Assembly: GCA_023515725.1 (NCBI GenBank) | Contig: JALDTO010000237.1 | Span: 124,001 to 188,000 of the forward strand | Reading direction: 5' to 3' | DNA: 64,000 nucleotides | Source of the DNA: Amoeboaphelidium protococcarum X5 | Taxonomy: Eukaryota; Fungi; Aphelidiomycota | Part shown: positions 1-64,000 of the stretch, piece after piece | How positions within the stretch are numbered: position 1 is the first letter of the stretch | Layout of the letters: each line of letters starts with the position of its first letter | Notes under the pieces: model-generated | Database searches by the model: none | The model's input: the letters and a program-made list of their open reading frames with translations, nothing else | What the model was told of the DNA's origin: nothing | Made by a program: the position numbers and the translations under genes

Positions 1-297
1 TCAGCATGCACCAATTGTGAATTCTAATCGACGCGTCGGCGTCTTATGCAGCAGGAGCAGAAGGAGTAGAAGGAGCTGTTTAAGAACCAGTCGGCATGAT
101 TTAGCAGTGCTGATAACGTAACGAAAAATGATAAGTAAAATGGGTGATATAGATTACTGTATTTCTTATCATGAAAAGATTCTCACTTAGCCCATGCTTG
201 ATCTTATCAGAATCCGTTTCACTTCTAACCTTGGCGTAAGAATATTGCACCATGAGGCGCAGCAGCTCCATGTGGATCTTTGATCAATGATCTGACA

Positions 298-2038
298 AAA
301 TGCAAGAGGAGGTTCGATAATACTAGAAAAGTGTGATTAAAGGCAGCCAAATCTTATTTTATCGCTTTAGTGAATGCCTCACACTTTGTGTGGTGTTTCG
401 CTAAAGTATATCACACCTTGTGTGGTATGAGTATTTTCCCAGCGAGAAGTGTTCTGCACTTGCGGTTACTTTTAAATGAAAGAGGAGACTCGAATATTCT
501 AGAAAAGTGTAATTTAATGCAGCTAATTCTAATTTTATCGCGGTTTGGCAATGCCTCACACTTTGTGTGGTGTTTCGCTAAAGTACATCACACCTTGTGT
601 GGTATGAGTATTTTCCCAGCGAGAAGTGTTCTGCACTTGCGGTTACTTTTAAATGAAAGAGGAGACTCGAATATTCTAGAAAAGTGTAATTTAATGCAGC
701 TAATTCTAATTTTATCGCGGTTTGGCAATGCCTCACACTTTGTGTGGTGTTTCGCTAAAGTATATCACACCTTGTGTGGTATGAGTATTTTCCCAGCGAG
801 AAGTGTTCTGCACTTGCGGTTACTTTTAAATGAAAGAGGAGACTCGAATATTCTAGAAAAGTGTAATTTAATGCAGCTAATTCTAATTTTATCGCGGTTT
901 GGCAATGCCTCACACTTTGTGTGGTGTTTCGCTAAAGTACATCACACCTTGTGTGGTATGAGTATTTTCCCAGCGAGAAGTGTTCTGCACTTGCGGTTAC
1001 TTTTAAATGAAAGAGGAGACTCGAATATTCTAGAAAAGTGTAATTTAATGCAGCTAATTCTAATTTTATCGCGGTTTGGCAATGCCTCACACTTTGTGTG
1101 GTGTTTCGCTAAAGTATATCACACCTTGTGTGGTATGAGTATTTTCCCAGCGAGAAGTGTTCTGCACTTGCGGTTACTTTTAAATGAAAGAGGAGACTCG
1201 AATATTCTAGAAAAGTGTAATTTAATGCAGCTAATTCTAATTTTATCGCGGTTTGGCAATGCCTCACACTTTGTGTGGTGTTTCGCTAAAGTACATCACA
1301 CCTTGTGTGGTATGAGTATTTTCCCAGCGAGAAGTGTTCTGCACTTGCGGTTACTTTTAAATGAAAGAGGAGACTCGAATATTCTAGAAAAGTGTAATTT
1401 AATGCAGCTAATTCTAATTTTATCGCGGTTTGGCAATGCCTCACACTTTGTGTGGTGTTTCGCTAAAGTATATCACACCTTGTGTGGTATGAGTATTTTC
1501 CCAGCGAGAAGTGTTCTGCACTTGCGGTTACTTTTAAATGAAAGAGGAGACTCGAATATTCTAGAAAAGTGTAATTTAATGCAGCTAATTCTAATTTTAT
1601 CGCGGTTTGGCAATGCCTCACACTTTGTGTGGTGTTTCGCTAAAGTACATCACACCTTGTGTGGTATGAGTATTTTCCCAGCGAGAAGTGTTCTGCACTT
1701 GCGGTTACTTTTAAATGAAAGAGGAGACTCGAATATTCTAGAAAAGTGTAATTTAATGCTGCTAATTCTAATTTTATCGCGGTTTGGCAATGCCTCACAC
1801 TTTGTGTGGTGTTTCGCTAAAGTACATCACACCTTGTGTGGTATGGGTAACTTTTCGGCGAGCAGTGTTCTACATTTGCGGTTACTTTTAAATGATAGGG
1901 GAGGTTCGATAATACTAGAAAAGTGTGATTAAAGGCAGCCAAATCTTATTTTATCGCTTTAGTGAATGCCTCACACTTTGTGTGGTGTTTCGCTAAAGTA
2001 TATCACACCTTGTGTGGTATGAATATTTTCTCAGAGAG
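298..2038. repeat. 177-bp tandem satellite, about 9.7 units, with alternating A/B (354-bp) higher-order structure
   Basis: AATGCCTCACAC recurs at 373, 550, 727, 904, 1081, 1258, 1435, 1612, 1789 and 1965. Units are near-identical and alternate AAAGTATATC/AAAGTACATC. The same variant segment (GGAGGTTCGATAATACTAG...CGCTTTAGTG) occurs at about 308-372 and about 1901-1964. Confidence 0.97.
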
Positions 2039-3036
2039 TCGCGCTACTATTTTCTGCTATATTTAAATGATAGCGAAGGAGCGTATATAGTCGTCAGTTA
2101 CATAAGTTCACGCTCATATAGAGCAGTCTCTTAATTTGCAAAGATATTCCAAACCATTTGGCCAACTCGACTCCTTCTAACAACGCAGCGACTCAGCACG
2201 TATCTTTCTAGCAGGTGAAGTGTTTCATATCTCCCCTCACTTCGCAGATGATGGAATGATGCCAAATGCAATTCGGAGTATCAGGATGACCAGCGCGTTC
2301 ATAGTCCACGCGCCTTTACTATTAACCCACGTAGAATTGGGATTGATCATGGAAGGGTAGGAGGATGATTCTTTGGTTTTAGCGATTAAATCTGATATCA
2401 TTCTTTTCCCTCTATAAGATTATGCAATTGATTTGAAATAGATATTTTATCAATTTTGGTGAAAGAGGGTGAAATGATAATGTCGGTAAGAATGATTGCA
2501 CAACTGGCGCAAAGGGTGAAAACCATATTCACACCGGAGGACTAAAAGTATTAGGAGTAACGAATTAAAATTTATTAATAATCGACTCGCGTTTGCGGCT
2601 CTTAATTGCCTTTAATAATATCTTAGATGAAGGACTCAAGTTGTTGGGGAGTCAGTTCCTCGCAATCTCACAGGAAACTGATGTCGCGCTTAAGCACTAT
2701 CCAGGGAACTAAACTGATCAGAAGTACTTTTCAGTTGAGGTGAATGCAAGATCTCTTTAACGACTCGCACTTTGAAGATATGAACTTATAATTGGAAGAA
2801 TATAAAGACGTCGTTTATATACCGTACATATAGACATCTACGCGATTTGGAGCGTGTCTAAACGTACTGTATGTGTCAATGTTTCGACTCCCTTCGATGA
2901 TTGATCCACAGAGCTAACAAGTGTATGAAGTGATGAAACATTATAAATAATCAGTGCTATGCAAACAATATATTTGTACATAAAATTCATTCTAAAATGC
3001 AATCAATTAAAAATAATAGCAATACACAATATACCA

Positions 3037-4140
3037 TCACTGCTGAGACTTGAAAGTCTGAGTTACGAGAGAGTCAAGACGGCAGATGGCAAGGAAGATT
3101 TGCTCTTCCAGTGAACGACAGATTCTCTTTTTCAACTGATTGACCAGAGATGTGCCCAATAATCTGTAAGTAAAGTCGTGGCTCGAGTTGTGCAGATTTA
3201 TGCGCAACGCGTCAATGTTCACCTTAATGTCCACAGGAACCAAGGTTGTGTACCACAGATTGGTGTCAATGGCAGCCTTCATTGTGATACTCAGTCCATT
3301 TCCACTTAAGAAGATGTCAGCAAGTCCAGCGTCGCGCAGAGGTGGAAATCCGCGTTTTATTATAGAAAACTCCACATTTCGCAAATCAGCTTGAATCTGG
3401 TACACATTGACATCCACGGCGCTAATGTAAAAGGCACTAGGCAGATTGGGGCGGGGAGACATTTGAATGTTATTCGTTAAGTTGATTTCAACCAAATTAG
3501 GCAAAACGCTTTCCAATGAAATGACAGTATTGTCGAAAGTGACATCCATATTTGCATCAGAGATTTCAATTCTTGGTAGAGCTACAAACTTGAATGAGGA
3601 CGCAATTATGGGCAAGAACACCTGTCTCAAGTCCTGAATTAGATCCTACTTCAAAGCCACCTAGCCTGATTGAGGATCCATCAGGATAGACTGAACTACC
3701 TACCATCCAGATTAGTAGATTGCATTCAATGCACGATCGGACTGCAGACCATTCAGAGTATTTTACAATTCAAACACAAAGCTGTTGATCAACTGAGGAA
3801 TCTTGGTACCAAACAGCTTTCTACCATCCTCAATCAGGCGGATAGACTTCAGAGTGTATTCTGGACCATTCAAGTAGCCGGGATCATCCATACAACGACT
3901 AGAAAAATACTGCAGAGATTCCAAATAGTCCCTAGTCTCCCAATCCTGTGTAATGAACAATTAAAACTAATCTATGACGCGTATCAGACCATCCAAGGAA
4001 TATCCATTTGCAAATCTTTACACCAACTGCTTAAGATCTTCAAGCATAGCAGGCATATTCGCTTCATAGTACGACAGAGGAATAGTACGATGCATCCTGT
4101 GATACTCCCTACCAGTCATTGCACCAAGTTCCGCAGCCAT
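3037..4140 (-). CDS. Hypothetical protein, possibly fungal DUF4449/DUF5923-like (start uncertain, frame open to about 4251)
   Basis: ORFs 3037..3630 and 3763..3960 are in one frame joined only by TAR codons and end at TGA 3037-3039. The family guess comes from the LPRIEISD...VTFDN...LPN pattern only. Confidence 0.6.
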
Positions 4141-4263
4141 ACGAGCAATCAGAATCACAGCTTGCAGCAACTCTGGACTTTACTGCAGCGATTACAGGAT
4201 ACTGCGTAGAGACTCGGCAACTAGGGCCGCTTGATCAGCTGTTACAGAACATCATCATATTCA

Positions 4264-5190
4264 TCATTTGAGAGTCTTTATAAGATTTATGCTGCCGGTG
4301 CCTGTGGATACTATGAGGTCATTCTTTTGATTGACATCAATTGCAAGTACTTGGCTTTGAGACACTTTTACCTCATAAGCTATAATGCCATCTATCATAC
4401 CATACACAACAATGCGGCCATCTTCAGATCCACAAACTACTTGAGATTCATTATTTATCAGACAGCTATCAATTTTGTATTCATGATTAACATGACCAGT
4501 GAACAGATTCAGAACGTCCCCATTCGCCAAATCAATCAGTCGAGCACTATTATCTAACGATGAGACTAAAATCGCGTTCTAATCTTTATTTATAATACAC
4601 TTGGTGCAGGGTATTCCAATGCTATCACCACCGTCTATATAGAACGCGTCCAGCTATCCTCGGCGTATATCATATACACGAACGTGGCCATCAATACTGG
4701 CTGCAGCGATCATAAATCGACTCATAGATATAGAACTTACACTATCTGTGGCATCAGATAATTCTTGTATTTAACCATATGGGCGCATCTTCTATCTAAT
4801 ATCCCACAGCTTGACCAGCGAATCTTGAGAAACAGTGGCCATCACAGACAATTCATCATTCACACATATGTCATTGATCCGCAATTGGTGGGCACTCACC
4901 CTCTGAATTACTTTGCAACTTAGAACGTCCCATACCAATGCTCTACCATCGGCACCACCAGATACGAAACTCTCATTGATATGCGGTGAAATAGCGATAC
5001 AATGCGCGGCAGCTTAATGACCGCTGTATCTTTATATACACTGATCAGATTCCAAATGCGGATTATATAGACGGATTTCTTTGTCTAATCCACCAGCGAG
5101 ACAGTGCCTATTATTGCCGCTCCATTTTACCGCATAAGTTGGCCCCTTTACGTTAATCTAATCTTGAATTATCCTATAAATTTACGCCAT
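4264..5190 (-). CDS. WDR83: WD40-repeat protein, WDR83/MORG1-like
   Basis: With TAR=Gln this is a 308-aa ORF containing YSGH, FVSGGADG..LVWDV, VKLWDIR, ASIDGHVRVYDIRRG and FTGHVNHEYKIDSC...GSEDG. Confidence 0.8.
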
Positions 5191-5343
5191 CTTACGGGCG
5201 CTTGTCTAAGTCGAAGGCGTTAGACGGTCGCCAACAATAATAAGTGAAAAGGTGAAGTTGAGACAAGGTGCTGTTTTCTAATTCCCAACTAAAACATTCG
5301 GTAATACTGTTGCATTTTATTCATTCATTTTTAATCAAATTCA

Positions 5344-7464
5344 TCACACGTCAGAACTGCTTTGCTGCGTCATTGTGGTTTACTGTAGTGGAATGGTGGC
5401 ATTCATCACAGCAATTACCGTAGGAGATGCGTAACTGCTCTGCTCAATCACAGCCAATTTAGCACGAGCATTAGGTCTGCGTTTCCTAACCACTCTGAAG
5501 CCTACAGCTATGGCGATAGTTAGCAGAATAATAAATCCGGCCGCTAGAGATACTATTCTGGTTGTATCGGCGAAGAAGTTGGCAGCAGGGGAGCTTTGGT
5601 TGACCAGCGAGTTATTATTAATATTGCCACTATTGTCACGAGTATCTACACTGGACGATGAGCTTGAGCCGAACAACGAATTCGGGTTGAAAGTAATGTA
5701 TGCAGAGGATGGTAGAGCAATAGAACTCGAACCGTCTACAGGCACCACACTCAACTTTTAACTGCTAGTAATGATGATACCAGACTGCACAGATGGAGTA
5801 ATATTAAAAACTATAAAGGTTGAACTAGCAGGGGAAGTCAAAGAGGACGATGGACTGCGAGATTACGACTACAGCAGATCAGACGCAGTCGAGGCGAATA
5901 GTTTGGTTGATGTGATAATAGTCTCGAATGGCGCACTTGATTACTCTGATTATGACTAATGCGATGTGCAAGTAGTGGTCTGAGAACTTGAATACACCGA
6001 TTTCGACTACAATCCAACAGAATTAGTTGACAATACAGAAGCTTAACCAGACGTTCCAGGAGCGCTACTGGTAGTTTTTGAACTTGAAGTTATCGAAGAA
6101 GTGGTGGCAGAAGGCTCCAGAGTCTTTGTAGTCGTGAATATAGCTATCAAGCCATCACCTGATGTCGAAGTAGAGGAAGCAATTGTCTTCATGATAGTAC
6201 TCGTAGTAGTACTGGCAGTACTTGCTGACGCAGTTACGCGAGTGCTTTAAGAGCTGGTACTGCTACTCTTGATCGAGGTTGTAACTGTAGAGGTGGACGA
6301 TGAAGTACGAGTATTCAGCAGTGTATTTGTAGTAGTAAAACGGAGTGGCCCATTCAGTGGTGCAGCAGCTGAATACGTGGCATTTTCCACCCAGTAAAAA
6401 GGACCTGCGTCGCTGCTTAACCCAGAGCCGGTAATAATTACATTCTTACTCCTCAGTAACTGAATAGAAACGGCTTACGATTTTGGCAAGGTCTGGTAGG
6501 TGGGAGAGTCTAAAATAGTTTGATTTGAGAGGACTAACCTGAGAGCGCCCAAATATGAATTCCCATATTATACATCAGTAGTCGACGCGTACAATATATC
6601 TGCCTCTTCATCCACAAATACATCAGATACATATATATCTAGGTCGGAAGCTGCAATTGCCAGCTTGAAGGGATTATCATAAGAGAAGTTGCCGCGATGA
6701 AAGCGATCAAATATACCATCAAAGTCGGAATACATTGTCTCTCGAGCACTTCCGGCTAGGTAGAAATACCGATCTGTAGCATATATTGCAGAAAAATAAG
6801 CAGATTCGTGATCAGTGTACAAACGGAGTTAGAATATCTAAGTCAAGTTGGCATGAACGAATCTGACAACGGCAGAATTTTAGAGCTAGCCAGCCAAAGC
6901 AAAATACTGCCCATCAAAGCTTTCAATATCCAAGACTTTATCGCCATAAATAGTGCCAAATTGTTTTTTTGTTCCCATCTAGCCATTAAATTACAAGATG
7001 CCAAAGATAGCATCTGACGAACCACCGGTTAATGGTCCGGCAAAATACCCTCTCGTATATCCGCCATAGATAAGATCACCAGTAGAAGTGAAAGCTCCGG
7101 ATGTTAATACATCGGTGACGCCATTACCAATAGTTGATTAATAAACGTATGTGAAGTTGGATGTTAGCTTTCTGACAGAAGCATTTAGGGTAGAGGCATT
7201 CTACCAAGGATTTAGAAACATGTAAATGTTATCGCTGGAGTCCAGTAATAACAAGGTTAACTGTAATTCTGTATCCATTTCATACGCAATAGAATAACGC
7301 GTAAAATTGCTAGGATTTACGTTTATAATCATTGCTTTTGAAGGATTCGCCGTATGACAAGCGATAAGGATGTTGTCATTTAAATGCATTTAGACGCCAT
7401 TGAAACACGATGGAGAGCCACCCACTTGCAGATTCTGATAATGATAATTTTATGATGCCTGCAT
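5344..7464 (-). CDS. Mucin-like single-pass surface protein (beta-rich N-terminal domain, Ser/Thr stalk, TM, tail), paralog 1
   Basis: One frame links ORFs 7201, 6568 and 5380 through TAR codons. TM is IVSLAAGFIILLTIAIAVGF followed by RVVRKRR, and the tail contains MNATIPLQQTTM. Clearly similar to the adjacent gene. Confidence 0.75.
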
Positions 7465-7748
7465 ATTATTAAATCAGTTAAAACAGCCGGAGATTATCAA
7501 TTATCAATTGAATTTCAAAAAGAGGGTGTGATGATTGGTTATTAAAGTGAAATGGAGGCAGTAATTCTGTCAATAAGAGTATTATCATTATATGCACCAC
7601 CTCCAATCTAAAATTAGCTGCCAGTCAACGACGGTATATCGCACTCATCACACACAGAAACTGAAGGTGTGGTGAAATTAGGACAGTTATTATAACATTA
7701 ATTTTCTATATTATTCTCATAGCCTTTTTTTAACAATCATAGTTTAAA

Positions 7749-10031
7749 TCAATTTTGCTGGTTGTATTACAACATTGTCGTCTGCTGCAGTGGGATGGTG
7801 GCATTCATGGCCGTCATCCCGTTCATGTCCATCGTTGTGGTGGTGGTTGTGTTGTTGTAATTGTTCTGTTGTGCCCACTTTCTAGCCTTACGCCTCTTTA
7901 CGCACTTGGCTAATGCGTACATCATAATACTGACCAGAACTACAAACGCTGCTGCGACAGCTGCCAATTTGTTCGTATCAGAGAAGAAGGACACTGCTCC
8001 CGAGTTCTGATTACCAGACACATTATTGCTGTTGGTATTGCTATTACCGCTGTCACCACCAGCTACAGTTTGAGAATTAAAAACAGTGTTGCCAAAACCA
8101 AATGTAATAAACTCAGACACTTTAGGCGTACTCTGCGGAGTTGCATACTATGTAACTGATAGTTTTAGACTACTGACCGTCACACTGTCATCCAACATTG
8201 TCAATTAATTACTAGTTGACCATTGACTAGTACCAATAGAATCCAGACTAATAGAAGAGACCGTACTCAAATTCAGAGACTCCATAGACTCAGAAAATGT
8301 AATTGGTGCAGCAGATGTCATTGTGACAGCAGAGCTTTGGGAGTCAATATTAGCGCTACTAGGAAGCTAACCAGTAGATGTGGTGGAGTATAGGGTCGCT
8401 GTGTCATCTGCAGTAGTTAAAGTCGCAATGGTTTTAATTGACAATGGCTCAGATGTCAAAGTACTTAATACACGCGAGGACGTTGTTTGCAGCGGATTTA
8501 TACTACTAGTTACCAATGAAGTAGTCGTAGTCGTAGCAGTCGGTGTCGTAGTGGTAGTACTGGTAGTCGTTGTCGTTGTAGTAGTTGGTGTCGTAGTGGT
8601 AGTAGTAGTAGTGGTAGTGGTAGTAGTGCTAGATGTGGTAGTCGTAGTCGTAGTGGTGGTGGTGGTTGTCGTAGTAGTCGTAGTAGTAGTCGTAGAAGTT
8701 GTCCTAAGAGTTGTTGTCGTAGTCCTAAGAGTTGTTGTGGATGTAGTAGTAGGAGTAGTCCTAGTAGTTGTTCTCGTAGTGGTAGTAGTAGTGGTCCTAG
8801 GAGTTGTTGTGGACGTAGTAGTAGGAGTAAGCGTGCTGGTGGTAGACTTTGTTGAGGTAGAGACAGTGGATGTGGACGCAGTAATTAGTGCAGACGAAAC
8901 AGCAATCAGCGGAGAGGCAGAGGCATAAGTAGAGTTTTCTACCCAGTAAAAAGGAGCTGACCCATTCACTTGACCAGAGCCTGTCATAATCACACTTTTG
9001 CTACGCAGCAGATTGATTGACACAGGCACATAGTCTGATGTAGTATAAAGTTCAAACTGATAATCTGAAACATTGGACGCCTACATTTTCAGGTAACCAA
9101 ATCCTATATACTAATCTCCAATAACACTAACGGCAGAATAGATAAGATCCCTCGACTCATCCATGAATAAATCTGGGATGTACAAGTTACCGTAGTCAGC
9201 AGATATTAAAGGACCAAACCTAAAATCTTGTGTAAAGTTTGCCCGATGAAACCTATTCAGTGAAGCCTGATAATATGAAGCGTTAACAGGAAGTCGAGGC
9301 CCAGTCGTATAAAAAAACTACTGCGTGGCATAGACTGAGGAATAAGACGCATCAGCCACGTTGCCACCAGTATATTAGAATCTAATTAGAGTGAGATTAG
9401 CATGCACAAAGTACACAGCGCCAGACGTATTATACTTGCCCACTAAAGCGAAAGTCCTCCCATCAAAAGTGTCAATACCCGTGAAATAGTCCACTATTTA
9501 GGTGCTATACCTCACCTCGCGTGGCCCTAAGGTGCCATTCTTATACAGGATGCCGTACATTGAATCCTCTGGCTACTTTACGTAAGTGCCAGACTCAATC
9601 GACGTGTAACACTAAGACCCAATGTAAAGCAAGTCTCCATCCTATGTAATTGCACCCGATGTAATAGATGTACTGACACTTTAACCACCACTGTATACGC
9701 CACTCAGGAAAGAGGAAAACACAAGAGTGTAGTTCGAGTTTAATTTGTTCACTGAAACCACTTAATCTGGAGATGTAATAGGACCTTGCATCAGCATATA
9801 TATGTTATCAGTGGAGTCAAGCACAAAAGACTTGAACTGCCATGATGTGGTCAAGTGCTATTGATAAGCAATGGAGAAACGCGAGAAATTGCTAGGATTA
9901 ATTGTGACCAAGTAAGCCATGCTAGGATCTTGACAAGCAATCAGAATCTCATCACTTAAATGCTTTTACATTGCCCCATTACAGTAAGTGTCGCTACCTT
10001 ACAACTGAATTGTATTGAAGATGAAGTCCAT
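7749..10031 (-). CDS. Mucin-like single-pass surface protein with poly-Thr stalk, paralog 2
   Basis: One frame links ORFs 8367 and 7767. It shares NPSNF.R.SIAY, PFYWVEN.TY and MNATIPLQQTTM with paralog 1. TM is LAAVAAAFVVLVSIMMYALA. Confidence 0.78.
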
Positions 10032-10690
10032 TTTTCAGTATCAATTATGCAAACACGCGTATAAATATTATGCTTTCAATATAGTCTAATCAAGATTAGA
10101 GTGAGTATTGTTCTAGATAGTTATTATACCGATATTATACAATAGGTGTATAATAGTTAAATGGATGTATAATGTCGAGTTAGCTGTAATGAAGAGAGGT
10201 GAAGAGACAGGATGGAGCCACACTGGCATTTGTTGTAGCAACGGTGATATGCTTGATATTTATAGCGACACTACCAATCAGAAGCGTCAATGTAATAAAA
10301 AACTAAATTACCTTCATAACAAGGCGACAATCTTCACGTACAGAACATCCAGTCCTAAGTATCTACGTATTGACACTATTGAAACACACAGCCGTTCACG
10401 ATTAGCACACACGATGGGCAACAGAAGAGGCGGGCGTCCTACTTGAAACAACGCGCGCGCGATCAAATTTCCTTCAATCACTGAGAACTCGCGCGTCTTC
10501 CTCAACGCTTCTCACGTACAGTATACGCTAATCCTATCTTTAGGTATTCTCTCTACTACGTCTGGGTGTCTGTCTGACTGTCTGGCTGTGCTTTTACAGT
10601 GTTATAAACTTTATTTTTTATACTATTTTTCTATACTTTTGGCTGGAGAGTTATTAATATTACTTTTCTAAATTGAATAAAATTAAATTA

Positions 10691-13600
10691 ATGAATGTGA
10701 AGCACAAGGTTGGTGATTTTGTGGATTTGTCAAATTATGGCAAGGGCGTGATCAAGTTTATTGGTAGCACAACGTTTAGTACCGGTGAGTGGGTTGGCAT
10801 TGAACTAGCTGAGCCTAATGGTAAAAATGATGGAAGTGTCAACGGTGAGCGGTATTTCGCATGTCCTAATAATCATGGCCTATTTGTGCGGTCATTCCAA
10901 CTGGAATAAAAGCTTCGAACCAATGATGTTAATAAATCAACTTCTAGTGGCAGTCATAACAGTCCGGAAATGAAGAATAAACGTCAAAGTATGCCACTAA
11001 TGAAGGGATCTTCTTAATAATCTGGCAGTGTTAAAGTAAGTTCTGTCATTAATGTAAGTGATACCACTAGAGAAGAGCCATAAAGTGGCGCGGGTGAGTT
11101 GGGTAGGCGGCAGTCTAGGCGCTAAACTATGGCTCCATCTAGTACCACGGTTGAATAGAATATCGCGGCATAATTGTCATCATAATCATCGGTTTTAATG
11201 TGGCATGATTAACAAAACAAGTAGAAGCAATAGCAACAACAATAATTATAATAGGTTGGAAGTGTCACTTAGTTGAAATTATTAATTTAGAGAAATGAAG
11301 AGTTGAGGAGTAAAGATTTGGCCAAGATTCGGGATTTGTCGTTAAAGTATGAGAAAGTCTTGGCTTAGTACACGCAGTTGTCATCAGATTATGAATCTTT
11401 ACAGCTAGACAAGGAGCTGGCTGATGAAAGAATTGAGATTTTATAATTGGAAATTGAAGAACTGTAACTGGAATAGTAGCAGTAATTGGAAGATATGTAA
11501 TAGAATGAGGAATCTGCATCTTCAGAGGTGAATGATAAATTGCAAGTTGACTAAAAGTAGCTAAAGTTTGCATTGATCCAATTAAAGTAGGTGAAGGATG
11601 ATTTGTAGTTGGAATTGAGTAGAAAAGTGAAGGAATTGAGTAAGCTTTAAGAAATTTAGAGCAAGTATAATGCCGCTTAGTAGGAGATTTAAGAATTGAG
11701 GAAACAGTTGGACTATCTCAAAGAGTAACTTGATGAGGCTAGCAGTAGTAGTTTCGTGATGGACTAGCTATCATTTGAGAATATGCGCCTACAGGAGGAA
11801 GTGGACAGTCTTATGGTGCAGATTGAAGAACTGGAGACGCTTCGTGACTTGAATGACGAGTTGGATTTCACTAATCAGGAGACATTACGGGATTTACAGG
11901 CAGAGTTGGAAGAGAGGGAGTAGGATTTGAAGGAACTCTAGGTTATGGTCGCATTCAAGGATAAGCAGTGTGAAGCATACTAGTAGTCCATAGAATAGTT
12001 TAGAAGGTTAGTAGGAACGTTGCAAAATGATATCATGCTCTTGACCGAGAGCAAGTAAGCGTCTGATACCTCGCCTTTGTAAAGTCAGTCCTCTGAAATG
12101 AGAGAATTGAGTATTTTATTAAATAAGACTAGTCAAAAGTTTGCTAGAAGAAATATCGAACTGGACGTGCTAAAGTCTCAACTTGATGTTCAACTGTAGA
12201 AGAATGAAGTATTTAGCTGCTTTGTGCCCGTTGCATTATACCAAGACTAGCAGATTGATGTTTATTTCTATGCTCTCCAAGTGTATGGGAAGTTGTAAAC
12301 CATTTAGAAGTCGTTGTCTTTATAAGAATAAATTATTAGTAGTGATGCGTCTAGACGTTAAATCAGCTGCTTTGAAAGTCTTCTGTCTCTGTCTTGCTGT
12401 CTAATGTAATTGATAATGGTTTCGTTCGAGAGATGTGATTTTGTGTAAGTGCGGTTATATGCCGGAATGGTTGTGCATCTAAAATCTTTGGATATGCATT
12501 TGGATAGAACTATTAATCGGATAATATCTCAAGAAGAGCAAGGTGGTTTTGAAGATGGCCCTGGTGTATTTTAATTGACTCAAGGTTTACTCTCTTCTAA
12601 TATGTTGAAGACGTTTATTTGCAGTTAGCAATCTCTGGTGCATTTGCTTGATGCTTTGATCCGACTTATGACGAGTTCAGAAACTGCTTCTAATGATGAT
12701 ACCGACAGCGATGTAAATGTTCTAATCATGAAGGCACGACAAGCTAAAGATTCCATGTCTCCACCTAGGAAAGATGTACTGTGTAATGAAGCCCTCAGTG
12801 GTCAGATGAAGAAAGTTATTAACAAAGCACTGGCCGTGCTTGAGTAGCAATTTAATCAGGAGGATTCTTCTGCGTCTAAATATATTGCAGTAACTGATAA
12901 TGTGCACAACTAGTTGCCTTTGTTACTTGATGAAATTAGTGATAACTCCAACTTTAAAGATAGTGATGATGACTTTACTCCACTTTGGTCAAGATTTGCT
13001 CATGATCTGAAGGAGAAACATCAAGAGGAGGTGAAGCAAAGTTCCAAGGTATCAACTTTAGAGTAGTAGTTATCCAGATTGTCGAATGACCTTAAATTGA
13101 AAGATGATCTTTTGCAACAGAATGCCATAAAGTTGCAATTATTAGACAAGAAGTTATAGGATTTGAGATCAAAGTCTTCCGTAGTGGACAATTACGAGAA
13201 GGAGCAGAAGAAACTGTTAGAGCAAATCAAATTATATCAAGATGCAATGGAGACTTTACAGATCGAGATGGATGCCTTATAGATTGAAAATAAACGCCTT
13301 AGTGAGAGCAAGAAGATTGATTAGTAATAGATACTGCAACGAACTGGCTAGTTTTAGGTGAATGAGACCGGATCTTAGTTGTCTGATCTAAAGTCGCGTC
13401 GTTATCTTAAGCATCTCTAAAAGCAGAATGCTCAGCTGAAGCAGGAGAGGCTCTCTAAGCTTATTAACAATGTTCTGTCCTTGGAGATTCGTACTTTTGG
13501 TGGTAGTACTTAAACTCATTCTTCGTAATCGACTTCTCGGTATAAGAAGTCAGTATATTATCTTAGCTCTGAGATTAGCAGCATTAGATAGGACATTTTG

Positions 13601-13744
13601 ACTTACTGTGCCACTTATGCCCTATCTGATGGCCGGGATATTAAGTCGAGTAAGACAATTGCGAAAGATTCTGCAAAATATACGCTTCACCAACGCATAA
13701 TGAACGCCTCAAGAATGGTAAATCATATCAATGAAGAGAAATGA
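10691..13744 (+). CDS. DCTN1: Dynactin subunit 1 (p150Glued/Nip100-like), about 1017 aa
   Basis: N-terminal CAP-Gly domain (GEWVGIEL..PNGKNDGSVNGERYF.C..NHGLFVR), then a long coiled coil with ESLQLDKELADE and ELETLRDLNDEL. Frame is consistent to TGA 13742-13744 with TAR=Gln. Confidence 0.9.
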
Positions 13745-13794
13745 ACATCACACAATATAAACTTCAAAAGCAAACTTTAACATCTCAGTTCAGA

Positions 13795-15987
13795 TCAATT
13801 TTATTTTGATTTAGTAGATTAAATAAGCGTCACCTGCGAACTAAGATTCACATGCTTTAACTTAGCCTTGTGCAGGTAATCCCATGAGAACTAACCACCA
13901 TTCAAACAAATCTTTTACAACGTCTCGACATTATATACAGCACTTAGTGTATGCACCGAGATTGTAGTATTCTAATGGTCATTAAAATCTGGCAATATAT
14001 TAAAAGTGCCGACAGCTGCACTTTAATCTTTCAACATCTGGACAGGATCTTTCTACATCTAATCAGTTAACATAAGGTCATCATCTACTATCCATAAATA
14101 CTCATAGTCGATATGAGTCTAGTTATCATCACTGAAATTAGGTACAATGAAAGAACATACATCCAAACTGGCTCTTTCAAAGATCAATTTAGAGTAAGAG
14201 ACATCTCTCAGTTTTGCCACATTAAAAGTATCAGTGCCTTCTAGAGAAGCAATCACAACATCATAATTAAACTTCATGTTGAAATAGATATCGAACCTTC
14301 GAAGCCAAGCCATAAGTTGGGTTTATCCCCGAGAGCTCCGTACAAACACAGCGGCTGGATATTTCACAAAATTATGCTCTCTAATGTGAAGATCATTCAA
14401 ATGACTGACATTCAACGGCGGAAATGGAGGCACAAAGGAATCCTGCTAAACGTCAGTCCTAAACTACTTCCAAACACTAACATGCCTGGCTGTCAATGAG
14501 CGAAACCATATTTTGACACGGTACTGAGTGTCAGCTTTCAAATCAGTCAGGTTATGACGCAACTATTTCTCAGATGAGCATATCTAATGAGAGGATTTAG
14601 ATATAACGCGCTCATCATCAATGTGAACACCATCAGCCAAATCGGACAATGGCGATGAAGACAATTACTCAATAGTCAAAATATACTTATGCTTACCAAA
14701 TGAGGGAGCAATCCAGCTGATGGTCGCAAATTACGCACCTATAGATTCCACAATCAATTGGAAATGCCCTCTGTATATGGAGCACTTCTTGGTACTCTGA
14801 GGCACAATTTCAAATCCGTGCTCAAGTGCACCAGCTTCAAGTGGTTCCGATGTAAACTCTTGATAGTACTGCCCACTTGGATACATAATGAACGGCCTAG
14901 TATTACCGAACCCAGCACTACATCGCGCAAAGGTCGAACTGAATGTAGTAATCAATTGCTTGCATTTACTGAGCAAGAACATGTCAGCGATGCCTTCCTA
15001 GATGCATTAAACGCCCGTTCTGCACACATTGTTCGGATCAGTAAGTTCAATGGTGCTATTATTACCAAAGTTGAAACGAGACATGTCAATAGGGAGATCA
15101 TTAGCCAACACCAGTGGCCGATTACTACCCACTAGACTTAGATTCCTCAAGTAAAGAGAAGCATCAGCGTATTATTAGTCAGTCGCAGCCGGTCTATCCC
15201 ATCGACGGCGTATCTACACTCCAACACCACATTCAATATTCTTCCTATCCATTATGGCTTAAACAGCGGCGCTGGGCTGGAATAACAAGTCTGATACACT
15301 CTTAAATACTGGATTACCAATCTATTGCATATAATCGGCATACAAGTCATTCTGAGTGATGGTATGCCCCCAATACAAGTAGTAATCAATTTTCAAGATA
15401 TCATACTTATCCAGAGTGGACAAGTCAAAGCAGTTATCAATGTAAACACCGTTATTCTTAAATAGATGAACACTGCTATATCTATTCAAATTGAATCCAA
15501 TTTCAGACTTTAGAAAGGGAAATGGCAATCTGGCGAATAGATCATAAAATGAGGCCTATGATATCTCCTCATGACCGAGAGACATTGTACTTCGATAGTC
15601 CCAATCCAGTATTAAAGCACGCTTGGTGACTAAAGCCAAAAGGAATCCGGAGACTACGCTCATTATTCGATTACAATTACCAGTGGCCGGATGAAAGTAT
15701 ATAAGCACAGCTCTGAAGCGTTTCTCTCCATTAAGGATTTTATACTGATTGTCCACAAAATCTCTATACCATTCTACACATGAAAATTTGAATACATGGA
15801 TGGTCAGCACACAAGTCAATTTATCAAAAGAGTATATAGCAATATTACCTAAATTATCAGTAGTGTAGCGAGATATTAGGTGCTTGGTGGAGGTCCAGAC
15901 TCTTTAATTAAATATGAGCAATCAGATGAATACCCAGACTAGAATGCATATCGAGATCTTGACAGCTGCCTTTCTATGTAATTACAT
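13795..15987 (-). CDS. Putative bifunctional glycosyltransferase: fucosyltransferase-like + FN3-like + KRE2/GT15-like; in-frame TGA in the N-terminal anchor
   Basis: ORFs 15556, 15322, 14731 and 14119 share one frame. GNCNRIMS..SGFLLAL.TKRALILDW, GVQIRR and DMFLLSKC..LITT.SSTF are FucT-like. LKADTQYRVKI is FN3-like. LRRFD..FN.KFNYDVV and YEYLWIVDDD are GT15-like. There is a TGA at 15922-15924. Confidence 0.65.
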
Positions 15988-16681
15988 CGCTATCCACGCA
16001 GACAACTAATTTAAGTCACCCTTATACGTAAAATAATAACGAACCTTTTAAATTCACAACCAGGGGAGGATAGAGATGCCGATGCTCAAGCCACTTACTC
16101 AGCGCTCTTTGGTCTGGCAGTTGGGCGGGCGGGCGACAGAATGACAATGATCGCGAAAATGATGATGAAAATGATGGATGATAATAATAAGGAGAGCAGT
16201 CAGAACGATCGTCTTTGATCGGCGCGGGTTGAATTTCAGAATGGAATTGTTTCACTCTGACAGTATTGTACACGGTTTTATAAAAGTGGACTATTCTCAA
16301 TGCTTAATGCTTTATGATAAGGAGGTACATCATGTAGTTGAAAACCATCTAAATTATAAAACAGTTTCTGAGTAAGCTTTTTCTTATTTTTATACTCGCC
16401 TTGTTCAAGGGTCGCATTCTTCTCTCTCTCTGCCTTTGATCATTGGGGATTCAGTCACGTATATTTAATTATACATCTTCTTGAATTCCGTTTACGTAAG
16501 TAAATTATGTTGAAGATGGTACTGAAGCAGCCGAACCGTCGGCTAAGGTTACCAAATTGAAGGACCTCGGAGAAAATTCATCAATCACTCTTTGACAGGT
16601 TGAGGATAAAATACAAGTTCTTATAGATCTGATATTTTATATTACTTATTTTTCTCTACAAATTAAACTGACATTAATGCA

Positions 16682-17536
16682 ATGATTTTCGAGGGTAAAT
16701 TTTATGAAACGTACCATGGTCATCCGTATTCTGATTTAATGATAATTGCTGAGAAGTTCTATGATAGACCAATCATATGGCTCGCCGGCGACTCATCCCT
16801 TGATAACAAATATTGGATTCTAGATGAGCCGCGCATGAAACCACTCAATGGATATGAAAAATTGTTATTTGATATGGTACCTGACGTTAGCTTTCAGTTG
16901 AATAAGGCGATTGTAGATCGTGAGGAAGGTGACAAGTGGGTGGCGATCAACACGGCAGTAGAGGCGACCACTTTGAATCAGCGCAAGCATGAATTATTAC
17001 CCAGTGACAAGGTCATTTCATCGTTCATGAAGGATGGCGACGTGTTAATCGTGAGCATTGGTGGTAATGATGTCGCTCTGTATCCGACACCATCTACCAT
17101 CTGGTCAATTTTGAGAAGTATCCGCTACGAGCCAGCAGATATATTGAGTGGGAAAGCGCCGCTGCAGCACTTGGTGAATTTGCTTGGCGTTCGCGTGTAG
17201 GATTACATTAAACGCGTCATTGGTAACAAGAAACCGCGTAAAGTCATTGTAAACATGATATATTATCCTTGTGAGGTGGAGGGCAAGTCCTGGGCTAATA
17301 TTCCGCTGTGGCTGTTGAAGTATGACAGTGAGCCTCAAAGATTACAGGCTATCATTTAGTATCTGTTCAATGAAGCGACACAAAAGATTAACATAGATGG
17401 TATTGAAGTTGTTGCGTTCCCATTGTTTAGTGTTTTGGATGGTAAAAGCGCTCAAGATTATGTTCAACGCGTAGAACCATCTATAGAAGGAGGTGCTAAA
17501 ATGGCGAATGCCTTTTTGGATATCATTTTGAATTGA
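16682..17536 (+). CDS. SGNH/GDSL-like hydrolase family protein
   Basis: LAGDSSLDN, VSIGGND and a C-terminal EPS..GG..MA. The ORF reads through TAG 17198-17200 to TGA 17534-17536. Confidence 0.75.
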
Positions 17537-17754
17537 TTGATTTTGAATCCTTTTTTGTATTAATAAAGTTTTAATATAATACAAAATGAGAATTAACTCA
17601 TCTAGCTAGTTGCTTTTAATTCCTCTGAAGGGGGGCTATCGACGATGATGTGCGATATAGATTTAAAACGCCGCTCCCTATTCAGGGTCCCTTATCATAA
17701 AGTTTTAACTTTTTTCAGGCCCTCAGGCCCATTGCAGCAGATCGTCATAACTAA

Positions 17755-18957
17755 ATGGTGAACACTGTTAGATAGTTGAAGGCTGCATTCTTTGTGTATT
17801 TGCTCAGCTGGTTGCAATTAGAGGCTCAGATTTACGGTGCCACGTGGAGTGCTCGAGATGAATAATGGCTCAAGCGTATCAATGCATTTCAAGGCGTCAG
17901 GAGCTAGTATGAAGCTGCTACTGATCCGTTCATGACTTCAAATGATTTCTATACCAAGGTTTACAGAGCAGAAACTGTGTTATCTGATTTCGTCTTTCCG
18001 TAGCCGTCGTAGAATGATGTCAAAATTCTATATCGTAAGGTGCGTAAGTAAAGCCCTGAGGAGACTTTTGATACGCTGTCTCGTATCATATCTTAGTTCC
18101 AACAGAGTGGTTATATGTCGTAGCATGTCGCGGATGAGTTCATGTCTAATTTCGAATCCAAGTCAATGGCTGAATATTATGACAATTTGATGGAATTCAT
18201 GCAAAGAAATGCTGAACCAGAGTTGTATCGTGCAATGAGGCATCATCGAGATCTGATGTATGACTCGTGGTAGTACGAGCAAGCTCCTCAGAGCGCGTCA
18301 AGAAGCGTATCCACCATATTAGTTAAAAGGCAAATCTAAATTCCTAACAAGGTGGGTATGGTCCCTATAAAAGGTTTGCTCATTTTTGGTGCAGTATTCT
18401 TCACTGTGTTATATCTTATCCTCCTAACAATCAGCTGGAGTGCTGTTGCAGCTGGACGCCAACGCGGCGCTTGTCCGAAATTAACACTGGCCGTATCAAG
18501 ACTTTTGTCACCAGCCATGTTGGTATTCCTCGGCCTGCTGATGTATCAGTTCTTTTCTGGCGTGTAGTTCAGCACCATGTTGTTCGCCGGTCTGGCAGCG
18601 GGCTTCTTTGCAGGCGTAAACGTAATTATGGAGGCTCCAATGTTGATCAGCTCAATATACCGCTGTTGCACCTCAGGTGAAAATGACGATCAACAAGAAA
18701 CAACAGCATTGCCTATTGTGTAACCACTGCCTGTTGCTTAATACATCAGTCCAGTGTAAAATGTGTAGCCAGTGAATAATGTCTTGGCTGTACCTGCAAA
18801 TTAACTTCCACAAGTTCAAAGATACCATGGTGCTATCTCCCGTGTACCTGACGATTTCTCACTGACGCCATGGTCTCGTCAGAACTCTCACAGATACCCG
18901 TCGCCTGTAGATCCTAATAATCCATTTCGTTCCCCTAACTAGCATGTGGCTCACTGA
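17755..18957 (+). CDS. Hypothetical membrane protein with Pro/Gln-rich tail
   Basis: About 400 codons open with TAR=Gln. Hydrophobic segments GLLIFGAVFFTVLYLILLTISW and AMLVFLGLLMYQFF. Confidence 0.6.
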
Positions 18958-19105
18958 GCAAAACTAAGTTCCACTCTGATACTTGATAGTTGACAACAGA
19001 TTTAAATAGATTTTGATAAAACTATATTCTCGCAACATTTCTATGCATGCACGTCATTTGCTTCCAGTAAATTTTCAGAGTATTTTTCGTTCTTTCACTG
19101 CAAAG

Positions 19106-19487
19106 ATGCTTTTAATTAACAGGCGATTATACGCGCGTTCAACCACACAGATAAGAAGAGCAATGTCGAACGCTGTATCCTCTCTAGAGTCCTCAATGAA
19201 ATCAAAGATTCAATAAAACATCTCGCCTCTTAATCATCTTGAAATCCATGATGTCTCTGGTGGATGTGGTAAGTCTTGTTACTCCCCAGGATAAAAGAAC
19301 GGTATTAACTTTTAGTTGTGTAGGCACATCTTTTGAAATACTCATTGTGTCTCCAAGTTTTGAAGGGAAGAATACTCTGGCGCGTCATAGACTGATTAAT
19401 AGCCTGCTGGACACTGACATTAAACAGATGCATGCATTTAGTCAGCGATGCTACACTCCATCACAGTACGAGGCGTTGAAAAATTGA
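19106..19487 (+). CDS. BOLA2: BolA-family protein (Bol2/Fra2-like), intron 19269-19323; alternative start 19163
   Basis: Splicing the 55-nt GTAAGT..TAG intron gives [33 protein letters not shown]...[10 protein letters not shown]. Confidence 0.85.
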
Positions 19488-19709
19488 TTAAGACCTTGTG
19501 ATTCGTTGATTGAGATGCCTTTAAGCCAACACTTTGCTTTATTAACACTGGCCGTTGTTGACCGAGTATTATCATCAAACAAACAACCAAATAAACTCTT
19601 TAAATTTCTCATCATCTTCTTCTTTATCAGTTTATCGTTTAATTATCTTTGGTTCTAGCTTATCTCAATTGAAATTTGAAATTTACTTATCGTTCAACTT
19701 TCATACTTG

Positions 19710-22700
19710 ATGTTGCTTAGTAGTTTGAAGTAAAAGTTATCTGGAACTGATGCCCAATAGAACAGTAGTGATACTGGCATTAAGAAGGGATTCATATTTA
19801 AGAGGGGAAGTTCCTGTCTCAGCAGATGGAAGCCAAAGTATGTTCGACTGAACACTCAGAATATTGCCCTGTTTGAAGCGTATAGCGATAAAGAGCCCAA
19901 GTATCTGATACCATTGTCACAGATTGCCATGGTCCGCAGCGAGCAGTTTAATGATGGATCTTTGGGTAGCTAGATGACAAAGCTATCTCTCCTCTCCACC
20001 AGCACCATGTTTCCCTTTATCATAGTAACCAAGAGCAAGCGCAAGTTTTACCTGGCCACTTCATCGCAGAAGGATTGTAGCGAGTGGATTAGCACCATAA
20101 AGTTGCTCAGAGATGGTCATAGTAAGTAGATGGGTGCATCAAGATTTGATTAGCATTTGAATGATTCTGCATCTCAAGGTGACTATTACGATGATGCTTC
20201 TTATATTGCCGATTCTGATGTGGAAAGCGTTTATAGCCATTATACTACCAAGAGCAGACCAAGATCATCGAGAAGTGTCGCTAGCAGTCGGAGGTCATCA
20301 GCCAAATCTGCTCATAACGACAATGAGCTGTCTGAAGGTGATTGTTTGATAAGTGACAATTTTATAAGCAGTTTGCGACCATCTGTTGTAGTTAAAGCTA
20401 TCAATGGACTTTATGCTAAGCCTATATTTAGTAGTGAAGATATATCTTACTTGTTACAGCGATCTCCATGCCAGTCAGCGTCAAGAATGCCTACTCAGAT
20501 CTATCCATTGACCAATTATGATGATATATATCAGAACATTGTAAGAAATGTCAACATTGCCCAGTAGTATCAGGTTGTATCCAAGTTTGGGGAGGCTTGC
20601 ACATATTTCTGTAAGAGAATTATTGATAAGCTGCATCTGCGCCGTGATAGTGCTGATGGCCAGCAGGGATAGTCTGATACTTTCAAGTATGGCGATTTGC
20701 TCTTTAATTTTGCTGCAATTTACGACGGTGCCCTGGAGGAGTAGTAGCAAGAAATTGTCTAGAAAATGGAAAAGACTGTATCTAATGAGTTGTTGGCAGT
20801 TAACAAAATCAACTCTTTGCACTCTGACACAGGTGTATGTAAGGCTCTTCTTGGCATAATTGATTATCTCGGTTTCAAGGTGGTGTGTTATCCAGTGATG
20901 CCCTTGTCTGCGAAAAGTATTGTCAGAGATGGAAGTATTGATCATGTGATGGATCCTCTGTGTAAAGCTTTAAATGTCACTGATGCGCCGGTTGAACTTC
21001 ATAAAGTTGTTGAGAAGTAGAGAATATACGGCTTGAATTGGTGCAATATTTTGCCCATTGACCATACTGATAATAATGTGGTGGCCAAGAAGTATAATAA
21101 GCTGAGACCAGAGTTTGTCTAAATGTATGATAAGCAGCTTCCATGCAAAAGTGATAATGAAGAGTCGTTGGCTGCACTGAAAGAGGCTCATTCTAATCTC
21201 GTCAGCGTTGTAATTCCCAAGTTTGCGTAATATCTTGATTAAATGGAAATCATGCCTATCGATAGCCGTGGTTTAAGTGCAGAACTGCATAAGAGCGGAA
21301 TTAATATTCGCTATATCGGAGTGTTATATGGAAGCGCAAAGTTGCCGTATGTTCGCCATCTTTTGGGTATAGAGATGATTTCTAGAGTGTTTAAATTGTT
21401 TTACAGAGAACGTATACGTCAATCCGTGTATCATTATCGCGATATCGGCGCCGTTGATGTTCATCAAGATTTGATACGTGTTACTATTGAAATGCTTAAT
21501 GAACTACTGAATGTTAAAGGAGCCAAGTCCTCATAGTTGTGGAGTCAGATTGCTCGCGGAATATAGCAGAAATTTAATGTCAATAGTATTTTCAAGTTGG
21601 ACGAAATATATTTGCCTCATCTTTTGGATACAGTCGTAGATCAATGTGGTATTGTATTAAAGCCTGTGAATTACATGAGTAAGGATGGCGTGACTATGAG
21701 ACTATTGGCTTCTGATGATTTCATTGAGTTTGAAGTGAAATTCAAGCATAGTTAGATAAACGTGGCGAATGAAGGTCTAAATGACTTTGACAGAGCTTTA
21801 TTATCTTTGGAGTAACATATTCAGGCACAACCTCAATTCAAGAAATTAGATGTCAGCCAGACTAGTGCAATAAGGTTGCTCAATGTGGCTAAGCAATTGC
21901 AGGCAATGAAGATGTTTGATGATGCTCTAATGTGCGCAACCTCTGCTCTTCAGATGGCTCCATTCTAATCTGTTTTGTATGTAATGATAAAAATTGCTCT
22001 AATAGAGTTGCAAGTAGTTAAAAGTTGCATTCGGTTGGATAAGAGTGGAAAGAAGCAGATGAGTCAGTACTTGTCCTAGTAGTATTAGGAGTGCAGATTA
22101 TGTTTACTCTATCACTTGTCCAAAAATCATCCAGTTACGATTACTCTTCTCGATAAGATGGTTTACTGGAATTCTTTATTGTCTCTGAATGGTGTGGCCT
22201 ATGAGTACTTGCTGCAAAGTCTGGAAATAGCAAAGAGATTACTTGGATACTCTCATCGCGTCGTGGCTGCGTATAACACAAAGTTGGGCTATATGCTCCT
22301 GTAAATGTAAAGACCTGCAGACGCTTTGAAAAGATTTGAGGAAGCGCTGTAGTATTTGAAGGGTCAACCACCCTCGTCCTAGAATCGGGAAGCCATGGCA
22401 GAGAATATGTACTCTATGGCTGAGGCTCACTTTGATATTGGTGATTATGAAGAGGCACTCAAGTAAAGTCATTAGAGCAAGTAGTTGAGAGAGGCTTTGT
22501 TTGGCCTTGCGAATAGCAAGACTGCAGACTCTTAGTAGCAGTGTGCTAAGATTTTGGCTAATCAGTATGCCAATTATGATGGAATAGTGACTGAAAAGAT
22601 GCAGAAAGACATGCAGTTGGCCATAAGCTTGTACGAGAAGGTGTTCAAGTTCATAAAGACTTCCGCTGATCGACAATCGAAAGATGCCATGCTGCTGACA

Positions 22701-22973
22701 CTGACCAAGACTTTGGTTGGCTTGAAGATTAGATTGATCCCTTCTCGCCATTCCCAACTGCTGGAGGGAATCAGAGAAAAGTCTAGCGAAGACGTAATAT
22801 AAGATTCCCTGTTGAAAGAGGTGGTGATCAAATTGATTCATCTATCACCAACAATCTACTTGGAATAACTGTTCCAGAAATTGGATCAGCCTGAAGATAG
22901 AGATGATGCGATAGAAGAATTGACTGCCGTACTGCAAGTAGTTGAAAAGCAGGATATTAACACTACTGCTTGA
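19710..22973 (+). CDS. PH domain + CLU-like + TPR protein (about 1087 aa)
   Basis: PH-like KKGFIFKRG...WKPKYVRL...EWISTIK, CLU-central-like ELHKSGINIRYIG..EMISRVFK, and TPR-like HPVTITLL / LEIAKRLLGYSH..VA. ORFs 20157, 20766, 21243, 22116 and 22554 are all in one frame. Confidence 0.75.
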
Positions 22974-23190
22974 GTATACTGATGATATTGATGATGATTT
23001 TTGAATGTGATTTATGATAGTGCCTTTTTCTATGAACTTAGGTACCGCAAATGTACCTTATGTGACTTAGTATGAGCGGGCGAATGAGTGAATCTGTGTG
23101 GCGTCAACCTTAGCGATTTCTTTACGCGTCTTTACTGTTCGTCGCACTGAAAACTCATCACCGTTATTAATTCTCTCACCTTAACTGTCA

Positions 23191-23724
23191 ATGGTATTTT
23201 CTACTCTAAGAACATCCATATCGAAAATAATGGCTAACCCAAAAGTATTTTTTGAAGTCACCGCTAACAATGAGCCTCTGGGCAAGATTGTGATGGAACT
23301 GCGCGCTGATGTCGTTCCAAAGACTGCCGAGAACTTTCGTGCTCTGTGTACTGGTGAGAAGGGATTCGGTTATAAGGGATGCACATTCCACAGAGTCATC
23401 CCAGAGTTCATGATCCAGGGTGGTGACTTTACCAACCACAACGGAACCGGTGGAAAGTCCATCTATGGCGCCAAATTCCAGGATGAAAACTTTTAGCTGA
23501 AGCACACTGCTCCTGGTGTCTTGTCCATGGCTAATGCAGGTCCTAACACTAATGGAAGTCAATTCTTCTTATGTACTGTCCCATGTCCTTGGCTGGATGG
23601 TAAGCACGTCGTTTTCGGTCAAGTGACTGAAGGTATGAACGTGGTCAAGGCTATCGAGAAGCTTGGATCTCAGTCCGGTAAGACTGCCAAGAAGATTGTC
23701 ATCTCCAACTGTGGTCAGCTGTGA
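23191..23724 (+). CDS. CPR1: Cyclophilin peptidyl-prolyl isomerase (second in-frame ATG at 23230; the N-terminal extension may be a targeting peptide)
   Basis: Canonical [19 protein letters not shown][TAG]LKH and [15 protein letters not shown] motifs. A single TAG splits the two listed ORFs. Confidence 0.96.
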
Positions 23725-23956
23725 GTTACCAGCGTCTGATATACGCGTGATATTATAATCGATAATGAGGAAATATAAGAATCGCTTTATTTAGCTCTTT
23801 TTGTTTTCCTTCTTTTATTATCTCAGAGTTGCTTTGAAGTCTGGTTTATTTTTCGATCCTGAACGTTCTGCTCTTTTTAGCTATAAAATCATCTGATTAA
23901 TTTTTACTAGAGTTGTTATTATATTGACATTATATCGCTGTAGTAGGAAGAGAAAT

Positions 23957-24571
23957 ATGCAGCCTACAGGTCGACGAACATCGAAGCGATTGCACTCCAC
24001 AGAGCCTAATTTATAATAGTAGTAGAACTAAGACTCTTAGCGATAACCGTCTGATAATAATAAAGAAATGAAAGACAATGGCGTTGATCGATATTTAGAA
24101 GGTGACTATTAAATGAATGCTGGTGAAAATGAAATGGATTTGCTGCATGAGGGTACGTTGGAGGAGCATGATTTGGACGAAGATTAATAACAATCACACG
24201 CTGCATTGAACGCTGATACCGAGCGAGACTTGTCAATCTTGGAGCTTTTAGAAAAGATGAAGTAGTAGAATTTTGAGCCCATCGTGCCCGATTCAGCACT
24301 CAGATTCTACTTGGAGAAGGGTGGATTGGACTGTCCTGATAAAGATGTGCGAAACTTGATTGGTCTGATGGGGCAGAAGTTTATCCACGACATTGTGAGT
24401 GATGCGTACCAGTTTCATTAGATAAACGCGCAGTCTCAGCAAGCTTCATCATCTTCGGGAGCCGCCGCCGCGTACAGAAAGAGCCGGAAAAGTGTTCTCA
24501 CAATGGAGGATTTGTCTTTTGCTCTCGCGCAGATTGGCGTTGACATTTCCAAGCCTGAATATCATGTCTGA
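23957..24571 (+). CDS. TAF10: TFIID/SAGA subunit TAF10
   Basis: PIVPDSALRFYLEKGG..CPD..V..LIGLMGQKFIHDIVSDAYQF...VLTMEDLSFALAQIGVDISKPEYHV*. Confidence 0.92.
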
Positions 24572-25478
24572 GCATGGAGGTGATGCTGCATTGAGATTGT
24601 CTGAAAATGCGCAATCTCCTCTGTGGAATAATCTGCTATGGAATATTATTGTACCAATAAAATTTACTTTTTAGCATGTTGAATTTTTCGTAAGTTTAAT
24701 TTTAGTTATGTTTTGGTATGTTATGTAAGTATGTTTTTGGATGTAGATGAATGTCAAGTATGGAACTTGTTTAAAGTGGATTGTTAATCAAGTGCGGAAA
24801 TAGTTGTATGACTACAAAGTTGATATCGCTGACTAGAGGATTGTATTTTCTGACGCGTCTTAGAATGATGGTGGTGGTAATAAGTTGCCTTTACATGTTC
24901 CCATCTGTGTATTGCGTGACCGGTTAACGACGAAGTCAGATGCACAATCCGCTCAAGCATTGTGGCATATTGACATTGAACTATCATATGAAAAGTTGGA
25001 AATTGATCAATGGACAGAGTCTGAGGTGTTTTATTCGTTATTAAAGCAATCTGCATTGATTGCCACGGGAAATGTTCATAAATGGTCAAAAATGTCAACA
25101 GCTCATCATTCTTAACTGTGGGAAGCTGTACAGTTGGAGGATCTTTAAAAATATCAGACGGCTTTCAGAGAGATTATAGACTTGTGCAGTTTGGATTTTG
25201 AGTAACCACTGTCTGAATGCAATAAATAATTGAAACATATCCCAGTGCGAATATACACCTCAGGTTCAGATGATGTCATTATGTTATTGTTGCCAGTTGT
25301 ACAAGATTCTGCACTTGTAACAGTGTAGGAAATATTGGAGTCTCGATTGTTTGATCGCGTTGACGATAAGTCTTTGTGTGTATGTGCCGGTGTGAGTGTG
25401 CCGAGTTAGTCCACTTTGTTATGGCTCTATGTTCATCTTCATTGTCCTGATGGATTTTTATATTTGGTGTTTTAATGA
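24564..25478 (+). CDS. ATG5: Autophagy protein ATG5, probable intron 24690-24746
   Basis: LLWNIIVPIKF, HVPICVLRD, LKQSALIATG, QLWEAV, HIPVRIY and C-terminal WLYVHLHCPDGFLYLV. The 57-nt GTAAGT..TAG intron is in frame. Confidence 0.85.
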
Positions 25479-26298
25479 ACTTTATGGCTCTCTTAAGATT
25501 TTAGTTTGAATTTGAGTTTATTATTTCGCCATATCAGCGTCTCGAATGTTGTTCATGTTGACACAAGCGTCGATCAAACATCAACAGAAGATATGAAGAC
25601 TGAGAATCGATTCGTTAAAGAAGAAGATATTACATCCCAATTGCTCATTACCCAGACAATAGGGCTTAATATGGCAAGCACTCCTCGTGTCGTGACACTA
25701 AAGTAGGGGGAACTACTATTTATGCGACCCCTTTTAGGAAGAGGACGTTATATATCTGACCAAAAATTATGAACGGCGTTGTAAATTTGAGCGATCACAA
25801 ACCATGTATGAAATCATCATATAAAGAGATTGATATACTCTTCTTCTCCAATTTAACAATAGATATCTTATTTGTAACTCTTCATATTCGCTATTACAAA
25901 TAACATTTATGACTCAAATGACCGTTACTTCGATCTCGTAATTCTTGACTCAGCTCTTCTAACATTGTTAATTACTTGAGATTCATGCCTTCAATCACCT
26001 TCCGCTACCCTTGGGACTATGTAATCGAATTTGGTTTCGCATTGTTTCAAAAATTTCTAAACGCCCTTGAATGTTAAGTGACTCGATCGGAGAGAATATA
26101 CGAGTAGACTGGGAGGACGATTTACGGGGGATATATTCTGATAATGTTGGCTGTTTGAACACGGAAGCAGTGAATTCCATCTTGAGATTTATAGAATGTT
26201 ATCATCATTTGCAGTCACATTCGCGCTTTAATGGAATTACCGCTATGGAGGGCGTGTTAGAAGTCAACTGCAAAAATAGTTAGTAGAAAAGCTGATCA

Positions 26299-27012
26299 TC
26301 AATCAATTTTATTAGTGTCAAATAACTTTTCATAGGAGATTTTCAACAGCCTCTGATTGTCCATATTGGCGTCATGGTGACTCATGTCTCCCAACGCCTT
26401 TAGATACTGTGGCAGAAGAAATGAGGCCACCGGAATCCAGCCGACCATCAAAGTAATTAAGGAGACGTTGCCATTATTGGCTGCAATTATAATGGCGACC
26501 AAATAGAAGACAATGGCAGAACTAACGAGTATTTTCAAACATTTGATCTACGCAAAATAACATAACACTTGTCACAAAAATAGAGCATTAAAGCTTACGG
26601 TGAAAGAGGCAAGGTTATAATCCGCTGTTGACTTTGCCACAGAAAGACGCGAGTCTCTTATCTTGCCTTTGATCTCTTTAAAATCTCCAGCTAATTTTTC
26701 CATATCATCACGTAAGCGCTAATTCTGTTCCTTTAATTGCAGATTTTCTTACTTGATTTAAGCATTTTCACGCTTAATCTACTCATTTTCGGCTTTCACT
26801 GACTCAACTTCCTTCCGCAGCTTAAGATTATCTTAACGCAGATGTTCATTGTCATTCAACAGCTTATCAATCTGTTACTTCTGCTAATCAATCTGTTACT
26901 TCTGCTAATCAATCTGTTACTTCTGCGCAACAACATCCTCTCGCAACTATTTCAAATCATCCAGTTACTTCTAGATATTATCCATCCAACTTGCAGTAGG
27001 CTAAAAAGTCAT
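26299..27012 (-). CDS. Hypothetical coiled-coil protein with C-terminal hydrophobic segments; one intron at about 26550-26598
   Basis: Heptad-rich translation including a 21-nt tandem repeat x3 (QKQQIDQ). A GTAAGC..TAG intron joins it to ORF 26299..26538. Confidence 0.6.
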
Positions 27013-27407
27013 ACTTAGGTAAAAATTTTCACCAGGGGCAGGCAACAAAAGGTGTTGAATAGGGAAAAGGGAGCACAGTAATGCGGTATTTAAAGAAGTA
27101 GAATCTCTGAAACAGCTCTGATTGGAATGATTAATTCCCGATTAGGAAACTTCGCGGCAATATCACGCCTCGTGTGGCGGACCATCCAAAGTCATTGGAT
27201 TCACTCAATTAGGATAAAGACATTGTTGAGATTTGATGATCTTGGCGCAGTAACTTGGCAAAAACACGCATGTCACAGGCATGATCTGAATGAAGGATTG
27301 CTGTACGACTGCGAAGTAATGAGTCCAACAGCTTCTTACTTCTTTCACTTAAATACACTAATTGTCGCAAGACTATATATCTTTTATTCATATCTTTGAG
27401 TTCTCAC

Positions 27408-27521
27408 AATAAGTCTTAGTGTGTATGTGCCGGTGTCAATGTCCCTCATGAGACTACTTTAGTATGACTGTATGTGCATCTTCATTGTCCTGAAGGGTTT
27501 CTGTATATGGTGTTTTAATGA
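27408..27521 (+). pseudogene. ATG5: Duplicated 3' fragment of ATG5 with premature TGA
   Basis: KSQCVCAGVNVPHETTLV*LYVHLHCPEGFLYMVFQ* aligns with the ATG5 C-terminus at about 25365-25478, with TGG changed to TGA. Confidence 0.85.
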
Positions 27522-27726
27522 TTATCGTCTAAACATTGATTTTTGAGTTACCTTCATTATACCAATGATACTTACTCAGTTTGTTACTACAATTTCATTT
27601 CTCCGTGACATTTCCTGGGTTACTTCTATAAACTGTTTGGCCGTAATAAGGTGATATCTTAGGGACAGGATTATATTTAGTAAGTGGAGACAAAGATAAT
27701 GCAGAGAGTGGAGTGACAAAAACTGA

Positions 27727-27817
27727 TGCTCCCGGGCAGGATCGAACTGCCGACCTTCGCGTAACCAAATCTAACGGATTTATAAGCACGACGCTCTACC
27801 AGATAAGCTACAGGAGT
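27727..27817 (-). tRNA. tRNA-Ile(UAU) with 18-nt intron (27763-27780)
   Basis: Cloverleaf ACTCCTG-TA-GCTTATCTGGTAGAGC-G-TCGTG-CT-TAT-A[intron]A-CGCGA-AGGTC-GGCAGTTCGATCCTGCC-CGGGAGC-A gives a 73-nt mature tRNA. A T5 Pol III terminator lies 4 nt downstream. Confidence 0.93.
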
Positions 27818-28508
27818 CCATCAAATCACAAACTGTTAGCACACGCGTCGATCAAGTATCAACAACTGACTCTGTGGGGCTTAGTTGATCAACATTGTTT
27901 CAAGTGCGCGCCTCTCTCATCATTGACGTCTCGAATAGGCAAGTATCTGCAGTATATTTGCGCGCCACTTATGAACATTGATTTCTTCCACTTAACGTGT
28001 TAATAGAGTATTTATCTTATTAACATATTTTATCTTCCTGTACTTCTGTTGGTGTCTCTGTTTGACTCTTAATCTTTGTATATAGCTTCCCGTTTGTCCC
28101 TATTGTGTTTATAGTCTGTCCAAGAGTATCAAAACGGAATAGGCTATTTAAGATTTTAAACAAATTCTAAATTGTTTCTTTACTTCATCAGTTGCTCGGT
28201 AATTCATGCCTGCAAATAAAAAGCATCAGAATTCTTGTGTAGTTCGAGTGCGTTCTACGACGTGACGTTAATTCCAGTCGTGCCTTCTATGATTATCTGC
28301 ATAATATACCAAGACTTGCTTCATACCACAGAGCTGAAGTATTTTTTTGTAAATAATTGATTGACAGTGATTGGATCTTTATTTGAATTGTTTCAACCAG
28401 TCTATTTTTAAGCTGCGCCACTAATCTGCAGTCTGATTTGCCTTAAATTCTTATCCTCTTGTTTAAATAATACTCAGCATATACTTATCGTACAGTAGAC
28501 ATCGAACA

Positions 28509-30742
28509 ATGGATAGTAAAGGGAGAACTATTAAATTACCGTTTGATCAATATGTATAACGCCTGCCCCATGATTACCGCCAAAATTTACTGGAATTTTG
28601 TTCAAATCTATGGCGCCTTATTCCAGAGGCTGGTGCGTTGGTAATGATCTATATATACGCGTTTTTGGAAAATGCTGCCATTACTGCTGTTTGCCCCGAT
28701 TTATCTGCTACTACTATTATAGATATCTTCTTATCTTGCGGTGTATAAGTAGATAAAGTGTAGAAAGGCGATACGAGTCCGTCCAGTTGTTGGATAAGGA
28801 GTGATCTACACAGAAATGCTTGGAATCAGTGGTTGGTTGCACGTGATATCAACATACCATATGCGTAGATCGCGATAGCTGGAACAAAAGTGTTTATATC
28901 ATTGCATAATAGTATGTTAAGCAGTGTATGGTTTAGATAGACGTCAACATCTACAATAGGGTGCGTACCTACTTTGTTAACTCAGTCTAACGAGTGGATA
29001 CCGAGAAAGCCGTTATACTTCAGGATTTGGTAGGCTTCTGGCTTGAGAAAATTAATAATAAAACTATGGTCTCCCTGGATGCTCACAACATTGTCCAGTT
29101 CCTAGATGCCGACAACGCTAACGAACTTGAAGATTTAGTAAGACAGCTCAACCAGATCTACTTAACTATATTCAATAAGGCCAGTATGACAACGAGCAAT
29201 GAACTTTTTACGGGCGTTAATAGCAGTAACTGGTAAACTTATCTGCGGCTGATGCACTTTATCCAATAGTTTTATCATGCAAATGGTTTGGCAATGTTCA
29301 ATATCTGTCCGGATTTCAAGTTGGCGCCATTTCACATAACTCTTAGCAAAACTAACGCCAAGACCACCAAAGTTTTTGAAGCAACTGGGGAGCAGAGTCT
29401 GGATAACTTTGCGTCAATTTTTGACTCGCTAGTGGTAGAGAAGTATTAGAGGTATGACGAGTTCTATACCGACATGTATTCTGTATCCGTCCCTTGTCAT
29501 ACAAAATCAAAAGAGGATGCTAGTGGCTAGTAGATTACACAGCCAGCTTAAAGCAGCAGTTCTACTAGTTAAGCAAGAGAGCCGGCCCTTGCCCCGGGAT
29601 CGAAATTCAAGGCACGTAGGCTGAAGAACCAGAAGACTTGGTGACATTCGAGCTATCGACTAGTAAGAGGAGACTTAGAAGTGATACCTCTGCCAACCCA
29701 TAGAAAAGGTAAAGAAAGTCTCTGCAGTAGATGTATCGCCAAGGAGATGATTGTCCAGGTGACCCAAGTGATTTGGAATTCGCACAAGGCTAATAAGAAT
29801 TGGTAATTCATTTGGGAGATTATTAGCTTTGGGAAGAGGATGATCAAAATGAGATTTCCGATGAACTTGAGGACTTACTCGACGAGATTCCTGATGATGA
29901 GGAGATAGGTGATGCTCCAGAACAGGAATATAGAAGAGATCACAGGTGGCTTAATAATCCAGCATTTCCTCAGATTGATATTACTGATCCTGATCTGACT
30001 TTCGTGGGAATAGATCCTGGAGTGGTGTTCAGGGCGACTAGCTGCATTATCAAGGCTTCTCCTGGAAATGATGTACTGCAAACTTTGCAATCTTCTGACA
30101 AGAACGCAATCCCGTCTGTGATGCTGAATTCATAAGAGTTTCGAGCTAGAATCAGGGCGGAATTGAGCTAATAAGACAGAGAGCTATCAGAGGATGTATT
30201 TGCGCAGCCAAAATATTGCTTCAATGTGGAGATGTGCAAGCGTAAATCTGCCAATGCAGCTGTAGTTACTAATGAACGAACGCCCCCTATATCTGGATCT
30301 CTCCGTTCAGAAGGCCAAGTTCACGAAATATCTTTTAAAGGGAGTTATCTTAAAAGAGTATGCTGCAAGACTGGTTGGCCTTAATTCGTTTGACGACAGC
30401 AGAAAGAAGAAGATTGTGGTGTTTTGGGGAAGTTCAGGGATAAAGAGATTTGGACGTGTCTTTCTTCCGGGTGGTAGATATCATCCGGCTTGCAAGTAGT
30501 TGCTCCAATATGTTCAGCAGATGGCAACTGTATACGTTAGCCATGAGAAAGGTACGTCTAATCATTGCAGTGACTGTGAATAGAGGGTCGTTAGAAGGAG
30601 AACTGCAGAGCGAGACGTTGTTACTTGCGGAAACTGCCATTTGGTGATAAATGGAGATGTGAATGCTGCAATCAATATCATTAAAATTGGACTCACTATG
30701 GCTACTAACCATGGTATGTTTCCGATGTAGTTCACGCTATGA
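28509..30742 (+). mobile_element. Fanzor1-like (TnpB/Cas12-family) RNA-guided endonuclease gene; three frame transitions (introns and/or frameshifts)
   Basis: With TAR=Gln: FNICP..(H)ITL and FYTDMYSVSV (WED-like), RuvC-I FVGIDPG (about 30001-30021), IVVFWG, RuvC-II SHEKGTS, zinc finger CSDC...CGNC, RuvC-III GDVNAAINI, and TGA at 30740-30742. Confidence 0.88.
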
Positions 30743-30847
30743 AACTTGAAATTCAATATACTCTCATGTCATAACATCCCGGTCTTCTCTCTCGGCCTAC
30801 GCAGTACTTTACTATAGCATCATTATATTCCAAAGGTTTCGAGCAAA

Positions 30848-31348
30848 TGCGTTTCAACTGCCAGAACGCAGTTTTTGATCGCGACACGTCAGACACTCTC
30901 TACTTTATCAGTAAATTTGGCGATAATTCTCACGGGACTTGAGGTTCTTGAGGCCAACCGGTCAAGCAGTTGTCACCGTCGATCAACTTCTCGTGAGTTG
31001 TTTGTACGAGTCGCTGTGACCCACCGGCCTTAAAGAATGTTTCGTTGCATCGTGAAGCCGAAGATTTCCAGTGTCTGAGAGGAAAAGTTTTAAATCCGAT
31101 CACGAACTGGTAAAATCGTCAAAGGCCTAACGGTGTAAAGGCTCAAGTCTGACACTCCCTAACGGGTGGTAAGGACCGTTTATGTCTGTTGTAACGAACT
31201 ATATGCGGCAGATCCAGGTTCAGTGATGTTCATTGCTTGCTGTTCGTGCATTCTGATGAATATAAAGCGTCATTCCCCGGCCTTTGGGCCAAACCCGGTG
31301 TCATTGCGGGCTTTCTAGTGGCCACTTAAGTGTGGTAAGCTCGACGCC
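30848..31348 (+). ncRNA. Structured non-coding region downstream of Fanzor, candidate omegaRNA (3' module about 31273-31348)
   Basis: Nested complementary pairs 30869-81/31097-109, 30889-97/31070-78, 30916-21/31057-62, 30930-35/31050-55 and 30944-55/31026-38. The 3' module has a GGCC-TTTG-GGCC hairpin and GGTGTC/GACGCC, CGGGCTT/AAGCTCG and GCCAC/GTGGT stems. Confidence 0.6.
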
Positions 31349-31562
31349 TTTTTAAAATCTACAGTCCCTTGTCGACAAGGCCAAGTGGATGAACCATTTA
31401 TAATGAGCCTTCTGCAGCAGAGTAAGTAAAAGAAGAGACGAAGAGATGATTTCGAAAGCTCCAAGTCAAAACAATTCTTGTTTCGTTCTCCGTTTTCTTC
31501 TTTCCCGTTGCAGAAAGTAAAAGGAACGATAATCACTTAGCACAGTACTATTGTTGGAGAAA

Positions 31563-32812
31563 ATGTCAGACAACGGCAGCAATATCGACGGTATTTACAT
31601 TATCATCTCTACAGACAATAATAATAATTATAATTCACAGCCATAGTACAGCGACGGCGACGGCGACTTGTTGTGTATACAGTCTATGCGTACACGATGC
31701 AACCACGTCTGAGCAGTATTATAATTAACACCGTGCAGAGAGCAGAGATGACCGCGACAGATCCCGCTCACCTCAGAACAACCGCAGGGATGACAGCGAT
31801 AGTGAACATGCACCTGCAGCAGCGAAATAGAATAGATCACGCAGTCCTTTGAAGAAGCAGTACAATGCTGGTGGTGGTGGTGGCGATGAATAAGACGGTG
31901 GTAATCAAAGTGCTGGAGATAGAGATGACGGTCGTGGTGGTAGTAGTTCTCATCGCTCTGATGATAGACATGAAAAGTAAGTTAATCCTATTGGTATGTC
32001 GCCTGTCATTTACACAATCTAAACATTGAGTGTAGTAATCCTGGTAATAATCTGTTTGTCACTCATATGAGTAAAGACACGAAGGAGGAGGATATGGAAG
32101 AGGCCTTTTCTCGCTATGGAATTGTAAGATTAGATAAAGCTTGCATTTAATTGAATTGTGTACATGATCATTCATATATCATCTTATTATGTAGGTGCAA
32201 GATTGCAAGATTGTGAAAGATCCCAATACTAGAGAATCTCGTGGCTTTGGATTTATCGCTATGGAGAGTGTTAGCCAGGCTGAGGCTGCTCTGGAGGCTC
32301 TGAATGGTTATGAGTTGAATGGTAGTAAGATTATCGTGTAGAAGGCTCGTCGTAATCGTGCTAGATCTCCTACTCCTGGCCAGTATCGTGGTATTGCAAC
32401 TAAACGGCGTGAACGTCCTCATTATCGTCCATATTCTAGTGGCGGCGGTCATGGTAGAGACCATCATCATTAGTAGTAGTAGTAGCCTTATGGTATGCGC
32501 CCACCAGCTCCATAAATGTATGATCCGTACGGTTATGGAATTCCTCCTAATCCGTATATGGTTCCTCCACCACAGGCTTATCCACCACAGTTTGCACCAT
32601 AAGGACCGAGATATTAAATGCGCCCGCCTCCTTATCCTTATGGACATGATCCGCAGCGTCCACCACCGCCGCCAACCATGTATGGTAATATGAATATGGT
32701 CAGTCCGCCATCAATGCCTCAGAGTGGTGGTGGTGGTAGAAGGCCGCCTAATTATGCATCCATTGATGGTGGGATGCCTCAACACTAGTATTAGCCGTAT
32801 GGTTAGCAGTGA
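31563..32812 (+). CDS. Tra2/SR45a-like RRM splicing factor; introns 31977-32035, 32124-32194 and probably one more near the 5' end
   Basis: RS-rich N-terminus (RSRSP), RNP2 NNLFV, RNP1 RGFGFI, RARSPTPGQYRG after the RRM, and a Pro/Tyr-rich tail. The 5' exon structure is uncertain. Confidence 0.82.
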
Positions 32813-32956
32813 TAACAGTTAAGTCTATGGATTACTAGCGGTTTGAATACTAATGAAGAGAGAGAGAGAGAGAGACAATAACTAATAATTAATTTTAAAA
32901 GAAAATATCAGCTTTATTATAGTATTTTCGCAGTTGAGCTCGATATTAAAGACCAT

Positions 32957-35948
32957 TCAGCAGCATCTGCAAGCACGTTCTTATGCATACTTTAGTAGAT
33001 AGATGCAACTTCCTATAAAACGTATAGCTGTCAGGCCCAAAAAGGACCAGAACATGACAGCCAGGAATGGATTAGAATCAGCATTGGTGCCACCAAGTTT
33101 GGCAGATAGCTGTTCATTGGTCAGCACGGCAATCAGGAGCGCATTAGAAAAGAGCCATGTCAGCACAATTCTGGTCCTGAACGTCTTATACCAATCCTCA
33201 AGCTTTGTTGCAACGTCACGCTTAGGTTCTTCTTCAGGCACATCGCCCATCCTGGCCTTCTGCTCAAAATGCCGTAGCCACTGGTCATAGACAGAGTTAA
33301 GGGCTCCCTTATCAGCAATGTTTTCAAACGGCAACTCAACATCCACCGACTGGCCACCTTTGCCATCATCGCCAGTCTTGGAAATGTTGGCACTTCCCAA
33401 TTTGGCTGGCTTATTATCACCCTTGGTTCCCCAAGACACGTCTGATATGTTACAGAACGCGTAGATAGGCAGAACATTTATAAATGTCGGCGATAGGAAC
33501 GTGTACTATATGAACGATGTAAACATATGCCACGGATCACCATGCAACAGCGATATCACCAGATACAAACCATAGCTCGCAACCACAGTAATAAATATGT
33601 CTCTAAACGTTGCCGAGGTGACCAGAGCTTGACTAAATGCTTGCGCGCCATTCAAATTAGGATTCTGCGCAGTAATCTACTGGAAAGTCTAATCAATAGC
33701 CTTACCAATAGTCCAACCGAGAAGAAAGATCATCAGCGCCATAATGAATGCAAATAGAACGATGGTGAATGCATATATACCACGACTGCCTTAAGGCCGG
33801 TTACCAAGGGATGCAATAACAATCATAATTATGGTGGCAATGTAGATCTACCTCACAATCTGAAATACATAATCGCCAAACCTCTAACCATTAATTACGA
33901 AAGGATCATTACCATTAATCACATTCTAGGACAAGTAGAAGAATGTGAGGTAGAATAGAGATATACCAAACCAAGTAAAGATCACATTAATGATGTTATA
34001 AAGCATCTGCAACTGAAAAAGCCATTTCTACGCGAATGAATGCCCCGTATTCCAAATCTTGAACCAATGACCAATAGAGTAGAACATTGCAAACAGAGAT
34101 CCATTCAACCATCTACGACGCTGGGATATAAACTCTGGAATACCCTCTGGCACATCTGTGGTAGCAGAGGCACTCTTGACATATTTGAGCTTCCAAGCGC
34201 ACCTGGCCTTGGCCACCAGCTCAAAGCATAAAACACGATCCTCTGCCAAGTACATGTTAGCCTTAAAAATGTTCGCCGAACCATCATGCAGCTTTTCACC
34301 TTCAAAGTAGGATGCGAGAGGTCCATGACCAGGCATATCATTCAGAAGAGCCGAGTAACGATACGCACTAAATGCTCCAGGCAGCACCGAGATGTATCCA
34401 AACACAGATTCCAACGGCTTATCCAAAATGTTGCTCATCTTGTACTCAAAGTTTTACGCACCCACCAGAGGATTGAACACTTTCACACAGCCTTTACCCA
34501 ATTCCGCCTTAATTTCACCACAAGCACCACCCAGATTAGGATCAGTCTCAAACGATTTCCACAAATGATACAATGAACTAGTCGATGGCTTAGTTCCAGC
34601 ATCAATCAGGACACAAACCTCTGGATTAAAAATGGGGCAGAATGCATTGAAAAACCAGCGATGGCTATTCAACTTCTTCTTATTCTCCTCCTTCAGAACG
34701 AACATCATCTACACAGGCACGCCACTCTTCTTCACACGACCCAGTTCATCGACAGTCACCTGACAGGTATACTCGAATACGTGAGCCGAGACTTTGCCAG
34801 TATTCTCATGCGAGGAGTGATGGCTGGAAGAAGTCTTGTACTTGTCCTGCTGCTGCTGCTACATAGACGGATAATTCTGAGGTACCATAACGTGATCCTT
34901 CATAATTCCCTCCTAATAAAGACCCATCAGACCAAGCAGTTTCAAAGTCTCCTTGTGTATCTTATTACGTCCATCAGCTACAATACACAACACCACTTTC
35001 TTCCATCCTTCTGGTCCCCATGTACGGCTTCTATCACGAGCGCACAGATACTAGATATTCTTAATCAGTGAACTGATTGATCTACTGACCAACTCTGGAC
35101 CTTCATTGTACAGTGTCATACATACAAACATTACAGTCTCACGACCATACAGATGCGGACGAAGAGTGTAATTCTGCGCCATAAATGAGTCTGGTATGTT
35201 ACAGGTCACCGCCGAGTAACGCATCACGTTGAATTCCTCCTCCTACTTTACATTTATAAAATTGAGTAAAGCATCTGGAATCGGACAATTCAACACCAGA
35301 TTTCCTCTGAACAGCTCAATCTTCCGCACAGTCTTCTTACGAACAATCACAGAGTTGGTGGATTAATCTCGAGATCTAACATCACTGCTCTAATCAGACA
35401 TGTAACCATTGTTGCTATAGTCGCTATTCATATGCTAATATGTAGGAGGCTTCCTACTAACATTCTACGGCACTTATTACTACTATTACTAGAAACCATA
35501 TTCATCCACCTGCATTGCAGTGTGATCTTATCTACGAGGCCTAGCAACACCTGGACTACGACGACCATAATCATCCATATCAGACGGGCGAGATCGATTA
35601 CTGTTGGAACGGTCTCTACCACCACCACCAACGCCTGGCTGCTAATAGGCCATGATCGCAGGTGGTGGAGCTGGCAACTAATCACTACTTGACTAATTAC
35701 TCTTGTATAATTTCTCGTCACTATACTAACGCTAACTCATCGGAATCGACTCCTGACTACTATTGGCACTGCCATTGAGTTATTGCTACTACTAGTATTA
35801 TCGCCTAGGTGGCGGAGGAGATCCATTAGATGTACCCACAAGATTCTCGTTACTTCTACACACACAACGATTAGAGAAAAGACACTCGGATAAGTCAATA
35901 AATAGGTAGAAATTCTTACTAGTTGAGGTACTACCGTCTATTATTCAT
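32957..35948 (-). CDS. CHS: Chitin synthase (division 1, class I-III type); intron near the 5' end
   Basis: [26 protein letters not shown], [TAA][52 protein letters not shown] and DVSWGTKG. Confidence 0.96.
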
Positions 35949-36333
35949 CTCTTCAATCCAAAATAGGTCTTAAAACGGTATATTGAAAAGATAAAAGAGG
36001 CAATAAATTAATAATCAACAGTTGTTATTATTACACAGAAGATAGATAGACAGAGAGGAATAGAATTGTTACTGATCAAACTTTGGTTGCCTTCGTTTCT
36101 CGCTGATCTCTCTTGGCTGGGCGTTGTTCTTCGTTGCAGCTGATCAAATTGAATTTCCGAACGGGCGCAGATTCGTTTCTGCTTGGCAGGGGCAGCCACC
36201 AGTTAGGTCGCCTATGCGTATTGTTCATTAATCACTCACTCACTGTATATGCTCCGAAAATCGTCACACTACGCTGAAAGGAGGGGGAAGCCTCATCACG
36301 CTACAATTAAATGTTAATTTTTACAATAGTTAT

Positions 36334-37410
36334 TCACAATTCTTTTACTATAGATGATGCGTTAATGCCCACTGAAGTACGCGCGATAGAGTATCTAAAG
36401 TCAGGTCCAAATCGGATAAACATCCAAGTCCATATGAATACAATTACTGAAAGGAGAATGACAAACAACTGGCCCCACATTGAGCTGAGGGAACAGCAAT
36501 TTCTCATTGATTACCTCAATGCTTCGATGCGCGTTCTCGCCTTCTTTAATCGATTCTACTAGGTGTCCATCGACATGAGGATGTTAGAGTCCACCAGGGC
36601 AATATCTGCATTAATCATCTCTTACTATCTGTATGCATTCCTCTTCATAATGTTAGATCCTGCAAGCAATTACTGGGTCAACTCCTCGGCAATTTTGCGA
36701 TTATATTCACCTTCAGACATTTTGAGATTCTGACTATTATTAAAACTACCACCATCTTAATAGAGTAATTCATCACGTTCACGTAAATGGCCAACATTCA
36801 ATCGCTTCATTGTAAAGCTAGGACTTTTCACAAAATGAGGTGTTTACTTGGAGTAATTCTATACACTTCCACTACCACCATTATTATTATTATTTTCGCC
36901 CGTTGCTTGATCTTTATTATCGCTCTTGGTAGCATTACTTCTATCTGCGAATAGAGGTGCTTCAACTTGACAAAACTAGAAAATCTATAAACTGGAAGAT
37001 TATTACTCTAATCCCAGTTATGCATTTTACTATTAGTACTATTATTATCTCTCGGCCATCTCTAGATCGAGAACAATATCTAATAGTCGTTTACAATTCC
37101 GCCTATATTACGCTAGTCTGTCCTGATTCACCTGATGTTGATACTTTTCAGCTATACTCTGTTGTTATAGATACTCGCAGTATTTCTCGCATTATAGAAG
37201 ATAAGCTTTCAACTTTTATACAGTGATTGAGCACACACCTCCCGTACTGGGGACGGTCATTTGCAACTCAATTCTACCACCTTTACTACTCTTGCCGCCA
37301 CTTGCATTCTGCACCATCTGAGATACCATCCATTCGCACCTATTAAGTAATCGCACCAAATTTACTGCACTCTACAAAACTATATTATTATCTGAATCTT
37401 TATCTGCCAT
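36334..37410 (-). CDS. USE1: Qc-SNARE USE1-like
   Basis: N-terminal VNLVRLLNRCE, SNARE coil KIAEELTQQLL...MKRNA...RLKKARTRIE, and a C-terminal TM ending FIRFGP. 358 aa with TAR=Gln. Confidence 0.75.
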
Positions 37411-37683
37411 ATTATTAAAGTCTATTCTGCTTCAGATGGAAACTCTCAAGCAGAGGGGGAACTCTCACGCTTTCTTTCTCTTTTTACTGCAGAAGACCAG
37501 CCAAAGAGCGCTTTTAAGCTAAAGCCATCCTCGACGCGTTTGAGTTGTTCTTTCTCTCTTTCTCTTTCGTTCGTTTCTCTTTACCCCGCGACTCGTTAGT
37601 TCGTTCTTTCTTTCTCTTTATCGTACATCCCTGTTGGTGACGGAGAGAGTTAACTGTGTCATTGATTTTAAGTTCTGATTTGG

Positions 37684-39267
37684 ATGCCGTTTATAAGGAG
37701 ATTGGTCAAGTATACTGTTGGTTTTACTACTGTGGGTGCCACTGGTGTTGTGGTAGTTACTGCAGAGTTCCCTCAGACTCGCCCGTACATCAGTCCATAG
37801 TTGGTTCCGTACTTGCAGGTGTCTCACAAGTATTATGCCAAGTCCAAGGATTTGTTTCTACATGCAGCAGGCTTGGAAAGTGCATCTAATATTGACATGG
37901 ATAGTTATTGGTCTACTGGGTCACACGCCTCCGAGTTGGGACGTGTAATTCCAAAGTCGGATGATGAAAATAGCTTCATGGCAAAGTGGGAGGATTTTCG
38001 CGTCAAGCTGAATGAGTGGAATCCATCAGATTAGATTAAAGGCTTGGTAGATCAAGTATAGGCGTAAGTAGCCAAGTTGACTGGATCTACTAGTGGCGTC
38101 GGTGACAGTGAACAAGCCTCTTCAAAGTCTAGAATTGATACTAAAAGTTAGTAATCGCAATCTGTGAATGTGAAAAAGTTGGATTAATCGACACCTGTGG
38201 ACAAATAAGCAAAGTAATTGCAATCTGTAGATATCAAATCAGTTGATGACTTTATGAAAGTGTTGAGTGTGATATCTGCAGAAATTAAGGATCGTCATGT
38301 TGTTGAGTATCTGTAGAGTCATTTGTAAAAGATGAAGGATTTGTCACTGCAACAACAACTGGAATAGGCCAAGAAAGGTGTAGAAAAATTGAAGGATTCG
38401 GCAGCTGTCAGTTAATTAGAGAAGCAAGTCTAGTAGTTGAATGAAGATTTGCTGAGGATGAAGAATGTGATTGAGAGTTAGAGAATTGCATCTGATGAAT
38501 TCTATGAAGAAGTTATTCGACTGAGATTGTAAGATTTGCGGGCGGAGTTGGAGAAGGAGTACCAGGAGTAGATGAAAACGCGTTTATCGATGGTTAAGAA
38601 GTAGTTTGATAGAAAAGTACGGCAGATGGTTGAAGTGGAGAGGGATGGTCGTCTGGCCAAGTTGGAAGAGTTGCAAACCAAGTTGAGTTAACTGGAGAAG
38701 GTGGCCTCGGCGAATAGTGAAGATTTTGGCTCTGTAAAGAATTTATTGCAGATGATCAAAGCATCTTATGCAAGAGATGATATTTCAGTGTACCTGAGTG
38801 ATAGTAAGACTGAGTAGAAAGACCAGTTTATTTAGTAGCTGGTAAAAGATGCCAAGTTGAAAGAGAAATAAATCCCAGAGTTGACAGTGCTTCAAGGTGA
38901 GTTTGCGCATGTCAAGAAGGAGGTTGAAAAGTATTAGTTTGCCAAGAGTGATGGTGGATTGTTATCTCTTTTTGTTTCTTATATGCTGTCTTACCTGACA
39001 TTCAGCAAAGATTTCTATCCTACGGAGGAATTGTCGAAGCAGTAGAATAAGGATACTTCTTAGCTATTGGCTATGGCTAATAGATATCTTCACCAGGGAA
39101 AGACGGTCGAAGCGTTAAAGTGCTTGTATTAGTTGGAAGGATGGTCATTTGAAGTTGCTCAGGATTTTGTGCTCATGCTGGAGAAGAGAGCCGAATATGA
39201 ATTACTGCAAAAGGCATAGAAGGCTCACGTTGCTCTTGAACTTGCCCGTAATTCGCCACTTTAGTGA
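37684..39267 (+). CDS. MIC60: MICOS subunit MIC60 (mitofilin)
   Basis: N-terminal TM, coiled coil with VERDGRLAKLEEL, GGLLSLFVSYMLSYLTF, and mitofilin-domain QLEGWSFEVAQDFV. Confidence 0.85.
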
Positions 39268-39697
39268 TCTCACTTTTACAAATACTCTTTCAATGAGACC
39301 ATCTTCTTTTTACCTTGATTCTGTGAGTTGATAATAGCGTTCAATCTTTAATGTAATTTGATGCTTAGTTGCTGAAAGCATCTTTATTTTGCTCTTTCAT
39401 TATAATAGCAAGGGGAAAGCACCAGTTCAAAATTATTGAAGAGTAAACTACAGATCTACAATATATATTTAAAACGACAAATCATTGGAGTTTAGAGAAG
39501 AGGCCTGTTTTTACTGAATTCCCAGGGACCCCGGCAAGGTCGACTTCAAATGACAGGAGGACATCAAACATTCTATCCGAAATCATCTACATTACCAATG
39601 AATTCCTCAACATGCCATCGGTAGAAGTACGGCAAACTGTTTATCACTATGAATATTTCATCCACACGCTCTGATGAAAGCACTCGCATAAGCAGCA

Positions 39698-41110
39698 TCA
39701 ATTACTGGACTCGAATACCGAAAAATTGGCAGCCACTCTCTATACCAGCTCTCTGTCATGAGTGGCTGTGCTACCAACTCGCAAAGGGAAGTAGCACTTT
39801 GAACAGAGGTAGCCATCTCTCCGACGGATTTCCGGCTTGTTCTAGCAGTCGGCAACAAAGTGATCACCGAGACAGAAGAGACATTTCCCAACCAAATGTG
39901 GACATGCATAATCCATATGCTAGTCATCCGCTTCCTGTAAGTGCAGGCAGATAAGGCACTTACCCTCCATCAAATGAGCCGCCATCTTCCAGCTACCAGA
40001 GAATTTGACAATTTACTACCTTGCTTCTTCTGCTGCAAGGTAGGCATCCAGTACTATACCAGGAACAACGCCAACTCTTCCTTCCAATGGCTATGGAGGA
40101 CCAGCCAGGCAGACATCGCACGGTTCTACTTCCTACTCCAAGCAGGTTTCAACCGTCTCATCATCACACTCCAGGCTTATCAGCTACCTGCGGCAGAAGA
40201 TTTCATTCTCACAGTAGTTGGCTAGACTTGCAAGCTTTGCCTCATCTCTCTAGTGGCTTCTGCATCCGTTATCCACCAGCAGGCAAAGAGTAGGATCACC
40301 ATCGCGTCCACCGCGTCCAGCCTCCTGGATGTAGTCCAGAAAGGTGTAGCTTGGACCACCGTGTATGACATTACGAATGTCAGGAATGTCCACGCCAACG
40401 CCAAAGGCACTAGTGGACACTACCACCATCAGCTCACCAGACTTAAACTTACGGACAATTTCCTTCTTCTTGTCCTACTCCACAGCTGAGTAGTATGGTT
40501 GGACACTGCCAGCAGCAAGAACATCCTGGCGGTAGGCAGCCATTATTATATCTCTCGCCATAGCTATAACCTGCCTGACCGTTGTGCAGAACACCAGAGA
40601 CTTTTAACCAAATCTCAACGCATCTACAAATTGGCGGATCACCAGAGGCTTCATCTCTCCAGTTCCAGTACGGACAACTCTGTATCTGTGGTTAGGGCGT
40701 GTGTTCTACACCCTCACCACGTTAAACTGCACCTTGAAGAGCTCATTTAGCTATGGAATCATTTATAGAGGTACTGCAGCAGACATGGTTAAAAGCGGAA
40801 CCTTGCAGACACGGAACAGCCCAAGATCCTTCATGCAACCACGGAAGCTCGCCCACTAGATAGAGGTGTGGACTTCATCCATTACTACAGCTTTAAACCG
40901 ACCAGCAAAATATGTCGACCTACGACTCGGGGGGAGACGCAAATGCAAAGCTACTTGGACCGCACAAAACTCTCGTTCTGCTCAAAAAGTTCCTGATCAA
41001 GCAGCTGATATGGTGATAAGGGGCGATGGTGGAGGTGCCTTCCTGAACGCCCAACAAGCAGACACAAAATAGCAGACTCTTGCCAGTGCAGCTTCTCCAA
41101 AACAAGTAGA
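39698..41110 (-). pseudogene. Degenerate RecQ-family SF2 helicase (telomere-linked-helicase/transposon-type) with C-terminal Cys/His clusters
   Basis: The open frame 39698 to about 40918 gives VVMDEVH, WASFR, VFCTT, STSAFGVGVDIPDIRNVIH, YIQEAGRGGRDG and RQC-type CRRQLI...C....PCDVC. The motif I remnant TGKSLLF lies upstream in another frame. Confidence 0.85.
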
Positions 41111-41278
41111 ACTAAGAACCGAACGCAAATCTCCAGCATAGACATTTTAAACATAAATGTGCAGAGCCAAAAGGTTAAGCGAGTAAATGTGGAGTAATGT
41201 TTGCACCTTGAGCATACAGTATATTTCGTCTTATACTTACTACCACCATGTAACTCTAACACAGAGCACCATCAGCTA

Positions 41279-42423
41279 CCGTCCGCGCAAAAATTTTGAC
41301 CGGTTTGCGAAAAAACGAAACATTGATTATAAATTTATTATCACTCAATAACCTGTATGACCTCCAGATTTTTGCACACATATAGCAAGACGTCTTTACG
41401 CACTCTCAGCTAATTTTTCAGCTAATTCGAGCTCCAGATTGTTCCATATGTCGAATATCTGGTCAATCAGCTCATTTTTCGATGAAGGCCCACCGTATTT
41501 TTTTCCCTCCTAGCTTTTATAATAGCCCAAAGATTGTCAATAGGATTAAGATCCAGCGATTGCGGCGGCCAGGGCATTGTCTAGAGGTCGATTTGTTCAA
41601 AATACTCGGTAACGACCTTCGACTTATGGCAGGGGGCGTTATCCTGCATAAACACCATATCTTCGCCCAAATCTTTTTCCAATGCCTTCTTAGCAGGTAG
41701 TAGATTGTGCTTAATGGTTTTCATGTATTATTCACTATCCATTGTCCCATCAACCACCACTAAAGGTCCAAATCCGTACTTGCTAAAGCAGCCCCAAAAC
41801 ATGACGCTGAATCCACCCTATTAAAACTTGAAGTTTCGGACTCTGAGGGATCTATACGGCCATTTCTGGTCCAGCATACAATATCCTGGTTGTTGGGAGC
41901 CTGCTTTACCAAAGTTTCATCGGACCATATGACCAAGTCCCAGCGCCAATCCTCTTTAGAGAGGTATTCCTTCGCAAATTGAAATCTCTTTTATTGGTTT
42001 ACACTATTCATGAACTGTCTCTATACCATAATGCGACATTCGAAGCCTAAATCCTTCATCATATTGCGTATAGTGGACGGGCTGGGAACCTCAGCATCTT
42101 GGAAACCAGCCTACTTCAGAAGAGCAGGGATGTCTCTATAGGCAGTATACTTATTTTGAGATAGTATTGACTTTAGAGCACGCGTCAGATTTCCTTATTA
42201 GAGGCGTTTACTGATGATTGGCTTTTCGCCCAAATCAGCCTCCTCGCGCAATCTCTTGTATTTACTCCGCACTGCTTCACCCGATTTTTCTAGAAGAAAT
42301 CCTATATCCTTCCAAGATAGCTCAAAATTCCATGCCCGTTCAATAATATCTATTTCCTGCTATGTGTAAGTCATGATTCGTTTTCAAGAAAAGTGAGACC
42401 GGTCAAAATTTTTGCGCGGACGG
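41279..42423 (-). mobile_element. Tc1/mariner (IS630-Tc1) DNA transposon, 1145 bp, 26-bp perfect TIRs, TA target duplication
   Basis: CCGTCCGCGCAAAAATTTTGACCGGT at 41279-41304 and its exact reverse complement at 42398-42423, flanked by TA at 41277-78 and 42424-25. Confidence 0.97.
41345..42374 (-). pseudogene. Tc1-like transposase with one frameshift (about 41820-41880), DD34D triad
   Basis: IWSDET, VMFWGCF, FMQDNAPCH and WPPQSLDLNPIDNLW. The ATG-to-TGA span is 1030 nt (3n+1), with the frame change between WSDET and GGFSVMFWG. Confidence 0.9.
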
Positions 42424-42945
42424 TACTAGAGATTTACCAAAAAAGCAACGACAGGCCAAGAGATTGAAACTTCAAAGTATATCAGCCACAGCAAGCATTA
42501 TCAGAAATAGTACAGATAAAAGAGATGGGAGGTTAAAGAGAGCCAACTAAACCATCAGCGAATTTAATTATAACCGGTTGTTCTATCTGTTGAAACGAGG
42601 CGTTTCAGTCGAGCGCGCGCGTGTTGTTATGGTTGCGTTTCATACAGCAGTCGCTCAGATATCATTGTGCTCACTTACACGTTATAATATTTTACCAAAA
42701 CTCATTGAGCGATGGTACAATTGATGATGAATACAATTATAACATTTATATATGAGAAAATAATAGCGTCTCTGTTTCGATAAAGTCAATAGTCGACCGA
42801 CTTCAGTACTATACTACAGCACGATTCATTCGAGCTCTCACCATCTATCCTTAAATCACATACTGTACTATAAATACTCAACTTTATTTTAGAAAAATAT
42901 CAAACAATCAAATATCGTTTTTAAAACTATATAGAACTTCATTGA

Positions 42946-45900
42946 TCATTGAGCAAATGTCAACTTTTGATCCGTGTTCATGGTATCCCGATTCTTGCCG
43001 CTCTTGAACTGTGTGTAAATCTCAGAGAGCCGCTCATACTCGTCCTCGTTCAGGGATAGCTAGACATCAGCAATGGCATCTAGTAGAATCTCAGCAGTCA
43101 CCACGAAATCTTCGTCTGCCGGAGAATCTACAGGGGATAATAGTGAATTCTAATTCAATTGATTGTTCTAACCTCCAGCAAGGCCTCCAAACTTACGCTT
43201 CACACGCGTTAGACGAGACTCCGAACCAACTCCAGTCATTTTAAGCTTAGCATCCAGATCATCCTTACCATTCTTGCTGGCAGACTAAAACTTTTCATAC
43301 ATCAAGAACAAATTCGTTATTAAAGCTTTACAATCGGCTCCAGTCCAGCGTTGCATCAAGTGAAGGTAATCCTTCAGCTATACACTGCGATGTAATTAAA
43401 TCTGGTCATCATTGAGCTCGAGCATTTTCTACAAGATATCAAGTAGCTCATCTTCTGTCGGCACATCACACAGAATCTACTTTTCTAATCGCCCAGGTCT
43501 CAGCAATGCCTGATCGATCAAATCGGGGCGTGAAGTGGCACATACAACATATACGCCGCGTAATTCATCAGCGCCATCGAGAAGAGTGAGCAGTTGATTT
43601 ACAATACGATCAGATATTCCAGAATTATCATGTCCTCTCACGCCAGCGATGGATTCAAACTCATCGATAAACAGAATAGATGGTGCGCAAGCTCTAGCTT
43701 GACTAAATATGTCCCTCAGCATCGACTCACTCTATCCAACGTACTTGTTCATAATCTCTGGCCCATTCAGTGAGATGAAATTCAGTCCAGGCAGCGACTC
43801 CAATGACGATGCAATAAGAGTCTTTCCGCAACCAGTGTAACCATAGAGAAGGATACCATTACTAAGTTTGATAGGAATTTGCTGATAGATTTTACCATAT
43901 CTCACTGGCCACACAATAACTTCTCCCAGTTACTTTTTCACCTAAAACATTCCACCAACCTGATCAAATGACACTGATGATTTCTTTTCCAGAGACAAGC
44001 CAGACTAAGAACGTACCTGCTCTATAGCCTATCTTATCTTAGACAATGTCAAACCAGATTCTGATTACGTAGATCTATTACGACATAATACAGCTACTGA
44101 TTTGATATGGGACGGTAGAAAACCGTGCATCTTATCCACCAAACTACGATAGTCAATATCGCTACGTAGGTGTTCAACCAGAGCCTTGAGTTGACTTTAT
44201 AGAATGGCGACTTTTTCATCGTCATTTGGAGCAGTAAGGAGAACATTATGCTTAAAAAAATTTGATTCAGTCAAATGAGAGCACATACTGCTCTTACTAG
44301 ACACGGTGGCAACGATCATCACCCGATTATACTGCAGACAATTTATCAAACAAACCGAAAGCTGAGTGCCCATAATATCATTACTTATCAAAAGATCCAA
44401 ATCATCCAAAAGTAGTATCGATGGAGCATTACATAAGGACACTCGGATCAAATCATCAATGGATTACTTTACATCATCCAGTTTATCACTGACCAGAGAA
44501 TCCGCTTGGACTTTCATACAAAAGACCCCGTTGTCTTGAGATAGAGCTCTAATACAATCCAAAGCAGCACTTTTTCCACTACCACTTTGTCCTTCAATCA
44601 ATACCGTAAATGCTGAAGACATCTTGTCGCATACAAAAGGCCAAGCTCCGACTTTATCAGCCAGAGTCTAAATGCTAGAAGTGACACAATACTCCTACTT
44701 TGACAGACTCCTCTAGTTCTTAGCCATTGTACCATTCAAATCCAGTATAGCAGGGCGCAATGTAATCGGAATCTAATCAATGACGCCAGATTCCACCAGC
44801 ACAGCAGTGTTCAAATCAAAACTATCAGGATCACTAGCGTTAATAATCTCGAGAGAAGCCGTCACTTCAATCTCATCAGATAATTTAAAATTGACACCAT
44901 CATTCAAAACCTTAATGCTCTTGACATACTGCCTGAATAGATTGATAATATTCTGTTATGCTGGGATACTATACTGTTCAGATTCAAGAGAGACACCGAC
45001 CAATTTCAAGGCACTGGAGAGATGATAACGAGCTTACACGCGTAAAATCTATCCAACCTATGCATTCATATGATCCAAAACGTTACGTGGTAGATAAATG
45101 CAATCTTCATTTACATTTTTATCATATTAGACGTGATCGACAAAAGAAGCGAAATTTTTACGCAGAGAATACTTGGCCTGGACAGATAAATGTACAAGTG
45201 CTCCATCAAGATACTTGCGGCCCATTAAGATTTTATCACCAGAGCCATTCTAAATGCGCAAATCCATCAATATCAGCTGCTCAGAGTCATCAGACTTAAA
45301 ATCTTGATCCTCCAATTATGGATATTCAATTTCAATTTCGCAGTCTTCACCCAAAATGAATGGTGACAAAGTATTATCACCATCCTATACCGCATCAAGA
45401 TCCTATCCACAAATATCAACAACTTCCACATTAACGCGCATGGATTAATTAATCCATACAGGGATCACCACTCCACACTACACAACGCGCACCTACTGTC
45501 TAAGAGAATCTTCCAAATGATCACTGAACTCACTCAGCACCTTGTAATCAGCTAGAGATTCAACACTGACTGTAACAGACTTGCAATGCTTGTTGATATC
45601 AGCAGGCTCTACGCGTATACTCTACGGCTTTTTAGACAGTTTATTCAGTTGAACATGACGCATGAAAGAACTAAGTAGATCATCAATACTGCGAACACCT
45701 TCGCCATTACCTAGAGATAAATCATTACCTGAAGAATCATTTAGTCCATTCAAATACATAAACTAAGAGTCAAGCTAAAACGCGGTACCAGAATCATCAT
45801 CTTACATAGTGCTGTACTGGCCATTCCATGACACGTACATGGACTATTCACCATCACTACCACTCACCCTGTAATACATACCAGCATCACCCCCAAGACT

Positions 45901-45963
45901 CTATGGCACTCTAATAAAGCAATCATTAAACTAAGCACCCTTAACAATATAATCCTTAGCCAT
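42946..45963 (-). CDS. PEX1: Peroxisome biogenesis AAA ATPase PEX1 (about 1005 aa)
   Basis: D1 has GSGKS and LLLDDLD. D2 has [49 protein letters not shown] and [18 protein letters not shown]. All in a single frame. Confidence 0.92.
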
Positions 45964-46242
45964 ATTAATCTCAATTAAACTAATAAATAAGTAGAAGTAT
46001 AATTACAGAAAACGCGTAAATTTAACAGATTATGACACTAAATAGACGGGCAGATATAGAGAAAAAGAGAGAGAGAGACGAGACTGACGAAAGAGCGCCC
46101 TCCTCTTGTGCTTTTCTGCTGTTTCTCGATTGACTCCCGGCCAGTTTCACTTCAACCTTTCTTCCTTTTCAAACACGAAAGCCGTTAAAGTTCTTACTTA
46201 GTCTCTAATTCAATTCATAATCTGCCTTATTAGTACTTGAAA

Positions 46243-49200
46243 ATGAAGAATTTGGTAGATCTTTCTATTGATGGAAGTGTTTTGAGAATCAATGGTATGT
46301 GTGTGTATTTGAATGATGGTCGCATTCAAGATTGTTAGTACCACCACCGCTTGAATTAATTGATTGTTGGAACTGAGTCAAAGATTTCAGTATTTACAGT
46401 AACTTTGAATACTCATTCTCATGGACAATTTGTTATTACTTAGTCTGATACTAAAGACTCAACTATGATAAGTATTGTGAGAGGCGATGATGGGATGTTT
46501 TAGTACTTGAACAATTGTGATTAATAAGATCGAATAAAGTTGGAGTTGGTGAAGGAGTGGCCCATTTATGACTCTTAGGTGCTTCATGTGTCTATTAATG
46601 ATTAGTATTATGGTTGGATGACTGATTGCGGGGTATACTTGCATTGTATTGAGAGTGCTTAGCTGCAGTTCAACAAAGTCTCTGTATAGGGCAACACTTA
46701 AGATTCTATGTGTTCATAGTTCTTTTAGTTGAATCCCACTATACACCGTGAGTATCTGTTATTACTGAATGGTTATGTTATGATTTGCAATATTCCATTA
46801 AAGTTGAATAAGCTTTTCAAGGCTGACTATCACAGATTTAAATTACTTAATGTTAGAGATGTAATTACGGCTAGATGGGATAAAGATGGCCACCTGCTTG
46901 TTCATACTAAAGTTGGTTAAATGCTTAAATATTAACGTTAAGTTATTAAAGGTGGCGATTATTAATATTTCAAAGTTATGAGATTAGATGCAAATGAATG
47001 GAGATCTGGTGATTATTAGATTGGTTGTATTAACAGTTTGCGGTTGCATTGTGGCAAGTTGTCTCATGAGAATTTGGATGCAGGTAGTTTATAACAGAAT
47101 GGTGATACTGAGGATGATTCAGATTAAGAGTTGGATGGGGATCTTGTTGTGATTATGGGAGATTATAATGAACTCTTTCAGGCTGTACATTTCAGTTTTA
47201 ACTCTAATGGCACATTCTTGTATTGGGGTGAACCGAAACGATCTCAGGTTTTGATTGATAGTCCATCTTAGTCTGATGGTAATGTGACTCGAGATTTGGA
47301 ATAATTCTAGATGAGTTAGTGTATGGTTATGGGATTAGTTTAGCGATTGAGTTTTACAGATTAGTAAGATTTGGTTAAATAGTTATGTACGAATCCGAGT
47401 GTCTATATGGGATACAAATAAAAGTAATACTACTTTAGGAATCGTATTGTTGATTTAATAGGTAATTATTGTGAGATTATATTCACGGTGGCTTTTGAAT
47501 TTAAGGAAGACAATGTCCCGCTAATCTAATTGTCATCTATCAGGCATGGTCAATACTGGAATGTGAATTCTATCGAATTAATTGATGAAAGACTATTCAT
47601 GGTGCACGGTGATGAATAATAAATAGCCTTGTATTTATAGAGAGAAAACGGCACTTAATAAAGAATATTGACTGCTCAGTGTCAAGATTACAAAATCAGT
47701 AATGGTAACTTGTATCTAAGACAGTTATCCGACGACCAGAAGTGTGTAGTTTATGTCTTTGAAGATTTGAAGCAAGGCTTGATGAAGGCCGTCGATGCAG
47801 TGAATTTTAATCCCGTAGACTCTATTGATTAGAAAGAAGTATTTTAGAGTATAATAGACACTAGAATGAACGGCTAAAATCCATTTGGTAGTGTCATATC
47901 AAAGAAGTGTTGTAGAAATGTATGTGCTGTTACGAATTAGAAAGATTAGAGTTTTCGTATTGATTTGATGATCTCAATTGATGATAGAGCGTCTCAAGGG
48001 GGCGTGAAATTGCTTAGTTGTCTTGTTCTGGACTAAGTGCCTCGAGATTATTCGATCTATGTCAATTCTTAATAAGAAGTGGTGCTGGCGGTGCTCGTCG
48101 ATTCAAGGACTTTGAGATTATTTAAATTGTAAAGTGATACTCTTACTGGTTATTAAAGCGACGTATTATCCTTCATTTGCGTAAAAGAGATTACTTTTGG
48201 CCATCAAGTTAATTCCATTTGCGTCACACATAGAGACTAGTTGGTTTATTCGGTGGATTCATCCCTTTTTCATTATAGCTACGATATTGGTAGGAGCGCG
48301 TTACCATTGTTTAGCCCTATATGTATGCTGTAGATGTTGAGATTTAATTGCGTCGAGAATTTGGACTGCATTCTGAAGAGCCTCCTTAATGCGCTTTAAT
48401 CCGCAGACTTTAACGCGTTAAAATAACTAGGCTACGATACTGTTTTTAAAATGGATGCTCAGAGGAAAAAGAAGTAAACTGTCACCACATTCTCCTTTTT
48501 TGACGATGATGATACGTCTGCTGATGTTGATTAAGGTGCTAGCGGGCAATCAATTTCCATGGACGAGTTAGTAACACTGAAAGAGCTTATACCAGATTCG
48601 CATGATTTGTATCAGGGAAAAGATTAAGAATGTGTTGGAACTTTGTTGTCCGTATATTCCGATGTATAGTAACTAAAATCTCTGTTTGATACGTGGGGAA
48701 GTAGATTCTATGTTGAGGCGAATCTATATCTGAATGGTCATAAAATGTAAATGTCGAGTTGCGATTACGTTTGGGCTTATAATGCCAAGAATCAGGATGT
48801 ACTTTGTGAACAAGTGTGGAAATTGTGTGGTTCAGTACAGTGGAAGTAGTTTAAGGAGATTGGGTTGCACTGGTGGGCCAAAGATGACAGCATTGTCATA
48901 AAGTATGCTGAAAAGCTGGCTAGAGACTTGTATATGCACGATGATCGCAAGAATCCTGTTGATTGCGCACTACTGTACATTGCTTTAGGAAAATAAAAGT
49001 TATGGGCTGGTCTGTGGAGATTAGCTCATGGCCATCCTGAGTAGGCAGCCATGCTAAAGTTCACTGCCAATAATTTCAACGAAGATCGCTGGAAAACCGC
49101 CGCCATTAAGAATGCATATGCTCTTTTAGGTAAATAGCGATACGAATATGCTGCAGCGTTCTTCCTACTTGGTGGTCAGCTAGATGATGCCTTGAATGTA

Positions 49201-49608
49201 TGCGTAAAGTAAATGTCTGATCTTGATCTGGCGCTATTGATTGCCAGAATCTACAGTGGCGGTGGTAATAATAATGTGCAGATAAATCAACTTAAGTAGA
49301 CCAAGCTGTAGAGTGCCTCTGAGTCTAGTGACGTGTGGTGCCAAATGTTGCTATCATAATAATTGCAGACTGTTACTGATACCGTTGGATTCCTGGCTGA
49401 CTTTTTACGATCCAATGCTGTTAATCCGTAGTTGCCCAATACCGCAGATGTAGAATATGCATTTTATGCCCACCAATTGAAGTTGAATGGTAGGTTGGCG
49501 TCTTACAATGATGAAGATTACGCTTACATTTTAAGGTAGTGCGCATTGAATTTGAAATTGCGTGGCAAGCATGATTTGGCCACATTCATATCAGAAAAGT
49601 GGTGTTGA
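46243..49608 (+). CDS. RAV1: RAVE complex subunit Rav1 / DMXL-like
   Basis: Rav1 C-terminal signature PVDCALLYIAL...GLWRLA.GHPEQ..MLKF.ANNFNEDRWKTAAIKNAYALLGKQRYEYAAAFFLLGG. Confidence 0.9.
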
Positions 49609-49827
49609 GTGAAGAGTGTAAATTGCTATAACACCGTAGTCGTCAGATTGATGGAGCTACGTTTGAAATCAAGATATTAAAAGAAGAAATTGAAATCAAT
49701 CCACCACGAAATTTCGCACCTCACACTTGGATTTTAATAGTATTATTTTTTATTTGTAGATTCATTTTATATTCTTTATTGCATATTTATATTAATACAT
49801 TTCATACAGTTGTCTAATCTGGCCAGT

Positions 49828-52272
49828 TCAAGTATTAGCCTTGAGCGAACTCAACTGTTTATCTTTTTCTTAAAGTTACATTCTCAGGTGGGCCACTTCA
49901 TCTTACAACTTCTTCAATTAATTTTACAGGTGTCCACCACCTCCACCACCATTACTACTACTACCTATACCGCTGTCGGCAAGATCCATATCAAATACAG
50001 GATTGTGCTGATGCTGATAGTTTCTACTACTGCTATTATTATCCAGTGAAGATTGAAATTTCTCGCGCACGAAATCATTACTGGACCATCTACGACCGAG
50101 ACGAGCAGTTACAGAAGAGATGCTACTCCTGAGCAGTTGTGGCTTCTCAACGGATGGTGTTTGGGCAGGTGATGGTGATTTAATACTCTGGAGAAGCTAC
50201 TCAATCTCCGTCAGAACATTAGCAGCGTCCAAATTTTCGCCATTCGAAGGCGTAACCATCTTCTCGATCAGATTGAACAATTGAGGATAATTGCGCTTCA
50301 AATCATCAGGTAGAATACCTTTACGCACCTACGTCAGAACAACAGCTCGTTCCATGCCAGTTCTAAATGGCTTCAGCAACTCAATAAACACCACGCCCAT
50401 AGCATAGATATCAATAAATGTAGATGGACTCTGAGCATTATAATTTGGCGCCATGTAGATATAGGTGCCTTCTTTATCTTGACTGTTGTTACCTGCCAGA
50501 GAGCCTCTTTAATGTGAAGATACTTATTACTACGCACCATCACCAATAATCGCTTTAGTAAGTCCGAAATCACTGAGGTACACTGTATTATTCTCCACAA
50601 AAATATTCTCAGGTTTAATATCGCGATGCACGAAACCTTTGGCGTGAATATACTGAACAGCATCAACAATCTACCGGAACAGGCTCAACACGTCAATTAA
50701 CTATTACTGCTATAAAGACTGGTTTACGTCAACTAGAGCATTTCTGGCACTCAGCCACCATCTCAAGTCTTTGGAATTACACAGTTGCATCTACAGATAC
50801 AGCGTGGAGACAATCTTGGGCTTCTTCCTGCGACTATTACGATTATGATCTTCATACGCAGGACAAGAGGGACGGCGATCAATCTGCTCCAACATCAAGT
50901 TCATACTTCCGGGTACATCATGCGATGCCATACGAGAACGGATCTTGGGTGCCTGAGACAGCTTACCATAAGATCTGTTGTTGAATCGAGACTATGGAGC
51001 AGAATTAGACAATTATAGCTATCGATGTTAGTTCGATGACGAAGCGGACGACGATGCCACCAGAGATGGTACAAAACTGTTGAAGAATAAAGATTCCCCA
51101 TCACCACTATCTACATGAGGCATACCAGCATTAAACCCAAAGTCATCATCTTCATCAGAGAAATGACTCGCCATAACTGCATCACCAACTTGTTGATTAG
51201 ATAAAGCATAATCTACGGGCGCACATTCAGTCCAAGCAGAGTAATAGCGCAATACATTCGGATGGTCAGAGATACGAGCAAATGCTTGCACCTCGCGTAA
51301 AAGCTTATCTTCATAGTAGAAGCGTTTAGCTGGGTCACTAGAGGTCTTCAACTTAATCTTCTTTATAGCATATTCCATACCATCAATACGATTAATCGCG
51401 CGGTAGACAACGCCGTAAGCACCTTTGCCAAGACATTCCAGCTCTGTAAACTCATTCTTGTAACGGCTCAAGGATGGCGTTGACTGGGATAGAGGACTAG
51501 AGATCTAACTAAGAGATCCACGATCAGATGCGACATTGAGACAATCTTGAGAGCAACTTTTATCTTCTTCAATGTTCACTAGAAAATACTGATCAGCTTT
51601 GACGATACTCAATACAGAGTAAACACCGTCAACTTCAACGTGGAATTGACGTTCAACAGGAGCTTAACCACTATTTTCTTCATCAGCCATGATACTAGCA
51701 ACTTGATCGCTTTACCTCCGGGCCAGACTATTATGATTATTATTATTACTACCACTATTATTCAATCTAGTAGAGGCGCGTGATGAAGAGTTACCACCAC
51801 AGCCGCTGGCACCGCTACCGCCTGTGATCTCGACGGGCTTGGCGCGAATTGAAACAGGCGACGATTGGCTTAAATCAGGCACAGATTGAGACGACGTGGT
51901 GGTAGAAGGCTAAGCTTGTGAAGTGACCAGACAACCCAGAGCTTGAGGTGCAATATCCTGGAATATATCATGCAAGAATGAGCCAGTCAGTGGAGTATTC
52001 AGGCCAACGTACTGTTCAAACGCCTGATTGCAAAACAAGCACATGAAGCTGACACTGAACAACGCCATGGGGTGTTTGATCGCACTCAGCACAGACTTGA
52101 AAGCCACCAAATTGTCACTATCCCTGCCACCATTAGGACTATCATCATTAGATTAAATAGCATTAGTTATCGCATTGAGTGATGCCTGTTTGAGACGAAG
52201 ACTCAGCTGAGATAACTGCGACTTTTACACACCAGCACCATTATTCTTAATTGGTTGTGACTACTAATCCAT
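49828..52272 (-). CDS. eIF2-alpha kinase family protein (HRI/PERK-like catalytic domain) with N-terminal PAS-like region
   Basis: [38 protein letters not shown], a large insert, LYL[TAG][38 protein letters not shown] and a C-terminal coiled coil. Confidence 0.9.
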
Positions 52273-53003
52273 ATTGATATTGATTATGATAAAAATAATG
52301 ATAATACTTGATACCAACGTTTTCTTGTTGTGTCAAATAATGCAAATAATTGAGTGCAATAATAGAGAGATAAGGGATGAGGAGAGCACACGTTGCAGAT
52401 TGTTGTGTTGTTGTTGTTTGTGCGTGTGTGATCAAATTGATCCTACAATTGGATGTAAATACTACTTTGAGAGAAAGTGGATGTGAATGCGTTGGAATCG
52501 CACGGAAGCGCTCTTTGTAAAATTCAAATTGAGGCGATTTGTGATTGGCTGGTCCGAATTCAAGTGAGAAAATAGCTGCGGCGCGTATCTTGTGATCCAG
52601 TCGAGCCTAGACAATTGGCATACGGTCATATGACCATTCGGGAAATTTTTTTATTAGACTACATTATCCTGCTTGCGTAATTCGATTCCTTTAAAACTTA
52701 TACTCATATTGCTCATGCTATCTCACATTTGAACTTCTATGCTTTTTGTCGACCGATTAGTTTCAAACAGCGTCAAGTCGCGTATGACTAATGCGAGTAA
52801 GAAATGTTGCAGCAATTGATTGGGCGCGTTAAATTGGCTGCCTTTCTGTTGTGTGTTCAACTATCAATATTCTCTCGTATTTCAACCTGATCATTTGTTA
52901 CAATTCCAAAGTCTTTCTTCGTTGAGCCTCCCCTCATTCCTCCTCTTTGAATAACGCGCTCTTTTCAAGATTAATATTTATAGGGAATTTAAAAACACAC
53001 ATA

Positions 53004-53237
53004 ATGGGTCGATTCTTTTGGGGATTTATCGTTGGTGGAATTAGTGGCGTGTATATAGCTTAAAATTACTAGGTAAGTTGATTTATCTAAGTTATCGAAT
53101 CTAAGTATTCCAGAAGTAATTGTTACTTGTAGGTGCCAGATGTGCGAAAAGTGGCCGCAGAATATTACGACAAGTTTATTTAAATGGAGAGGGAAGCACG
53201 AGAGAAGAGGGAAAGCGGTAATAAGCGTGATGATTGA
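53004..53237 (+). CDS. STMP1: Short transmembrane mitochondrial protein STMP1-like, one intron (about 53073-53132)
   Basis: After removing the GTAAGT..TAG intron it reads MGRFFWGFIVGGISGVYIA[TAA]NY[TAG]VPDVRK, matching the GxYxAQNYxVP motif. Confidence 0.75.
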
Positions 53238-53334
53238 TGATCAAACTTTTTATTTCTAAAGTATGCAGTCACTATGTATGTATTCGTGCATAGATTTCCC
53301 TTCCGTATCGTTGCTTCAATCTTCACAGTGCCTC

Positions 53335-55659
53335 TCATTAACGATAGAGTGAGTCACTGACTTTGATCACATCGCGCATCTCTTTGACATCGTGAACGCG
53401 AAGAATGTCTGCTCCATTCATGATTGCTACGGTGCATGTAGCTGATGTGCCCCATAAACGCTCTTGTGCTCCCTCTTTGCCTGTGATGGCACTTATAAAT
53501 CTCTTCCTAGATGATCCGACGAGCATGGGAAACTTAATCAAACTTTAAATAGCAGTATCAGCCGAATGCTAATCAGAAGACAGGCATTTACGCAGACTTT
53601 TTAAATGCTTCATCAACTCCAAATTTTACGAGGCATCTTTAGCAAATCCAACACCAGGATCTATGATAATATTCCAACGGTAAACTCCGTTATTCGTTGC
53701 AGCATTGACGCTCTGAAGTAATTCAACTGCGACACCACGGACGACAGCCGGTAGATCACTTTCATTACTTTTGTATTGAGAGTAATCAGTCAACTGCATC
53801 ATAGTTTTAGGCGTGCCTCTTGAGTGCATCAACACATACGGAACTTGGAGCTTTGAAACAACACTCAGCATATCCTTATCCCCATTGCCACCGGTAACAT
53901 CATTTACAATATCAGCGCCGCATTTCACAGCACATTATGCAACAACCGATTTAAAAGTGTCCACTGAAATCAGAATCTTACCGCCAAACTCTTACTTGAT
54001 CAACTAGATAACGGGAATCACACGCCGTAACTCTTCTTCTGTAGAAACTTCATCAGCACCAGGGCGTGTAGAATAGCCACCAACATCAACTATATCACAG
54101 TCATTGTTAATCATCGCCTGCACCGCTTCCTTCAAATGTTCTCGAAACATGCCACTTAATGACTCCACCTGCAGTTACGGAGCTACTAGAATCTTTTCAA
54201 CATCCAAAGTATTTGTCGTCGACTAAGATAAGAGCTCCAAGAGAGACTGCTACCCACTCTTATCAGCTTTAGCATCATAGTGGAGTCCGCCATCTGAAAA
54301 AGAGTCTGGCGTCACATTAAGAATTCCCATCATCAAAGTCTTCTAACCAAATTTCAACAATCTTCCATCTCCTACAGGAGTGACTGGTACGACAGAACTT
54401 GGAGATTTCTTCAACAAAACATTAAGCAATTGACTGACAGATTTAAATAGCTTTGGGTGTGTCAGCTCAGGGTCGATATCACACAACGGTCTGAGTACAA
54501 ACTCTCGCTCATGCAATCTCGGATGAGGAATCTACAACTGGGGTGTATCTAACACTAGCTAGTCATATAGAATAATGTCCAAATCTATCACTCTGGGCCC
54601 GTATCTAAATGTTTCGGTTCTCCCAATCTCTAACTCAATATGCTTTAGAAAGCCAAGCAATGCCTCCGGATCCAGACTGGTCTCAACTTCACACACAGCA
54701 TTTATAAAGGAAGCCTAATCCACGACATACTACGGTGCACTTTCGTACATGAAAGATGTGGAAATCAATTTTACATTGCCATTGGCCATCAAAAGAGATA
54801 GAGCTTTATGTATATTACCAGCTCTGTCTCCAATATTAGATCCCAATGCAATGAACACCGTACTCAAAGTTTTACCATTAACATCACGAATTAGTTGAGG
54901 AGTAAAATCAGATCTCTAACGCTGTATTTCAATAACAGCAGCATCCGCAAACAAGATAGCTGAAGGCTTTTCAATGCGAACAAAGATCTCATCTACACCG
55001 CACTATAAAATACAAAGCCTTGCCACAGCGGTAGCCAGTGCCTCCACCGTCTTGAAAGAAGACTATTCAATACATTGCTACACTACGCGACTAATAGTCC
55101 TAAAGTTGTGCGCCTTGTTGACATGGCCGAGTAGAGGTCGGAATTTTAGCGAACATGCGACTCGCTACTACTGTTCACGCTCCCAGGGATTAACACCAAC
55201 CAGAGCTGAAATCTCGATTGAATTTACAAACACATAATCAGACTTCATATGATCTAAATATGTTTGCGGTGCTTCAGTCAAACCTTTCAGCCAACTTTCA
55301 TCACTTCTCAGACGCGTTATAACAACACCGGCCGATTTGGCGTGTAGAAGAGTCTTAGGCTTTTCAACGCGCACAGTCAACTTGCCTACTGATGGGAAGG
55401 AGTCGAAACACTTTACACAAATGCCAGCTGCCAGCGATTCAATGGATTTGTACGTGGACGCTTCGCTAAACTCCATCACAGTCTTGGACAGTGTCCCGTA
55501 GTTGACGGTATCGCTGAGCAGATCATGAGCGCCTGCTTCTTTTACATCAGTGTACACTGTGATAGTCAACAGAATCGGCTGCCTCTTACTTCTCTCCCAC
55601 GTGTCAACGCCGATAATATTACGCACCTACAAATTCTCTACAATTATCTTGTCTTGCAT
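53335..55659 (-). CDS. FOL1: Folic acid synthesis protein FOL1 (DHNA-DHNA-HPPK-DHPS)
   Basis: IIGVDTWER / VGVNPWER (two DHNA domains), IALGSNIG, YGPRVIDLDI and IPHPRLHER.FVLRPL (HPPK), MGILNVTPDSFSDGG, IDPGVGFAK, GSSRKRF and RVHDV (DHPS). Confidence 0.96.
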
Positions 55660-56131
55660 CTCCTTTTATTTGGTCCTGTTTACAGTTATTAAAAAACTCT
55701 TTGGTATTGATGATGATGAATAGTTCACTTAAAGAGTTTAAGCTTTGCTGCGCCGCTTCACAATTTTTCGCTCGACCGGCCATTGTCTCCCCCATACGAT
55801 ATAACATCACAGAGTCTGCTCTACTAAAGAAGATGTATTACTCTGGTGGATTATCATTAATGTCTTTCAACTCCCACTAATATTATTCTTCATTAGTTTA
55901 TTTTCCGAGATGTGCACTAAATGTTACTAAAAATAGGCTCTCTAATTTTGTAAAGCAAGATGTCTAAATAGAAACTGTTTCAAGTGCCAAGTTTCTAATT
56001 CAAGCTCTGGGTGATACTATTAATAGGATTGTGTGCACTATAAAAGGCGTTCAATAGCTATCTATATTTCTCTTCCTAACCACAATCAAATACCTAAAAG
56101 TGAAAGTAACAGTTATATTTAATCTACTAAA

Positions 56132-56806
56132 ATGCAAACTAAAATCGTCTTGTCTGTCCTGGCTACTATTGCTACTTTGAACGCGTCTGCTGTTGTTTTG
56201 AACAATGTTGGATCTGCATCTATTGGTGATCAGATGGTTCAGGCCAACGCCACTGGTGCAATCGTCGGTAATGGTGTCTACAATCCTCCAGTATCTGAAA
56301 TTAACTATGTCGCTGCCAATGGCTAGGCTGAGTTGGATTTTATGACTCCTGTTGGCCACGTTGATGCTGCTGGTGCCATCACCGGTACAGGTAAGTAGGA
56401 TGAGAGTGCCATTGGATCCGTCTCTGGTCGTGTCACTGGTCCTCATGGTGCCGGCTTTGAAGGTGCTGCTCACGGTGGTGCTGCTTATGACAAGGATGCT
56501 CACACTGTCGACACTCAAGGTTCAATCACCGGTCGCGGTACTTTTGATGGAAACTCTGTCGAAGGTTCTGCTCAAGGTAGCGGTAAGTACGCTGATGGTC
56601 ACATCTCTGGCTCTGGCTCCTACAATGGTTGCATCACTCTGAAGGATGGTGGTAGAGTTTGTGGTGTTGCTGCCAATGGTGAGAACTCTGTATCCACTAC
56701 TGATCCTGCTACCACTGAGGCTTCTACCAGCACCAATGATGCCTCTGTCATTACTTTGGGTGGATGGTCAGCTATTGCAGCTGGTGTTTTGATGCTGATG
56801 TTCTGA
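56132..56806 (+). CDS. Secreted Gly-rich protein, probably GPI-anchored
   Basis: Signal peptide MQTKIVLSVLATIATLNASA, a Gly-rich beta-strand-like core, a Thr-rich linker and a hydrophobic C-terminus. TATAAAAGG lies at about 56039. Confidence 0.75.
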
Positions 56807-56868
56807 TCGCCTTATCTGAATAACAGTAGTATTTATATAAATATGAATTGAGTTGATAATAGACTAAA

Positions 56869-58011
56869 TCAATAGAATGATGTTGATTATATTTACACAG
56901 TTAAAATTTCCTCCTTATTATCACAATGCGGACAGATGTCATAATTGATGTCTTGTTAGAGATCCGCGGTTGACGTTGCCTGATTGCAATACTCGATATC
57001 CTGGCGTACTGAGGATAGACGAAGCACTTCCTATTCCAGAAGCCTTATATTCTCTTTCCAAGCATCTCGCTCCTCTGCCAAATGTCTAACATATTCCTAA
57101 TGTCTGACTGACACTTGGCCAACATCATCATGATCATCCTCACCGTCACTGCCTACATCATTACCAGAAAAAGGCACGCTATCAACCAGATATAGCCCCT
57201 TCTGACGCTTCAACTACTCAATCTGATTAAGCGACTCATTATAAAGATCTAAAAGCTTCCTGTACTCCTTGTCGCCATCTCCATGGCACGATGAGTTAAA
57301 CTTGAGTATCTTCTTGAACTTTTCATTAATCTCAATCTGGCTGTCCAGCTATTGTTGCAAGCCGCGAATTCTGTCATAATCTCCATTCGCAGGATTTATG
57401 GCCAAAGATGCATCCTGCTGTGATTAAATCTACTTTACATAAGCTCTGAGTCTGGCGTTACTTTACTCAGAGTCTTGCAATTGATTCTGAAGCGATGTAA
57501 TACTCTCTTGCAATGAGCTGATTTGCCTCTACTGCAAATTATCCCGTTCACGATGTTCTTTTTACAATGCAGATATAGACTGAAGTAGATTCTTGTTAAT
57601 TGCCTGCTCCTTCACTATGCTCGCCTCCACCGCCAGAGTAATCTTGTCAAAATTCACCAGTTCAGTCTTGGTTTGTGTCGATCCATCGACATGGTTCCCA
57701 CTATCAGTAGATTACTACGCCTGAGCTGAGTACTGATTCAGTTCCATCACCAAGTTCTTTATGAGCGATTACTTATCCTCAGTGCCATCCACTTTAAGAA
57801 GCTCTAGAGACACCATTAGCTATTACACTTCAGAATCCATTTGAGCCAGCTGACATTCATGCTACCGCTCCAAACGATTCAACTAAGCAGCCAGTTGATA
57901 ATTCTTAATCAGCAGCTGATCATTCTTCTTATTCGCTTCGTGGCGCAATTCTTTAATAAGTTTAACCAGTAGCAAGTTTTGCTCTTACTATTATAAATGC
58001 ACAGAGTCCAT
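56869..58011 (-). CDS. Hypothetical coiled-coil protein
   Basis: About 380 codons open with TAR=Gln. Heptad and Gln-rich translation. Confidence 0.6.
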
Positions 58012-58261
58012 ATAAAAATTCACGTTCAAGCGTTGATCCGAACAGAGAAGTTGAGTGGCTGATGTGATTTTTCGGAGTTGAACTAATTTTCTCGCGCTGG
58101 TACTTTCGTATCGTTGGTGTGTCAATGCGGACGGAACAACGAATGAAACAACTTTACGCTTTTTAGACAGAACAGAAAAGAGATTAGATAAAACAATAGG
58201 CAAAATTATATTACAAGTTGGCTTCAAATAATCATACAAGCGGTCAAAGAGTAACACTCAT

Positions 58262-58780
58262 TCACTGTTCAAAGTTTAAAGCCTTGTTTTCAGAGAACGT
58301 GTAATTGTACTCCTTGAGCAAGTCCTTCACACTAGAAACCAGCTAGACATTGTTGCAGGGATCATCAATCATTGTCAGCTTATCCAACTATCTTATAGAT
58401 CTTCTGACTGGACTGATTGCGTACTCACTACCCAGTTCCGCCTACTTGTTCTTGTTCAATTTCACTGGAGTGAATGCTTTAGTTGAACCGGCCTAACTCT
58501 ACGTTTCACTCGCACTGATGGCCAATTTAGTTTTCACTTTTAAATCGTCAGATATCGGAACTTATAATGGATGCATCTCTACCGCAGAATCTTCATTTTG
58601 ACTATATTTGTCGATATCCACGATTCTATCCGACACTCTCTATATCAATTTCCATTTAGCTTCCGAAGTCAAAGTGGCAGAGTTTAAGAACTCAGGGAGC
58701 TGCTTCGATAAAAACTGAATCAAGTCGTCAGCGCTAGATAACTCGAGTATCTGCCGTTCTAATTCCTAATTCTGCTTCAT
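58262..58780 (-). CDS. Hypothetical protein (about 172 aa)
   Basis: Open ATG-to-TGA frame with TAR=Gln, containing TPVK and SPVRRS.R motifs. No family recognised. Confidence 0.5.
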
Positions 58781-59027
58781 AATGATGTTATAATAGCCCT
58801 TCGCTAGTATCTCAAATTGAGGTTAACTCAACAGACCAAGAGACAATATGAATGAAATCGGACCTTAACGGAGTGAAACGGTAAAACGCGTTAAATCGGT
58901 GGCAACTCAAGGCTCAGTGAGAAACGATACATCATCATATATGACGTTAAAAGCAATTCATCAGAACAAAAATAACAGCCTGAATAAGCAAATCATAGTT
59001 TACATGAATATAATCATTAAAATTCGT

Positions 59028-59396
59028 TCATTCAGAAGTGACTTTATCAGACTGCTACTCAGCCTTCTTTCGGTGATAAATCTCTTAAGCTCTCTACCGC
59101 AGATGCTTTGTGCGTTCCATTCTTTCCATCCACTCTTCTTTAGTCTCGTTACCCACTGGATACGGCATAGACATCAGTTCCATATCGTCAACCTCATTCA
59201 GAGCACGATTGTGCGAGCCATCTTCATTCTGTGATGCACCAACAGTAACGACGGACGAGCGAGCAGATGGGAACAGAGTGTATGGCTTCACGTACTCATT
59301 CTAGAAGAATTGCGACGATGATATGGCCATCACTCCAATAGGTAAGAACACATACACGGCAAACTTCATAATCTCTAATCCAGTTCTTTTCGTCAT
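59028..59396 (-). CDS. PET100: Cytochrome c oxidase assembly factor PET100-like
   Basis: MTKRTGLEIMKFAVYVFLPIGVM matches the Pet100 N-terminal signature, followed by a charged C-terminal helix. Confidence 0.75.
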
Positions 59397-61322
59397 TTCG
59401 TCGTTCTCTCCTCCTTCTGCTGTTTCCTCAAAGCGATTGTTATAGAGAGTTGATTGATGGTGAGAAAGAACGAACGGGAGAGAGGCAGCGACAGAATGTT
59501 GATATCAACTAGAAAAAATGTGTTTCCTTACGTTGTGAGTTTTTCTAATCACGCCTTGTTATGAATGAATGAATAACATTTCAGTTTGTAGAGATGTAAT
59601 TCAAAGAATTGTCCTTTCATAGAGGCAAAATACTACCGTCATGAAACATCTCTAATTGGACATCAATATATAAAATTGCATATTTTTAGAGCTCTCTTGG
59701 ACGCACCGCTGGTTAGACTTCTGATGCTTGTCGGCTTGATCAAGGTGGATTACCTCTATGGATAGAAGCTCTTGTATACAGTACAGTAGATGATTAATAT
59801 GTTGGATAGGCCAATATTGAAGTCCATTTACGACTTTTAGCACTTTACAATGTGTCGAGAAAATCTTTGACTGTGTAGACTAAATTCCTATAGAAAACTG
59901 AAATACTGTAGTTAAAAACTTCGTCAATTGGTTGAAGATGATGTTGTCAAGCTGGAATACTGTAACATATTTTATTACTTATTCCATTTGAGAAGTCCGC
60001 TACAATAAGAAATTGGCTACTTTGGCGACTTGTGAAGAATATGAGCAACAACAATTTGCATCTCGCTCCCAACACATTGGAATGGTCATTGCGAAAAAGG
60101 GAATTCGCAGCACCGTCCTTGCTCAGAGAATGAAAAGTTTGTATGAGGAAGGTGTTTTCTTGAAGGCCCCCTGCTCAGACTACAAAGATCCGCGCCATGA
60201 CATCAATAACTGCTGGTTGGATGGTGGTCTTGGAACTCCTCCACAGTGAATGTTTGACTTTTAGAAGTTTAGATATTATTTCCGTGTATTCTTAGTCTTA
60301 AGTCTGGTATTGATGTCAAACTTGTGGCATTGTTGAATTCTTTAGAGGGACAAAACGGGGAGCGTGACCTAACTAGAGTTATCAACTATAGAAAGCGTAG
60401 ATGTTTAGAAAAACGCATGTATTAGATGCCGAATTACCATGTTGAATATCAGAATAGAACTTTATCTTCGTCTCTGTCTCTTCTCCCACGTTTAAAAGTT
60501 GGTGATTGTCAGCATATGCTGCTCAGAAACAAGATGTTTGAGAATTGGCGTGAAGAACCTGTCCTATCGCAGCCAAATTGGATTTCAGCAATGTTGGGAT
60601 TATCGTCCTGTTGAGCGTAGATTTTACGGGACTATACTGTCGGATATGCATTCGATGATTTTTGTGCTTGATGTGATCGTCTTTGCCTACGGTTGGGTAT
60701 TTTGGTTTTTGTGAAGTTAATGCACTTCGGCAAGCAAGCACCTCTTGTGGAGTTTCGACGCGTCCTGAGTTAATACGCCACGGTGATTCTGCCAATTCCG
60801 GAAATTTTCGGTAGTTGAAGATGCAGGAAATGTGAAGATTTTGCATTGGGTGCACGACTATCAAGCCCTGAAGTTGGTAATTATAATAACTTTCAATGCT
60901 GGCCAATCTTGAATATTAGTAAGGTTTCGATGTTCACGCAGCTGCCCGTATTCATTATAGAGGACTTTGGAAGATGAGCATTTGCTAGCACCTTTGTATG
61001 AAAGGATTGTCTCGTTCTCGCAATAATCCATGATTACTTTACCACGAAGTAGTGTTTCTATAAATATTTATGACGCGTAAAGTGCTTTTACCTTATTCTT
61101 AATTCCATTAATCGTTTCATCCTTAACAGTAATCGTTGGGATTACTGTACTATGAGGGATCTTGGAATGTAGCAAAAACAGTCATTTGTCATGAGACGCT
61201 CCGTTTCTTATTGGGCAAAATCGCGCGTTTCAATTCTTCTCTTCAAGCGCTGTGTTGCTCTTCTCTAGTCCGCAGTGTTCCTTTTTAATAGCGGATTGTA
61301 ATAATACTGTAGTCTTGATAGA

Positions 61323-62675
61323 ATGTGTAGATTGCTAATATTTGCTGGAAGGTCTGATATTTTGATGGCTGATTTGCTAACAAGGCCTGCTCATAGCATC
61401 ATTAATTAAAGTTACGATAGTCGGCTGAGAGTTGATTTGCAGAGACCGCTGAACGCTGATGGTTTTGGAGTTGCATTCTACCTGTCAGAAGAGGAGCATC
61501 GCAAACTTGGTGATGAATAACATGCAAGTTAGGATGATTTAGATTATTTATTGAGGCGAACGAGGTCCAAGTCATTGAGAAGTCGTAAAGCCTCGCAAGA
61601 ATCTATCACTGTTGTTACAACTGTCCATGGTAATGGGGTCGGAGATGGTTAAAGGAAGGCGTTGGACGGTGTCGGAAACCAAGATGGTAGTTTCTTATAG
61701 TCTTAAGTAGAGTTGGAACCGCATTCTTCCCACTCGGCTAAGGTATTGGGTCATTATTCACATCCGCAGGCTCCGTGCATATTCACATCAACCGTTCCTG
61801 CGTGGAATAATACTAATTTGATTAGACTCAGCGAGAAGATTAGGACCAAGTTACTGTTTGCTCACGTGCGGGCGGCATCTTCAGACTTTAACTCGCAAGG
61901 TATCATGGCTCAACCTCCTCCTATTGTCTCTGAATCCAATTGTCATCCATGGAACTATGGGCCGATAATGTTCATGCATAATGGTTACATTAACAACTTT
62001 TAGAAATTTAAAAAAGTTCTCATCAATGATTTGTGTGATGAACTGTATCTTGGCGTTAAAGGAAATACAGATTCTGAGTATGCATTCGCACTCTATTTGT
62101 AGATTCTCTTTGATGGTGATCCAGAGGGAAATAAAGATCGCTTGAAGAAGGGTGGATTCAGTGCTGAAGAATTAGCTGATGCCATGGTGAAAACTATTGC
62201 CAGGATTAACAAGTACTGCCTGGATTATCACCGTAAAGTTCATGGTGATGATTTAAGTTCATTCGGTACATCACTGCTCAACTTTGGCCTCACAGATGGA
62301 GAGACTGTGATTGCCACACGCTATGTTAACCATCGCGAAAATGAGCCTGCCTCATTGTATTACTCTACTGGATCTGCGTTTGAGTAATGCAGTCCTGGTG
62401 TGTATAAAATGCAAAAATCTTAGATGCGAGAGAATGTGTGTATCATTTCATCAGAACCACTTACCTATGAGTGTCGGGACTGGATGTCTGTACCAGCCAA
62501 TACCATGATCATATTAGATACTCGATGGTTTAATATCAAGGTGTGTCCAATTCAAGATGAGTATTGGTCTCCAATTGCCTCTAGAAAGAGTCCGGCGTTG
62601 AAGTAGATTGAATTATCAGATCCTCAGTTATTCGATCATGCTAAGAGTCCTCTAAGTCCAGCCGTATGGGGATGA
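61323..62675 (+). CDS. DUG3: Class II glutamine amidotransferase DUG3-like
   Basis: MCRLLIF...LLTRPAHSIIN[TAA]SYDSRLR...NADGFG, PAWNNTNL, FAHVRAA, NCHPW, FMHNG, GNTDSE and SSEPLT. Confidence 0.92.
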
Positions 62676-62804
62676 ACATCTCTGTCATGTTTTAATGCTA
62701 ATTTAATTGTAACCTATCATTGCTTTAATTATAACTTTTCTATATCTCTCCTCCTTACGACTATTTTTTATCAAACCACCTCTAAATACCTTGTAAATTT
62801 TTGA

Positions 62805-63599
<795 letters not shown>

Positions 63600-63660
63600 A
63601 TAATAAAGTGTTGATAGTTAGCGAGTATAAAATTATGAATATCTAAATAACACAAAGATC

Positions 63661-64000
63661 TCATATTCTCTTGGATACCTCAATGGCAACTTTACATCCA
63701 GTTTGTATTACAGCACTAAAGACATTATAGAACGGGGTTTGTTGAGATTCATTGGCCACAGCATGATCCAGATGCTCCATCTCTTCATCGCGGAACGTGG
63801 TAAATAAAGATCTCATACTCTCCAACGCCTATCTATCTTCTATGCGAGTACTATCATCCTGTATCATACGCGTAAGATCCCGTATCTAATCATTATAATG
63901 CTTCCCAATTACAGTCTCCACAGATTCTGTGCAAAGCATCGCCGCGCGTCTGCCCATCAGAGCTGTGGAGAATCCCAATCCAAAACCGAGCACATTCCAC
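63661..64000 (-). CDS. COQ7: COQ7 (5-demethoxyubiquinone hydroxylase), 3' part; the gene continues beyond the window
   Basis: [19 protein letters not shown][TAG]IR...[10 protein letters not shown]...[12 protein letters not shown]. Confidence 0.92.

Follow-up and report, generated by a model that had tools for sequence, protein, structure and literature searches.

A broken Fanzor, probably of the Fanzor1 type, in the aphelid Amoeboaphelidium protococcarum and the long candidate omegaRNA that follows it

The Fanzor1 nucleases described so far, such as SpuFz1, GtFz1 and PpFz1, are encoded by nuclear genes of eukaryotes. They carry a long N-terminus, a catalytic triad composed of the DPG aspartate, an alternative glutamate and a second aspartate, and a zinc finger of four cysteines, and their open reading frame (ORF) is followed on its 3' side by a conserved non-coding block and then by a variable flank (PMC3627910, PMC10711439, PMC11423790). 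The known omegaRNAs of Fanzor1 are 75-150 nt long (PMC11423790), and their guide is a variable 3' segment of 14-15 nt (PMC13565253). Some Fanzor1 genes are found in one-ended non-autonomous elements (CRe-1,2,3 Helitron2 and MCi-2), which have a sharp conserved 3' end, a variable or truncated 5' end and a T-run at the junction (PMC3627910).

In this work, we examine a locus of Amoeboaphelidium protococcarum X5 that lies in a window of 64,000 nucleotides (positions 124,001 to 188,000 of contig JALDTO010000237.1), and that shares with Fanzor1 the kind of gene, the traits of the protein and the conserved 3' block with its variable flank, but has a candidate RNA of ~400 nt. It also differs from Fanzor1 in belonging to an aphelid clade with no relative detected outside the species, in a basic and acidic insert of ~150 amino acids, in a DPG-to-E spacing of 174 and in a genetic code where TAA and TAG (TAR) mean glutamine; the element was found with neither TIR, TSD nor transposase of its own, and the window copy is broken. 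It has the sharp 3' end, the variable or truncated 5' end and the T-run in common with the one-ended elements, but where these have TTTT on their 5' side and TSDs or ATIRs, the aphelid T-run comes after the 3' end and neither kind of repeat was found. The DPG and the alternative glutamate are also shared with Fanzor2 and the IS607 TnpB (ApmFz2, PDB 9b0l), but the window protein is much longer, no serine recombinase is encoded nearby, and the IS607_TnpB profile scores weakly (E 0.006). Finally, Cas12f and bacterial TnpB have the RuvC domain and the TNB zinc finger in common with it and give the best Foldseek and NCBIfam matches, whereas the aphelid protein has a rearranged RuvC-II, no CRISPR array and a eukaryotic host. 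Fanzor2 RNAs are longer than those of Fanzor1.

The gene is composed of the following parts:

28509-30742, plus strand: Fanzor pseudogene, 743 table-6 codons split among four frame segments, from the ATG at 28509 to the TGA at 30740-30742 (nr model KAI3631983.1)
28509-28871, 28874-29590, 29593-30282 and 30284-30742, plus strand: the frame segments, of 121, 239, 230 and 153 codons, which align to the single-frame C244 copy at 63, 47, 54 and 71% identity
29500-29960 (approximate bounds), plus strand: low-complexity insert before RuvC-I, Ser/Gln-rich, with basic (NLS-like) and acidic tracts
30013-30021, plus strand: DPG with the RuvC-I catalytic Asp (DVG, DLG or DPG in the paralogs)
30545-30658, plus strand: RuvC-II Glu, CxxC-x16-CxxC zinc finger and RuvC-III Asp, from motif reading and PF07282

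A first-pass annotation, made from the letters of the window alone, had read a Fanzor here, and this identification holds. Indeed, the motifs follow one another along the plus strand in the right order, with FNICP at ~29297, FYTDMYS at ~29462, DPG at 30013, the glutamate at 30545, the finger at 30566-30637 and the last aspartate at 30656, so that all three catalytic residues are present. The criterion applied was a CxxC-x(12-18)-CxxC finger with the RuvC-III Asp 4-8 residues later; here the Asp comes after six residues, and the glutamate sits six residues ahead of the first CxxC. As described in PMC10711439, the published fingerprint combines the DPG with a glutamate that precedes the zinc finger by six residues. 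With this fingerprint complete, the window gene is, by its sequence, a Fanzor. RuvC-I has drifted from DPG in most paralogs, several of which have DVG or DLG, and the low-complexity insert is present in all the close ones; its basic tract could act as an NLS. The table-6 translation and profile search proposed by the first-pass annotation gave, besides the 743-codon frame, a PF07282 score of 40.7 bits in a six-frame search and of 38.2 bits for KAI3631983.1, for a cut-off of 26.3 bits. This score, together with the 47-71% identity of the segments along the paralog, means that the motif set is not due to chance.

Protein searches were queried with sequence pieces and database proteins. The language-model features of the Atlas connect the C-terminal half to TNB clusters of eukaryotes and NCLDV (0.96, 193-202 shared features). 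A structure model of the C-terminal half of a paralog, with a pLDDT of only 59, has AsCas12f as its best Foldseek match (E 2.7e-4) and the same TNB cluster as its best Atlas shape match (TM 0.38); by VIA, RNase H-like folds match with Z values that reach 5.2, and a longer model has a pLDDT of only 40, at which the WED-like label given to FNICP and FYTDMYS by the first-pass annotation stays tentative. The feature, Foldseek and shape matches agree, weakly, with the Fanzor identity; the two models (pLDDT 59 and 40) matched no solved Fanzor1 structure, and searches of PDB sequences returned weak TnpB and Cas12f matches only. For the N-terminal part, DUF8286 clusters from NCLDV and from Mucoromycota come up at 0.90, a slight resemblance that is a lead only. 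With a threshold of E<0.001, neither 1.84 billion representatives nor 5.8 billion clusters gave a relative outside the species, and none appeared in viral contigs or, by the RNA pattern, in metagenome contigs; all of these were word-based searches, to which distant kin can escape. That the protein is long and that no serine recombinase gene lies in the flanks makes it likely that this is a Fanzor1 rather than a Fanzor2. The long N-terminus on which the first reading had based its Fanzor1 fit is real, and membership of the Fanzor1 clade is likely, as judged from these traits rather than from a tree.

The reassignment of UAR to glutamine was already known in A. protococcarum (PMC5304391), and the locus obeys it. 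The long ORFs of the window show up only in table 6, the genome encodes tRNA-Gln with the anticodons TTA and CTA, and 12 of the 26 aligned TAR codons face a glutamine in the C244 copy, against a background of 5% (p=2e-9); TAR and CAR are exchanged in both directions between the window copy and this paralog. The Fanzor frame contains 28 in-frame TAA/TAG codons (13+15) and no internal TGA, and its longest stop-free piece in the standard code is ~102 aa, which bears out the claim that more than 20 such codons leave nothing but fragments. The TAR share of its glutamine codons is 53% (28/53), against 57% in the neighbouring host genes; TAR use is therefore not unusually heavy, and it lends nothing to the idea that heavy TAR use implies a long residence. 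The residence itself is supported by the saturated synonymous sites and the homeolog-level divergence detailed below. The recoding matters little, being the normal code of the host for a gene that is already in nr. This code, the host genes on both sides and the homeologous and second-strain copies indicate a eukaryotic origin and not a contamination.

The first-pass annotation had suggested looking for other copies from which an intact consensus could be built. The family occupies ~11 loci of the genome, but none of the copies read is an intact member of the clade. Among the close copies, C179 is at the homeologous site, truncated in 5' and inverted relative to its flanks, C244 is full length with one internal TGA, C158 is frameshifted and C90 is decayed; C212, C207, C155/C146, C98, C69 and C233 are more distant. 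Between the window copy and C244, pS is 0.79, i.e. synonymous sites are saturated, for a pN of 0.28. Between the window copy and its homeolog, dS is 0.21 (0.24-0.28 in host genes) and dN 0.07, and the resulting dN/dS of 0.34 is below neutral even with transition bias allowed (kappa 3.2, p=0.0003). Saturated synonymous sites, a host-like homeolog dS and a sub-neutral dN/dS point to a long period of moderate selection and a recent break. The family is old and species-specific.

Several copies deserve to be described for themselves. The 5'-truncated inverted copy (L047:1995-3296 in C179, L050 and L052) is found in one subgenome of the source and in both FD95 homeologs. It keeps a 430-aa frame with a dN/dS of 0.28 between strains, a constraint that is marginal branch by branch (p ~0.06); the catalytic Glu has become Gln in C179, and all three acidic residues are kept in FD95 L050. 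The homeologous Fanzors C244:467458-469803 (L032) and C158 (L033:5530-7776) are 93-100% identical at their ends and only 50-65% identical over a sharply delimited stretch of 1.65 kb in the middle, so that one of the two middles stems from a diverged paralog, by replacement or by descent, which could reflect break-induced conversion.

As for mobility, no terminal repeat or target duplication (TIR/ATIR/TSD) was found at the Fanzor copies, between which homology begins at the ATG. A Crypton-type tyrosine recombinase was rejected as the carrier, as it lies inside the RNA of C244 and C98 and is missing from C158 and the window, and so was an LTR element, as solo LTRs lie on either side of the copies or are missing. 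The Crypton-like ORFs that interrupt the 3' RNA of C244 and C98 (L032:1996-4743 and L035:3254-5908) are near-identical, and each of the contigs of L032 and L035 resembles one half of a C158 homeolog that was rearranged.

On its 5' side, the window copy has the following neighbours:

27727-27817, minus strand: tRNA-Ile(TAT) gene containing an intron, at 692 bp from the ATG of the Fanzor
27834-28131, plus strand: solo LTR of 298 bp (TG...CA) of the tRNA-adjacent Ty3/gypsy type, a neighbour and not a part of the Fanzor
28198-28360, minus strand: 3' fragment of a second Fanzor family, 86% identical to the C142 copy, marking no more than the left boundary of homology

A tRNA gene lies within 1 kb at 5 of 11 independent Fanzor loci (p ~0.0002-0.02, for assumed densities). 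Since LTR elements use the same tRNA-adjacent sites, this adjacency may be explained by tolerance rather than by targeting. The solo LTR lies 16 bp upstream of the tRNA-Ile gene and has dozens of copies, many of them adjoining tRNA genes. Some come in pairs 5.2 kb apart, RT and integrase genes adjoin them in FD95, and by these sequence traits the LTR belongs to a tRNA-targeting Ty3-like element. The fragment of the second family is head to head with the window Fanzor; its C142 copy (L036:5747-7069) has a 440-codon frame, with a 130-bp repeat inserted upstream.

The most informative part of the locus is the RNA on the 3' side, which lies outside the coordinates first annotated:

30867-30892, plus strand: conserved motif upstream of the RNA, a candidate promoter element or 5' part of the RNA
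30952-31348, plus strand: conserved multi-hairpin RNA, a candidate long omegaRNA scaffold, from conservation, fold and covariance
31349-31353, plus strand: T-tract closing the RNA block in every undecayed copy, after which similarity stops

The RNA block is 98.3% identical between homeologs, more than the ORF (91%), the spacer (92%) or the flank (86%), and its identity to loci with saturated ORFs still amounts to 86-89%. It folds better than shuffled sequences (z -2.3). At every locus read, it is downstream of a Fanzor, on the same strand, at 0.2-1.9 kb from the stop. A covariance model built on the last 200 nt of the close copies only recovered the RNA of the C212 clade, whose Fanzor is 39% identical, in the same downstream position and strand (26.5 bits, E ~2e-5). 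With C212 added, the pairs with double changes rise from 2 to 13 (~11 new, with pairing kept), a gain supplied mostly by one diverged sequence, in an alignment fitted to the model; folded by itself, the C212 sequence forms the same four elements. In the undecayed copies, the final helix is followed by T4-5, and similarity stops there in four independent flanks. Where the ORF is decayed in one FD95 homeolog, the RNA beside it has been lost at the neutral rate as well, as would be expected of the cargo of an element. Contigs of a freshwater metatranscriptome cover the RNA block and pieces of the ORF, which is no proof of transcription. No Rfam family matched the RNA block at E<=5 or 10, and family searches indicate that it is neither RNase P RNA nor MRP. 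Compared by eye, it fits neither a hammerhead, nor a group I core, nor a telomerase template. Elsewhere in the genome, C98:1147722-1148018 (plus strand) weakly matches nuclear RNase P RNA over its full length (20.1 bits, below the cut-off), and no match to RNase MRP was found.

By analogy with the known systems, the RNA block (~400 nt, 30952-31353) would most likely be an omegaRNA, about three times as long as those known for Fanzor1, possibly transcribed separately. We find it rather probable that the locus is a broken old element of the Fanzor1 type. Its intact ancestor would have made a RuvC/zinc-finger protein of ~745 aa in the TAR=Gln code of the host, with an activity expected from its family. 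This protein would have bound the downstream RNA as its omegaRNA scaffold, with the variable bases past the last helix as the guide, and cut TAM-flanked DNA. As in other Fanzor and TnpB systems, cutting may have favoured the retention of the element itself through break repair and gene conversion. Without transposase or recognisable ends, the element would have stayed in place for long, often next to tRNA genes, and moderate purifying selection would have acted on it, until the window copy took three single-base frameshifts. Against this stand the weakness of the structure models, which match no solved Fanzor1, the short known omegaRNAs, the distance of the RNA from the stop, a further copy of the RNA on C150 near which no Fanzor match was detected, and a covariation signal that depends mostly on one sequence. 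As no intact copy of the clade was seen, its active state can only be presumed. Moreover, the T4-5 directly after the last helix resembles a Pol III terminator, in which case no 3' guide would remain.

This last point leads to a second explanation, to which we give a minor but real chance. The upstream motif would be a promoter from which Pol III makes an RNA of 330-480 nt that stops at the T-tract. The clade, transposase-free and largely stationary, would then work without a 3' variable guide, either by some other guiding logic (internal, or by the 5' segment) or with no guide at all, in a domesticated or repurposed RNP of the host near tRNA genes. It would account for the upstream motif, of which 21 nt are identical in the distant C212-type locus, for the invariant end of helix and T-tract, for a module that stays intact where insertions part the RNA from the ORF (by ~0.95 kb in C158 and 1.9 kb in C212), for the conserved frame of the 5'-truncated copies and for the drift of RuvC-I. 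However, a preference for T-rich targets would yield the same T-tract, the constraint on the truncated copies is marginal, and the RNA has decayed in L055.

Less likely still, the RNA could be an unrelated Pol III RNA, of the host or of a selfish kind, which just happens to occupy the same tRNA-adjacent islands as the relics of Fanzors. The Fanzor would then be an ordinary, decayed passenger of a transposon, and its real omegaRNA a short piece or lost. The C150 copy speaks for this, as does the fact that such islands also gather LTRs and the second Fanzor family, and no such RNA was found in the more distant Fanzor subfamilies. On the other hand, strand and order are the same at all loci read, the divergence of the RNA follows that of the protein, the family searches cited above matched it to no Rfam family and to neither RNase P nor MRP, and the 7-mer that resembles a telomere template is not conserved.

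At the DNA level, the window copy itself is a pseudogene with three single-base frameshifts. One nucleotide is missing near ~28872 relative to C244, one is missing at 29591 relative to C179, and one is extra at 30283. Illumina contigs from the source sample cross the first and third breaks with zero differences, which rules out an assembly error there; at the second, they reach past by 4 nt only. The three frame changes that had led the first-pass annotation to suspect an inactive copy are thus mapped, and inactivity is probable. That the gene is nevertheless live, with introns removing all three breaks as the NCBI gene model has it, is very improbable and we reject such introns: the model does join the segments into 560 aa, with frame-restoring GT-AG pairs near every break, but pairs of this kind are expected by chance, the modelled introns cut out FYTD-Y-S and the PKYCF segment, which are conserved in all paralogs, the paralogs cross these positions with no intron, and every break is one single-base indel.

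This gene model (MIR68_009819), a hypothetical protein in nr, uses the right code, guesses introns over the breaks and carries a precomputed PF07282 match. Both published surveys of Fanzors covered annotated eukaryotic proteins: in the parts of their texts that describe the searches, that of Yoon et al. started from PF07282 on nr in November 2022 (PMC10711439), and that of Jiang et al. used the annotated proteins of GenBank (PMC10530073). A model like KAI3631983.1 was therefore within their reach, if released in time, and the idea that the gene was hidden by its code and easily missed by standard-code surveys does not stand, as it passes the PF07282 filter. The protein is already in public databases, though unnamed; the value of the locus lies in a divergent clade of aphelid Fanzors with a long RNA supported by covariation. 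In the literature searched, which left the catalogue tables of the surveys aside, no paper joins Fanzor with Amoeboaphelidium or aphelids. This clade, for which no outside relative is detectable, extends Fanzors to the aphelids, the sister group of fungi. If its RNA ends at the T-tract, the layout of a scaffold followed by a 3' guide fails here, which bears on what Fanzors become after the loss of their transposon. The window copy is dead, and no candidate for a tool as it stands.

More broadly in this genome, the number of loci above the PF07282 cut-off is at least 36. Among them is a young multi-copy family (C154, C212, C13, C205, C244, C146, C200, C264 and C98), which may hold intact Fanzors. 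In the window itself, long overlapping ORFs occupy both strands at 284-2002, the one on the plus strand nearly devoid of TAA, TAG and CAA, and the start of a Tc1/mariner-like transposase is found at 41721-42383 on the minus strand, in a stretch of mobile DNA.
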